Position numbers and translations under genes: made by a program. A stretch of 62,748 bases of DNA, counting the filler, from Stramenopiles sp. TOSAG23-3 (lineage: Eukaryota), in assembly GCA_900128585.1 (NCBI GenBank). It is 5 parts of 5 records of this genome, joined end to end, with 100 filler letters (N's around TTAATTAATTAA, not from the genome) between each part and the next. Parts side by side here need not be neighbours in the genome. Positions count along the whole stretch, not along the records: positions 39,177 to 58,597 come from LT642401.1; 4 more parts are not named here. The stretch is one strand, 5' to 3'. How positions within the stretch are numbered: the first letter of the stretch is position 1; each line of letters starts with the position of its first letter. Below, piece by piece: positions 1 to 62,748 of this stretch. The notes beneath the pieces were generated by a model. It did no database searches, was not told the DNA's origin, and worked only from the letters and a program-made list of their open reading frames with translations.

Positions 1-71
<71 letters not shown>

Positions 72-78
72 AGAAGAA
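1..78. repeat. (AAAG)n microsatellite
   Basis: Pure AGAA tandem array visible at the window start. Confidence 0.95.
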
Positions 79-503
79 GTGAACAAATTATTATTACTAT
101 TTTTTTTTAATTATTTTATTATTATTTTTTATTATATTTTATTAATAAAATTTATCTCCTCCTCCTCCTCCTTTCTTTTACTGACTATAATATTAAATAA
201 TTTTATAATGAATACCAAGGTAGGAGAAGAAATAAAAGAAAGAGAAAACAATTCGTTTTTGCCCTACCTCAGCTCTTTCTCAGGTGAAAGCGGCCAGGCT
301 TTAAGTAGTTAACCTCCTTTCGTTCTTCTTCTCTCTTTCAGTTTGTTTTCGGCCGGTTCGTTTCTATTTCGACCCCCCCCCCCAAAACGAATAGCTTAGT
401 TGCCCTCGTTAGTTAGTTCAAAGGAAAGGCCCGTTCGTTCGTTCGTTCTTCAACCAAGGGCGTGTGCTTGTGTGTGTGTGTGTACCGGTGTGGCGTACTC
501 AAA

Positions 504-1796
504 ATGCCTGACATTACGGGTCGGCAGGGGAAGCCACTTCTTCATAAGGGCCTTTTTTCTTCGGGGCGTCGTTCGGTGTTTTTGAGTTTGCACACCTTTT
601 TTATCACTCTTTTGCTCGGCTTGTGCGGCACGGACGTTGCGGTCGCCCTGGGGCCCATGGCCACTCGCATCGTCGGCCGGGTCGCGAAACAACGACTGAG
701 CTGGGAGCGGGGAAATGTCCCCCCAGGCCTCGCGAGCGAGGCAAAGGCCAGGTTTCTCGAGCAGACCACCGTAAAGGGGGGAAGGACCGTGACCCTGGGG
801 GAGATGGCGACGGCGGCCAAGGGGTTCGCCGAAAGCCCGCACGGAGAGTGGACGAAAGGGTTTCATTTTTGGAACGTCCCACAAGGGACCAAGGCCGTGG
901 GGTCCAGCACGGGAAGCTGTGGGACGGGCGATGCGACCCCGGCGCACCCATGCATTTGGAAGGCCTGTTTGAATTACACCGAGCGGCTGTTCAATGAGTA
1001 CGGGTCCCTCATTGCCGGGGCCTCCGGGACGCAGGCGTCCACCGGGGTCGAGGGCATCTCCAGCTTGGGGTTCATGGTCGACCTGCTCGCTGACCTGCAC
1101 AGCCCCGTTAGAATGGGGGCGACCGAGCGGTACGGGAGCAGCGTCCGCGTGAACGTGGACCTGAACGGTACCAAATTCTCTACCACGGAGTGGGGGCTCT
1201 GGGAGGAGGACACGTACTTGTCGCACGCATTAGAAAGCAAGGGGTTCCACAATTGGACCGACTACGCGGACTCCTTGCCGCAGAAGACGGTGACGCGGGA
1301 GAAGGGGTTTATTCAAGCGACGGCCGTGAAGTTTGGGGACATCGGGTGCCTGAACGACGCCGTCGCTACTGGGATGTTCTCCACGTGGGCCAACCAGTCG
1401 CACGCCCGTTTGGGTTCCCAGGCGTGCCTGGAGGCTGGGGGGTGCCCGGACGACTTTTTCAATTCCGTCCTTTTCGACGCCCTGGAGACTCAGATTTTGC
1501 TGTGCGCGTACCGGACGGCGAAGGCCGTCGATCTGCTGTTCGTGACGCCCCCGGACAACGTCGTCGGAGCATCCTGCCGCAAGAACATTCCCTTCAACCT
1601 CGACAACAATATCATGGCGATCAGCGTGAGCGCCGTGTTCGCCGTGGCCGCAATACTGTTTTTCTGCGTGTTTTTGCCTCAGATAAAGAAGGCCCAAAGC
1701 CCGGGGTTCAGCCGCCCCAACAGCCCCGACTCGCCCCTGTCGACGGGGAGCACGGAGAGCAGCATGTCTTACAAGACGATGTCGTTCCCGGAGTGA
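504..1796 (+). CDS. Hypothetical type I membrane protein (signal peptide, Cys-containing ectodomain, C-terminal TM, Ser-rich tail)
   Basis: Long GC-rich ORF; first ATG at 504. Hydrophobic N-terminal segment (FFITLLLGLCG) and a TM near the C-terminus (IMAISVSAVFAVAAILFFCVFL). No family recognised. Confidence 0.65.
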   Translation: MPDITGRQGKPLLHKGLFSSGRRSVFLSLHTFFITLLLGLCGTDVAVALGPMATRIVGRVAKQRLSWERGNVPPGLASEAKARFLEQTTVKGGRTVTLGEMATAAKGFAESPHGEWTKGFHFWNVPQGTKAVGSSTGSCGTGDATPAHPCIWKACLNYTERLFNEYGSLIAGASGTQASTGVEGISSLGFMVDLLADLHSPVRMGATERYGSSVRVNVDLNGTKFSTTEWGLWEEDTYLSHALESKGFHNWTDYADSLPQKTVTREKGFIQATAVKFGDIGCLNDAVATGMFSTWANQSHARLGSQACLEAGGCPDDFFNSVLFDALETQILLCAYRTAKAVDLLFVTPPDNVVGASCRKNIPFNLDNNIMAISVSAVFAVAAILFFCVFLPQIKKAQSPGFSRPNSPDSPLSTGSTESSMSYKTMSFPE

Positions 1797-2237
1797 GGGA
1801 GGAGGTGCTGGCTTGGTTGGTAGAGCGGGGTGTGCGTGCCACGCACTCTTTAAAACAATGCTTTTAGAGGGGGGGTAGTGCCGCAGACACAAATTAGAAA
1901 CGCGTTTGTTTTTTGATTATGTAGAGACCTTATATATGAAAAAAACATATTTTTATATTAGAAAACAAATTAAAAAACAAATTTACCATTAACGAACCCC
2001 GGATATTGCACCGCCGATCGAAATTATCACAATCGACCCTCCCCTGACATCTCAACCCACAGATAACAACCCCTTGACCAATTTTCAAGACAGACAACGA
2101 GCACCTAAACAACAAACAAGCCGCTGCTTGGAAAATGGTACAAGGATTGATTTATCTCTGAGTGNNNNNNNNNNNNNNNNNNNNNNNNNNNNNNNNNNNN
2201 NNNNNNNNNNNNNNNNNNNNNNNNNNNNNNNNNNNNN

Positions 2238-2458
2238 TTACAGAATCAAGTTAGGATTAGGGTACGACGAAGCTAAATTTAATTACTTAAATAACAGCCA
2301 ATTTTCTTGTTTTTATGTAATGGTATGCTCCACAGTATAAAAAAACTAATGATGATATCATTAGTATGAAAAAACAAATTATATATCATTAGTAGTATGA
2401 TATGTTATGTTTTAAGACTCTCAAGATTATCCCAATCGTAGAACTGATCTAATTTTGC
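2238..2458 (+). mobile_element. Copy of a dispersed MITE-like repeat family (modules C, A, B)
   Basis: 2238-2314 is a near-identical reverse complement of 60576-60647. 2406-2458 recurs at 23361-23418 and partly at 44203-44236. The contig begins inside this repeat. Confidence 0.7.
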
Positions 2459-2628
2459 TAAATATAAATGCTGCATAGTATATTTTTAGTAAATGATGGT
2501 GTACATATATCTCTTAGTCGTAATTTACAAATCTTTAAAAATAATTAAATATTCTCCAATCGAATGCGCCTCACAGTAGTTGGCGTGCGCGTTGTTGTGG
2601 GACTTCATACCACAACATGAATGCGCTC

Positions 2629-3285
2629 TCAAAACCCGTACCCGCCACCGTTGTCGTTCATGCACTGGACCTGGTGCGGCTCGGCACCCATGGACTGTAT
2701 TCGTACCTGCAACGCGTACTTTTCCTGTTCCGTCTTCTGTACGTACGCCTTAATCTGCGAGAGCGCAGCTTTCAAAGCATTCGCTTCTCGCCGGAGGACT
2801 TCCGTTTCCTGTTCGCATTTCTGTAGTTTATTGTTGTGCCACCGGACGGCACGCTTCAGGATGGTGTTCTCGGAGGCCAACGCTTCGGCTTTTTGCACCT
2901 GCACGTTCGCTTCCTCGAGCTCTTGTGCGTGCTGCTGTTTCAAAAATATTACTTGGCGCTCGCTGTACTTTGGCGAGTCCCTGGCGACGTCCGCTGCGGT
3001 CACCGCCCGGATGCGCTTTGTCATCGCAGTGAACGGCACGTTCGCCCCGTTGCCGCACGAAAAACTGTTGTAACAACGTTTGCGACTAGCCACGTGCGTG
3101 TTCACGTTCTCGTCCCCCCCTGCCTGCTTGAAACGATCACTGGGCACAAGCCTTCTTCGTTTCAACGGTTCGTACATGCCAAACCCGCCACTACTGGTGG
3201 CGTCCCCATTTACGTCGGTCAAAAGCGCCAGGCGTTCTGGCGAAGGAGCCAACATCTGGTGCACGCTACGTTTCGTCGACAACAT
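2629..3285 (-). CDS. Coiled-coil protein resembling the C-terminal region of plant CUE-domain ('ubiquitin system component Cue') proteins
   Basis: ENTILKRAV...EKYALQVRIQ resembles the ENxILKRAV...NNYAL motif of that family. It has a basic NLS-like PLKRRR; no CUE domain is evident. Confidence 0.6.
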   Translation of the reverse strand: MLSTKRSVHQMLAPSPERLALLTDVNGDATSSGGFGMYEPLKRRRLVPSDRFKQAGGDENVNTHVASRKRCYNSFSCGNGANVPFTAMTKRIRAVTAADVARDSPKYSERQVIFLKQQHAQELEEANVQVQKAEALASENTILKRAVRWHNNKLQKCEQETEVLRREANALKAALSQIKAYVQKTEQEKYALQVRIQSMGAEPHQVQCMNDNGGGYGF

Positions 3286-3289
3286 GATC

Positions 3290-3325
<36 letters not shown>

Positions 3326-3553
3326 TCGAGTGTGAGTACGTTAATGTAATGTTCCTGTACAAACTGTACGTACTGATTATGATGGTATGTTATTGTTATT
3401 GTCTGCACTCTATTTCTTTCTTTCCCTATACTTTCTTTCATTCTTCCTTCCTACCTTCATATCTTTTTCATTTCATTCATATTTTATACATCAATCAATC
3501 GATGAACAAATACGCAGAATCATGTTTTTTTGAACAACTATGACAAAATAAAG

Positions 3554-3687
3554 TCTTCTTCTTCTTCTTCTTCTTCTTTTTTCCTTCTTCTTCTTCTTCT
3601 TTCTTCTTCTTCTTTTTTCCTTCTTCTTCTTCTTCTTCTTCTTCTTCTTTCTTCTTGTCTTCTTCTTCTTCTTCTTCTTCTTCTTCT
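3554..3687. repeat. (TTC)n low-complexity tract
   Basis: Visible TTC array; similar tracts occur near 4510-4610, 45370-45420, 50955-51000 and 56745-56835. Confidence 0.9.
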
Positions 3688-4828
3688 ATATTAATTCTTT
3701 TAAAAGAACACTCTTTTTACAATGCTCTGTATATGTTAGTTATAGCAAGAATATTAGAAGATTTTGTTATTCGTACTCAATCGAAGAAGAAGAATAAGAT
3801 ATTTTAGAAAAAAAAGGAATTATATATAATATTATTAATTATACACACAATGGGTTTTAAATATATATTAAGATATATAAATCCTTAAAATTAAATAATG
3901 GACGTCATTCTATTTTTTTAACAAATTTTTATAAGGATACTACACAGCATTGGATTATTAGTTCGTTAAAATATCGCAGTTAGATGATCCATTTGTGTGC
4001 TATTTCCATACTAAATGGTAGTATTGTACTTAAAATATCTTTTCTATCTATGTGATATTATAAAATATATTAAAATGAACACCATTCTATTTTAATCAAC
4101 TATAGTATTGTTATGTATGGAATGTTATTTGTTAATAATAATAATTATTATATAGGAATATATATTTAACAAATCATTAATTAATTACAAGTACATTGAA
4201 TAATATAGTTATTTTCAATTTAGATTACAAATTACAATCATTTCAATTCAGAAGAAAGAAATCAATAATAATTATTAATTAATAATTAATATAACGGTCG
4301 TTCTTTATACATTTTAATTAATATTTCTTTTTATTTCCGAAATTTTATTTTAGTATTTTAGTATTTTGAATAGAAGTAGAAAGAAGAAGGTTGGTAGATT
4401 TCCTATACTGTACTTACATTAGTAGTATAATTGAATTATTATTTTTAGTTTTTAAGAAGCCTGCTCCCTTAAATGGTTAAAGCTACTCGTTCTATTTGCT
4501 GTCCTCTCCTTTTCTTCTTCTTCTCTTTTTCCCATCATCATCGCATTTTCTTCTTCTTCTTCTTTCTTCTTTTTTTTCTTTCTTTCTTTCTTTCTTTCTT
4601 CTTCTCTTTATTATTATTATTATTAGAGAAGTAGCCGTTGTTTTTTGTTTGTTTGAAGTTTGGTAAACACGAAAAACAAACTACGTTACGATTTAACAGT
4701 TAGCGTGCGGTGAACGACCCCCGCCCCCTTACAAATTCAACCGTTGAAATTCGTTCCCGATAGCAGACGTTATTGCTAAGGGTTGTGTGCGTGCGTGTGT
4801 TCTTTTTTTCAGATAGAAAGTCGGCACC

Positions 4829-7800
4829 ATGTCGGACGACGAAAACACGCTCGACCCCAATATGTTGGACCAAAAGTTGGCAGATATGGGCAGCAAAGTC
4901 AAGGATGTACAGCCAGGGGATGAAGAGGCAGATGATGATGCTTTAGGAGGAGACGATAGTTATGTCTCAGAAAACAGTGCTGCAAATATCGAAGATGAAA
5001 AAAAGGAAGCCGGAGAAATAGACGCCGGGGGAGCTGAAGGTAGAGCGGAAGAAAATGATGCGTTGAGCAACGCGTTAAAGGAAATTGGAGAAACCAACCC
5101 CGCAGAAGATGGGGATGGGGCACCAGCCACGCCCGACGACGACTCTGGAGCGGCGGCAAACGAGAGCGTGGGGGATGCAAACGAAGAATATAGCGGCGGC
5201 GACGTGCCAGATCAAGCTGGGGAAAGCGGCGGTGATGCGGCGGAGGCCGCCCCGGCCAACAACGCTGAAGAGGGCGAGGCAACTGCCGTAACGGCCGAGG
5301 AGGGCGGCGGCGAAGCGGCCAAGGGGGCAACCGATGGCGGCGCGACCATGGCGGCGACTTCAGAAGGCGAAGCAGTCGCTGGAGACGAAGCGGCAAACGA
5401 CAGCGAGGAGGGGGAAAAAGAAGAAGAAAATAGAGCAGGGGGTGAGCCAGAAAGTAGCAACCCCGACAACAGCACAGTTAGCAATGGGCAGACCACCCCC
5501 AATGAAGTTGGTGGTGCGGAAGAGGGCAGGCCAGGAGCCGAAGACGGCCAAGGGAACACTGAGGCTGCCAATGGGGGCGCAACTTCTGAGGGGAACACCG
5601 GCGCCGGTGCCAGCAAAAAGGAAGGGATTCACGCGGGCAAAGGAACAGAAGCCGGACCGGGGGAGAGGGGCGAGAACGGCGCCGCAGGGGGCACTGCTGG
5701 GGCGAAGGTAGACAACGGCGGCTCAGACGGCGATGCGCAGGCAACAACCGCCAGCGCCAATGGCGGCAAAACCATCATAGAAAACGGAGCTTTCCCGAAC
5801 GGGATCGTCCCGTTGCCCCCACCGTCATCGCCACCACCCCCTTTGACTAGAAAAGGCGCCCTTGCCGAGCTGAAGATGAAGCTGCTGCCGGTCAATGCAA
5901 GTTGGGGATCCCCTGCGCGGGAAGCTCCGAAGCTGATGCGCGACGGGAAAGGCAAGATCTTCGCACGGTTGCCTCCGCCCCCAGCCAACATCAGCATCGA
6001 AGACGTCAAGGGCCAAATACAAAGCATGGCCCAGGAGTTTCAAGGCATGAAGGACGGCAGACATCGGCGGCGCAACGCCCCCCCCCGAAAACGCAGAGGG
6101 AGAAATGGAAGGGGCCCGCCAGGAGCAAGGGAAAGAAAAATCCCCGCTCCCACCACGGGGAAGGCTGCGCCACTCTCGCCGGAGCAAGAAATGAAGCAGC
6201 TCGAAGGAATTCGTGATCAAAGAAAACGCGTCGAAACCCTCGCGACATCGTGGGGGGTCAGCACTGCTCCGTTAGTAGGCGGGACACCGGCCCCTGGTAA
6301 ATCCAAGTATGGGCGCGCTACTGGGAAAAAGGCACGGAAGAAGGATAAATCGACGGCAGAGGGGGGCGCCCAGGTCGAGGCGGAGGAGAAAGAGGACCCG
6401 TTGCACTGCGTGTTTTCGAGGGTCCGCGAACTGTTGCAAGCAAACCTGACGAGGGTCATTGACATGTTTCGATCGATGGACACCAACGGCGATGGGGTGC
6501 TGGAAAAGAAGGAAATGAGCATGGGACTGGGCAACCTAGGATTTACCCTAACGAAAGGTGAAATGACCAACCTGTGGCATGCCTTCGACAAGGACAATTC
6601 GGGAAGTGTCGAGTACAAGGAGTTGTATCAAATTTTAAGGGATTCTGTCAAGGATTCTGTGGATGCCGAAGAGTTGCTCGACAACGGGGAGGGGTCGAAA
6701 AACATGACCGCCAAGGAAAGGCGGCAACGGGAGTACCAGCTGAGGGTCCAGCGAGGGAAGAAAGAATCCAACCGAGAGCGAAAAGCGGCCAGAAAGCGAA
6801 TACTCATGTTCCAGCAGCGGCAAGACGAGAAGAAGAAGGCAGAAGAATCGGTAAAGCAAACCGCCCTAACTCAGCGAACAGTCAGCTCAAAAATCAGCGA
6901 AGAAGCGTCGAAAAGGGCCCGCGCCATGGCCAGAAAGCGGATTGCGGAAAAGAAGAAGAAGACGGAGGAAAAGGAAAGGAAAATGAGGGAAGCGGAAGAG
7001 AAAGCACTGAAGCAGAAAATAGTTGAGCAGCAAGGCATGGCGGCGGTCGGCCACATGCGCATAGTAAAGCGATTGAACAAAAGGATCCACAAAGTGAAAA
7101 GTGAAATTCAACTGGAAAACAAAATGGAAGAACAGCATGGAATGGAGGTGGAAGCGAACACATCCAACGACAAGGTTGAACAGGAGCTGAGAGCGTTCCA
7201 AGAGAGCCGCAAGCACAGCGAGCTTGCCCGCGAAACCAAGCGCCGTTTGCGCAAACAGAAAATGAGAGCCGTCAAATTAAGGGAAGAAGAAAAGCAGTAC
7301 CAACGGGACAAATTGCGAATGTATCAAATGCATAGAAATTATATGGAGGAAGTAGGGGCATCGGTTGGTGCCACGGTAGTCTCGCCGGTGCGAGTTCCAC
7401 GACGGTAAGTCCACTCAAAATCGAATCTCTTTGTTACGAAATGTACACTCACCATTCAAACACGACTGTGTTGAACCTGTTTTTCTCCGTCTCTTTTTTC
7501 TGTGTGTGATTCTTCTTCCCTACTCTTTAACGCCTGCAGCAACGAGGGTCTTGTCTTACCCGACCATTCGGTGCGCCCAAAGATTCGTAAAGAATTCTTG
7601 TACAAAGAGTGCGTTGCTTTTTTATTCACTTTCCAAATCCTCTTACCCTTACCTTATTTCACAGCCTTCCCCCCGTTTCCCGAATAACGCAAACAACTAA
7701 CACGTTACTTTTTATTATTTTCTTGTAGGCTGAGGGATTTGCCCACCGGGCAACCGAGCCCAGATGCAGTGCAACGGGCGGAAGAAGAGCTGGGCGCACG

Positions 7801-8482
7801 ACGTCGAGACGAGAGCCTGGAAGTTTTGTTTCAGCAAGCGAAACGGATCGAGGCCCCGGCATTTGTTGCTGGTGAGGGCATTGGGAACGACAGAGTGATG
7901 AACCTGTTCAAAGAGGGGCACACCGGGGGACCACTTAGCAAGTCGGTGTCTTCGCCTGTACTGCCCGTTGCGCACCGAAAGCCGCAACCGAGGCGAAAGG
8001 TATCCCGGGGGAAAAATCCATGGCGAAACCGGGCCCCAGTTCCTATTAAAAAGGTTGAAGAGTACACTTTTGGAAACGAACGTTCCAAGATGTTGATCGC
8101 CGAAGATGGTCCCCGGTGGAAGGAGTTTAAAGAGTCTGATAACAGCGTGTCGAGCCCACTGAGCCACGCGTGGCTGGAGAAAAATAGTGCTGGATCCCCC
8201 CCCAGGAGGCGCGCAAAGAAGAAGTACAAAAACGAAAGCGCGGACTCCCCACCCCTGGTCTCCATGGAGCCGATCGAAGGGGGTTATGCCCAGCAATATG
8301 CAATGTCGCAGCAGACGGGCTATAATTCTGCGCTTAAAAATGCTGGCTCTTCCATGATAGGGGGAAATAGACTTAATTCAAATGTAGGCATAGGGGTCCA
8401 ATCGTCTGTGTCCCTACAACATGACGTAAATCCTGCCGCCTTTCGGGCAAAGTACGAACAAATGAAAAAGGATTATCTTTGA
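4829..8482 (+). CDS. EF-hand and coiled-coil protein, about 1130 aa, 3 exons (4829-7404, 7540-7608, 7729-8482)
   Basis: Paired EF hands DTNGDGVLEKKE and DKDNSGSVEYKE, acidic disordered N-terminus, K/E/R coiled coil. GTAAGT donor at 7405, CAG acceptor at 7539, GTGCGT donor at 7609, CTAAC branch plus TAG acceptor at 7728. Splicing joins ORFs 4829, 7502 and 7739 in frame. Confidence 0.8.
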
Positions 8483-8968
8483 TGATGATGGTGAATGAAG
8501 AGAAAGGGGGAGGAGAAAATTAGAAACCAGAGCAGCTCGAAAGGTTTGGGGAAGATGTTTAAAAAAACAATTTTCGTATACTTAATCATTTTATATAGAT
8601 ATAAGTTGATGTTAAATTATAATAAAATGGTATATTATATACAGACATAAAGTAATGTAATTTCATAAAAAACCTATCTAAACTTAAAACCAAGTTAGCC
8701 GTCGGGGGCGGTGGGGGAATTCACATATTTATTATTATTGTTGATGATTGATGATGATAAAATAATAATAATATATTTTTTTTATATCATACATTTTTGT
8801 TTAGAAATTTTGCATCAAGAACGGAGAAACATGTAATAACGAAGGCACATGGATTACGAAAAGAAGGGAATGCACGCGTGAAGAGAAGACAATGAACATG
8901 TTATTTTCTTTCATTTAGGCAGGAGCAAAGAGCGATAATTTATATACTAAAAATGACAGGCGCTTACA

Positions 8969-10387
8969 ATGAGTGATGCAACGAGTATTCACTTCCAACG
9001 CCTCATTTCCCTTGCGAAGTTCCAGGAGGACGCTTTGAGAGTTGGGGCACCATCGTATTGGCAAGAAAAGGTTCTTGCCCACGCCAAAGTATCGGACGCT
9101 GAAAGGACAAAAGCAGAAAAAAACTCCGACTTTTCGGACATATACATTCCTTTAGCCTCGACAAAAATAAAAGAGACCGTAGATGAAGCAATTGCAGCTT
9201 GGGAAACGTTGGGGGGAAGGAACTCCTCCCAGACCTCGTCGTATGCAGACTCCCAACAAAGGCTTGCGAAACGGGTCGAGGACATCAAGAATTCAGTGCC
9301 TAATGTAAGCGAGGTGAAACGAGAATTGAGCGAGTCTCTGCACAGCGTCGAAGTATGCAACAGTGGCGTGGGGGCAGAAAGCGCATACACCGACAAGATA
9401 GAAGAGGCGAAGGGTTCCACGTTCGATATTCTGCACCCCTCGAACCAGCCGTCAGTCCCACCTCATCGTGCGAATGACGATCCTGTTTTACGGAGCATCG
9501 CACCTAGCAATAGGCATGGTGGTGCCGGCTCACATTCCTCAGGGAACGGTAGTATTGTACCCCACGACGTTGTCCTTGAAATCACTGTGTACTGCCCAAA
9601 AGCGACTTGCAGCAGGAAAGGGTCGGGGAAGCGCCTGTACCCGGCAAAAGCAAACACATTTCTTTTCCACTGGAACCAGTCCTTGTCGGAACTCCCAGCC
9701 GTGGTTCAGTGCTGGGAAGACAAACAGATAGAAAGGATGAATAATAGAAAGAAGACCTGCGCTTCTGGCGCGGGAGGTGGAGGCAATGATGGTACGGTGA
9801 AAAGGCCTTGGTTGAATCAAGCCTCTTTCATGTATATAGAAGGGAATTTCTTTGACGACGTAGCGCAAACGGAGGATGCCTCGGCACAAGGGCAGCGGCA
9901 AGGAAACGCACGCAAAAGACCAGGGGGCAAGCTTAGTTCCTCGCTATTGAAATTTTTGAACGCAGACCCCAGCAAGTTCCCCCATTTGTGCACCATGCAA
10001 AATTTTGTCTGTAAGAGCATGCGCGGTACAAAGTTCCGGGACCTTGCGATCCGCCTGAACACACCGTATGTATACTGCCACAATGGCGACTGTGAGCACC
10101 CTTTTGTGTTTTCAGACGTTCGAATGTTTGAGAGCACTGACCCAGGCCACCCCAGCATGTACCCGTTCCTTACCTTTCAGCGTCACCACAACCGCGCAAT
10201 CTGCTTTGGCTGCAAATCCTCGTTTGCAGACGTGATATGTCACGAGGACAGTGCGGTGGGACCTCTTCCGTGTCCACTGTGCACCAGTTGTTTTGAGGCA
10301 ACTCATGAAGTCTCAGCGGGCGGAAAAAACGCCCGAAAGAAACGAAAGTCTCACGTCCTAGAGCCTTACGTTTACGATGTGGAATAG
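8969..10387 (+). CDS. SNAPC3: snRNA-activating protein complex subunit 3 (SNAP50)
   Basis: IRLNTPYVYCHNGDCEHPFVFSDVR plus CxxC...CxxCF...H zinc finger typical of zf-SNAP50_C; SFMYIEGNFFDD motif. Confidence 0.9.
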   Translation: MSDATSIHFQRLISLAKFQEDALRVGAPSYWQEKVLAHAKVSDAERTKAEKNSDFSDIYIPLASTKIKETVDEAIAAWETLGGRNSSQTSSYADSQQRLAKRVEDIKNSVPNVSEVKRELSESLHSVEVCNSGVGAESAYTDKIEEAKGSTFDILHPSNQPSVPPHRANDDPVLRSIAPSNRHGGAGSHSSGNGSIVPHDVVLEITVYCPKATCSRKGSGKRLYPAKANTFLFHWNQSLSELPAVVQCWEDKQIERMNNRKKTCASGAGGGGNDGTVKRPWLNQASFMYIEGNFFDDVAQTEDASAQGQRQGNARKRPGGKLSSSLLKFLNADPSKFPHLCTMQNFVCKSMRGTKFRDLAIRLNTPYVYCHNGDCEHPFVFSDVRMFESTDPGHPSMYPFLTFQRHHNRAICFGCKSSFADVICHEDSAVGPLPCPLCTSCFEATHEVSAGGKNARKKRKSHVLEPYVYDVE

Positions 10388-10911
10388 AGAAAGGGTGGGT
10401 GATATTCGTAAAAATAATTTAGGTTCATGGGCGTGTTTGTAAAAGCTTGGGAAAATGCAGGGGGTTGTCGGCGACGTTCTCTTCCAATGCGCGCACTTAT
10501 GCGGCATAAACATCTTTCAGATAGTGGACTGGAAAAGTGTGATAAAATTTTACAACTTACTTCGCGTTTTATTAAAATTACTGCGCTATGATACACGAAA
10601 ATAATTTTTTACGAGAGTTACTAAGTTTATGTTAAGTATCCTACACCAAATATCTTACAATCTCTTCCTTTCACAAATGCTTGCCATATTTTGCTGTCGA
10701 AATGAAGTGGTGCGTCTTCCTAGCAGTGCGCACCAACAGCCTCATGTCCCGCTCTCCTTCCTCCCCTCTTCATTCTCTCGCACTCTTGTTCTACTGGTTC
10801 TTTACTATTGATTTTTTAAATTATATCGTCTACTACAACGCCGCTGCCTTGGTGCATAACTGCACGATTTTGCCAAAACGAACCGTCGTGAAAACAAAAT
10901 GACAATGCCTT

Positions 10912-11541
10912 TTACAACGTGGCCGAATTGGTAGACTTCTTTTTGCTCCTTCTCTTGTTTCCGGGCTGCATGTTGCGCCACTTATCCTTCAAATCCATTG
11001 TAGTGCGCTTTGCCTCGAACGCAGAGCGGTTTTCCCTAAGAATCGTAGCCCATTTGTTGCCATGTTTGCCGTGCCCAACCTTCAATGCCTCGACCTCCTC
11101 GGTGCTCCAGCGCTTCCGTGCCATTTTGTGCGTTCGCCTGTGCAAACTAGCCGTCGGCGCTTGCTTTCTCTTCTCTTTCTCGACGTTCGTAACGTGATCG
11201 CAGAAGCTCTCCACGTCGTTTTCGTCGTACTTATCGGCATATTGGGTCTTCAAACGCTTCCACTTATCTCCCAAGTGAAGAGACGTCCTATCGGGATGGA
11301 ATTGGAAGTTCATATCTGCAAGAATCTGTGCAAAGGGCAAAAACGTTTTCCCCTCATGGTACTGGTTCACAGCTTTGACCAGATCAATCGTCTCGAGCGG
11401 CGTCCATTTATGCTTCCGGTGAGCCCTCATTTTGCGCTTGCCGTTTGGACCAATCTTGGATGCGCGAACTTCCTTCTTCGCTTTCTTCGGTGCCCCGGAG
11501 GATCCGGAAGCCCCCGCGCCTCTCTTCTTTATCTTTGCCAT
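10912..11541 (-). CDS. Tandem Myb/telobox telomere-repeat-binding-factor-like protein
   Basis: Two Myb repeats ending RTSLHLGDKWKRL and RTTMDLKDKWRNM. LKDKWRN is the TRF1/2 telobox signature. Confidence 0.85.
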   Translation of the reverse strand: MAKIKKRGAGASGSSGAPKKAKKEVRASKIGPNGKRKMRAHRKHKWTPLETIDLVKAVNQYHEGKTFLPFAQILADMNFQFHPDRTSLHLGDKWKRLKTQYADKYDENDVESFCDHVTNVEKEKRKQAPTASLHRRTHKMARKRWSTEEVEALKVGHGKHGNKWATILRENRSAFEAKRTTMDLKDKWRNMQPGNKRRSKKKSTNSATL

Positions 11542-13678
11542 TGTTGTTGTTGGGTTGCACGGACGGAATAAGAATCAAAGTAAATGCTTGTTATTATCTG
11601 TATGCATAAAACGGTGTTTCCTTTTTTTAACTTCTTTCCTTCTCATCCATAAATTCCACTTTCAATCCCTCTCTCTTGACAAACGCCCTTGATAGTCGTT
11701 CTGTTCTAGGTAGGGAAAGAAAGGGAAAAAGAAAGGAAAAGAGTTTTAATTACCGTAATTAATTATTATATTTAAATAGACTCCCTCTAATTCGTTGTTG
11801 TTTGTTGTTGATGTGATGATGATGGGAGATGGGAGGAAGGAGAGAAAAGAAGAGATAACGAATAACGACAGATGATAGAAGAAGAGATCACATGGATCGA
11901 TCATTATATTCTTTTATTATTTTGTCATTTTTTTTTCTTTGATTAATTAATAGTCTAAAGTACCATAATAATAACACCAATTCCTATTAATTAACGATAT
12001 ATAATTTAACAGGAACATAGTATTGAATTCTGATCCTTTCTATTCTTTTTTGATTTTTTTTTTAAAACTTAAGAACACACAGAATCCTGTAGGAAAAGGA
12101 AAAGCAATAGTATTTAAGGCAATATTATACATATTTAAATGAGTAATATTGATAGTGTTCTAACTATATATTATCAATCTATATATGGACCTGATGAATA
12201 TACTATTAAAGTGAAAATAAATTTATTAAATATTATTGTTTACCTTAATTATTAAACTTGATCGATAAAGAATTCTATTCTTTCATTTAAATTTATTTTA
12301 ATTCATCATGATTTATAACTACATGCATCAAAGTACATGCCAATACGCAGTATAACAAAAGAGATAAGTTAAGCAAGAATGAATCTTTCCGATAATCTTA
12401 TATAGGAATAATACTATCAATTAGTATAATTTATTGATAATGTATATGAGTAAAAGAAAGAAGAAAAAAATGGATAATTGAATGGTATTAAATGTATGTA
12501 GTGGATTATTAAAAAACAATTATATTTCCTATTATTATTACGTATAAAATATACTTGAATATTGTATACTATTATGAATGGCTGACGATGGAGTTATAAT
12601 GAAGGGTTTTTACTTTGGGTGAATCGGACTGAAACGACCCAATTCGATTTGAGACTACTATTGAATAGCACTAAATAATTGGATACGAAGGACATCCATC
12701 TATTCCAATGCTGTGTTAAGATAATATTAGTTCCTGTGCCTTTTCTAGTTATCCTATTAAAAATAGTATTAGAATACATAATTTATAATTAAAGCCATTA
12801 AGAAGCAGCTCTGACTCTGGAGCAGTTAAAATATGATCTTCTGCTCTAGTGCTCTGCTCTCGACACACTATTGTAAATTACCCGATAACTACACCCACCA
12901 AGACAGACGACTGACTGACTGACTGACAACGACGCTCTTCTTTTTATTTTAATACATAAAACAACAAAAACAATTTAAACTGTTCTCTGTATCATTCATA
13001 GACTAATCATTATCTTTTGTTTTCTTTCTTTCTTTCTTTCTTTCGACTCTTTCTTTCTTTCTTTCTTTCTTTCTTTTTTTCTTTCTTTCTTTCTTTCTCT
13101 ATATCTCTATCCTATTTCTATATGTAATTAATTAAATATCAGCGATCGTATCCAAAACAAAGATTCGCAACCGCAGAAAGCGTTTCTTCACGAATTAAGG
13201 ATATTTTACATAGAATAATACTACTACAAGTGGTTTAGTAAAGCTAGTTTATTAAAGATAAAGGATAAATCGATGACCCAATCAATTAGGTATTTGTAAT
13301 ATATTTATATATAATAATATTATAGTATTTTTTTATCTGTAAATTATCCTTATCGTCACACGAAATAAATAATAAAATCCCGAATCTTTTTTTCTTCTCG
13401 CTCTTTTCCCACCGACTACTCTGTCCCTGTAGTAGTCGTCTTGCAAGATCAGAATAATCCCTTCTCCTTCTCCTCCTCCTCTCACACAAGGGACACCAAA
13501 GGATTTTGTGTGTCTAGTTGAAACGCATACGTTATAGATGTTTATCCAAGTCAGTATACTCGTACGACGAAATGGAAGCGATGATGAATTCTATGGTAAA
13601 ATGAAAAAATATTGATACCCCAACTTTAATCTAGTACAAAGATCCTCATACCAAACCCAAACCGATTTTAACACAACA

Positions 13679-15070
13679 ATGATGTTCTCAAAATTCGCAC
13701 GCACCGCCGCACGGTCGCCAGCTGCACGCAGCGTCCTTTCGCGCGCTTCGTCTACCACCGCCACGGCCACCCGCAGCAACGCCGCCTCCCGCCTCATGTT
13801 TGGCCTCGGTGCCGCCGGCCTTGGTGCATCTGCAGCCCTTATGACGGTCGCCGATCGCGAACGCCGTGCCGAAATGGCGCCAGCCAACAGTGTCTTTGGC
13901 ATGCTCGAACAGTTGACTGCACGCATGGACAAAATTGAGCAAGCCCTTGGCGTAGGACTTTCCGTCTTTTCTGACGAAATCGAAAAGATCCGCAAGACTC
14001 GTGGAACCAACCCAGGAAACCGAGCATGCAAGTACTTCGACGAAGACTACTTCTCCAAACTAGGCTTGCCATTGCAACAGCGATTGATCCAAATCGTGCG
14101 CACCGGTTTTGAAAACTCAGACTCTGGCCTTGGCTGCTATGCCATGCAACCGGACGACTACGAGACCTTCGGAGAATTCTTCGACCAAGTCATCCAAGAC
14201 TACCATGGGGCCGGCGCCGATGCCGTCCACGAGACCGACTGGGACATCTCCAACATCGGCGAGAACGGCGTTCTTGACGTCAAAAAATTGGGCCTTCCAG
14301 AGCTATCCATGCGTGTACGCGTTGGACGTAACCTTGAAGGGTTCAGTCTTCCAGGCTCCATGGATCGCGCCGAACGTGTCAAGTTCGAGAAGCGCATGTT
14401 GAAAGCCTTTGCCGCGTTGCAGGCCAACCCAGAGTATGGAGGCAAGGTTTACTCCCTGACCCCAGACTTCGATGGTGGAAAGAACCCAAACCTGATCTCC
14501 GCATCCAAGTACGACCAACTCGTCAAAGCGCATGTTATGTTTAAAGACATGGACGCAGATCCATATTTGAAGAGTGCTGGAATCGCCTCTGACTGGCCAT
14601 ACGGCCGTGGCTGCTGGCAATCGGACGATGGCCAGTGCATCATCTGGTTCGGTGAAGAAGACCAGCTGCGTATTATGTGCATGAAAAAGGGCTCCAAGCT
14701 GAACGAAGTCTTCAACCGATTGAAAAAAATGCTCGATACTGTCGAAGGTATTGAAGGGATCAAGTTTGCCCACTCCAACAAGTACGGGTACATCACGAGT
14801 TGCCCAAGTAACCTTGGCACTGGTATGCGCGCATCCGTGCACGTCAAAATCCCTAATTTGACGAAAGACGGCACCGACACGAAAGCCAAAGCAATCGCAA
14901 AACCATTGGGCTTGAGTGTTCGTGGCACCGGTGGTGAGCACACTCCCATTGGAGCCGATGGTACTGTAGATATTTCTCCAAGTGCCCGTTTGTTCATCAA
15001 GGAAAAAGACATTGTTGCTGCCTTGTACAAAGGCATCGAGTTGTTGATGGAGCAAGAGAACAAGAACTAA
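13679..15070 (+). CDS. Phosphagen (ATP:guanidino) kinase with mitochondrial presequence
   Basis: SMRVRVGRN, DWPYGRG, GEEDQLR and CPSNLGTGMRASVH motifs. The N-terminus is Arg/Ser/Ala-rich and acid-free. Confidence 0.95.
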   Translation: MMFSKFARTAARSPAARSVLSRASSTTATATRSNAASRLMFGLGAAGLGASAALMTVADRERRAEMAPANSVFGMLEQLTARMDKIEQALGVGLSVFSDEIEKIRKTRGTNPGNRACKYFDEDYFSKLGLPLQQRLIQIVRTGFENSDSGLGCYAMQPDDYETFGEFFDQVIQDYHGAGADAVHETDWDISNIGENGVLDVKKLGLPELSMRVRVGRNLEGFSLPGSMDRAERVKFEKRMLKAFAALQANPEYGGKVYSLTPDFDGGKNPNLISASKYDQLVKAHVMFKDMDADPYLKSAGIASDWPYGRGCWQSDDGQCIIWFGEEDQLRIMCMKKGSKLNEVFNRLKKMLDTVEGIEGIKFAHSNKYGYITSCPSNLGTGMRASVHVKIPNLTKDGTDTKAKAIAKPLGLSVRGTGGEHTPIGADGTVDISPSARLFIKEKDIVAALYKGIELLMEQENKN

Positions 15071-15296
15071 GCGCGGTTCTAATTCTCCCACACCGTGTGT
15101 ACATACGTAAATCGCAAATCAAAAATATACGGTATGTGGACCCACGTTCGATATTTTTGTATGTCTCGCCGAGGTTTCAATCTAATACACACGGTAAATA
15201 ATGAGCTCAAAAAGTTAATTTAAGCACCTGTAATATTAACGAGAAAAAAAATACTAAGAGCATTTTAAATTAAAAAAAAAAAGAATTTAAGAACTT

Positions 15297-18200
15297 TCAT
15301 TGACTCTCTACCCATGATCGCGCCAAATCTTTGACCTTTTCCTCTCCGTCTGCGGTACCGTTGACCTGTTCAAACTGCAAATATTTTTTAAACAAAAACT
15401 TCATCTTTTTGCTAGAAAATTTCATGGACACGACACGGTCAAAAAGTTTGCGAACGCGTTTGATATCGCCGCTCGCTGTATTCAACGAAACTTCCTGATC
15501 AAGGTACATGTTCCACACATCGACCCGCTTAGGGTAATTGCCTACGACTTCTTCGAATATTGTTCGTCCCCGCTCGGCAGAGCCGTGCTTGAACTCCATG
15601 ATTGCAAATTTGGTGATCAAAGATATGTGCTCTCTATCCGGCAGGCGCTTCAAGGCTTCACCCAGGATGCTTCGGAACTGAATGTACTTGTTGCCTGTCT
15701 GAATAGCGAAAAGACCGTAGTCCGCGTACAGCGCGGTCGATTTGCTGCCGTACTTCTTCATTGCGCGGGTGTACATTGACATTGCTCGCTCTGCGTCACC
15801 TCCCTCGGTGTAGATCTTGGCCATCCTCAAGTATATGGTTATAGGGTCGTTCACTTGCACCGCCCGTTTGAACAGGGTGTTGAAGGTCGAATCGACGCCG
15901 TACTTATACTCTAAATTTAAGTAAGCGAGCCACACATTCAATTTCTCTTCCCCTTCGCGATAATTGATTTTTTTCAATGCCCTCTCTGCAATCCCGCGGG
16001 CAAGATCGATCTCGGTCAACGACAACTGGAAGGCCATGTACTTGATCCACGCAAACGAACTGTTCGGCGACGAAATCACTAGGCGCTCAAAATCGCTCAC
16101 AGATTCTGGTATAACGTTTCCATCCAACAAGGCTTCTTCTTGCGCCACGATGGCGGCTTCCTCCTGTCGACGTGAGCGGGCTTTTTTCCGAGACGATCGG
16201 GCTTTTTTCCGTTTGTTTCCTTCGCCGTCGGAATCGGACTCTGAATCAGAGGACTCGCTGTCGCTATCTCTTTTTCCTAGGCCAGCAAACCCTTGAAAGC
16301 CTTTAAACGAAAATCCAGAGGTCTTTTTTTCACTGGATTCTGTCTCCATATCGCTGCCCTCGTCACTATCACTATTCGATGATGAGTCGGAGTCGGACGA
16401 TTCTGACCCCGAGGCTTCTTTTGCAACGCTTGAATCGGTCTTTTCAAATTTGTTGCCACTGACACTGGGCTCCTCGTCGCCGCTGTCGTCTTCCTCGCTG
16501 TCACTGCCGTCGTCGCTGCTACTGCCATCTTCTTCTTCGCTACTTGAGCTAAACCCTACGTGCTCCCCTTTCGGGGCGTCGGGCGTGTCGTCCCCTTCTT
16601 CAATATCGACAAAATTGGACGGCTTCAGGCTGATCGAAATATTCTTCGATTTTCTATCTATCTTGACCACCTTAGATTTTACCAAATCGCCGACGGAGAA
16701 CAGTTTGCTCAGTTTCTTTACAAACTTATCCGTCGCTTCAGAGATGTGGCATAGCGCGGAAATTCCTGGAGTGCCGCTGTTGATAAATTTCACAAATACA
16801 CCGTACGATTCCACTTTTGAAACAGTCGCTTCGAGAATTTGATCAACTTTAATGCTGTTAAAAGTCAGTCTACCGGCTTCTTCCGGCTTCTCTTTGCGCA
16901 CCTTAACCGCTGAATTCTTTAATGTCAATTCCATTCGACGAGACTTGGTGTCGAGAGTAAGAATTTTCCCAACAACTAACTTGCTTGGGTAAAACACTTT
17001 ATCCGCATGCTTAATGAAGCTGTCGGACAAATTGCTTATCATGACCCGTGCAATGACGGACGGTGACATACGAACAAAACACCCTTGCTTCACAGTCTTT
17101 ACCACGTAACCTTTCGTAATATCTCCACTTTTAAACTGGTCAAGGTCATCGGATTTCAAAAGGTTGTCTAGCCACTTTGTACCGGATCCACCGCTATTCT
17201 TTTCGGCGGCAAAAACGAGCGATGATCTCATCGACAGATCCAGTTGGCCGTTCTTGTGGCTAAGAACGCAGCAACGAACGAATTTTCCAGGCAGAATTGA
17301 GTCCATGCCTTTCTTCTCTTTCTTGCTAGTCTTTCTTCCGAACGGAACGTCGACCCAGTGGTCGCGATCTGTAAGATGAGTAACGCAAACTCGGCCATAC
17401 GAGTTCTTGGAAACTTGCAAATTGATTGCCGGCGCGTTGGAAACCTTCAGGCGGCTCCTCGAGTTCAGTGCCAGCGCTTGCCCCACTACAATAGAGCCAA
17501 CGGGGTAAGCATTCGATGCTTCCGTCAATAAGTCGGAAGCACGCAAGCTCAACTCTAAATGATGCTGATCGTTGTCAAACGATAGAACTTTGCACGCAAC
17601 TACTTGCCCGAGCTGCAGTACACCAGCCACTCCTTGGTCGTTCAAGAGATCGATGTCGTCGTCGTGGGAGCAGTTTGTGGCGTATACAAACCCTTTTAAC
17701 GTTGGCGATATTGCCACCCATGCACCAGTCTCTAAAATCTCCAAGACTACACCGAAAATTTGTTTGCTAGTCAATATTTGAGAAATATCTTTCCATGAAT
17801 AGCGCTTTGCCAGGGACGAACTTTCTAACTCAGAGGGCCGAGTAGTCAGCTGCGCGATTGTGTTCCCAGAAATAGATTGATCGGCAACCCACAAGCATTT
17901 GGCTGTTATTTTGGTCCCAATATCTAATGATCGCATGTGGAGCAGAACGTTTTTCTTGGAATTGTCCTCGTTCAAATCTATCAAATCTGTCAGGAACACT
18001 GAAGCAAGTACGTTTGTGTGGCTCTGTGGGTTGGTGGCCAGGGTTACTTTCACGGACGTCCTAGTGATATCGCTGATTACACCCTCCACGACACTACCGC
18101 GCTTAAGCGTGCTATCGTCATCGGACGAATTAGAAATTACTGAGTTTGACCTCGGTTTCACAAAAACTTCTTCGGGAAAAACTAGCAATGGGGTCTTTTT

Positions 18201-19531
18201 TGGCAACGTGGTGGTTGATTTTGAACAGTACCCCGAGACGACTGCAGTGACCTCTTTGCCGATTGAGAGAGACTTTAAAAATTCGTTTGGTCCATTGTAA
18301 GACACCTTCGACAAGAAGCCTATGCTATTCAATTTATTCTTGGGCGCCAATTGGACCACGTAATACCTCGACTTTTCTAAAAGAACAACGCCCGAAACCT
18401 GCGCTCCAACCTTGTATTTTGAGGAACTTTTTGACTTCTTGTGAATGTGGGAGGGGTCCAGCGACACGTGCAGTGCATTCTGCGTTGAACAAGAAAAGAT
18501 GTACAATGATGTGTTAGATGATGTTGCTTTTAAGGTACGGTACGGGGGGGAAAGGAGGGAGGGAACCGGGCGAGTGGGTCTTGTTGCAATAATAAAGGAT
18601 CATGTTACGAGGTTTTCTAAGTCTCTAAAAGCTTGTGCATCAAAAATCAGTGCCCAGTGCATGATTAATCATTTCCAAAATTGCATCGCAAACAAGAATG
18701 TCATTGGAGATATGTGGGCGAAGTACTTACGTTTTCTTTATCGATATTCAGGACTAGACATTTGCATTGTGCCCCTTTAGCGTACTCATTCTTAGGAGCG
18801 TTCGCATTTATACAAAACCCTGCCATACCACCGTCAATTTTCAACAAGAAGCCTTTGGCCGACTGTTTCAACACCATGCCTTTTACGACCATCCCAACAG
18901 TAAAATCTGACCAATGGCCCGTTTCTTCGCCTTCGTCTTCGCTATCATCTTTTTGCGCGGTGTTCTGCTCCGCTGTGGCTTCGTCTTCTTCTAACAACGT
19001 TCGAAGGTACAAATTCTGCTCCTCGTGCGGTACATTCCACGGGCAACATTGGGACGGCCGAACTGTCCCGATAGGGCTCTCCCCCGGGTTTGAGCTCGGT
19101 CGAACAATCTTCACCCACATTGTCTGGCCACGGTGTACAAAATCAGACGGCGAAACTACGAAACGGTCAGAAATATTTGCCTTTGGAACATACGCAGTGC
19201 TCCTGCCCAAAAATCTTAAAAATGCCCCGTGGGCAGTTGTGTTGTGAACGTAGCCACAGAAAATGTCATCTACCTCGGCATCGTCCAGGGACTTGGGCAA
19301 CTTCCCATTCTCCAGGGCAGCAATGAGGGCCGGCTTGACGGACAACACTATTTTCCACGACGGCAGTCCACCGCGGGTGAAAATTTTGCACGTATCTAAA
19401 ACTAACATATTTTCCACGGCATCGCCCGCTTTCAACTTTCCGAAGAGAGCGTCGCTATGCTCTGGGTGGTCGCTCATTTGGAAAGAGTTCAAAACACCTC
19501 TGACGTTTTCCCCCAGATTAAAAATTGCCTC
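15297..19531 (-). CDS. RRP5: rRNA biogenesis protein RRP5, 5'-truncated at gap; exons >19531-18731 and 18479-15297
   Basis: Multiple S1 repeats plus C-terminal HAT repeats (PNSSFAWIKYMAFQL, YPKRVDVW, KMKFLFKKYLQFE). A phase-0 intron at 18480-18730 joins the two ORFs in frame, and the frame stays open to the gap. Confidence 0.95.
18480..18730 (-). other. Spliceosomal intron of RRP5 (251 nt)
   Basis: GTAAGT donor, CTAACAC branch (plus-strand gttag at 18513-18517), pyrimidine tract and CAG acceptor; preserves frame. Confidence 0.9.
18597..18676 (-). ncRNA. Putative intronic box C/D snoRNA, SNORD88/snR76-like
   Basis: Minus strand reads gga-a-ATGATTA (C), GCACTGGGCA-CTGA (guide plus D'), TTGATG (C'), then ATGA-tcc (variant D, 3-bp terminal stem). 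The guide is complementary to conserved LSU rRNA UGCCCAGUGC. Confidence 0.6.
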
Positions 19532-19631
19532 NNNNNNNNNNNNNNNNNNNNNNNNNNNNNNNNNNNNNNNNNNNNTTAATTAATTAANNNNNNNNNNNNN
19601 NNNNNNNNNNNNNNNNNNNNNNNNNNNNNNN
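19532..19631. other. Artificial scaffold gap: 44 N + TTAATTAATTAA + 44 N (also 39077-39176, 58598-58697, 60674-60773)
   Basis: Identical 100-nt structure four times. The 12-mer is a palindrome with stops in all six frames, and genes on both sides are truncated. Confidence 0.95.
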
Positions 19632-19632
19632 A

Positions 19633-21435
19633 CCAAGCGGCTCTACAGAATTTTTAATGCTCAGTTTCTTTGACATGACAAATGAAAACGCAGACAAGAA
19701 GGACAAGGAGCAAGAAAATAATTTGCCGAGGTTGCGGCTAATTGCGTACAACCCGAAGCTGTCGTACAAGTTAAAGACCGTGATTGCCGGAACTGATTTG
19801 ATCAACATCGTATCCAGCGGAGGTGTCGTCGACGAAGAACTTTTGACGGCTGAAAAGAGGGGGGAGCTCGCAAAGCTAATTGCAAAATGTTTGCGACTGC
19901 AAATGCGACGAAATACGTTGCCTTCACTGTTAATAATCCCACTGGAGGAAGCGTTAGCAGAGGAGGAAAAGAGACTTAAAGAGCGAGAAGACCAAGACGC
20001 CAAGTTGAAGAAAGAAGTAGACAACAAGATTCGAGAGGAGCAGTTTCGATTCAGGAAGGCCGAAGCTGCACAGAAAAAGAAGGACGAGGCACGCTGGCAA
20101 GAACTTCAGAAATCAAGAAAGCGAAGGACCAGCCCGAAATCGAAGACGGAGCTAGTAGCGGGTGAAGTGCCGGATGCGAACGACGAGGAAGAGGAAACAT
20201 ACATGACATTGGAGGAGAGTTCGAAGGCGCCTTGGGCCGTCGCAGCCAGGTACATCAACAGTTCGTGGAGGAAAGCGTTGCAAATAGAAAACGAACAGTT
20301 TATTGTATCTGCGACCGCGACGTACTTAGACAAAGAGGCGCGCATGGCCCAGGGTGGGGTGTACGTTTACAGCTCTGAGAGTGACATTGATCTTGGTGAA
20401 ATATCCGATGAAGAAGAGCTTGCTGCCCGCAGTGAGCTGCGCCTCATGCTGACGGTTTATAGTCCTTCTCTGGCTGAAGCCGCTACCGTAACCGTACCAA
20501 ACCTTGCCCTGGTGCAAATATTAAAGGGCCCGTTGGAGCGGCTGACCGAGGAAGAATTGGAAAACGGAATGACGGTAATGATGCGCTACGTTCTGTTTAA
20601 TATTAAAAAAGAGATGGACATGACAGCGGTGGGGGTGGCAGGGGAGCCACGTCTAAGCATTATGGTAGACCCCGAAGCCGAGCCTCGTTCGGACCGGGGG
20701 GTTCAATACACTCAATATAAAGAAAAGCGAGCTCTCATGGAAAGTCTTCACACGAAGGCAGGGCGGCGCGGTGTAGTCAGCAGCACAGACCCTGGCGAAG
20801 AAATATTTCATAGGGCCATGCGCATCGATGACAATGAAGGAAATTCAAATTATGTGCTTGTCAAGGTGTACCAAGGCGCCGGTGTTCGCGGCAACGGGTA
20901 CCGGTTCGAGGCTTACAGCCCCAAGTTGTCCCACACGGCTGCAATGAATGTTTCCGAGGCCCGCTTACTTCGCATCATCGGTGGTAGAGGCGATCTGATG
21001 CAACCGAACGAGGCTCGGTCCGATTACTTGGCGATTGTGTGCGCTAACTTGATGATAAAAAATGCAGAGATCGAGGCGCATATGCGCATGGTGTTCCAAA
21101 ACAATGTGTATGAAAATGTTGAGAAAGGCATTCGTGAGAAAGAGGAAGAAATTAACGCGCTGAGGGCTGCCGCCGGCTACCGGTGCGGAATCAAAGCTGG
21201 AAAGCGCCATTATTTGATGGTAGCTACGGTCGAAGGCGACAAGTTGTGTTTGGAACTCCGTGACTTCCGAACGTTTGTACACCGCCGGGTAGTGGTCGGA
21301 AAATCCACCCTGTCGGGTAAATGCAAAATGGGATCAGCTGGCGAAGCGGTGAGGACGTTGCAAGACGGTGATCTGAAGCTCGTCTCAACTATGTCTGAAT
21401 ATGTGGATCACATCATAAGCATGTCTAGCATTTAG
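19633..21435 (+). CDS. Hypothetical coiled-coil protein, 5'-truncated
   Basis: Frame open from the gap. It has charged coiled coil and a recurring 'AYxPxLS/A' motif (AYNPKLS, VYSPSLA, AYSPKLS). No family recognised. Confidence 0.7.
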   Translation, partial: PSGSTEFLMLSFFDMTNENADKKDKEQENNLPRLRLIAYNPKLSYKLKTVIAGTDLINIVSSGGVVDEELLTAEKRGELAKLIAKCLRLQMRRNTLPSLLIIPLEEALAEEEKRLKEREDQDAKLKKEVDNKIREEQFRFRKAEAAQKKKDEARWQELQKSRKRRTSPKSKTELVAGEVPDANDEEEETYMTLEESSKAPWAVAARYINSSWRKALQIENEQFIVSATATYLDKEARMAQGGVYVYSSESDIDLGEISDEEELAARSELRLMLTVYSPSLAEAATVTVPNLALVQILKGPLERLTEEELENGMTVMMRYVLFNIKKEMDMTAVGVAGEPRLSIMVDPEAEPRSDRGVQYTQYKEKRALMESLHTKAGRRGVVSSTDPGEEIFHRAMRIDDNEGNSNYVLVKVYQGAGVRGNGYRFEAYSPKLSHTAAMNVSEARLLRIIGGRGDLMQPNEARSDYLAIVCANLMIKNAEIEAHMRMVFQNNVYENVEKGIREKEEEINALRAAAGYRCGIKAGKRHYLMVATVEGDKLCLELRDFRTFVHRRVVVGKSTLSGKCKMGSAGEAVRTLQDGDLKLVSTMSEYVDHIISMSSI

Positions 21436-21560
21436 GGACACAATATTTTGTGATCTGCGGAATTATAAACCAAAATAAAATGATTAGCGAATTTTTAAAC
21501 CAAAATATATGCTGTTTTATTTTGGTAATAAATATATATAAAGTTTAAATACTTCATGCT

Positions 21561-22964
21561 CTAATGCATAAATATCCACATCATCGTCAAAACAATTGCC
21601 ACGGACGACATGTCACAGTATTGTTTTGAAGGAATACCAGCACTTAATTCGTTGCTATTTGTTTTGGTGGTGGTGTTGCTTGTGCTTGTTGTCGTCGTTG
21701 TTGGTGCTTCTGTTGTGGTGGATGAATTTGTTTCGTTTGTGGTCGTTGTCGTCGTTGGTGCTTGTGTTGTCATTGGTGCTTCTGTTGTGGTTGTTGCGGC
21801 AATTGTTGTGGTCGTTGTTGTTGGTGTTTCAGTTGTCGTTGTCGTTGGTGTTTGAGTGGTTGTCGTTGTCGTTGGTGCTTGTGCTGTGGTTGTTGTTGTT
21901 GGTGCTTGTGTTGTGGTTGTTGTCGTTGGTGTTTGAGTGGTTGTTGTTGTCGTTGGTGCTTGTGTTGTGGTTGTTGTCGTTGGTGCTTGTGTTGTGGTTG
22001 TTGTCGTTGGTAAAACAAGTGTCCATATGTTGCCGCCAGACACAACCGCCGCCAGCTTCGTGCCGTCTGCCGAGGAGGTAATATCCACCCAATTTTTCAC
22101 TGCACCTACGGAAGTATCTTCTGTCCAGGTCGCACCGCTGTCGCTGGAGGTCCATATGCTGCCACTATACACAACCGCCGCCAGCTTTGTCCCGTCTGCC
22201 GAGGAGGTGATTTTACGCCACTTTTTTGTACCACCAACGGAGGTATCTACTGTCCAGGTCGCACCACTGTTGCTGGAGTTCCAGATGTTGCCATCTTCAA
22301 CAGTCGCCGCCAGCTTCGTCCCGTCTGCCGAAGAGGTGATACCACGCCACTTTTTTGTCGCACCAACGGAGGTATCTTCTGCCCAGGTCGCACCACTGTT
22401 GCTGGAGGTCCATATGTTGCCATCCCTCACAACCGCTGCCAGTTTTGTCCCGTCTGCCGAGGAGGTGATATGCCGCCAAGATTTTGTACCACCAACGGAG
22501 GTATCTTCTGTCCAGGTCGCACCACTGTTGCTGGAGGTCCATATGTTACCACCATACACAGCCGCCACCAGCTTCGTCCCGTCTGCCGAGCAGGTAATAG
22601 AGTTCCATTCTTTTGTCGCACCAGTAGTAGTTACTTCGGTTATAGTCGTACCGCTATTGCTTGAGGTCCATATATTGCCACTAATGCCCACAGTCGCCGC
22701 CAGCTTTGTCCCGTTTGCCGAGGAGGTAATAAACCTCCAGTCTTTCGTCGCGCCAACGGAAGTATCTACAGTCCAGGTCGCACCGCTGTCAGTGGAGGTC
22801 CATATATTGCCACTACCAACAGTCGCCGCCAGCTTTGTACCGTCTGCCGAGGAGGTGATACCCCACCAATTTTTCGTTGTACCAACGGATGTATCTTCTG
22901 TCCAGTTGCCAGCAGCGGATACGTGGCCCATGCTCAAAAGGAAGACCAAGCAGACAAGAAGCAT
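21561..22964 (-). CDS. Cell-surface beta-propeller (Asp-box/BNR repeat) protein with Thr-rich mucin stalk and likely GPI signal
   Basis: Signal peptide, then 7 near-identical ~44-aa repeats (ITSSADGTKLAA...GNIWTSSNSGATW), (TTTTTTQAP)n and a hydrophobic C-terminus. Confidence 0.85.
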   Translation of the reverse strand: MLLVCLVFLLSMGHVSAAGNWTEDTSVGTTKNWWGITSSADGTKLAATVGSGNIWTSTDSGATWTVDTSVGATKDWRFITSSANGTKLAATVGISGNIWTSSNSGTTITEVTTTGATKEWNSITCSADGTKLVAAVYGGNIWTSSNSGATWTEDTSVGGTKSWRHITSSADGTKLAAVVRDGNIWTSSNSGATWAEDTSVGATKKWRGITSSADGTKLAATVEDGNIWNSSNSGATWTVDTSVGGTKKWRKITSSADGTKLAAVVYSGSIWTSSDSGATWTEDTSVGAVKNWVDITSSADGTKLAAVVSGGNIWTLVLPTTTTTTQAPTTTTTTQAPTTTTTTQTPTTTTTTQAPTTTTTAQAPTTTTTTQTPTTTTTETPTTTTTTIAATTTTEAPMTTQAPTTTTTTNETNSSTTTEAPTTTTTSTSNTTTKTNSNELSAGIPSKQYCDMSSVAIVLTMMWIFMH

Positions 22965-23208
22965 AGTTTAAGTTTGAAAGAGTTAAAATTGTTCAGTGTT
23001 AATTATTTCTTTATCGTGTAAAAAGTTGTTTGGTTCAAATAAATTTGTTATTGAAAACGCTTTTAAAAACGAAAAGAAGTTTCTGTAAAAACTCGTAAAA
23101 GTTTTGGTGCGAAAATTAGTTGGGAGTTGATTGTTTTGTGATTATTATACGTGCGAAAATATTATAGTAGGTATGCTAACAATAAATTTTGGCGAGCCCC
23201 TTTATTAA

Positions 23209-23238
23209 TAAAAGTAAGTACACGTGTACTTACTTTTA
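23209..23238. repeat. 30-bp perfect palindrome centred on CACGTG
   Basis: TAAAAGTAAGTACAC|GTGTACTTACTTTTA. Confidence 0.9.
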
Positions 23239-23334
23239 AGACTAATCAATTGGAATCTTCACCAGAACTTGGGGAGGATCTGCAATAGGAGGAGATATTG
23301 TTCTTGAACTGACACCTTCTTTTTTCTTTTTTTT

Positions 23335-23463
23335 ATAAAAAAAAAAACTAATGATATTATTATGTTTTAAGACTCTCATCTCAAGATTATCCCAATTGTA
23401 GAACTGATCTAATTTTGCAACTGCTAAAATTTTTTCTTTTTTTATAAAAAAAAACTAATGATA
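23335..23463 (+). mobile_element. Copy of repeat module B with locally duplicated flank
   Basis: 23361-23418 matches 2406-2458 (4-nt insertion, 1 mismatch). TTTATAAAA..ACTAATGATAT occurs on both sides. Confidence 0.6.
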
Positions 23464-23734
23464 TATACTCGTAGTATGTATCATATGATATTTTAATTAT
23501 CATATCAATCATACTAGTAATATATGATATAATTAATTTAAAAAAAATAAAATAATTGATAGGAATTACTACTCTTTGTACACAATATGGGAGCATAATT
23601 AAAAATACACTCTCAGCACGCTTTTTAGTATATTTAACCAAAAGCAGAAACGTGCCAGGGGACGCTGTGTGCGCGAAAAAAAACTTTCTACACTACACTA
23701 CACACACACCACGCCCCGGTAATCCAAGATGTAA

Positions 23735-24874
23735 TTACGCAGTAATCTGGCCGTTCGATAGCTTCGCGCTCTTGGCATTGCGTTGCCCCTTGAGTGGCGT
23801 CTTGGCCGCTTTTCGTTTCTCCCCCCCTTCTTTGATTTTCTTCTTCACTTCAGTTCGAGGACTTGATTTTCCGACAGGAACTCCCGCTTTCATAGGATCA
23901 ACGTTGGGGTCGTCCCACAAATGCAAATACCGGCGCCATGACTTCATCTTCGCGTCGAAATTCCTTTTACTAACTCTCTCCAGCTTGTTCGGGGTCACCG
24001 GGTGCCTAAGAACCCCCACAACGCGGTCATTCTTGGGAACGGCCTTTGTATAGTGCTGGTATCCCACGGACATCTTCCCAATATCGATTTGTCTTTGCCG
24101 CTTTTCGATTCTCTTTTCGTTGAGGGGCTCAGGTTTAACTTCTTTTGCGGCCTTCGGCGAGGCCGTTTCTTCTGCAATCTTTGGCAAAGAAGCTACCGGT
24201 TGCCTTGGGGTTGAAGGCAAGGCGCCATTTCCAGCACGGACAACTTGGCTAAACAGTAAGTTGAGTCCGTCACGGCTGCTGTCGAGGCTCAAGTTGAAAG
24301 CAGGCTTTGCTTTGGGCGCGGGCAACGGCCCCTCTGGCACAGAGGCAGCACGTGGCGTGGCGCTGGGAGACGTTTGTAGTTGCGCCCCCGCCCCCTCCGC
24401 GGTCGCCCCGAGCACTTTGCTAAGAAATGATATGCCCTGGACTACTTTGGCGGACTGCTTTTCCGCCGTCTCTGGCTTTATCTGAACGGATCGTTGCTTG
24501 GGTTCGCTCACAGTACTTTCAACAGCTGCGTTGGCATCGCCTCTGAATGACGCCCCTACATTTTCCTGGTCCATTGTCGCCGGCTCCGGCGTTGATTTTG
24601 AACCGCCACGAAGCATCGATGCGAACGAAATGTTCCCGGTCACTTTCCGTGATGTCGAAGCGGTGCTTTCAACAGAGACTTCTGCTGGGGTTCCCACCGT
24701 TTCTGGATCGTCGTTACTCTGTAGCAACGAGGCATAGGATACGTTCCTAGTCACTGCCCGAGATTTGACGGCGGCAGTATCCGCACTGACTTCGGCCGGA
24801 ATTTCCACCGTTTCCGGGTGGTTGGAATACTCCTCGTCGGAATCTGAATCTATACAGTCTCCCCAGTGTAACAT
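23735..24874 (-). CDS. SLBP: Histone mRNA stem-loop binding protein
   Basis: RNA-binding domain RQRQIDIGKMSVGYQHY...HPVTPNK...SKRNFDAKMKSWRRYLHLWD. First ATG at 24874. Confidence 0.9.
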   Translation of the reverse strand: MLHWGDCIDSDSDEEYSNHPETVEIPAEVSADTAAVKSRAVTRNVSYASLLQSNDDPETVGTPAEVSVESTASTSRKVTGNISFASMLRGGSKSTPEPATMDQENVGASFRGDANAAVESTVSEPKQRSVQIKPETAEKQSAKVVQGISFLSKVLGATAEGAGAQLQTSPSATPRAASVPEGPLPAPKAKPAFNLSLDSSRDGLNLLFSQVVRAGNGALPSTPRQPVASLPKIAEETASPKAAKEVKPEPLNEKRIEKRQRQIDIGKMSVGYQHYTKAVPKNDRVVGVLRHPVTPNKLERVSKRNFDAKMKSWRRYLHLWDDPNVDPMKAGVPVGKSSPRTEVKKKIKEGGEKRKAAKTPLKGQRNAKSAKLSNGQITA

Positions 24875-26028
24875 TGTTGTATGCGTCAAAGTTGATCGTT
24901 TACAAAGTATAAAATATTTGTGTATTTATATACGTATGTATTTATGTGCTTGATAGTTTCGAAAATGTTTACAATGTTTCTAATCATAAGAAAAAAAGTA
25001 CAAGTTTATACTTATTCGAGTTTAAAAATTGAATGAAAAAGACGGGCTGGGCTACTATTACTAATAACACTTTTTTTTGAAACAAAAACACCGCCGAAAG
25101 AGAAGAATCTTTTTTCTTCTTCTTCTTCTTTCATTTTTTTAAAAGGCAAATACTATAGAAAACGAAGAAGGCGGGAAAGAAGGAACGGAGTACAGGAGAT
25201 ACCAGTATAGTAAGAAACAGAAGGATGGAGGCGGAATAAATCCAAGAAGTAAATATAAAAATACAAGATTACAAATATTATTACTTATAATATACAATTA
25301 CATTCCTATCATATACCTTCCCAATTCCGATACGATGGATGCTGTGTTTATATAAATTCAAAAAAAGAAAACAAACCTTTGTAACTAACAGATACAAACA
25401 TCTCAACCCGAAGGAAGAGAAAAGAAATAAGTACATAGTATGGTATTCTATAATACTATTTGACTCTATCTATTTTTTTTGGTTATTAATAGGCGTACCA
25501 TTGTTAGTATAGTTATATTATTATAATAATAAAGAAGTCAATTTTATTTTTTTATTTTACCTAAGTCTGCACTTCTTTTTTTGTTGTTGGAGAGGAGGAG
25601 GGGCTCAGGGCTCCTCAGTCTTTATATTTATAATAATAATAATAAAATAATAAATAGCTAAAAAAATAATACGTACTGGCTGGTAGGTACATTTTTTATA
25701 ACAAAATATACATTAAAAAATCGAGAACGAAGTATATCATTCAATTTCATTCTTATTTTGGTAAGTTCAGTCGACGTTAAAGGATCAAATTATTACATTT
25801 TAATGTGTAGATATTTTTATGTTTAAACACGTTTGAAGAAATAAAACGAACGGTTTAGTTTGTGCGTATATAAATATATATATATATATATTTGGACGGT
25901 AAGAAGTTAGGTTGGAAGCAAGCGTGTGCTAGGAGACAGAGGTACGGTTTTGCAAAGGGTCGGTAGAAAGAAACAGCAGCAAGTGTTTGAGCCCAAATAT
26001 ACATGGGATTGGTGTAATCAGAATAGAC

Positions 26029-27511
26029 ATGCCGCCATATGGTTCAGGGAGAAATGTGTACGATTTTCGCGAAGTCAAGAGTGTTCACATGAGAGTTTTC
26101 ACGTTTTTGAGGGTGCTTTTTTTCCTTTCTTTGGTTTTTGATATTGGTACGTCCCCGGCGTATTTTCCTAGGCCTCGGGGACTTTTATCCCTCGGCAACA
26201 ATCACAAGGCAAAGGTGACTGATGCGAGCTGCAAAGCGTACGGCTGGAACGTTTTGTCGGAGAAAGATCGCTCGTATCACGAGATGAACGGGGGGCTTGC
26301 GGCAGACGCTCTGGAACGGGCAAAAAAGAGATGGAAAGACGTCGTCTTTCATTTTCATTACGGGGGTGGCAAGTGGAAAATATATAGCACTCCGGCCAAG
26401 TGCGTGAAGGGTGGAAGGGTGTGCTGGGGACGGACTTTGTCAGTGCTGGAAACCCTCGTTGCTGTAACCGATGGCATCCCTCCCCCGTACAAGTCTACAC
26501 TTGAGAATGTCGACGTTTTGTACTCTCCATGGGACGAGCCGGTGAACTCGAGTGAATATCCTGTCTGGCAATACAACCGTCACTCCAATGCACACGGCGT
26601 GATTTTGCCCTACAACTACGCTTTTGACGACGAACGGTTGCGGGCCTACAAGGAGGACATTGCATCCGTTCGGCGGGCACAGAGCGAGGGCTACCGTGGG
26701 AGTTTTCGGTTGGCCAGCAAACCGCAAAAACCATGCCACCAACGTATGCCTCACACGTACCAGGGAAAGGACGACCGTGCCGTCTTCCGTGGCTCGGCTA
26801 CGTATGCTTCAACGTTTCAAGCCTCGTCTCGGGGGAGAATTTGTGGTATTTTGGAAACGAACGTAGGTTTGCGAGAGAAGGTCGACATTGCTATAGTAGA
26901 AGGGGCACCCGAAGGAACGTACTGCGATAGGAGCCACAAGAGGATTTCACTAGCAGAGCAAGGAACCTGCTACACAATGATTCTTGATATAGAAGGGCAG
27001 TCGTTCTTTACGGACAGAACGCCGATGGTGCTGCTGTTGAACTCGACGCTGGTGCGCCAAGAGCGGGGGGGGCGTGGACTTTTTGACGCCTTTTTTCCTC
27101 AAACCATGGAAGCATTATGTACCGATGGACAAAACGTTCAAAGATATAATAGGGGCAGTGGACTGGGTCAGAGCACACCGAAGGAAAGCGAAAGTTATAA
27201 GCGACGATGCGACAAAGCTAGGGTCCTTTCTTACCACCGACCAAGCCATGATGTGCGCTTATTTCAGTAATTTGAAAATGCTGAGAGATCTCAACAAGGA
27301 GCCGATGGTACAGGCTTTGGAGGACGGGGTGACTCTGCAGCCATCATTTCTTTTCGTTAATTTGCTATGGGAACGCCCCGGCGACGGTGCATGGCGACTC
27401 TTCATTAACATTCCTGGTAATCCGTTTGTTGCAGCCTTCGTTTTTGTTCTGCAAAAACTGTACTATTTCATATTTCAAAGAAAGGATACTTTGAATGGTA
27501 AATTGCTTTGA
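26029..27511 (+). CDS. Glycosyltransferase family 90 (CAP10/KDELC-like), with a +1 frameshift near 27065-27096
   Basis: AVFRGS, ILDIEG and LVRQE lie in one frame; LKPWKHYVPM lies in the +1 frame. The break falls in G8/T6 homopolymers. The N-terminus has a signal anchor, and the start could be 26029 or 26089. Confidence 0.8.
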
Positions 27512-27919
27512 ATTCAACATTCAATTTGATGATGTAGTACTTGGTATTATTTTATTAATACTGTGGTGGTAAAAGAAAGAAGTCTTCAACAATATTGTAT
27601 TATATAATAGCACGAATAATCGTATTCTACTACTATTATACAAGTACATTATAATTATAAAAATTGGAAGAAGGATGATTTTTTTTTTTGTTTCTTTGTT
27701 GTTTTTTCTTCTTCTCTTCTTCTTTGTTGTGGTTGTTGTGGCTGGTGGTGGGGCTCCTGTTGTGTTCTAATATATTCACACATATATATGTGGGGAGTAA
27801 ACTGTTTTTTAAGCGTGTTCGTATCGTTAGGAGCAACACCGAGAGAACTGTTTCGAAGAGAGGGGTAGGGTTTTGTCGTGCGTGAATCAGCGAAAGATTT
27901 TTGGTAGTCGTAACGTAAT

Positions 27920-28615
27920 ATGTCGTCTGCCCGGGGCCAAGATGGGGCAAAGGGTGTCAAGCTAATGGCCGACCTTTCGCATTTAAATTATGAAGTGTAT
28001 CGATCGGTATACGAGCCCGCAGAAGACACCTACTTGTTAATTGACGCGATTATTAAGGACATGATATTTCTTAAAATTTTGAAACCGAAAATTTGCGTGG
28101 AAGTTGGCTGCGGAACGGGTAGTGTCAGTGTAGTTTTGTCACAGGCGCTCAAGAAGGCACGTATACCGGATCCTATGTTCTTTTTGACCGATATCAACCC
28201 TGAAGCAGCAGCCGTTGCCCGTTCAACTTGTGTACATAACAACGTGGCATACTTTGATGTTGTCCGAACCGATCTGCTGGCGTCTTTAAGTAGCCGGCTA
28301 GAAAATAGTATCGACGTCTTGATTTTCAACCCACCTTACGTGCCAACCCCCCCAGAGGAAGTCGGTAGTACCGGAATTTCCGCCGCGTGGGCAGGGGGGA
28401 TTCATGGGCGTGAAGTAATCGACAAGCTACTGCCTCAGCTTGGGAGAGTCCTCTCCCCTAGAGGGGTGTTTTACATGTTGGTAGTAATAGAAAATTTGCC
28501 GGAAGACATTGAAGAAGTGCTCAAAGGGTTTGGTTTTAGCACCAAAACAGTACTTCGTCGACGAGCGAAAAATGAAGACCAGCTGGTGTTAAAGATTTAC
28601 CGGCCAGTCAAATAG
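27920..28615 (+). CDS. N6AMT1: HemK2/Mtq2 eRF1 glutamine methyltransferase
   Basis: VYEPAEDTYLL, EVGCGTG, FNPPYVPT and AWAGG..GREV motifs. Confidence 0.95.
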   Translation: MSSARGQDGAKGVKLMADLSHLNYEVYRSVYEPAEDTYLLIDAIIKDMIFLKILKPKICVEVGCGTGSVSVVLSQALKKARIPDPMFFLTDINPEAAAVARSTCVHNNVAYFDVVRTDLLASLSSRLENSIDVLIFNPPYVPTPPEEVGSTGISAAWAGGIHGREVIDKLLPQLGRVLSPRGVFYMLVVIENLPEDIEEVLKGFGFSTKTVLRRRAKNEDQLVLKIYRPVK

Positions 28616-28977
28616 AGAAGCAAGGTCCGCGCGTGTGCAATAACGCGCCACGCAAAAAGTGAGACTACTCGGTTTTTCGCCCCGAGTCGCAGACTTGGTC
28701 CCCACGCCCCGCTGTACATAATGTTGCGACATAGTTTCTGTATTCAGATAATTCCATTAATATATATTTTAGTGATATTTAATAATTTGTTTTTTATTGA
28801 GAGTAATTCTTCGATTTTTTCGTATAAAATACGAAAAGTAAACGTCAAATATAATTATATATTTTGTTTTTTTAATTATGTGAGATATTTGGAAGACCAC
28901 GCTCTCTGAAAGAGAGATTCAAAGTATAATGGGTGTATATGTTTCCTAACGTGTTTCGACTGGATGGTCAAAGGAAT

Positions 28978-30102
28978 TTAGCGACGAAATTTTTTCCCTT
29001 TTGAGCGGCGGCTCAGGCGTGCTTGCTGAACTTTTTCCATGTACTCCTTTTCCTCCTCGTCTTCCAAGAGTTTCATTTCAAACCCTTGTTCTCCTAGCAA
29101 AAATTCGTCCTTGCTGGCCTTGTACCCTTCCACGACCTTGCTTGCTCCGTCAGCATTGTGCATCCTTACATGCCCTGCAACATCGCCCCTGCTGAAATCC
29201 ACAAAACCAACGTCGCCATATTTAGAAAGAAGCTCCTTTATCGCCTCGCGGTCAACCCCTTCGGGGCAGATACCTTCCAAGTACAGAATGGTCCCCTTTT
29301 CAAACTCTTTTGCGGCCTTTTCTGGACGCGCACGCTTGTTCTGGTTCTCCCCGTTTTCGTCCCCGCCGCGCGATTCCTTGCGCCTGGCATTCAAAAAACT
29401 TACCAGTGATTGCACTTCAAAGGTGGCCCCTTCGAGTTCAAACACTGTGGTTTCTGCTTTTTTCGATTCATCTTCTGTAGTATATTCAACGAAGGCAGTC
29501 CCTGAGAATTTCTTGGTTTCCCTGTCCCGTCGCATTCGTACGCTCGCTACGTCTAGAGAGCCGCCGTCGGAAAACACAGACAGCAACGTGTCGAGGGTAG
29601 CTTCTTCTGGGATCTTGGACGCGAAAATGGTCCTGAATCGGCTCTTATCCTGGTCCGGAAGGGGGTTGCTACGGCGAATTCCTTTTTCATCACTAGATAC
29701 AACCAACTTTGAAGAGTACCCGGCAACAACGGCGGCATTGATGGAATCGTTGCAAAGCGATTTGAGCCGGTTGAACGTCAGCAGGGTGTCCACAGGAACG
29801 AAACCGTCTTTGTCTTCTGCTGCCTTTCCTCTCAAAAAGTTGTCTCGTCGAAAGTTTGAGTCGGAGAAATAAAACTCCAACTGGCGCAAGACCTTGCGCT
29901 CTGCGTCGCTCAACGTAGAGGGGTCTTTTTTCTCAGGGGCTGCTTCGGCAGCGTCACCGGCGGTGGTCTCCGCAGCAATTTCTTCTTTTACAACGTCACC
30001 GGCGGTGGTCTCCGCAGCAGTTTCTTCTTTTACAACGTCACCGGCGGTGGTCTCCGCAGCAGTTTCTTCTTTTGGTGGTTGGGTCTCCGCAACAGTAGCC
30101 AT
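28978..30102 (-). CDS. SSB: La autoantigen homolog (La motif, RRM1, RRM2)
   Basis: RQLEFYFSDSNFRRDNFL...FNRLKSL La motif, FSGTAFVEY RNP1, and a C-terminal FVDFSRGD..GHVR RRM. Confidence 0.9.
   Translation of the reverse strand: MATVAETQPPKEETAAETTAGDVVKEETAAETTAGDVVKEEIAAETTAGDAAEAAPEKKDPSTLSDAERKVLRQLEFYFSDSNFRRDNFLRGKAAEDKDGFVPVDTLLTFNRLKSLCNDSINAAVVAGYSSKLVVSSDEKGIRRSNPLPDQDKSRFRTIFASKIPEEATLDTLLSVFSDGGSLDVASVRMRRDRETKKFSGTAFVEYTTEDESKKAETTVFELEGATFEVQSLVSFLNARRKESRGGDENGENQNKRARPEKAAKEFEKGTILYLEGICPEGVDREAIKELLSKYGDVGFVDFSRGDVAGHVRMHNADGASKVVEGYKASKDEFLLGEQGFEMKLLEDEEEKEYMEKVQQARLSRRSKGKKFRR
29952..30072 (-). repeat. 42-nt coding tandem repeat x~3 in the La N-terminus (KEETAAETTAGDVV)
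   Basis: Near-identical units start at 29952, 29994 and 30036. Confidence 0.9.
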
Positions 30103-31580
30103 TTTACAATATGTTCGAGGGGAAGGGGGGGATACAAAATGAGAGCTTCTTTATGACGTTTCACTATAAGTATGTTTAAAATCAAACTTAAAACAGGAGC
30201 AAAATCTTTTGAATAAAAGTAAACGTTCTATTTATTCTTTACAATGTACGTAGTATGAATCTACTATACAAGAGTAAGTGGTGTGTATCTTACGATTTTA
30301 AAAAATGTGCGAATTTTTTGTTCTACCGACGACCTTTGGTGCTACTACTGTTGTTGTTGAGATTAAGTATTAATATTATTATTATTATTCGTCTACGAAG
30401 TATTTATTGAGTACCGTAGTATTTATACCAAGTAAGAATACCAAGTAAAAAAACAAAAAAATAAATATATTTTTTATTTTGTTTTGTTTTGTTGTTTTGT
30501 TGTTTTGTTTTGTTTTGTTGGAGGAGGAGAACCCAAAAGGAGAAAAGGAGCCCACAAGTTTATTATTATTTTAATAGCCCACCACCACCACCACAAGAAG
30601 AAGCACAAGAAGCACAAGAAGAAACACAAGAAGAAACACAAGCAAAGAGAGCACAAGAAGAACTCCCATCCACGGTCCAGTCCAGTGAGCCGTGAGCCCA
30701 CCCCACCCACCGCCCAGCCAAACTACTACGAATCGTATACAATCAGATCAGCTCATTGCGTCTTTGTATTTCTCTAAATTATTTATAGTCCTTCCTTGTG
30801 TTATTTTATAACTCGTCTCCTATCCTCGTAGTTAGTTAGTTATAAGCAAAATATGAAGAAGAATGGAAGCTAAAATATGAAGAAGAATGGAAGCTAAAAT
30901 ATACGAGTCTAGTCTAGTCAGATATGATACAGTAGTCTCTCTCTCTCTCTTCTCTCTTCTCTCTCTTCTTCACTTCTCTATTTGGATTCTAGTATTCTAC
31001 GTAGTACAAAATAATAATATTTTAGATTTACGTATTTTAGATTTTATTAAGACTGATTTTATTTTTTATTTTTTACTTTGTGGTTGTTGTGTTTTATGAT
31101 TTTGATATAGATGCTATGTATATGTATTTAAGATTTGGATGGTGATGAATGGTTGAGGAAGAAGAAAGAATTTTAATAAAATTAAAAAATAGAAGTAGAA
31201 TTAATTGTATACTTAATATATTATTCCTATTTAAATAATAATATACCATCACTCTGCAAGTTGAAAGCCATGCCCTTTTTTGTACTGCCTTTCCTATTTC
31301 TACTTAAGTATAATATAATAGTGTACACTCTATACCATACTTCTCTATCAAATTTCCAATCAAACAACAACAACATCGGTTCCAATAGTGTGCCTTTATT
31401 ATTTTATCATGAAAACTACTTTTCTTCTTCCTTTATTTCGCATAATGTAAATTACTAATAAAAACACAGTATTAAATAATAATAACAGACACTATTAAAT
31501 AGTATTTCATTAATACATTAATTAGGATGAATTGTATAGTTAACATAAAATTAGAAATTTACACAGTTGTGGTGAGTGAT

Positions 31581-31614
<34 letters not shown>

Positions 31615-32071
31615 GGTTCGGTCCCAGCTCAGTGCCCAAAGAAAGTGGCACCAAGCCCAAATAGCAAAGGCCCAACATTCGCAGCATTGCAGGATCACAG
31701 CATCACCTTCATTAATAAATATAATCACATCATAATTCATCATTGGCACAGCCGGCGCAGCTGCCAGGGGCACAGCAACTAGCAATCGGCGGCGGTGGCG
31801 GCAGATCGATGATCGATGATGATTTTATTTTTTATATTATATTTATTACGTAATAATTTGGTAAATTCTAGAGGAAAAGTAGTTTTACAAAGACATGTGA
31901 CCATCACCCATATATGGTTTCTCTTGCGTTTTTACTTTGGGAAAGGAAGGCGACGTTTCGTACCCGAAGCAATTATTTTATGATCAGGAAACGAAGCGAT
32001 AGTCTGTGCATTTCGTTCTGTAGTTTTTTTGTACACTTTATATTTGAACAACCCACAGGGAGGAAGTAGTA

Positions 32072-32854
32072 ATGCCACAGAACGAACATATTGAACTTGC
32101 GCAGAAGCGTTACGGTAAGCGTCTGGACCATGCAGAGAAGACGAGGAAGAAGGAAGCGAGGGAGGTGCACACCCGTTCATTAATAGCTCGACGTAGTCAT
32201 GGGCTGCGGGCCAAGCTCATAAATGAAAAGAGAAGGAAGGAGAAAATAGAAATGAAGAAGACCATTGCCCAGCATAACGAGCGGAGCAACAAGCACAAGT
32301 CGGAGGACTCTGCCCCGAAGGGAGCCGTGCCGGCGTATTTGCTGGATCGTGAAAAAGTTTCCAGGGCAAAAGTGCTGTCAAATACCGTTAAACAAAAGAG
32401 AAAAGAAAAAGCAGGAAAATGGTCGGTCCCCCTCCCAAAGGTTCGCGCAATTGCCGACGACGAAGTTTTCAAGGTCGTCAAAACCGGGAAACGTAAGAAA
32501 AAAGCGTGGAAGCGAATGATCACGAAGGTAACTTTTGTCGGGGAAGGCTTTACGCGAAAACCACCAAAGTACGAGCGTTTTATTCGTCCGACAGGCTTGC
32601 GGTTTAAAAAAGCCCACGTATGCCACCCAGAACTTCAAGCGACGTTCCATTTGGACATTCTAGGCGTAAAGAAAAACCCACAAAGTGTCATGTACACGCA
32701 GCTGGGTGTGATTACGAAGGGTACTGTGATTGAAGTCAACGTTAGCGAACTAGGGTTAGTAACCACGACCGGGAAGGTTGTGTGGGGAAAGTATGCGCAG
32801 GTCACCAATAACCCGGAGCTCGATGGGTGCATAAATGCGGTATTGCTGGTATAG
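32072..32854 (+). CDS. NSA2: Ribosome biogenesis protein NSA2
   Basis: MPQNEHIE..., [14 protein letters not shown], and ...GCINAVLLV end; 260 aa. Confidence 0.97.
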
Positions 32855-33045
32855 ATGTACAAAGTAACATAAAAAGAATAAAACCCAAACAAATGTTTTT
32901 CATCCTCACAAAATTTTACTTCGTACGAGTACGTGCGTGTAATTCGTACGATCTCTGCCTATAAAAACTGCGCACAACCCACCCCCCAGCAAACTCACAC
33001 ACACCGAATAAAATTCGGCGCAAAAAATGTACGAAAATTTGCATT

Positions 33046-34845
33046 TCACTGTTCATCTGCTTGTGACTTTCGCCTCTCTTCGGAAAGGTCGTTCAAGTAC
33101 TTTTCGTACTCTGGCCACCATGACCCCGAAAAATGGTGCATTGCGAACGAATTTCTATGCAGCGACCCGCAACTTTCTGTTGCAGTACAGGCGTACGAAG
33201 AGGCTTCACGGACCCCTTTACCTAGGTCGTCAGCATTAAACGGGTACAGCCACTTCGTCTCGTCCCGGTGGAAATCCAAAACTCGGATGTCTGCGCGCGG
33301 GTACAGCATACGGTATACAGCGACCATGTTGGTTAACATCTGCGGGCCCGTCGAGTACAAAACCCCAAGGGGACTTTTCCCCTGGACGCTTCGCTCCAGC
33401 TCCCGTCGCATGACTTCGTGAATGACAATCCAGAAGAAAGGGTGCCTTGGAATCGAACCAAGAACGGCACAATTAATGGTTTTTGTTGCAGCCTCCTCCG
33501 CGAGAAATACTCCAGGGCCTTTCCCTTTGTTAGAAGAAAAAACAAGAGGGTCGATCGGTCGAAATGCCTCAAAGTCCATGTCAACGTACACCCCGCCATG
33601 CACAAACATGATCAAATACCTGGCGAAATCGATTTTTTTAATCTTCGAATCTAAGGAAAAAAAGAAGGTCTTGAAGTGCGGGAAGCTTTCCTCAACGAAA
33701 GAGGCTATGCTGGACTCGGTCCACAAACGGTACGACCAGTCCGGGTGGTGAGTTCTCCATGATTTCGACCATTTCAAGAAATTGGCGCTTCTCCAGTCGG
33801 GGTGATCATACATACTCTCATCATGAACTTTCTTCGACCGGTCAACCAAGTCTTGCTCCCCCTGCCACCAAATTTGATGAATTATGCGCGGAATACGGTG
33901 CCCCCATTGCCGAAAATGTCTGCGTTTGGCAACGCGGGGGGCCCGGTCGCCGGTAGGCTCTGTAGAAGGCACAGAGTTCGAAAAATATTTCACGTTGCTA
34001 GATATTAACATATCTCGCAGGGATTTCGTAGCGCTCGTCTTATCCGCCCACGTGTCGAAAGGAAAGCCATCAGCCCTTTCTGATAACGAAAACGTGGAAT
34101 CTTCGTAAAATTCAGAGCGTAAATTGTCCACAGTAACTGTTGCTACATTCGACACCCTTCCGCCAGAAGCAGCATCCGTGGCTTCCGGCTCGACCGTTAG
34201 CCAAATCCTCACGATATAGATGCCTTCTTGAGCAAATCGTGGAGATTCAACTTGGTCTATCGGGCGACAGATAGTCTCTACGCTTTTGTTCAGGTATACT
34301 TGCCCCACTAAAGCTACTTCAGAGCACAACAACGATTTCCCAGGAAGATCATCATAGCCCGATGCAACCGATAGTTGTAAATTTGCCGGCAAACTACGGT
34401 TGTGCACCCGTGTGCCGTCCACCGGCCAATTCAAATTAACTCCGGCTGGAAGGGTGCTGTCATCGGTTACTATGGACATCGACGTAATCGCAGAGTGAAG
34501 CTTTGGACCGGGCCTTTTGAGCAGGTAACGGTAGTCGCTCGTGTCAATTGCGCAACGGTGACTGTTTGAGATTACACCCGCGCACGCAGCTTTTTCGGTA
34601 TCGTTTGGGCCAACGCTCGACCCCAGCCCTGGCTCATACACATCAGCCGCATCAACACACTTTCCCGCAGCCGCACACCAAAGACATTCAGTACCCCCCC
34701 ATACCTCCTCTATACATCCCTGACAGTTCTGTCTCTGACCGCATGGGGTTTGACGAAAAACTTTACCCTCAATCAAACACTGGGTCTCGTCGCGACTAAA
34801 AAACGACAACAAAAGAACCCCCACAACGAAGTTACTCATCCTCAT
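33046..34845 (-). CDS. Glycosyltransferase family 32 (DXD; OCH1/SUR1-like) with N-terminal PSI-like Cys domain
   Basis: IPRIIHQIW, DFARY...GGVYVDMD, STGP and HHFSGSW motifs. Signal peptide followed by C..C..C...CLWC...C. Confidence 0.88.
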   Translation of the reverse strand: MRMSNFVVGVLLLSFFSRDETQCLIEGKVFRQTPCGQRQNCQGCIEEVWGGTECLWCAAAGKCVDAADVYEPGLGSSVGPNDTEKAACAGVISNSHRCAIDTSDYRYLLKRPGPKLHSAITSMSIVTDDSTLPAGVNLNWPVDGTRVHNRSLPANLQLSVASGYDDLPGKSLLCSEVALVGQVYLNKSVETICRPIDQVESPRFAQEGIYIVRIWLTVEPEATDAASGGRVSNVATVTVDNLRSEFYEDSTFSLSERADGFPFDTWADKTSATKSLRDMLISSNVKYFSNSVPSTEPTGDRAPRVAKRRHFRQWGHRIPRIIHQIWWQGEQDLVDRSKKVHDESMYDHPDWRSANFLKWSKSWRTHHPDWSYRLWTESSIASFVEESFPHFKTFFFSLDSKIKKIDFARYLIMFVHGGVYVDMDFEAFRPIDPLVFSSNKGKGPGVFLAEEAATKTINCAVLGSIPRHPFFWIVIHEVMRRELERSVQGKSPLGVLYSTGPQMLTNMVAVYRMLYPRADIRVLDFHRDETKWLYPFNADDLGKGVREASSYACTATESCGSLHRNSFAMHHFSGSWWPEYEKYLNDLSEERRKSQADEQ

Positions 34846-35412
34846 CTTTACTTATTTAATTTTCCACCATTGCACACAAGTTTCACAGCATTTGCATCCT
34901 ATGGAATTTTTAAATCTTTTAAACCCTACCTGTCCTTCTTGTGTCAAGTTCGTTAATATCCATTCTGAAATAGAACGTCGCATGTCTACATTGAATATAT
35001 TACACCAATTAAGTGTAGTGTACGAGAATGATGGAGGGGGGTTCTTCGGCGTAATAATAATTTTAATAATAATATTTTCTTTCCTTCGTTCTTCTTCTTC
35101 CTTCGTCTTATTAGAGAGGAGAAGAAGAAGAAGGAAGAAGAGTTGTTGTTTTGTTTTTTATTTTTTATTTTTTGTTTTGTTTTTGTGTGTTGCGTTCTTC
35201 CTCTGTTCTTCTTTCTTCTTTTCTCGTTGCTCGTTTTGCTCTCGTTCTCTCTTCCGCGCCTCGGTTATTATTGTACTTATAATAATATATGAATACAGTA
35301 TGTCATAGGTACAAAGTAATTCACCACGGACTCCTTTTTGTTGTTGTGTTGTGTTTTTTTTTCACACTCATATTTTTATTACTTCTTCACCTTTGTCAGA
35401 CCTTCTCCTCAT

Positions 35413-36636
35413 TCAAAGAAAGCTCAAAACAATCGAGCATCCTTCGCCATGGCATCCCCGGGAAGGTTGGTCTCCTTCGCTTTCCCATAAGACACCAATT
35501 CTCCCATTCGACGTTTCAAAAAGAGAGGAGTACCCAGCTGACGTCCCCTCGTTTGCTAGCAATGTCACGGTATCGGCCCAGTTCACCGATAACCCGTTGG
35601 CTGCCACTTCTCCCAAACGAACACTTGGGTTGATGCGATGTGTCGGTGAATTTGCGTTGGAAAAAGCGATACTCTCGTTTCGCAAAGCAAGGACCGCCCC
35701 TTGGCAGTTTGGGTCCGGGACGGCCTTGTCATACACCATATCGCCCCAGGTTTCACCGCCATCAGTGGAAACAGAGACACCACGGCAAAGGCAGTCGCAC
35801 GGAATGGAAGGACCTGGGTAAGGCCTTCTTCCGTCCGGGCACCGTGAATCCAACACAACGACATTCCCCTTCTTGGGCAAAACAGTCAGGGAAGGTTCGC
35901 CTAAATGTGGAAACATTTTCTTCCCCATTTTTGTATCGAACGGTGAGACATCTTCCCACGTCACCCCACCGTCTTTGCTGCGAAGCACGCTAGCATAAGA
36001 AAACATCTTTGTCCACGAGCGGCTAGCATGGTAAACTGCTATCAACATGTCGCCATTACTTAACGTAGCAACACTATTCCCGGGCCCCGCCACACCTAAA
36101 ACTTCCTGTCCACTGCTATCTTTCACGGACACTGCTTCGCCCCATGTCCTCCCTTCGTCTTTCGAGGCAGAATAAAACATTCGACCTGTAGTGGTTTCGT
36201 CAAAGAACAGCATGACTTGCCCATAATTCTCGTGGTACAGGGCGCTGGGGTTTGCAGAGTATCGGTTCGTAATGTTGATCTGCAGTTCACCCCAGTGATC
36301 CCCACCGTCGACCGAACGACGCAAGCATATCGAACGGTTAAACTGCCCCCCACGAGAGGCGTTTTTAACGTCCCCCACGAAACACTGATCCCCTGCCCAT
36401 TTCCGACACTCAGCAAATGCCAGGATAACGTCTGTGTGGGGGACTGCAAGCGCAGCAGGTATCCTTGTGCAGGGAAAACCAGATGTATTGGATTGAAAAA
36501 CTACCTGCTCCCTACCTTTCACCCTCGTACCAACGATAGACGAAAGAGTCAAACACAAAACTACGATTGCAAAACTATTGTAACAGGCGCACCACGTAGC
36601 CCCACGAAAAGATACGCATTTGATTGGTAAAAACAT
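35413..36636 (-). CDS. Exo-sialidase / GH33 (BNR_2) family, secreted or membrane-anchored
   Basis: RIP motif, four Asp-boxes (SVDGGDHW, SKDEGRTW, SKDGGVTW, STDGGETW), GPG, and the catalytic Tyr motif GYSSL. Confidence 0.9.
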   Translation of the reverse strand: MFLPIKCVSFRGATWCACYNSFAIVVLCLTLSSIVGTRVKGREQVVFQSNTSGFPCTRIPAALAVPHTDVILAFAECRKWAGDQCFVGDVKNASRGGQFNRSICLRRSVDGGDHWGELQINITNRYSANPSALYHENYGQVMLFFDETTTGRMFYSASKDEGRTWGEAVSVKDSSGQEVLGVAGPGNSVATLSNGDMLIAVYHASRSWTKMFSYASVLRSKDGGVTWEDVSPFDTKMGKKMFPHLGEPSLTVLPKKGNVVVLDSRCPDGRRPYPGPSIPCDCLCRGVSVSTDGGETWGDMVYDKAVPDPNCQGAVLALRNESIAFSNANSPTHRINPSVRLGEVAANGLSVNWADTVTLLANEGTSAGYSSLFETSNGRIGVLWESEGDQPSRGCHGEGCSIVLSFL

Positions 36637-37238
36637 AAAGAAGAAAAGAACGAGGAAATTCTATATAAAGAGAATTATGTTGGTGTTGTGTTTTGCGTGA
36701 GTATATTCAAAGGCTTTACAAGAGGACTACTCTCATAGCTTTGTGCCCAAAACCAAAACTCCAAAAGAAGAAGTAAATACTACTGAGCGAAAGAACGAAA
36801 AAAAAAATGGTAATAATATACAAATTGTTTATTTTATGTTCAACTACTACTTGGTATACGAGTACGCATAATAGGAAGGAGGAGACGAGAGAGGAGGAGG
36901 AGGGTCTATCTTCTTAGTACAGGAAATTGAAGTCGTCTACGTACGAGGAGTTGTTGAGAAGAAAAAATTGTGTAATTTAATAGATGCTGTGTACGTAGCT
37001 ATTTCTTAATTATTTTTTTTGGATATTCTTCTTCTTAAATAACAATAACACAGCAAGGGTAGTTTTCAACCAGGTAAAAATTACCGTGTGTTCCCCTGTA
37101 ATATCTTAAACTGTGGTGTGAGTCTAGTCTCTCTAATCTAATTATTAGTAGCTACGAAGGTATTATTTGCTGACTCGATCTGGTGCTCTGCCCCCCTCTT
37201 TTTTTAGTAATATTACGAGGATGCTCGTACTGATTCTT

Positions 37239-39076
37239 TTAGCGCAAGTGCAACATTGCACGGGAGGATTCAAAGGCAACAATAGGATTTTTGTGGTTGG
37301 TCAATCGCACTAGCGGGATCAGTGCCCCCGCTGCCAGTATTTTTGGGCGATTATCAACGATTAAAGCCAAATTTGCAATTGTGCGAGCGGCAGTCATTGT
37401 AATTTCTGCAGAGTCGGTAGCCAACGCACCAACTAGGGCAGGGATCAAACCAATGGTTTGGTTTCCCATATAATACGAGACGTAATCTGGTGGTAGATCG
37501 TACCACAGGTCTTCCATGGAGTAATCAACATGGCTTGAATGGTGCTCGGGAATCTTCGTTCGTTTCAAAAATGATTGTCGCCGCCCTCTTTGCGAACTGG
37601 TTCTGCTCGTCGTTTTTTCGTTCAGCCGTTCCTTCAACGTGGGGTAAAGTCCATGATCGGCATTTGGCCGTATTGCATTGAATGGATGTTTCACGGCAGC
37701 ATTCCCTTTCAGTATAGCTTTCGGTATCAAGTGACCGTACGCACGAAAATCAGAAATCAGCCCAGCTGGGTGGGTCAGAGACACACTGTTTCCCACACAC
37801 GCAATGTCACCTTTGCCGTAAAATTTATCTACGCTGCCGACACAGTAAGTATCTACGTAGAAGAAAATTCGGTCGTTGGTGCCTATAGCAACAAGGTGTC
37901 TCCACCCATGCGGCACCACCTGCATGTCAAAACCACATTCCAACCATTGCTTCGATTTGGCATCGTACGCAGCCAGTCGATGACACACGTACTCGGGCTC
38001 ATCATCCCCCTCCAAAACCGCCCTTTGTTTAGGCGACAATCCGTCCACAGGGCGCCCTTCCTGTTTACTGTCATCGCTTTTGGCCACAACTTTCACTGCT
38101 AGGTACTGGTCGCCGATCGAGGACTCACATATTGTTGCATAGGAGCCGACTTGAACAGAGTTTGGCCCCATTAGCGTCATGAGAGACCCGGTGCTAAACT
38201 GGGACTCTTTCTTGCATATGTAGACCCAAACGCTCATCGTCCATTCTGGCTTGTTGCCAATTTTTGGTTTTGGAAACACTGGGCACTTCGGCAGCGCAAC
38301 AGAAGCATCGGGGTCACCGGCTTCTTCTCGCAGTCTAAGGCAGTCAACACTTGAATCTATTTCCTTTAGTAGCAAGGCATCGCCCTGTCTGAAAACGATC
38401 CCGTAGTCCCATGCTTCGTTTTGCTCCACGTCCATTTGGTGTTGGTTCACAATGGAAGAGCCGTTCTCCGATTCTGGATCATTTATCATGTCTCCGTTTG
38501 CCCCGTCTTCGAAATTGTTGGAGCCGCCTCTTCTCGGACTACCTTTCACTACAACCAAAGAGTTCGCAGAGAAGTCAACGTACATCAAATTGCTATCATC
38601 TGGTGACAGGCGCAGCCAGGACACCATACCATTGGGGCTTCTCGACATGTTCGACAAGGCTCTCGCAGCTTCCCGTTTGGGGGCCAACGTTACCGTTTGC
38701 GACCGCACCATCTCTGCTAGAATTGGCAGAATGTCAAGCCCCCGCCACGTGCTTACGGACAAGCCGCGTTCCACTCGAACGGACTCGAAGAGGGATATTT
38801 CGCAATAATCTTCGGGGTGTTCGACTAGCCGCAACTGGGCCAGCCCATGCCTTGAAATGTTCGAAATGGATGCAGTTGACTTGCTCTGAACATGAATGTC
38901 GGGGGATTGCAACCAACTTGCGTAAAGATCCACCCAGCGGTGTTTGAAGGAGGACAGGTAATCCGGTCTCATAACGCATCCAATTGCCAAGATACATTCG
39001 CGCTGAATCTCTTCGGGAATCATAGCAGCCTTGGCGCGATATTTTGCATGCCATTTTCGAGAATCCTCTGCAAGCT
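37239..39076 (-). CDS. Armadillo-repeat protein with inserted LamG/concanavalin-like domain, 5'-truncated
   Basis: ARM helices (AARALSNM, AARTIANL, GALIPLVRL) flank WTMSVWV...GWRHLV...FYVD...ISDFRAY. The frame is open to the gap. Confidence 0.75.
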
Positions 39077-40453
39077 NNNNNNNNNNNNNNNNNNNNNNNN
39101 NNNNNNNNNNNNNNNNNNNNTTAATTAATTAANNNNNNNNNNNNNNNNNNNNNNNNNNNNNNNNNNNNNNNNNNNNTTGGGGTCATAACTCTCTTACTTA
39201 AGAAACGGTTTACGTATTAGTATCAAATATTATAATTGAAATCTTCACTTGCAGTTTACTTATTTCGGAACTTGGGCTAATACAGACAACTACCATAGAG
39301 ATTTTTTATGCGGTGATAATTGAAGACACGGCGTGGAAGTTTTAAAATAATTGCCAATCCTGAAATCTCAACGACAATATACGCGAAGATGACGAAGATG
39401 GAATATCGATTGCTAAGTAGAAAAGCTCAACTGCAATATTGCTTTACGCTGCAATCCAGACAATCCTTGCTACAGTGAATCGTTGATTCACTGACGTTGA
39501 GAGCAAATGATTGGATGAGAATCGTCAAGATAAAAACGAACTTATTTGACGAATGCATAGCCGATACACTCAATAACAGGAAGTTATTGATTAAGGCAGG
39601 ATTTTATTTCTACCGAGAAAAAGAGTTAGATAAAAACATTTGTTTGTTTAGAAGTTTTGCGAGTATGAATACTCGAACGGATACCCAAAGTGTTGCCAAA
39701 CGAGAACGAAAAGTGTGGTACTTTAGAGATTTAGACCGCTCAATGTGACAATATAATACCTTAATTACAACTACTATATGATTATTCAAAATACTATATC
39801 GATTGCCATTTAAAATAATGACTTGTGATTCTCCACACTATTCACTTGTTATTTAGAATTATTTAATTTTTTCATTGAATTTTTTCTTCATCTCGTCTTC
39901 TTCTTCGCGATTTTAAATAGAGGTAGTAGCATTATATTAATGTTGTGCAATGTAAGTGAGAGCAATGTTGTCTCCTTGTCCAGAAGTCCAGAAGCCAGAA
40001 GACAGAAGAGGACAAATTGATGTTGTTGTATTAAAAATACGAATCCGACGTGGTACCCAAGTGGCGGCGAAGCTGTCAGCGAATGAAAACACCGGACGAT
40101 GAGTGATGAATGCTGTTGAAGTTTTAGCCAATAGAGTATTATGTATTGTTTCGCCAGAGATGTACCGGTACGTTATTGTAGTGTCGAAGTACTATTCTAC
40201 TACCGGCTTGACTCTTCTGCCAGCCCTGACCCGTCTACCACGCCCACCAATTGCATAGCCCCGCATGCACCAAGGGTAAGCCCTCGTTTTTGAGTTACGT
40301 TCTCATATTTGGTACATGGTCGGTCGGTCGACATTTACCTCTCTTGTTTTTCTACTTTCATGAATGTAATTCAATTATTAAATGTTACCTTATGCCGCTG
40401 ATCATACATTACCACGGTATTAGGTGTACTTTTTAGCCTAAGTGGCGGCCAAA

Positions 40454-41608
40454 TTAGAAGGGCGGTGGCGGTGGAAATAAACAGCCTACGGGACGCCGGT
40501 CCTCCTCTGGGGCCTTCTTTGGGTATTGCCCTGTGTATTTCCCTGCCCCCTCTCTGGGTATTTCCCTGGGTACTTCTCTGGGTGCTCCTATGGGCGGCGG
40601 TGGCGGTGTATCTATCGTGTCTCCTTGATAACCAGTATCTCCTTGATAACCGGTGTCTCCTTGATATCCCGTGTCGCCTTGATAACCAGTGTCGCTTTGA
40701 TATCCGGTATCATCCTGATAACCAGTCTCGCCTTGATATCCAGTATCTCCTTGATAACCAGTATCTCCTTGATAACTGGTATCTCCTTGATATCCTGTGT
40801 CGCCTTGATATCCGGTATCACCCTGATACCCAGTGTCGCCTTGATAAACGGTATCTCCTTGATAAACGGTATCTCCTTCAGTGATAGCCCGTATATGACT
40901 TGGGTTAAAATCGTGTTGGGCTTCTTCATATATCTCCTTCAAATATTCTCCGTTCAAATCTTCTCTCCTCTCTCGTTCTGATGGCTGTTGCCGTTCGAGT
41001 TTCGAACGGTAAAATATTCGTATGGCACTGCAGCAATTCTCGTGTTCTTCTTCCATGAATTTCGAACAAGTAAGCGTTCGTGTGGCATCCACAGCCGACG
41101 AAAACAAACCTAGTGACATAAAAAATGCAATCAGCGTATACCATACACTACACCGATCTACACACTGGGGACGAGAATTTGTGCAATGTATACACTTGTA
41201 AACGACCAGAACTTCCAGCACCGTCATGATCCAGCACAACATCATCCATACAAAAACGTGACGCCTCGGAAACTGTTTGAACTGTTCGCCTATACTCTCG
41301 CGTATACAAAAGAGAGGAGGACATATACAACATTGGCATGGTTTGGTAGAGAAATTTCGCGCCGCATTTTCGCCTTCTGTCGCTTCTACAAAACGTCTGC
41401 GGCAAGGCACCCACTTGAGGCCGTATGGATATACCAATATTGAGACAAGGTTAAGCCCAAACAGTGCAATGGAGGAAACCATATGAAACGACGATATACC
41501 ATTCTTTGAAAATCTCCCCATAAAAAAGAGTTGTGCAGCGAAAATTACCAGGAACCACAACGGTAGCCCACTAATTTTCGTTGGTTTCCGTTCCTTTCTG
41601 CGCGGCAT
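40454..41608 (-). CDS. Multi-pass membrane protein with collagen-like (GDTGYQ)14 repeat and Pro-rich tail
   Basis: About 4 hydrophobic segments with Cys-rich loops; 18-nt tandem repeat at about 40618-40879. Confidence 0.7.
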   Translation of the reverse strand: MPRRKERKPTKISGLPLWFLVIFAAQLFFMGRFSKNGISSFHMVSSIALFGLNLVSILVYPYGLKWVPCRRRFVEATEGENAARNFSTKPCQCCICPPLFCIRESIGEQFKQFPRRHVFVWMMLCWIMTVLEVLVVYKCIHCTNSRPQCVDRCSVWYTLIAFFMSLGLFSSAVDATRTLTCSKFMEEEHENCCSAIRIFYRSKLERQQPSERERREDLNGEYLKEIYEEAQHDFNPSHIRAITEGDTVYQGDTVYQGDTGYQGDTGYQGDTGYQGDTSYQGDTGYQGDTGYQGETGYQDDTGYQSDTGYQGDTGYQGDTGYQGDTGYQGDTIDTPPPPPIGAPREVPREIPREGAGKYTGQYPKKAPEEDRRPVGCLFPPPPPF

Positions 41609-42261
41609 ACCTGTCGTCTGGTGGCCTTAAGTTTAGTACCACTCTTTTCAAGTTTTTCTACGCAACGAATTTTTGAACTGCTGCCGAGTTCCTGGGGGAA
41701 AACCTCCGTATGACCGTTTGCATTTACTACCTCCTTACACACTGCATCCTGCATGTTTGCAAATAGTTAAATAGTCATCGTCTAGCGAGCATTCTTCTTC
41801 TTCAACTCGAAAATATTTTTATTATATTATTATTAGAAGACTATTATAATATTAATTAATAATTATTTATTTATTATTTTTTATTTATTGTTCTTCTTCT
41901 TCTTCTCTTCGACTTCTAGGTACTTCGTACCGAAGAAGGTCGAATAGAACTTCCGAGGTAGATATAAGATAGTTAGGATAAAAACTTATTAGTTTAATCT
42001 TAAGTTGCTAACGTGTATTATTTATTACACATTTTGTTGTATTAATTTATTAAAAAATAAATCAAAAATTATAATAATAATGTCATACCAAGGTAGCTAA
42101 AAAATATGCGAAGAGATAAAAATTCATTTCGATGAATCTTTCCAAACGATTCCTAATGTAAAGAAAATTGTGTGCGTGCGTGTCAAGTTGTACACATCCC
42201 AACGAACCCGTTCGGATTATTGTCGTTTCGTTTCGTATCGTAGAATACAGTTCGTGAGAGT

Positions 42262-44076
42262 ATGCCAGTGAAACTTCATACGGAAACCCCGTTGGTTTTC
42301 TCTTCCACGTTGACCGCGACGGCGACGGAGAATGGGGAGACGCCGGTACTTTTGAAGTTGGATAATTTGCAACCAAGTGGTTCGTTTAAGATCCGTGGCA
42401 TCGGTAACTTGGCGCAACGTGCGTTTGAGAGGGGAAAGAAGAGACTCATTTCGAGTTCGGGGGGGAACGCGGGGATGGCAGTGGCGTACGCCGGCTCGCA
42501 GTTGGACATGGAAGTGAAGGTCGTAGTACCAAGCAGCACCCCAGAGTTTGCGAGAAAGAAGATCAAAGCCATGGGGGCACACGTCATTGTGCACGGGAGC
42601 GTTTGGGACGAGGCGGACAAGTACGCCCGGGGCCTGTGCGAGAAGGACAGCGAGGCGCAGTACTGCCACCCGTTCGAGCACGTAGACACGTGGGAAGGCC
42701 ACTCCAGCTTGGTGGGGGAAATAGACGCCCAGTGCAGGGCCCAAGGGTACGACCGGCCCGCGTGCGTTGTCCTTTCTGTGGGCGGCGGCGGGCTGCTGTG
42801 CGGCGTTGCGCAGGGGTTGCACGCGAAGAAGTGGGCGGACGTTCCGATCGTTACGGTAGAGACAGACGGGGCCCACTCGTTCTACGCGTCGCACGAGGCG
42901 CAGAAGTTGGTGACCCTGGACGGCATTACGAGTGTCGCAAAATCGTTGGGGGCGCTGACCGTGAGCGAGCAGTGCTTGACGTGGTCGAAGAAGCACGACA
43001 TACACCCGTTGGTAATCAGCGATAGGCAGTGCGTGAACGCGATGAATTCGTTTGCGAACGACCACCGGATGCTGGTGGAACCGGCGTGCGCGGCAGCCCT
43101 GACGGCGGCGTACGAGGGCCTGATCCCGTCGGAGGTCTTTGGCGAGGGGCGGCGAACGCGGAGGCGCGGGAAACGCCCCATCGTGGTCATTGTCTGCGGC
43201 GGGAACATCGTCGACTTGAAGGCCATCGACGCGTACAACCGGATGGTCGACCAGAAGCAGATCCCGGACAGCGCTGCCCTTCTGAAGAAACGAGGCATGA
43301 TCGAGCGTTTTTACGGCAGCTACGTGGACCCTTTCATCGACCAGGTAGCGTTCAACTGCCCTCCAGGGCCGCCGTTGGTCCCTGCCTGCTACGTGATCAA
43401 CGCCTTCAAAGCGGGCACCTTGCCGATGTGCCTGTACTTGATGCACCATTTTCAAAACTATTCAAAGTCTGCCGTGCTAATCGCCGCGCTGCACGGCAGC
43501 TACGGGGGCTGCTGGTTCTTGAAGCACTACGTCATCCCCGACCATTATTTTATGCAGAAAATCACGTTCGTCTCCGCGTTGATGATGGGCATGGTCCTCT
43601 CGTTCTACTGGGCGTCCGCGTACTTGGTGATCAGCGCCCCGAGCAAAGGGGACTTCATCGGCCCGGTTCGTATGTTCGTCGCGATGATGATGTACATTTT
43701 TGGGGTCGTTCTGATGATGGCGTCCGATACGCAGAAGTATTATGTGCTGAAGTTGGTCCGGGAGAAGAGGCTGGGAAAGATCCTGATCTCGGACGGCTGG
43801 TTCAAGACGTGCCGAAACACCAACTATTTGGGGGAGATACTGCTCTACAGCTCGTTCGCCGTGTGCGCCCAGTCGTGGATCCCGTGGGCCTTCAACGGCG
43901 TCTTTTGGAGCATCATGTTCGTCGCCCGTTGGATGGGGAAAGAGGCATCGTTCCGAAGAAAGGTTGGCGGGGAGGAGTACATGGCGAACAGCTCGCTGAT
44001 CCTCCCCTTTCCCCTCTTTGGAATGTGCACCAGCAGGAAAGAAATGGGCGTGTCGCGCGCGAAGAAGGAGGCATGA
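42262..44076 (+). CDS. Fusion: PLP-dependent L-serine dehydratase/threonine deaminase plus DUF1295/steroid-5-alpha-reductase-like membrane domain
   Basis: KLDNLQPSGSFKIRG, SSGGNAG, SVGGGGL, LVEPACAA and VCGG, followed by HGSYG..W, SDTQKY and GWFKTCRNTNYLGE. One uninterrupted ORF. Confidence 0.88.
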   Translation: MPVKLHTETPLVFSSTLTATATENGETPVLLKLDNLQPSGSFKIRGIGNLAQRAFERGKKRLISSSGGNAGMAVAYAGSQLDMEVKVVVPSSTPEFARKKIKAMGAHVIVHGSVWDEADKYARGLCEKDSEAQYCHPFEHVDTWEGHSSLVGEIDAQCRAQGYDRPACVVLSVGGGGLLCGVAQGLHAKKWADVPIVTVETDGAHSFYASHEAQKLVTLDGITSVAKSLGALTVSEQCLTWSKKHDIHPLVISDRQCVNAMNSFANDHRMLVEPACAAALTAAYEGLIPSEVFGEGRRTRRRGKRPIVVIVCGGNIVDLKAIDAYNRMVDQKQIPDSAALLKKRGMIERFYGSYVDPFIDQVAFNCPPGPPLVPACYVINAFKAGTLPMCLYLMHHFQNYSKSAVLIAALHGSYGGCWFLKHYVIPDHYFMQKITFVSALMMGMVLSFYWASAYLVISAPSKGDFIGPVRMFVAMMMYIFGVVLMMASDTQKYYVLKLVREKRLGKILISDGWFKTCRNTNYLGEILLYSSFAVCAQSWIPWAFNGVFWSIMFVARWMGKEASFRRKVGGEEYMANSSLILPFPLFGMCTSRKEMGVSRAKKEA

Positions 44077-44169
44077 GGGTTTGACGGCATATAAGATATG
44101 ATAAGAAGATATCAACGTATCATATGATATCATATGTTATGTACATAACACTAAAAACTCTCTCTTTCG

Positions 44170-44296
44170 AATTATGGGTATAAAAAAAAACTGATTATAT
44201 AGTATGTTTTAAGACTCTCAAGATTATCTCAATTGTCGACTAATTATGGGTATATATGCACATACATCCTAAAAACAAGAAAATTGGCTGTTATTT
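44170..44296. mobile_element. Repeat module B flanked by a 13-bp direct repeat, followed by inverted module A
   Basis: AATTATGGGTATA at 44170-44182 and 44242-44254. B core at 44203-44236. AAAAACAAGAAAATTGGCTGTTATTT at 44271-44296. Confidence 0.65.
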
Positions 44297-44736
44297 ATCC
44301 TAATTCTTAATCTTAGAAGGGCAAACTCTGTAATGCAATGCGTGCCGCTCGTGGCCCTTTCCTCGGTGCACCCACTGTTTACTGTTCACACCGCCCCCGT
44401 TGGCGCTGCTGCGGGCTTACTGGCAGAAGAGTGTCGTCTGCGCGCGAGGAGGAGGAGGAACGTCAGATAACACCAGCGTATCATACGAGTATCGTTGCAA
44501 GTAAGAAATTAGCATTATTTAGTTGTGCTCTAGACGACGTTTGCTATACAAATACACGGTATAAATATGGTACATACATTATTACACCCCATGAACCAGG
44601 TAACAAAAACTATCGCCACCGCACCTGCAGCCCCGCTTCGCCTCATGCCCCCCACTCTTATGGGGCAGGCAGTGAGTAGTTGCCAGCAGCGAGCACAGCC
44701 AGCCCTCTCAGCCACCGGCTGCCCGCACGTGACGTT

Positions 44737-45174
44737 CTACAAACGGCGACCACGGCGACCGCCCTTTCTGCGGGTGGTGTCGGTTGGGATTGGGGTAACA
44801 TCCTCGATGCGTCCAATGCGCATGCCCGCACGGGCAAGGGCGCGAAGGGCGGCTTGGGCACCTGGGCCTGGGGTCTTGGTGCGGTTACCACCAGTGGCAC
44901 GAAGCTTGATGTGCAAGGCGTTGATCCCGACTTCTTTGCAGCGGACGACAACGTCCTGGGCGGCAAGCATAGCAGCGTATGGCGAGGCTTCGTCACGGTC
45001 AGCTTTGACCTTCATTCCACCGGTAACACGTACGATGGTTTCGCGCCCGGAGACATCAGTAACGTGCACAAAGGTGTCGTTAAAGGATGCAAAGACGTGC
45101 GCAACACCAAATACAAGGGTGCCTTCCGCGACTTGCGGGCCAAGAGTTGATACTTTCGGGTCGGTTTCTGCCAT
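44737..45174 (-). CDS. RPS14: 40S ribosomal protein S14 (uS11), intronless
   Basis: [19 protein letters not shown]...KTPGPGAQ...[11 protein letters not shown]. Confidence 0.98.
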
Positions 45175-46319
45175 GGTTTATTGTTTAATATATAACGAGT
45201 ACAAGGGGGATATATAAATCTGCCGTTCCGTCGATAATGATTTAAAAGGGCTAGAGTTGCGACATTACGTGGCCGTGTAAAATACTTTGACCCTTTTCTT
45301 CCGTCACTACCCGCCACATGCCACACATATAATTCTCTACTAAATCAATTTGATTAAAATGGTTGGCTCCTCCTCCTCCTCTTCTTCTTCTTCTTCTTCT
45401 TCTTTTCTTCTTCTTTTCTTCTTTGTGATGAAATACAAATTGAGAAATTAAAAATGTTTACTTGCATTTATAATCCATATTTTATACATGAAATAAAGAG
45501 ATTAGATGATTGTTTATTTCAGTACAATATAATTTTTTAATGTGGCCATTGTTGCTTGCTCTGGTTTGTATTATTTACATAAATAAATAAATATAGTAGA
45601 ATACAATACATTATACTTGAAGTTTTCTTCTTTCTATTTCTAAATACATAAAATGCCTATATAACATAGATGAGATATCCGAAAGAAGAAAGAAGAAAGA
45701 AATGAAGAAATTGAGTGGTTGGCATTTCATCAGCCTAGTTCTTGTATGCTGTGTCAATATTGTAAATAATATTTCCTATTTAATTTTTGCATTAGTATAC
45801 GAATACAGTTCAATATTTTTTATTTACGTGATGTACAATATACTGTGTTAAAATTGCTACAATTGTTACATATGAATAATGAATAAATAGGGCATGGATT
45901 CTAGAAGACTATTTATTAAAATTACTATTTAAATAACTTTGGAAAAGCTCATTTCGAATAATTATTATAAGTATATAAAACAATAGGACTAAAATCCAGA
46001 CTTAAAGTACCGTAATAAAATATCACATCAATACAGATAGGAAGAAAAAGAAAAAGTATATATATGTTTCATACTACAATTGATCTATTCCCGAAGGGAG
46101 AGAGACCCTGTCCTGTTCCTAACCCAAATATTATCACAGACAACAACGTGCTGATCTGATTGTACCGTTTCTATACAAAGGATTACAATAGTAAATATCG
46201 ACCATCGAGTAAAAGAGAGAGAGATATGGTATTACCTATCTAAATATTTATATAAAGTACCTATCTTTCTATTCTAAGTTTACTTCGTATTATTATATTA
46301 TTGTATCTCATCTCGCTCG

Positions 46320-46520
46320 GAGAGAAAGAAAGAAAGAGTCGAAAGAAAGAGTCGAAAGAAAGAAAGAAAGAAAGAGTCGAAAGAAAGAAAGAAAGAAAGA
46401 AGGAAAGAAAGAAAGAAAGAAAGAAAGTATACGAAAGAAAGAAAGTACGAAAGAAAGAAAGAAAGAAAGAAAGAAGGAAAGAAAGAAAGTACGAAAGTAT
46501 ACGAAAGAAAGAAAGTACGA

Positions 46521-46552
<32 letters not shown>

Positions 46553-46600
46553 AGGAAAGGAAGAAAGAAGGAAGGAAAGAAGGAAGGAAGGAAGGAAGAA
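46320..46600. repeat. Degenerate (AAAG)n/(AAGG)n satellite
   Basis: Purine-rich tandem array with interspersed GTAC/GTCG variants. Confidence 0.9.
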
Positions 46601-47067
46601 GGAGATCTAAATTTTCTTTTTCTTTCTTTCTTTCTTCCTTCTTTTCTTTTCTTCTTTTTCTGTAAGCTTATCTATAGAAGAAAAGAAGAAGAAGAAGAAG
46701 AGGAGAAGAAGAAATTATTATATATATTTATTATTATTACTACTGTAGTATTATTTTATTTTATAAAAACAATTTAAAGAAGTGACTGACGACGGTGGTG
46801 GTTAGGTAAGAAGAAAGTGTATGAGTGTGTGAGAAAAAAAAGAGAGAGGGATTAAGTGTGTCTGTATGTGTGTGAAAAAGATTGTTCAACCCTTTGTTCA
46901 ACCCTTTGTTCAACCATTTGTTCAACCCTTTGGTTTCATTGTTTTCTTATTTACTTACATTCTAGGTGGACACTGATACATATACACACAACAACTTATA
47001 TATATACCAACCTATCCACTTCCATACACCCACACACCCACACGTACGTACAGACAGACAGACAGGC

Positions 47068-50000
47068 ATGGCGAGAACAAGACAACCGAGCTGGAGGAGG
47101 AGTTCCCGGCACGACAGGACAGCGGTTCGCGGGGAATCCTCCGCTTCCTCTTCCACCGCCGCTTCAGCCTCCACCACCACCACCACCACCACCACCTCCA
47201 CCTCCTCCTCCTCGAGGCGGTCCCGGAGGCGCGGGAAGAGCAACGAGGAGGAGGACGCAAAGGCCGCGGCGGAGGCCACGGAAGACGTGGACTGGGGCAT
47301 GGAGTACTACGCCAAGCTCCTGAAGAGCGGCGCCGAGGTGTACGTTCGGGACACCCCCACTGTGAGGTGCAGAGAGGAAACGAGGCCGTTCGTGCAGAAG
47401 AAGGGTACCGTCCGGCACGCCCAAGGGAAGCAGGGGGCCAGCACCTTCTACACGGTAGAAATGGACGGGACGAAGGACAAGATCGTCGTCCTCGGGAACT
47501 CCATCATCCCGCTCGACATTTCGAATACCCCGAAAAGCTTTGTCCCGGACAGCCTCGTGGAAACGCGGAAGAAGAGCGGGCGGAAGAAGAAAGAGAAGCG
47601 GGCCTCCCTGACCTCCTTTCCCGTCGGGGAGTGGGTAGGGAAGCAGGTCGTGTTCACCGAAGGCCGGTACATTGGCGAAAGCGCCTGGGTCCTGGGCCAC
47701 GGGAGCGGCCTGGCCCACCTGATCATGGGGGATGACGACGACAAACGGTCGAACCCGCAGATCATCTCCCGGGTCCCGAGCCAGCTCATCGTCGAGCCAG
47801 AGGACGACAATGACGCGATCGAGCCGTTCGAACCGGCCCAATTCATGGGGAAAACCGGCACCGTCACGGACGGGTACGGGGAGGGCCTGAAAGGCTTTGT
47901 GGCGGGGCACGGGAACGGGTACCTGCTGATCCAGCTCACGGGGGCAAAGAAGTACCCGCTGCTGAAGGTAATCTCGCAGTTCTCCCTGGACGGGGGCGAC
48001 GAGGGCGGAAGGAATCGGGCGGCGGCGGCAAGCGGCCCTGCGGCCGACGGCGGGGCGAAGGGGGAAAAAAGAAAGCGAGGGGCGGAGGACAAGGCCGAGG
48101 ACGGCGCCGCCGCCGGGGGCAAAAAGGCGAAAGTCGACGCCGGGGGCGCCGCCGGGGCGCCGGGCAAGACGGCCAAGGGGAAGAAGAAGAAAGGGAAGAA
48201 GTCCTCGAATGACGAGGACGACGACGAGGACGACGACGAGGACGACGAGGACGATGATAGCAGCGAGGACGACGACGAGGAGGACAGCAGCGAGGAGGAG
48301 GAGGACGACGACTCGGAGGATGACAGCTCGTCGGAGGAGGAGTCCTCGTCCGACGAGGACTCCCCGGAGAAGCCCGCGAAAGGCAAACCTTCCCTCCGGG
48401 CCCGAAGGCGGACGCCCGGTGCCGCGGGGGACGGCGCGAGGAAGAGGCCCAATCCGCCGGGTCGGCCGGGGCGAAAGCCCAAGGCGTCCGCCGACAAGCC
48501 TGGAACGGAAAAGCAGCCCGCGCCCATCAAGGCAAAGACAGCCCGCGGCCGCGCCGCCAAAGAGCTTTCCACGGACGGGAACGGCTCCCCGCTCAGCCCC
48601 GAGCGCCGGAAGGAGATGGAGCGGATCGCCAAGCGCGAGAAGGAGAAGATGAAAGCGAAGGAGAAAGTGCTGAAGGAGCAGGCGGTCAAGCGGAGCTCCC
48701 GGTCCACCAAGGGCCAGCGTTACGACCAGCGCACGTACCGCCAGGGATCGCACGCCCCGGTCGTCCCGTTGACGGACCGCGACCGGGAGGACGCCGAGGC
48801 CGCCGCGCAGTTCTCGGCCCACGTTTCCCTGTACCACGACCGGGTGAGGAAGTACATGGAACGCGAAATTGAAAAGCAAAAGATATGCGGGCGGACGGAC
48901 ATCACGGACGCGCTGATGCGCTTGGAGCGCGAGTGGGCATGGGACGACGGTGACAGCGAGGACGACAGCTCCCCCACGTACGAGTGGGAGCACGAGCGCA
49001 CGTCCTCCATTTTCAACCTGGTGTCGGAGACCTTGTGCCCCGCGTGCAAGCAGCCGTTGAGCAGCGCCCAAGCCTCGTGCTGGAACGTGGCCTGCGTCCG
49101 GTGCCCCGTTTACTGCGACATCAAGGACCTGAACGCGGACGAGATCAAGCGCCTGCACGACGAGGCGAGGCGGCTTAGCATGTTCGAGACCGTCGCACCG
49201 GTGGCGTTCGTGGGCACCCCCGCATCGCTGCGACAGACCGACGACGAGTTTCAGCCGCTCCCGGCCCTGAGGGAGCTGCCCCAGCCCAAAGAGCCGGAAA
49301 CGGAAGATCCAAACAAACGTGCCTCGCGCAGCACGGCTCCGAAGGAGGTAGAAGAAGAGCCACAGCTGACGTGGCGCCAAAAGCTGAACCACATGAGCAA
49401 CATAGACTCTATCACCAGGCCCGTGTCATCGTACATTGAAATGATGAATTACGACGACGTCCGCGGGAGGCCCCGCTTCTACAATGCGGTGACGGGGTTC
49501 CAGAGCACGAAAGACGACGAGGGCATCACCCCCGCCGAGTACGAGCGCAGGCTGTACATGCCGGAGCTGCAGCGGCAAATGGCCTACGCTAAGGGGGCGC
49601 TGGAGCCTGTCGAGGAGGTCGACGACTCGTACGTAATCACCCAGTTCGAGACCGCAGCGAAGGACCCCTCGGGAAAGACCCCGCAGTTTATTAGAATAAA
49701 GCCACGGCCGAGGCTTCACCCGCTGGACGATTTGCGACGGCGCGTAGCGGAAGAAGAAGCCGAGGAGAAACGCCACAAGTACGAGGAAGAAGAGCGGAAG
49801 ATCGAGGAGGCCGCGTGGAGGGAAAAAAAAACCCGAGCGGCCGCGCGACTGAACGCCCCCCCTGCTGCGGCCCCAAGCGCAGACGCCCCCACCCCAAACG
49901 GTACCGTGGCGGAACCGGGGGCAGCGGTCGCCGTAGACAACAGTAGGAAAACTGCCTTAGAGGAATTAGGAAACCCAATGGAAATAGATGCGCCGGCTGT

Positions 50001-50103
50001 CGGCCAACCCCCTCTCCCCCCTGCCGCTGCTCCTGCCGCGCCTGTAGTACCTCCTTCTGAAAATGCAAATCCCGTACCTGCTGCGCCTCCTCAGCAGTCA
50101 TAA
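47068..50103 (+). CDS. Large putative nuclear protein: KOW/SH3-like repeats, acidic tract, Cys-rich zinc finger
   Basis: First ATG at 47068 (MARTRQ). Two G..G...V.GHG.G units, a D/E/S tract, basic NLS clusters, and CPACK...CWNVACVRCPVYC. Confidence 0.75.
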   Translation: MARTRQPSWRRSSRHDRTAVRGESSASSSTAASASTTTTTTTTSTSSSSRRSRRRGKSNEEEDAKAAAEATEDVDWGMEYYAKLLKSGAEVYVRDTPTVRCREETRPFVQKKGTVRHAQGKQGASTFYTVEMDGTKDKIVVLGNSIIPLDISNTPKSFVPDSLVETRKKSGRKKKEKRASLTSFPVGEWVGKQVVFTEGRYIGESAWVLGHGSGLAHLIMGDDDDKRSNPQIISRVPSQLIVEPEDDNDAIEPFEPAQFMGKTGTVTDGYGEGLKGFVAGHGNGYLLIQLTGAKKYPLLKVISQFSLDGGDEGGRNRAAAASGPAADGGAKGEKRKRGAEDKAEDGAAAGGKKAKVDAGGAAGAPGKTAKGKKKKGKKSSNDEDDDEDDDEDDEDDDSSEDDDEEDSSEEEEDDDSEDDSSSEEESSSDEDSPEKPAKGKPSLRARRRTPGAAGDGARKRPNPPGRPGRKPKASADKPGTEKQPAPIKAKTARGRAAKELSTDGNGSPLSPERRKEMERIAKREKEKMKAKEKVLKEQAVKRSSRSTKGQRYDQRTYRQGSHAPVVPLTDRDREDAEAAAQFSAHVSLYHDRVRKYMEREIEKQKICGRTDITDALMRLEREWAWDDGDSEDDSSPTYEWEHERTSSIFNLVSETLCPACKQPLSSAQASCWNVACVRCPVYCDIKDLNADEIKRLHDEARRLSMFETVAPVAFVGTPASLRQTDDEFQPLPALRELPQPKEPETEDPNKRASRSTAPKEVEEEPQLTWRQKLNHMSNIDSITRPVSSYIEMMNYDDVRGRPRFYNAVTGFQSTKDDEGITPAEYERRLYMPELQRQMAYAKGALEPVEEVDDSYVITQFETAAKDPSGKTPQFIRIKPRPRLHPLDDLRRRVAEEEAEEKRHKYEEEERKIEEAAWREKKTRAAARLNAPPAAAPSADAPTPNGTVAEPGAAVAVDNSRKTALEELGNPMEIDAPAVGQPPLPPAAAPAAPVVPPSENANPVPAAPPQQS

Positions 50104-50289
50104 TATTTACCAATCTTTTTAGTAGTGTCTATCTAACTTATTACTATTGGGCATACAATTATTAATTACCAAAACTGTCCTAAACGGGGTTGGAGGAGAA
50201 AGGGATTACCATTAGGGTGGCTAGGCCTCCCCGAATGAAGCTAACAACAATTACATGTACACACACAATCTATAAAAATAAATCATTTA

Positions 50290-50337
50290 AAATAACAGCC
50301 AATTTTCTTGTTTTAATAACAGCCAATTTTCTTGTTT
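50290..50337 (+). repeat. Tandem pair of repeat module A
   Basis: AATAACAGCCAATTTTCTTGTTT twice; the same motif occurs at 2290-2312. Confidence 0.8.
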
Positions 50338-50989
50338 AAAAAATGAGAGTCCTACTATATATAATTTGTTTAATTATCATAAAAATAAATCATTTAAAAC
50401 CATCTTCTCCTCTCTCCTATACTTTTTTTTAGGTTTATAGATAGATATTTTATTAACATAGCTATATCATAGTACTCGTCTTCTCGTATTATAGGATTAA
50501 TACTTCTTTTTATTTATTATTATACACCTTCTTGGATGGTGGCTTATAATAAAGCTATAATAATGTACAGCAAGTCATCGTCACGTATTTTATTTAATCG
50601 ACGAGGATGATTGAATAATCACACTTATTGGACTTATCCAATCCAATCCAATCCAATCTTTCTTTTATAAAAAGGCGGCAAACGAAGAATAAGAATAATA
50701 GATTGATCAGAGAGTGTAATAAAAGAGAGAGAGAGTTTATCTTATTGTACATTATTAGCTATTATATATATATAATATTGTATACTAAAATTATGATATC
50801 CCCTATGAATATTTGAAATCCATTCTCATTATATACGAGGAGTAGTGTACAGTGTAGAAGCTGTGGACATTTTGGGCAGCAAGAGGTATAATAACACACA
50901 ATGAAGAAAAAATAATAATAATAATAATAAAAAAAAAAAAAGGAAAAAAAGTAGTCTTCTTTCTTCTTCTTCTTTCTTCTTCTTCTTCT

Positions 50990-51071
50990 TCTTCTTCTAC
51001 TAATATTTTTTTATGTCTACGCCGGTACGTACGGGTACCGTACAGGTACGTACCGTTGTTAAATGATCAAA
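50990..51071 (+). repeat. Left arm of 82-bp perfect inverted repeat (GTAC-rich)
   Basis: Exact reverse complement of 56989-57070. Confidence 0.95.
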
Positions 51072-51287
51072 TAAATCATATAAAGAAGAAGATGGGTATA
51101 TCTATCTGTATCTGTACACGGACGGTGTATGGTAACCACGGTGGTTTCAATGCATTTAATTCACTTTTAAATTTGGTTTAGGATATAAAGAGACTTAGTT
51201 TTGAAATCGTTGATTGTTCAAATATCTAGGTCTGGTCTATCGCCGACAAGTGTTATACCGTAGCCAGTACCTACTGTGGTGGAAGAT

Positions 51288-53225
51288 ATGGGGGTAGACG
51301 GTTTGTTGAAAGCGTTGCAGCCTATTGCAGCAAAACAAACGCACGTCAGGGGTTACAAAGGGAAACGTGTAGCGATAGACGGGTATACATGGCTTCACAA
51401 AGCCTCGTACGGTTGTGCGGCGGACGTGGTGCTGAAGACGTCTTTTTCAAAGAATAGGTGGGGGAGGTACCCTTCCTTTGTAGAGTATTGTTTGCACCGA
51501 CTGCGCCTGCTGAAACACTTTGGTGCACATCCAGTTATGATTTTTGACGGAGGGAAACTCGTTGCGAAACGGGACGTTGAGGGAAAGCGTGATGACAAGA
51601 GGTCAGCAGAGGAAGAGAAGGGCAAACGTCTCATCAACGAAGCGCGGAGGTACGGCAAGGATTCTGGGAAACGGAAGAGTCTGTACAACGAGGCCAGAAA
51701 CCATTTTCAGCACGCTGTCCGGGTCACCCCGGCAGTGATGGCGATAACCCTGGAGGCCTTGAGAGAGAACAATTTCGAGTTTATTATTGCCCCCTACGAG
51801 GCGGATGCCCAGTTGGCCTTCGAGCTGAAAAGCAGGAAGAATTGCGATGTCATTATATCTGAAGACAGCGACTGCATTGTTTATTCCTTGGCCGCCGGCA
51901 TAACGTCCGGGAAAATTCTCTTCAAGATGGACAAATATGGAAACGGGGTCGAAATTGACCTTGGGACGCTGTTTCAACGGACGACCGTGAGCCTGCCCCA
52001 ACCCCAAAACACAAAAGGCAAGGGGAAGAAGAAAAAGGGGGACTTCTTCACCCAAAATTTGCACTTGATGACCCCTGAAATGTTCTTGCAAATGTCGGTA
52101 ATGGCCGGCTGCGACTACGCGGACAGCATCAAAGGAATCGGGATCAAAAAGGCCCAAGTCCTGGTTCTAAAGTTCGCAAAATCCAAGGACGAAGATCGGA
52201 TCGCGGACATATTGAATCACATAGAAAAGAACGACAAGAAGAAGGTGATCACGGCCGGTTATGAAGATGTGGTGAACAATGCAATCCTAACTTTTAAGCA
52301 CCACTGGGTTTGTGATAGAAAAAATATGCTCATGGTAAACCTGAACCCGGTCTCAAACCCGGGCCAGCTGGAACATGTTATCGGAAAGAAATTCTCCGAG
52401 GATATCTTTTCGTCAATAGCACGGGGCTACATTCATCCCCGGACTTTGAAACCGTACCCTTCGGGCCCGGGCGGTGGTGGGGCAGAGAGGGGTCTACGGT
52501 TTGGAAAATCTTCTGCGGCGAAAAGTAATCGCGCAGGGGGTTCAGGCAGCTCCTTCAATTTAAAACGAATGTTTGCCAGGCAGCCTACCGTGCCTGCCGC
52601 CAAAAAGACTACTGCAAGGGAAAGTCGTAATGCGCACGAGGCCTCCGTCTCCCCGTCAACAAGTGGTAACGCCAAGTCGTTGGTGGATTCACCGTCGCAG
52701 GCAACAACCACATCTCGCCCCGCCAAAGGAAACACTCAAGGGGGTCAAGGATTTGCAATAGATGGCCTAGTATATCTCCTTGCCCCATCGCCGAGAGGCA
52801 AAGACGACGTGGAGGGTGTTCCCACCTTGTCGACCCCTGCAACGCTCACTGTAGCAGGGGTGCTCACGCCTTCTGCTCGACCAGGAAGTATGAACCAACT
52901 TCCCGTGCTGACCCAGCCAACCATGCGAAAAATTTCGAAAGAAAAAATCTCTGCGGCACAAGGAAAGGCCATTGGTGGGTCGTTTAACACGTCTATAAAC
53001 CAAACGGCACATGAAGTTAAAAACAGTATCGGAGGTTCGAAACTTAACCCGTTCAAAAAGCAACTCCCAGCTGCTAGAAAACGGAAATCGATCATGCAGG
53101 ACCGTGGTGGTGGTTTAAAAAAACAGAGAAACGGAAGACAGCGAAAAAACGGGTCGGGCAAGAGCAAACACCACACTGGTGGGGCAAAATTTGCTTCCAT
53201 AACGTCTTTCTTTGCCAAGAAGTAA
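51288..53225 (+). CDS. EXO1: Exonuclease 1 (XPG/Rad2 family)
   Basis: MGVDGLL, IDGYTWLHK, IFDGG, APYEADAQLA, SEDSD and GCDY...GIGIKKA motifs; disordered tail ending in a PIP-like ITSFF. Confidence 0.93.
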   Translation: MGVDGLLKALQPIAAKQTHVRGYKGKRVAIDGYTWLHKASYGCAADVVLKTSFSKNRWGRYPSFVEYCLHRLRLLKHFGAHPVMIFDGGKLVAKRDVEGKRDDKRSAEEEKGKRLINEARRYGKDSGKRKSLYNEARNHFQHAVRVTPAVMAITLEALRENNFEFIIAPYEADAQLAFELKSRKNCDVIISEDSDCIVYSLAAGITSGKILFKMDKYGNGVEIDLGTLFQRTTVSLPQPQNTKGKGKKKKGDFFTQNLHLMTPEMFLQMSVMAGCDYADSIKGIGIKKAQVLVLKFAKSKDEDRIADILNHIEKNDKKKVITAGYEDVVNNAILTFKHHWVCDRKNMLMVNLNPVSNPGQLEHVIGKKFSEDIFSSIARGYIHPRTLKPYPSGPGGGGAERGLRFGKSSAAKSNRAGGSGSSFNLKRMFARQPTVPAAKKTTARESRNAHEASVSPSTSGNAKSLVDSPSQATTTSRPAKGNTQGGQGFAIDGLVYLLAPSPRGKDDVEGVPTLSTPATLTVAGVLTPSARPGSMNQLPVLTQPTMRKISKEKISAAQGKAIGGSFNTSINQTAHEVKNSIGGSKLNPFKKQLPAARKRKSIMQDRGGGLKKQRNGRQRKNGSGKSKHHTGGAKFASITSFFAKK

Positions 53226-53670
53226 AAGTTAAAAACATTGCATGCGTGCGCGTTCATTTTCCCCCTCTAAAATAGTAGAGAGACACTTATATTTCGGTGC
53301 ATGTGCGTGGTACCTACCGTATTACCTACCAGGCAGGATGGGTAACTTACATGATCTTCTTTCTATCCTACTATATTTTTTATTTTTTTTTCATTTTACT
53401 TTTTTTACTACACAGTAGTAAGAAGTTCCGGTATTAATATTTAAAAGGTAGGAGGAGGAGGACACCGTATTTTTTTTATTATAAAAAATAAATAGTTGTT
53501 TTATTTATTACAACAATTTCAAAAAAAATACCAAGGTAGAAGACTTTACAAAATATGCAAGGTAATTGTTGTCATGGATGTTGACATTTTTAGTTCATAT
53601 TATCAACTTTCGCCAGATGATATCAGACTGGTCGCCATCAAAAAGGAGATAGCTTTTTGCTTTGCAAAAC

Positions 53671-55572
53671 ATGTTTGGGCGCATTTGCCCTGCGGTTTCC
53701 TGTTTGTACATTGCTTTGCTGGTACAGGTACCTTTTGGGTCTCCCCTGCGCGGTGGAATTGAGGGTGGTGCCCCAAACCTTAAGATTCTGTCTCCCCCTT
53801 TGTATTCGTTCGTCAGTTTGTCCGGAAAACAGATTGACGGAAACGTAGGAACCGAGATAAAAATAAAATACTTGATCAAGAACTTTCTCGTCCCAACCGA
53901 GGGTGTCATTTGTATCACACCGGACTCTCTCGATCACTCCAGTTCGTCCAGCATTTTTGTCGACGATGAACAGGTCGCAAAAAGTGGGATTGTCCGCTTG
54001 TCAAATGTGCAGGCGGGCACGCATATGATCCGTTTTGACATGCTTGCCCACGTTATCACAAACAAAGGAAAAACAGGGTACCAGTCACTGGGGCACGCGT
54101 TTGCGATTTTTGAAGTGATACCCAGCGCCGTTCCTCGTTTTTACCCACCCGTGCCCCGCCTTTCACTTCCCATCTCGCCAGGTGAAGAGTGCACAGGCGC
54201 GAATTTCATTCAACAGGAGATCCGGGAAAACGACCAAATGTCAAACTGGTTTCGGAGCCTGCCATCGTTTTCTTGCATGCGGGTGCTATGGAGGAACCAG
54301 AACCCGAAGAAAAAGATAAAGATTGCGTACGTCGGCACTTTCTCGCTTGACGGGCAGAAAACGATATGGATCGAGCAGTGGAAGAAACTGCCCAAGGACT
54401 TGTTTGAAATTACATACTACTGTTTTGCACAGCAGAAGGATACACCGGCGCCTATGTTGCCTATATTAGACGAGCTGGGTATAAACGTCATCATTACGGA
54501 GTTGTACTCTATATCCAGGAATACTTACAACAGCGAACAGTTCCCCCAGAACTTGCTTGCACTCCTAAACGAGGTGTTTGAACGTGCGATGCAGGCGGCA
54601 CCGGGGGACGCTACGGAAGAGGACCGGAGGGATGTGCTGCGTGCTACAATGAGCCAACACTCTCAGGAGGGCGTGCGGCTGTTTCACAGCATTTTCATTA
54701 GTAACCTAGAGGGGAACGACCTGCTGATCTTCGCCAACTCCCGCACAACGAATGATCTGCTGCTAATAGAAGCTGCCAGAATGGCCAATGTCCCGGCTAG
54801 AATAATGGACCTCCCAAATTTGTATCCTGTAGTAAGACATGACCAAGCGATCACAGCGTTTGTTGCACCGTCATATTTTGTCAAGGGCCATTTCAGCACC
54901 AAGCATCTTAATGGTCCATGCATTGTCATCAACCCAGGTGTACCAACCACCCTTCCCGCGGGGCGAAAGAGATCGAATTTAGGAGACGACACGTTGACAG
55001 CGAACGTGGGCTTTATTGGTAGAATGCAGCCTGAAAAATCCCCAGGGATATTTTTGTACGCCGCCAAAATCCTGAACAGACGTTTGAAAAGGCAGGGCCT
55101 GGGAAGAGCGAGATTCTTTATGATTGGTGACGGGGAGCTCCGGAAGGGGATGGAGATTATTGCGCGGGACATTGGTCTAGGGCAAGATGAGGTAACATTT
55201 TTGGGTTGGGTCGATCATGATAGGATGTCAGAAGTTTTGGATAGCCTTGATGTTGTAGTTCAGACGTCTCTGCGCGACTCTGAAACTTTCGGTATTTCAA
55301 ATATTGAAGCAATGGGTCGTGGTATTCCCGTAATATCATTTGGTATAGGCGGCAGTTTAGAGTACAGCTTAAATGGAACGACCGGGTACGTGGTAGACAA
55401 ACCAGCGCCGTCCGATGTGGCGGTTTCTTTGCAACGACTCCTCACGGATGCTAATTTGTACGAAAAAATGAGTGAAGCGTCAGTAAATTTGGTAAAATCT
55501 CGTTTTCTAATGGACCACATGGTGGAAAAGTACATGCAGTTGTATATCGGCTTATTGCTAAATGTACACTGA
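53671..55572 (+). CDS. Glycosyltransferase family 4 (GT-B) with signal anchor
   Basis: GFIGRMQPEKSP, IGDGE and ETFGISNIEAMGRG.PV motifs. Confidence 0.88.
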   Translation: MFGRICPAVSCLYIALLVQVPFGSPLRGGIEGGAPNLKILSPPLYSFVSLSGKQIDGNVGTEIKIKYLIKNFLVPTEGVICITPDSLDHSSSSSIFVDDEQVAKSGIVRLSNVQAGTHMIRFDMLAHVITNKGKTGYQSLGHAFAIFEVIPSAVPRFYPPVPRLSLPISPGEECTGANFIQQEIRENDQMSNWFRSLPSFSCMRVLWRNQNPKKKIKIAYVGTFSLDGQKTIWIEQWKKLPKDLFEITYYCFAQQKDTPAPMLPILDELGINVIITELYSISRNTYNSEQFPQNLLALLNEVFERAMQAAPGDATEEDRRDVLRATMSQHSQEGVRLFHSIFISNLEGNDLLIFANSRTTNDLLLIEAARMANVPARIMDLPNLYPVVRHDQAITAFVAPSYFVKGHFSTKHLNGPCIVINPGVPTTLPAGRKRSNLGDDTLTANVGFIGRMQPEKSPGIFLYAAKILNRRLKRQGLGRARFFMIGDGELRKGMEIIARDIGLGQDEVTFLGWVDHDRMSEVLDSLDVVVQTSLRDSETFGISNIEAMGRGIPVISFGIGGSLEYSLNGTTGYVVDKPAPSDVAVSLQRLLTDANLYEKMSEASVNLVKSRFLMDHMVEKYMQLYIGLLLNVH

Positions 55573-55697
55573 GTTTTTGTTGCAATATAGTCTGAGGAAA
55601 AGAGTCGCCGTGCTTTCATTTTGTTATTTGTCCAGTCTCTTCTCCGATCACTAAAAAGTAAAGTGTTGACTGACCATTATTTTTCGACGTATAATTG

Positions 55698-56474
55698 TTA
55701 GCGTTTCCGTCCAAACCCCCTGGTCTTTTGTACTGATACGGTTTCCCCATCGATGCTCCATTTCACCGTTTTTTTAGAAGTATTTTTCTTCTTCCTTTTC
55801 TCTGCTGTCAACTCTGCCAACGACATCGAAGAGGTTCTTCTCTTCCTACTACTACTACTCGACGATCCAGAGGAACGATTTTTCATCCCCGATTTTGAGA
55901 GCATTGCCGTGTTTGCCCTTACAATTTTTATCTTCTCAAGCTGAAGTTCCTTTTGAACGTGCTCCAATTCGTGCCGAAGCTTAGCCGCGTACTTCTGGTC
56001 GAGCAGGCCGTCGTTTACCCGATTTTGAAGTTCTGCATTCCTCTTCTTGGCGTCAAGGTACTTTTTCTTATAAAGGTTGCACCCCGTATCTTTAACTTCG
56101 AGATCATTACGCAAAACTTCTATTTTTTTTGACAACTCTTGTATTTCTTTTGCGTGTGCGGCTGTTGTTTCGTGAAGCTGATCGTTCGCGGCCTTTAGAG
56201 CAGCGCATTTTGTTTTTAGTTCTTGGCCTAAGCGGACTGCTTCCGCAAATGTTTCATCCCGAATCAATTTACGACACACTTCGTCCTTCAACGCTACCAA
56301 AGCACGATCCGTCGATACCCTACTTTTATCGAAGAGAGGCGGAGATGACGTGTCCTGCTTTCTATCATTTCGCAACTCAATATGGGCATTGTACAACCGG
56401 AACAAAAACGCCTCATGATCGCTCAATTTTTGTTCAATGGAAAGATCCGAACCGAAATACTCTGACTGTGGCAT
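55698..56474 (-). CDS. Hypothetical coiled-coil protein with basic C-terminus
   Basis: Heptad-rich ORF; first ATG at 56474. KTVKW resembles a PP1-docking RVxW motif. Confidence 0.65.
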   Translation of the reverse strand: MPQSEYFGSDLSIEQKLSDHEAFLFRLYNAHIELRNDRKQDTSSPPLFDKSRVSTDRALVALKDEVCRKLIRDETFAEAVRLGQELKTKCAALKAANDQLHETTAAHAKEIQELSKKIEVLRNDLEVKDTGCNLYKKKYLDAKKRNAELQNRVNDGLLDQKYAAKLRHELEHVQKELQLEKIKIVRANTAMLSKSGMKNRSSGSSSSSSRKRRTSSMSLAELTAEKRKKKNTSKKTVKWSIDGETVSVQKTRGFGRKR

Positions 56475-56988
56475 TGTGGCTGATCCGTGTCGTTGATGCA
56501 ACTCGTTGAAAGGTGTAGTGGAATTAAAATTCTTTTTTCCGGGGGATAGAAATACACCAATGTCTTCTGCCGTTTAAAAATCTTAGTTTGATAATTTTTT
56601 TACAATTTCTTCCGAATTTTCCTGATGAAAGCATTTCTTTGATTTGTTTTCTATTTATTGTTTTTTTATAGAAAACTCCTGAAGAACTTCTTCGCTGCTG
56701 CTCGTGACTCGTGAAACACATTTGAGTTAGTAGGATAGGGTGTGCTTCTCTCTTCTTCTTCTTCTTCTTCTTCTTCTTCTTTCTTATAATAATTTCCGTC
56801 CTTTTTTTTCTTCTTCTTCTTTCTTCTCTTTCTTCATTGTTGTTGTTGTTGTATTTTAATATTAGGGTTAAAATAAATAATCTTCTTTTCTTCTTTCTCT
56901 TAATTTGAATTCCAATACACCTACCTACCAGGTCCTCGTATAATACCAGGTTCCTGTACCTGGTACACCGGTGTATGAAAACAGGTAT

Positions 56989-57070
56989 TTTGATCATTTA
57001 ACAACGGTACGTACCTGTACGGTACCCGTACGTACCGGCGTAGACATAAAAAAATATTAGTAGAAGAAGA
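56989..57070 (-). repeat. Right arm of 82-bp perfect inverted repeat
   Basis: Exact reverse complement of 50990-51071. Confidence 0.95.
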
Positions 57071-57342
57071 CCCTCTCGAAGAATTTTACTCATCATCATA
57101 TCACATATTATCAATCTCACATTATCATCAAGACCCAACCAAAAACAAAGTTTTAAAATAGGCCTTCCTGAAGGTGCTCAAACTGGTATACACGTATAAA
57201 ATGAACTGATCATATACAATAGCGATACTACGTATTTTGATTTTCTGGAAAGGTTGATATTCTCACCCCTTTAAAATATTTGTAGACCCGTTTATTGGGG
57301 GTGTTTAATTTAAACTCGCACTCCAACTGCAGTCGCAAACGC

Positions 57343-58513
57343 TCAATCAGAATTGCTGCTGCTGTCGTCGGAACTAGACTCGTCACTGGAACTTGTGTTG
57401 CTTGAAAGCACAGGCTTTTCCAATTTTTGCACGCCATGTAACTCATCATGGCTGCCGTCGGAGTTGTTACCACCTCTCGGAAGACTTGCGGTCTCTACCA
57501 TGCCCTTGTTCTTGTCGTCATCGCTGCTTACATGGGCATGACTCGAATCGTCAGAAAATTCCACCTTTTCTTCCTTAACGACTTCGCCTGTATCGCTCCT
57601 TCGAGAATGGTCGGCCTCACTGGTATTCGACGAAGTGCTGCTGCTGCTACTATTGGTGCTGTCTGAACTGCTATTTGTGGCGACCAAATCATCACTGCTT
57701 TCAAATGACATTTCCCTGGCATCGCTCTCGTCTGATTTTTCACTTACAGTAAGTTCGTCCGTGTTGGGCCTGGTTATATCATCACTGCTATTCGCATTCG
57801 GGGCACCATTTTCGGGTTGGTTCGATGGTGAGAGAGCAAAAGACGCTTCAATCGCACCCTCCATCGCGCCGTCGTCACTGGCATACTCTACATCGCTGCT
57901 ACTTTGGCCGTCCTCAACCGTTTCCTCGGAAACGTTGTCGGTATTGCCCGCGCTTTCACTGGAAGAGATCATGTGCGAAGACGTAGAGTTGGACAGAGAT
58001 GAAGACCCCCCTGACGATGTCGAGCTTGCATTTGAAGAGGATGCAGTGAATCCCGACGACGTCGAAGGATCGTCGGAACCTTCCGCCTCCATCGCGTTTA
58101 GTAACTTTTTGTACTCTTTTGATCTCATATCATCTTTTGTCTCCCCAATACTTTGGGTGGCTGGGGATACTTTGACAAGGCCCTCTAAACTGAACTTCTG
58201 TTTTTTGGTTTTCCAAGGTGGCTGCGAGGATTTGATTTGCCTCTGTTGATTGATGAGTTTGCCCTTGAAACCCTTCACTTTTGACCACATGACAGCGCGT
58301 TTTGTCTTCTTTCTTAGACGCGAAATTTTTATCTCATACAAAAATGCAGCAATGAAGTAAAGGATGCTAAATACAATGACAATGATGCTGGTATATGCAA
58401 GTACCATACCACGAAGGGGGGTATTGCCGTCGTTTAAGAAGGGAGAATCAAACATTATACCGGACAAACAAACAAACACCCCACAAGACAACAACACGTT
58501 TTCCACCGAATTT
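57343..58513 (-). CDS. Terminal exon of a multi-pass membrane protein with Ser/Asp-rich tail (upstream lost in gap)
   Basis: Two TM helices then a disordered tail. Preceded on the minus strand by an ACTAACAC branch, T-tract and CAG acceptor ending at 58514. Confidence 0.75.
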
Positions 58514-58697
58514 CTGTTCAGACAAAAAAAGCGTGTTAGTAAAAGGCCCAGCGGAGAAATTGTTACAAAGGAGGAATTGAATTAGGAGAGGGGGGGGNNN
58601 NNNNNNNNNNNNNNNNNNNNNNNNNNNNNNNNNNNNNNNNNTTAATTAATTAANNNNNNNNNNNNNNNNNNNNNNNNNNNNNNNNNNNNNNNNNNNN

Positions 58698-60485
58698 GTT
58701 AGGGATAAGGTCTCTGACACGTTTGGCGGCGCTGCGTCCAAGGAGAAAGCCGCTCGGGACGAAGTTGGTGGTCTGAATCAAATTTTCGGGGAAGGGTTGG
58801 GGATGGTGGAAACTACCGTGGACGACGACACGCTGTCTACGGGAGCATCGGATGTCCAGCACCTGACCAGCATCCACGTGGTCAAATCGTTGTTTTACGG
58901 CTTGCTGAACGGTTTCTTTGCGGGCATGATGGACGATATGAGCGATGACTTTAACGACGAATCCTGTGATACGACGGGCATCAAAACGTCGTTCAAGGAC
59001 CTTGCCGGTAAGCTAGCGGGCATGTGGGACACCGTGGTAGATGCTTGGAAGCACGTGTGGACGGACGAGGGCCGGGATCAGTTAGCTGATGCCGTCAAAC
59101 TGACATTCATATCGCTCAAGAACATGTTCGGCGCGATGTTTCAGTACGTGGTTACGTGCCGAGGAATGAAAACGATTCTGTTCATGGTTGGAATTATTTC
59201 GGTCGCTTTCGCGTTGAACGCCCTTATTATCGCTGCGGGCTTGGTGGTCATTCCCATCATAATCAAGCTTGCCGGAATAATCCTTGAGATCGTTACCAGC
59301 GTTCCCTACCTGGCCGGGCTCATCAAGCAGGTGCTTGCCCAAATTAAGCTGGTAGTGAAGGGTGCGTGCAAGCTCGATTGCAAGAGAATGTTCATCCAAA
59401 GCTTCGCAGAAGTTATTGGGTTCTTTGCCCAGGTGATACTGATGTCGGGCGATATTTTGAAACTTGCACCAAAAAAAGCTGGGCAAAAGTTCGGCAGATT
59501 CAAATGGAACCCGCAATTTGTTGACGACATGAAACTGCTGAAAGGCAAGATTGGCGCCGCCGACGATGGGGCGAAAATTAAACCGAATATGTTCAACAAG
59601 GGGAGCGCCGGCAGGTTCGGGGACGAAGCTGCGGCCGCGGCCAATAAGGTGGATGAAGTTGCGGACGCCGCGGGGGTGGCAAAGCAGGCCGACGCCGCCG
59701 ACGATGTCGCGGCGGCGAAATATCTGGACGAGAACGGAGACTCCGCGTGGACGAGGCAGCACAAGGCCAACGAGAAGATGAAAGCAGATAACCACGACGC
59801 TTTGAGGAAGAAGATGAAAGCAGATTACGACGAAGCTATGAAGAATCCGGCAGAAGCCGCGGACAGTTGGATAGTAACAAAAGCAGGCGAAGCCACTTCG
59901 GGCAGGGCCACTTTGGACAATCCCGCCAGCTTTGACGAAGCAAAGAAACTTTTAGACGCAGACCAATATGCGTACGATAGATACACGAAAGGCCCGCTGG
60001 ACGACTTCGACGGCATGCAAGAAACGTTCCGTGGTGGCAAGTACAACGTTGCCAAGGTGGATCCCGGCATGGGGGAGGAAACCATCACCCTCTACAGGGC
60101 AGGAAACCACGAGCGCCCGTACGGTAACTTCTGGACGCGCGAGCCCCCTAACAACATTATGGACGTACGGACAAAAGCCGCTGTCAAGCACGAGTGGAAC
60201 AGTTTGGACACTGTATACAAACTTGAAATCAAAGTCAAAGATTTGCCGAAAGAGGGCCTGACAATGTTTGAAGGGAAAGTTGCATCAATGCAAGGTGGTG
60301 TAGATATTGCTAGCCAGAAAAACATCGACAGGCTGGCATATGGCGGTGGAGACCAAATTTTTATCCCGAATAGTCGCACAAAGTTTCAAGATATGGGATT
60401 AAAGCCAGAGAAAATCGGGTACGGTCATGATCCAGTCTTGTTGCAATTGAAAAGCAATCGCAAAGGTGTACGAGCTGCAATGTAA
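58698..60485 (+). CDS. Membrane protein with C-terminal bacterial polymorphic-toxin-like domain (TNT/ART-like), 5'-truncated
   Basis: Frame open from the gap. Hydrophobic helices, an Ala/Asp linker, then GPL...TFRGGKY...LYRAG...GNFWTREPP...AVKHEWN...FEGKVA.MQ...GGGDQIFIP. Confidence 0.75.
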   Translation, partial: VRDKVSDTFGGAASKEKAARDEVGGLNQIFGEGLGMVETTVDDDTLSTGASDVQHLTSIHVVKSLFYGLLNGFFAGMMDDMSDDFNDESCDTTGIKTSFKDLAGKLAGMWDTVVDAWKHVWTDEGRDQLADAVKLTFISLKNMFGAMFQYVVTCRGMKTILFMVGIISVAFALNALIIAAGLVVIPIIIKLAGIILEIVTSVPYLAGLIKQVLAQIKLVVKGACKLDCKRMFIQSFAEVIGFFAQVILMSGDILKLAPKKAGQKFGRFKWNPQFVDDMKLLKGKIGAADDGAKIKPNMFNKGSAGRFGDEAAAAANKVDEVADAAGVAKQADAADDVAAAKYLDENGDSAWTRQHKANEKMKADNHDALRKKMKADYDEAMKNPAEAADSWIVTKAGEATSGRATLDNPASFDEAKKLLDADQYAYDRYTKGPLDDFDGMQETFRGGKYNVAKVDPGMGEETITLYRAGNHERPYGNFWTREPPNNIMDVRTKAAVKHEWNSLDTVYKLEIKVKDLPKEGLTMFEGKVASMQGGVDIASQKNIDRLAYGGGDQIFIPNSRTKFQDMGLKPEKIGYGHDPVLLQLKSNRKGVRAAM

Positions 60486-60535
60486 ATTTTCTTTCTAAGA
60501 ACTAATACACCAATCTGTCTTATTAAATGCATGAT

Positions 60536-60647
60536 AAACAAATTATATAGTATGTGTTAAATGCATGATAAGTTTAAAACAAGAAAATTGGCTGTTAAGT
60601 AATTAAATTTAGCTTCGTCATACCCTAATCCTAACTTGGTTCTGTAA
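60536..60647 (-). mobile_element. Repeat family copy (B fragment, inverted A plus C)
   Basis: 60597-60647 is the reverse complement of 2238-2288 with 2 mismatches. 60576-60597 is inverted module A. Confidence 0.7.
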
Positions 60648-60993
60648 TTTCGTCTCATTGATGATTGTCAATCNNNNNNNNNNNNNNNNNNNNNNNNNNN
60701 NNNNNNNNNNNNNNNNNTTAATTAATTAANNNNNNNNNNNNNNNNNNNNNNNNNNNNNNNNNNNNNNNNNNNNTCTCAATATAAAATAAAATATTATTAT
60801 TATTATATTATTTAAGAAAAACTCTCTCTCTTTTTTGTATGATGTATTTTGTATGAAGTTAACAAATAAGAAAGGAAAAATTGCCATGTGTTCCACAAGC
60901 TGAGGATGAATTTCTATCGTTTGCAATTTTGAAGTATAACGTTATTTCGTTCTGCCGAAAGGGTTAGGGCGCACAGTTTCCTATCTGCTCACG

Positions 60994-62541
60994 ATGGCAA
61001 CTTTTGCAGAGGAGGACTTGTTCGGGTCGAGTTCGGAGGAAGAGGAAGAAATCGTTGAAGGCACTGTTGACGATAGTGTTGCGGACGAAGACGGGCGGGT
61101 AAAGGCGGCGTTCCTCGAGTCTTTGCTGCCTACGAATTATAGCGTCCCAGCCGCCCAAAGGGCGACAAAAGTAAGGGTTGGTGGCCTTGGGAAGTCTCGG
61201 GAGAACTATTTCGACGATAATTTTTCTACCCCGTTCGCAGCGAAAGAGACCCTGCTGTATCGGCACGAGTCCCTTGGGTTCAAGGGGGACTTTGCAGGAG
61301 GCGAACGGGGTGGTGGTCGCGGCTTTGTCGCCATCGCAGACATATACCCTGGAACACTCCTCTTAGCGGAGCGCATGTACATACCGGCGAGTTTGCAACG
61401 CGCCCCCCAGCCGCCGTCCCAGGCCCAGCTCTCCGACCGCCGCGTCGTTCGGCTTTTGAGGAACATTTTTTTTACGGAGGAAGGGGAGGGGGGAGACACC
61501 GGGCGGCAGCAGAGGACCGTGTCCCAGGCGTTAAAGAATCTCTCTAGCCTGCACCCGCACACTTTTGTTGACATAGAGACAGACCATGCCGAGAAGATTA
61601 AGCAGGAGTATCAGAAAGACATCGATGTGCTCCTTAACAGCGAGGAGGAAGGGATACCGAAAGAGCTGTTGCATCGGTACCAAATAGACGGGGAGAGGTT
61701 GGTGCTCCTGCTCTGCAAACTCCATTTCAACGCCTTTCCAAGCGGGGTGTACCTGCACTTTGCGATGATAAACCACTCGTGCCGACCGAATTGCATCAAG
61801 ATTGCAGCGGACAAAGACAACGACTACAGCTCCTTGAAAGCGATGGAGCTCATCCCGAAGGGCACGGAACTGACCATCGCTTACATAAGTGAATTGGAAT
61901 TGCGGACACGGACCCGCCAAGACCGGCTGCACAAGCAGTTCCGCTTCCACTGCTCGTGCACGCTGTGCACGGACCCTTTCCTGCTGTCCGTGCTGGAGCC
62001 CGCGGGAATGCATACGGAGAAAGAGTCGAACGAGTACGCCATCATAGTGTCCCTTTGCGAGGAGAAAAAAACGTACAAAACGATGAAGCAGCTGGATTAC
62101 CTGGTGCAAGGGAGAGACTCGTACCTGATGCGCACCAAAGAGACCGACATCCTGGTGGCACGGATGAACCGCCTGCTGTGCAGGGCGTGCGAGTCCATCT
62201 TGCGGTACACGAAGGACAGTACAACGGCGAGCGTGTCCCTGTCGATGGACCAGCACCTCCGGCTCCTCGAAGTGTTCCTTCGCGCCCTTTTGATGCTGCG
62301 CAAGAGTGAACTGGCCTACGTTGGCGGCGGCCCAACCTTTCGAACGACCGAAACCTTGTCTCAAATTGCGCACGTGATTAATTCCATCCTCGCCTTTGGC
62401 CTCGCCGGCACCCGCGTGCTGGAGGACGAGACCAAATGCTTTCGAAAGGAATATTTTTCCACGGCATCCAAAGCCGCTGCATTTGGAAGAACATGCGACC
62501 GTATATGCCAGCAAATTTCTCGTCTGTATGAGCACAAATAA
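60994..62541 (+). CDS. SMYD-like SET-domain lysine methyltransferase
   Basis: GRGFVA..DI.PG, INHSCRPNC, ELTIAYI and post-SET FHCSCTLC motifs; no obvious MYND finger. Confidence 0.88.
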   Translation: MATFAEEDLFGSSSEEEEEIVEGTVDDSVADEDGRVKAAFLESLLPTNYSVPAAQRATKVRVGGLGKSRENYFDDNFSTPFAAKETLLYRHESLGFKGDFAGGERGGGRGFVAIADIYPGTLLLAERMYIPASLQRAPQPPSQAQLSDRRVVRLLRNIFFTEEGEGGDTGRQQRTVSQALKNLSSLHPHTFVDIETDHAEKIKQEYQKDIDVLLNSEEEGIPKELLHRYQIDGERLVLLLCKLHFNAFPSGVYLHFAMINHSCRPNCIKIAADKDNDYSSLKAMELIPKGTELTIAYISELELRTRTRQDRLHKQFRFHCSCTLCTDPFLLSVLEPAGMHTEKESNEYAIIVSLCEEKKTYKTMKQLDYLVQGRDSYLMRTKETDILVARMNRLLCRACESILRYTKDSTTASVSLSMDQHLRLLEVFLRALLMLRKSELAYVGGGPTFRTTETLSQIAHVINSILAFGLAGTRVLEDETKCFRKEYFSTASKAAAFGRTCDRICQQISRLYEHK

Positions 62542-62748
62542 AATGCGCACGTGCTCTTTCCTATTAAAGACACAAAAAGAGTACAGCTATTAACAAATAA
62601 AAGATTAAGTTTTCACAACAACAAGTTTTTTTTTTTTGTGCTGGTGAAAAGTGACGACGAGTCGTCCTCTATAAAAAATAATAGAAAAAACTTTTATAGA
62701 AAAAAAAATATTATTTATTAAATATTATTATATTATGAATCTCTTCTT

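Follow-up and report, generated by a model that had tools for sequence, protein, structure and literature searches.

A serine dehydratase fused to a DUF1295/steroid reductase-like membrane module in Stramenopiles sp. TOSAG23-3

Serine dehydratases (SDS) convert L-serine to pyruvate and ammonia, and L-threonine to 2-oxobutyrate. Yeast Cha1 is presumably a member of the same family of fold-type II PLP ammonia-lyases. From the SDS structures, we take the lysine of the SFKIRG motif (Lys43 in the protein described here) to be the one that forms the Schiff base with PLP, and the GGGG loop to be the PLP phosphate-binding loop. Among membrane enzymes, those of the SRD5A type are assumed here to act through an N-terminal Glu/Tyr catalytic pair, and their Pfam family, PF02544, presumably also holds the SRD5A3/DFG10 polyprenal reductase and TECR. 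For one fungal membrane protein of the DUF1295-like type, UsgR, ene-reductase activity on a conjugated C=C bond has been demonstrated (PMC8597850).

The window, that is, the whole stretch of DNA analyzed (62,748 nucleotides, filler included, joined from five records of assembly GCA_900128585.1), contains a gene in which these two well-known superfamilies are combined. This combination appears undescribed: full-text literature searches found no publication on a fusion of a serine dehydratase with a DUF1295-type protein, including in the MAST-4 or stramenopile context. The first-pass annotation did not know the fusion from model organisms. No functional study of the subfamily to which the membrane half belongs was met in the literature either.

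The fused gene and its transcripts

The coding sequence occupies positions 42262..44076 and consists of 604 codons plus a stop in a single exon; like all the features described below, it lies on the plus strand. ORF analysis of the window found no internal stop, and an in-frame stop is located six codons 5' of the ATG. The frame thus passes uninterrupted from the dehydratase into the membrane domain, as the first-pass annotation had claimed, and RNA-library contigs bridge the junction. The GC3 values of the N and C halves were 0.80 and 0.82, the identical 604-aa protein was found on at least five contigs of differing size, and the independent DNA run X5 carried an unchanged sequence across the junction, all of which counter an assembly chimera. 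We therefore confirm that the dehydratase and the membrane module are fused in one intron-free gene, with both halves complete. The JGI product name, "L-serine/L-threonine ammonia-lyase," accounts for only half of this protein. On the minus strand, ORFs at 42217-43449 and 43477-44133 overlap the gene and were discarded as shadows of the high-GC3 frame; ARAGORN detected no tRNA in the window.

Metatranscriptome contigs cover 42226..44078, starting at 42226 in X17 and 42240 in X8 and ending at 44054 in X8 and 44078 in X17; this is a minimum transcript span, as it derives from assembled contigs, true ends and any extra internal transcript lie beyond its reach, and RNA libraries can hold DNA. Two RNA-library contigs from two studies (X8 record 25, 42643-44054, and X17 record 3, 42948-43620) span the junction without a single difference or gap. 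They cross unaltered the interval 43200-43350, where the first-pass annotation had proposed a check, and agree base for base with the X5 DNA, with no stop at the junction in any of the three. The regions 41700-42204 and 44326-44527 had DNA cover in X5 and no RNA contig cover. RNA depth was 5 to 10 times higher over the adjacent ribosomal protein gene, where DNA depth stayed flat. The oligo-dT run X20 gave short pieces only, ending at 43265 and resuming at 43437, and this gap is not taken as absence. Separately, a very high depth at 44199-44297 corresponded to 28-38-nt contigs on a repeated AT-rich motif, and no RNA gene was identified there.

The two halves and their junction

Residues 1-334 (42262..43263) form an SDS-type PLP-dependent L-serine/L-threonine ammonia-lyase domain. 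The Pfam profile PALP (PF00291) matched residues 6-287 (E 4.3e-64; 217.1 bits against a cut-off of 35), and this half shares 44-52% identity with 37 stand-alone eukaryotic and bacterial proteins of the dehydratase family. Its nearest solved structures are serine dehydratases (1pwe, 4h27, 1p5j, 2rkb, and 5c3u; E 1e-55 to 3e-77); threonine deaminase structures followed at E 1e-21 to 1e-26, and models of cysteine and threonine synthases gave far weaker matches. In an alignment of 40 dehydratase sequences, all 33 invariant columns are retained, including F42, K43, R45, and G46 of the SFKIRG motif (42382..42399) and the GGGG loop, G174-G177 (42781..42792). Judged by its sequence, the dehydratase half is an intact SDS/CHA1-type PLP enzyme. 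It ends at residue 326-334 (nucleotides ~43240-43263), close to position 43260, where the first-pass annotation had placed its limit.

The linker that follows (residues 327-346, 43240..43299) differs between fused orthologs in both length and sequence. It overlaps a predicted amphipathic helix (residues 337-364, 43270..43353), the counterpart of the N-terminal end of standalone homologs. By its hydropathy this helix may fail to cross the membrane, as 7 of its 28 residues are charged. This argument, together with the absence of a signal or transit peptide on the fusion protein, suggests that the dehydratase domain should be cytosolic, although an AlphaFold2 (AF2) model puts the helix in the place of SRD5A TM1, which counts against such a placement. 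A full-length AF2 model built on an alignment of fused proteins only (20 rows from four clusters) had a pLDDT of 57.9, a pTM of 0.53, and values below 50 in the C half, and is uninformative on domain packing.

The membrane module itself is complete (residues 347-585, 43300..44016), with six further predicted helices, and resembles the SRD5A, sterol reductase, and DUF1295 proteins. Its alignment with standalone proteins (240-295 aa, 49-57% identity) runs from one end to the other, and all 26 residues that are invariant in the module-family alignment are kept. Steroid_dh (PF02544) matched residues 443-583 (E 4.5e-10; 40.1 bits against a cut-off of 22.6; profile positions 14-148 of 150), and ERG4_ERG24 (PF01222) matched residues 494-570 below its cut-off (21.9 bits against 27). 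The assignment to DUF1295 made in the first-pass annotation stands insofar as PF06966 matched residues 432-554 above its cut-off (E 1.5e-7; 31.6 bits against 20.4); however, the domain is not a canonical one, since only profile positions 83-205 of 235 are covered and Steroid_dh scores better. Among 29 members of the module family, at a Pfam E value of 0.001 or below, DUF1295 was matched by 26, Steroid_dh by 25, ERG4_ERG24 by 10, and ICMT or PEMT by none. The subfamily comprises 1992 representatives at E<=0.001 (326 at E<=1e-30) and extends over marine protists and bacteria. The neighborhoods of bacterial module genes are mixed (S4-domain, PNPOx-like, serA-like dehydrogenase, GFO/IDH/MocA oxidoreductase, LysR regulator, and canonical DUF1295), and no consistent pathway was found around them in 4 loci with 10 ORFs.

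Comparisons with solved structures gave reductases as the best matches. A profile of the module matched the MaSR1 sterol reductase at E 3.5e-6, SRD5A2 at 0.023, and ICMT at 0.083. The AF2 model of the module (pLDDT 88.8) was compared with these structures using VIA-align, in which the Z of helical bundles is meaningful only from about 13 upwards. The Z values were 14.9 for 4quv (217 residues), 14.1 for 7c83 (222 residues), and 13.4 for 7bw1 (210 residues), and 10.2-11.7 for ICMT structures (158-188 residues). Three motifs stand out. LHGSYG (43489..43506), in which H, G, Y, and G do not vary across the 29 members, is a candidate substrate or catalytic site; DTQKY (43726..43740), with invariant D, Q, and K, lines up with qK in MaSR1 and the SD-Y stretch in SRD5A2. 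Finally, the G-x-F-x-x-x-R-N-x-NY-x-GE signature that had been reported on first inspection was found as GWFKTCRNTNYLGE (residues 512-525, 43795..43836), a cofactor-site signature common to the sterol reductase (GWWGIARHMNYFGD) and SRD5A2 (GLFTYVSGANFLGE). On its fold and motifs, we infer that the module is a complete NADPH-dependent C=C reductase-like membrane enzyme (a putative ene-reductase); the use of NADPH and a lipid substrate are suggested by distant relatives with 14-16% identity.

Distribution of the fusion and its possible meaning

The same fusion occurs in three further protein clusters at 56-65% identity (P0003 at 65%, P0004 and P0005 at 56%), and P0007, although truncated, extends into the module. 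P0003 carries the label MAST-4 in EukProt, which fits the first reading of the source organism as a stramenopile. Locus L001 also has both halves in one frame. Fused forms make up one clade in the module tree (43 rows; SH-aLRT 98) and in the dehydratase tree (46 rows; SH-aLRT 95). Because both halves place them together, the fusion probably had a single origin, from two genes that are separate elsewhere, where standalone module proteins of about 240 aa occur. Within the best 80 related metagenome loci, a dehydratase (PALP) lies upstream in one, which belongs to the fused clade. Among the best 150 module-family representatives, only P0163, P0003, P0266, and P0292 are long enough for both domains, and of these only P0003 has PALP. 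The nearest relative, P0006 (82% identical, on a 149-kb contig), was called at 342 aa and diverges from the others after about residue 300 in a frameshift-like manner; at least this close lineage may have a broken or differently spliced form of the fusion. Additionally, on one 81.8-kb contig of the P0005 cluster the halves were called as two genes, P0337 and P0342.

The explanation that we favor, and regard as reasonably probable, is that a cytosolic dehydratase is tethered to a membrane NADPH ene-reductase, each performing its ordinary, separate reaction with no intermediate channeled between them. The locus is a real and expressed gene with one exon, in the compact genome of a marine stramenopile related to MAST-4, and it encodes two complete enzymes per chain. 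Residues 1-334 would deaminate L-serine and L-threonine, presumably in the cytosol, and some 20 variable residues plus the amphipathic helix would join them to the module. The latter, with its cofactor face probably on the cytosolic side like the dehydratase, would act on a hydrophobic lipid or isoprenoid by reducing a conjugated double bond in it. After one origin, purifying selection would have acted on both halves, and the contribution of the fusion would lie in co-expression and membrane tethering of the dehydratase rather than in channeling. As proposed in the first-pass annotation, serine catabolism may be tethered to ER lipid metabolism. Several observations weigh against the favored explanation. 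Retention of the fusion in lineages down to 56% identity suggests a selective benefit that separate activities leave unexplained; P0006 is short and frameshift-like, and P0337 and P0342 are split gene calls; the RNA data are contig-based, with no X20 contig across the whole junction; and the reductase chemistry derives from relatives at 14-16% identity.

It is unlikely that only one half is catalytically relevant, with the module pinning or dimerizing the dehydratase on the membrane, or the PLP domain sensing amino acids for the reductase. A variable and flexible linker would suit such an arrangement, but the dehydratase retains all 33 of its family-invariant residues and the module all 26. 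Moreover, the halves are about equally conserved in the fused orthologs (65% for the whole protein and 66% for the C half in one case, 56% and 54% in the other), which would be unexpected for a mere anchor.

Coupled chemistry seems quite unlikely as well. Here, the module would use NADPH to reduce the 2-aminoacrylate or 2-iminopropanoate (or the threonine analogue) from the PLP domain, with a net conversion of serine to alanine or the removal of a reactive intermediate. We consider very doubtful a two-step machine in which the enamine or imine of the PLP domain and a tethered NADPH reductase provide a direct serine-to-alanine (threonine-to-2-aminobutyrate) route or an enamine trap, and we know of no SRD5A/DUF1295 clan member with an enamine-reducing activity of that kind. 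Consistent with coupling, the fusion is kept in four protein clusters with both halves intact, and 2-aminoacrylate, having a C=C conjugated to a carboxyl, would formally resemble the enone, enoyl, and enal substrates of the superfamily. In another eukaryote, P0017 joins SDS to an NAD-dependent D-2-hydroxyacid dehydrogenase domain, so that the pairing of a dehydratase with a nicotinamide-dependent reductase recurs, and UsgR shows that the clan can reduce small non-lipid molecules (PMC8597850).

Other evidence argues against coupled chemistry, and the first-pass suggestion, of the Rosetta-stone type, of a DUF1295 domain that acts on a product of the dehydratase finds no support. Only one clade has the fusion; outside it, dehydratase and module are neither adjacent nor fused; a PALP gene is absent from the flanks of 79 of the best 80 related loci. 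Terminal branches in the module tree reveal no extra divergence after fusion (0.25-0.30, against 0.26-0.48 in standalone sisters). The solved structural relatives are all lipid/steroid reductases or prenyl-cysteine methyltransferases and, judging by their titles, all bind hydrophobic substrates from the bilayer. In relatives of the module, the fusion partner is instead a cis-prenyltransferase (P0203, a record from a culture transcriptome) or SDR-like domains (P0266 and P0292). These fusions are indicative of isoprenoid metabolism, and they make a lipid or isoprenoid a more probable substrate than a product of the dehydratase.

That the module would be an ICMT/PEMT-type methyltransferase using SAM, instead of a reductase, is distinctly improbable. 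Both groups belong to the same structural clan (ICMT Z 10.2-11.7), some relatives are annotated at source as "isoprenylcysteine O-methyltransferase Ste14," three have weak PEMT matches (E 0.002-0.009, under the cut-off), and P0203 matches ICMT at 1.2e-8. However, the reductases score higher over more aligned residues, and ICMT/PEMT (PF04140, PF04191) had no match at E<=0.1 in the fusion protein or at E<=0.001 in any of the 29 family members. Furthermore, the N-Y-x-G-E motif agrees with the sterol reductase and SRD5A2 and differs from the P-x-Y of the aligned ICMT (RHPMY, without the acidic residue). An artefact (misassembly, a stop lost to sequencing error, or read-through of two separate adjacent genes), which the shorter or split gene calls of P0006 and of the P0005-cluster contig would favor, is barely credible given identical 604-aa ORFs on at least five contigs, the base-for-base agreement at the junction between two RNA studies and an independently obtained DNA run, the frame kept in orthologs at 56-65% identity and in L001, and a uniform GC3.

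Under the favored explanation of two tethered enzymes with separate reactions, where the halves merely work side by side, the outcome is an annotation correction; if a two-step enamine reduction were true, it would be the first substrate assignment for the module subfamily. Conserved fusions are among the few handles on uncharacterized families such as this one, and the three partners of the module (dehydratase, cis-prenyltransferase, and SDR) suggest polyprenal or other isoprenoid enals, enoyl-CoA, and the dehydratase enamine as candidate substrates. In MAST-4-like bacterivores, tethering of a serine/threonine deaminase to the membrane would add a little to what is known of the organization of amino acid catabolism in uncultured grazers.

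Comparison with known systems

The dehydratase half is like mammalian SDS, as residues 4-326 align with the full length of rat SDS (1pwe, E 2.8e-77), and it also matches human SDS (4h27 and 1p5j) and SDSL (2rkb). The SFKIRG lysine, the GGNAG and GGGG loops, and EPAC are common to the SDS family and the fusion protein. In contrast, the known enzymes are soluble proteins of about 320-370 aa, whereas the fusion protein continues without a stop into a membrane module of about 270 aa.

With ICMT and PEMT, the module has in common the clan and a similar C-terminal cofactor hairpin; it differs in lower scores, fewer aligned residues, and the lack of a Pfam match in the fusion protein. With DUF1295 proteins, it shares a PF06966 match, which is above the cut-off in the fusion protein and recurs in most of the module family, but a canonical DUF1295 protein scores 181.8 bits (E 1.9e-53) against 31.6 for the module, which covers only part of the profile. 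At locus L015, a canonical DUF1295 gene adjoins a bacterial member of the module family, and the two thus represent distinct paralogous lineages.

The likeness to SRD5A appears, in the AF2 model, to extend over the fold of the whole module (222 of the 251 residues of 7c83, bacterial PbSRD5A, and 210 of 7bw1, SRD5A2). It includes a PF02544 match above the cut-off and a cofactor motif that aligns, in which N521 and E525 pair with N and E in GANFLGE and D489 pairs with D in HSDY. This correspondence with SRD5A2 concerns the C-terminal motif only; the N-terminal Glu/Tyr catalytic pair could not be mapped onto the module. Further differences are the low identity (14-16%), the modest SRD5A2 profile match, a first helix that is amphipathic and not hydrophobic, and the invariant motifs of the module family itself, LHGSYG..W..K....PD and DTQKY. 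The delta14-sterol reductase MaSR1 (4quv) is the top match of the module both in the PDB profile search and in structural Z, and its QK...GWW..RH.NY.GD region aligns with DTQKY...GWF..RNTNYLGE. However, only the C-terminal half of this ~430-aa enzyme is matched (chain residues 181-427), and ERG4/ERG24 proteins have a ~10-TM architecture against 6-7 helices in the module, whose PF01222 score is under the cut-off. Set beside these systems, the fusion is a new architecture made of known parts.

The reading frame, its transcription and its surroundings

An ORF scan found a single open frame of 604 codons at 42262-44076 (+), with an in-frame stop six codons upstream of its ATG. Pfam matched PALP at residues 6-287 (E 4.3e-64; 217.1 bits against a cut-off of 35), Steroid_dh at residues 443-583 (E 4.5e-10; 40.1 bits, cut-off 22.6) and DUF1295 at residues 432-554 (E 1.5e-7; 31.6 bits, cut-off 20.4), while ERG4_ERG24 at residues 494-570 (E 8.4e-5; 21.9 bits) lay below its cut-off of 27. 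Residues 512-525 read GWFKTCRNTNYLGE, the G-x-F-x-x-x-R-N-x-NY-x-GE signature of the DUF1295/steroid reductase/ICMT clan recorded in the first-pass annotation, whose description of a dehydratase running without a stop into a membrane domain was confirmed as well. The product is one polypeptide, with both halves complete and conserved.

Contigs of three RNA runs, drawn from three studies, and of an unrelated DNA run were mapped on 41700-44700. RNA across the domain junction, the check that the annotation had proposed, came from two metatranscriptome contigs, X8 record 25 (42643-44054) and X17 record 3 (42948-43620), which bridge it with no differences and no gaps; contigs of the DNA run X5 likewise span it without difference or gap. 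No piece from the oligo-dT run X20 spans 43265-43437. RNA cover of the gene begins at 42226-42240 and stops at 44054-44078, with none on the flanks where the DNA run has cover. The RNA signal is not carried-over DNA, because the adjacent ribosomal protein gene has 5-10 times the depth in RNA and its DNA depth is not raised. The fusion gene is transcribed, at least in part, as a unit; since the RNA evidence consists of assembled contigs, true transcript ends and any extra internal transcript lie beyond its resolution.

The two halves hardly differ in GC3 (N half 0.80, C half 0.82), at least five contigs of differing lengths carry the identical 604-aa protein, and the gene's sequence was found in at least 20 public runs from 13 studies among the matches listed. 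An artefactual origin of the fusion is rejected on the even GC3, these contigs and the junction-spanning RNA and DNA contigs. One X5 contig carries a length variant just upstream, with 36 bases of the 5' spacer (42159-42196) swapped for 4 others; its coding sequence is unchanged save for two adjacent substitutions at 42641-42642.

The surrounding region is gene-dense and eukaryotic nuclear, with long ORFs that lack introns and have AT-rich spacers between them, and the window encodes the ribosomal proteins uS11 and eS8, a La protein, an XPG-family nuclease and glycosyltransferases. In the upstream neighbour, a 384-aa ORF with hydrophobic segments (40454-41608, -), an 18-base unit that encodes the hexapeptide G-D-T-G-Y-Q recurs about 14 times (40617-40878) ahead of a proline-rich tail; the sole family match of this ORF is a weak one to Collagen (1.8e-10). 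Further downstream are a long (AGAA)n microsatellite of 67 copies (46323-46597) and a 1011-aa ORF (47068-50103, +) with no Pfam match; this ORF, which holds acidic GAC/GAG repeats at 48211-48341, is situated where both GC content (0.65) and AT skew are highest in the window. Five copies of a 21-base motif, four of them exact, occur at 2293-2313 (+), 44272-44292 (-), 50294-50314 (+), 50318-50338 (+) and 60576-60596 (-), every one in a spacer downstream of a stop codon; 100 shuffles gave an expectation of 0. At the copy at 44272 depth spikes in every run (271-376 in RNA, 3591 in the DNA run), so the motif is highly repeated or shared, and it may be a 3'-end/terminator element or a small dispersed repeat.

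The two halves and their topology

The first-pass reading of the N half as a complete SDS/CHA1-type PLP enzyme held up. Residues 4-326 align with full-length rat SDS (1pwe; E 2.8e-77), human SDS and SDSL also match, and there is no N-terminal extension past the SDS fold. All 33 invariant columns of the dehydratase alignment are retained, including K43 in SFKIRG and the GGGG loop, which we take from the SDS literature to have PLP-binding roles. Its identity with 37 stand-alone proteins of the dehydratase family is 44-52%, and with two fused-clade relatives 78% and 61%.

From about residue 347 the C half can be aligned along its whole length with standalone proteins of 240-295 aa (49-57% identity), whose start methionines coincide with M346; therefore, a whole gene was appended and not a fragment. 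The module retains 26/26 family-invariant residues. Profile, structure, Pfam and motif comparisons favour reductases over ICMT, and we read the module as a probable reductase and not a methyltransferase. A PDB search with a 29-member profile returned the sterol reductase MaSR1 (3.5e-6) ahead of SRD5A2 (0.023) and ICMT (0.083). The AlphaFold2 model (pLDDT 88.8) matched 4quv (Z 14.9, 217 residues), PbSRD5A 7c83 (Z 14.1, 222/251 residues) and SRD5A2 7bw1 (Z 13.4). The module's DTQKY...GWF..RNTNYLGE aligns with QK...GWW..RH.NYFGD of the sterol reductase and SD.Y...GLF...GANFLGE of SRD5A2. A methyltransferase (ICMT/PEMT) identity was rejected on lower structural scores against ICMT (Z 10.2-11.7 over 158-188 residues), ICMT/PEMT Pfam matches in 0/29 family members at E<=0.001, and the aligned RHPMY of ICMT, which, unlike RNTNYLGE, is without an acidic residue.

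Across the module family Pfam assigns DUF1295 to 26/29 members, Steroid_dh to 25/29 and ERG4_ERG24 to 10/29. The module is a distinct subfamily and not canonical DUF1295. Both lineages coexist as neighbours in one bacterial contig (L015:5685-6458, +, and L015:4965-5675, +), where a module-family gene lies directly upstream of a canonical DUF1295 gene (E 1.9e-53).

The N-domain (334 residues, no signal peptide) should stay cytosolic. Helix 337-364, with 7/28 charged residues and a mean hydropathy of 0.12, is followed by six further helices; with a cytosolic N-domain and six spans, the C-terminus would be cytosolic too. The AlphaFold2 model sets helix 337-364 in the TM1 position, counter to the six-span reading. 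SRD5A-type enzymes bind NADPH on the cytosolic side.

Distribution and origin of the fusion

Word-based searches, with clusters at 90% identity, place the fusion in four clusters: that of the window protein, P0003 (65% identity; MAST-4 by EukProt label), P0004 (56%; 41 members, mostly 642-645 aa) and P0005 (56%; members of 633-634 aa). A truncated fifth protein, P0007, likewise continues into the membrane module. Searched exhaustively with a profile, 1.84 billion representatives gave 1992 module relatives at E<=0.001, of which 326 reach E<=1e-30; among the best 150 of the 1992, four are long enough for both domains and only P0003 carries PALP. In the best 80 of 568 confirmed metagenome loci, PALP lies upstream in the same frame in one, L001, part of the P0004 cluster.

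A single fusion event followed by co-inheritance fits these sequences, because the fused forms make one clade both in the module tree (43 rows; SH-aLRT 98), with the standalone P0124 and P0127 as sisters, and in the dehydratase tree (46 rows; support 95). The fused modules have end branches of 0.25-0.30, which do not exceed the 0.26-0.48 of the standalone sisters. Two observations weigh on the other side. P0006, the nearest relative by identity (82%) and a sister in the tree, has a gene call of 342 aa on a 149-kb contig and, past about residue 300, departs from the others as if frameshifted. On an 81.8-kb contig a P0005-type gene is split between the calls P0337 and P0342. Indels, introns or genuine splits may lie behind these cases. 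Elsewhere in the family, P0140, P0141, P0145, P0161 and P0162 (430-494 aa) form a tight clade with a conserved N-terminal extension of about 200 aa, which begins with a hydrophobic signal-like segment, contains an SPSPSPS stretch and matches no Pfam family.

Substrate leads and the question of coupling

We propose that the N half would deaminate serine and threonine in the cytosol, that the C half would use NADPH to reduce a C=C bond of a hydrophobic substrate, and that the linker would hold the dehydratase at the membrane beside the reductase. Leads on that substrate come from proteins outside the immediate clade of the window protein in the tree. In P0203 (503 aa, a culture-transcriptome record) a module-family member (profile E 1.8e-63) shares the chain with a complete cis-prenyltransferase (PF01255, 7e-67); by Rosetta-stone logic this hints at polyprenyl compounds as substrates of the family. 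P0266 (668 aa) and P0292 (889 aa) bear N-terminal SDR-like domains with a YxxxK motif, which match adh_short of Pfam weakly and have, by language model, SDR clusters as their only neighbours; P0163 (559 aa) carries the whole module tandemly duplicated on one chain. Since partners of these kinds serve in dolichol synthesis, an isoprenoid enal is a reasonable candidate substrate of the module family by analogy, though less likely than not.

That the membrane domain acts on the dehydratase product, as the first-pass annotation had proposed, or more generally that either half feeds its product to the other, we consider improbable. The fusion has been retained through deep divergence, the enamine counts in chemical terms as a conjugated alkene, and SDS has also been fused to a nicotinamide-dependent dehydrogenase, but nothing was found that links the product of either half to the substrate of the other. 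That second fusion, P0017 (670 aa, a EukProt record from another eukaryote), combines an SDS-type dehydratase (PALP 2e-74) with a D-2-hydroxyacid dehydrogenase NAD-binding domain (6e-47), a different dehydratase-plus-reductase architecture from that of the window.

Full-text searches of the open literature found no paper that pairs serine dehydratase with DUF1295, with MAST-4 or with a stramenopile gene fusion, and among the listed papers that mention DUF1295 none is on this fusion by its title. Among known systems, dolichol synthesis is reported to employ a cis-prenyltransferase, the SDR DHRSX and a polyprenal reductase of SRD5A type (PMC11250103), and UsgR shows that a DUF1295-like membrane protein can act as an ene-reductase on small aromatic molecules (PMC8597850). 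Beside these, the window protein appears to be a new domain architecture built of known kinds.
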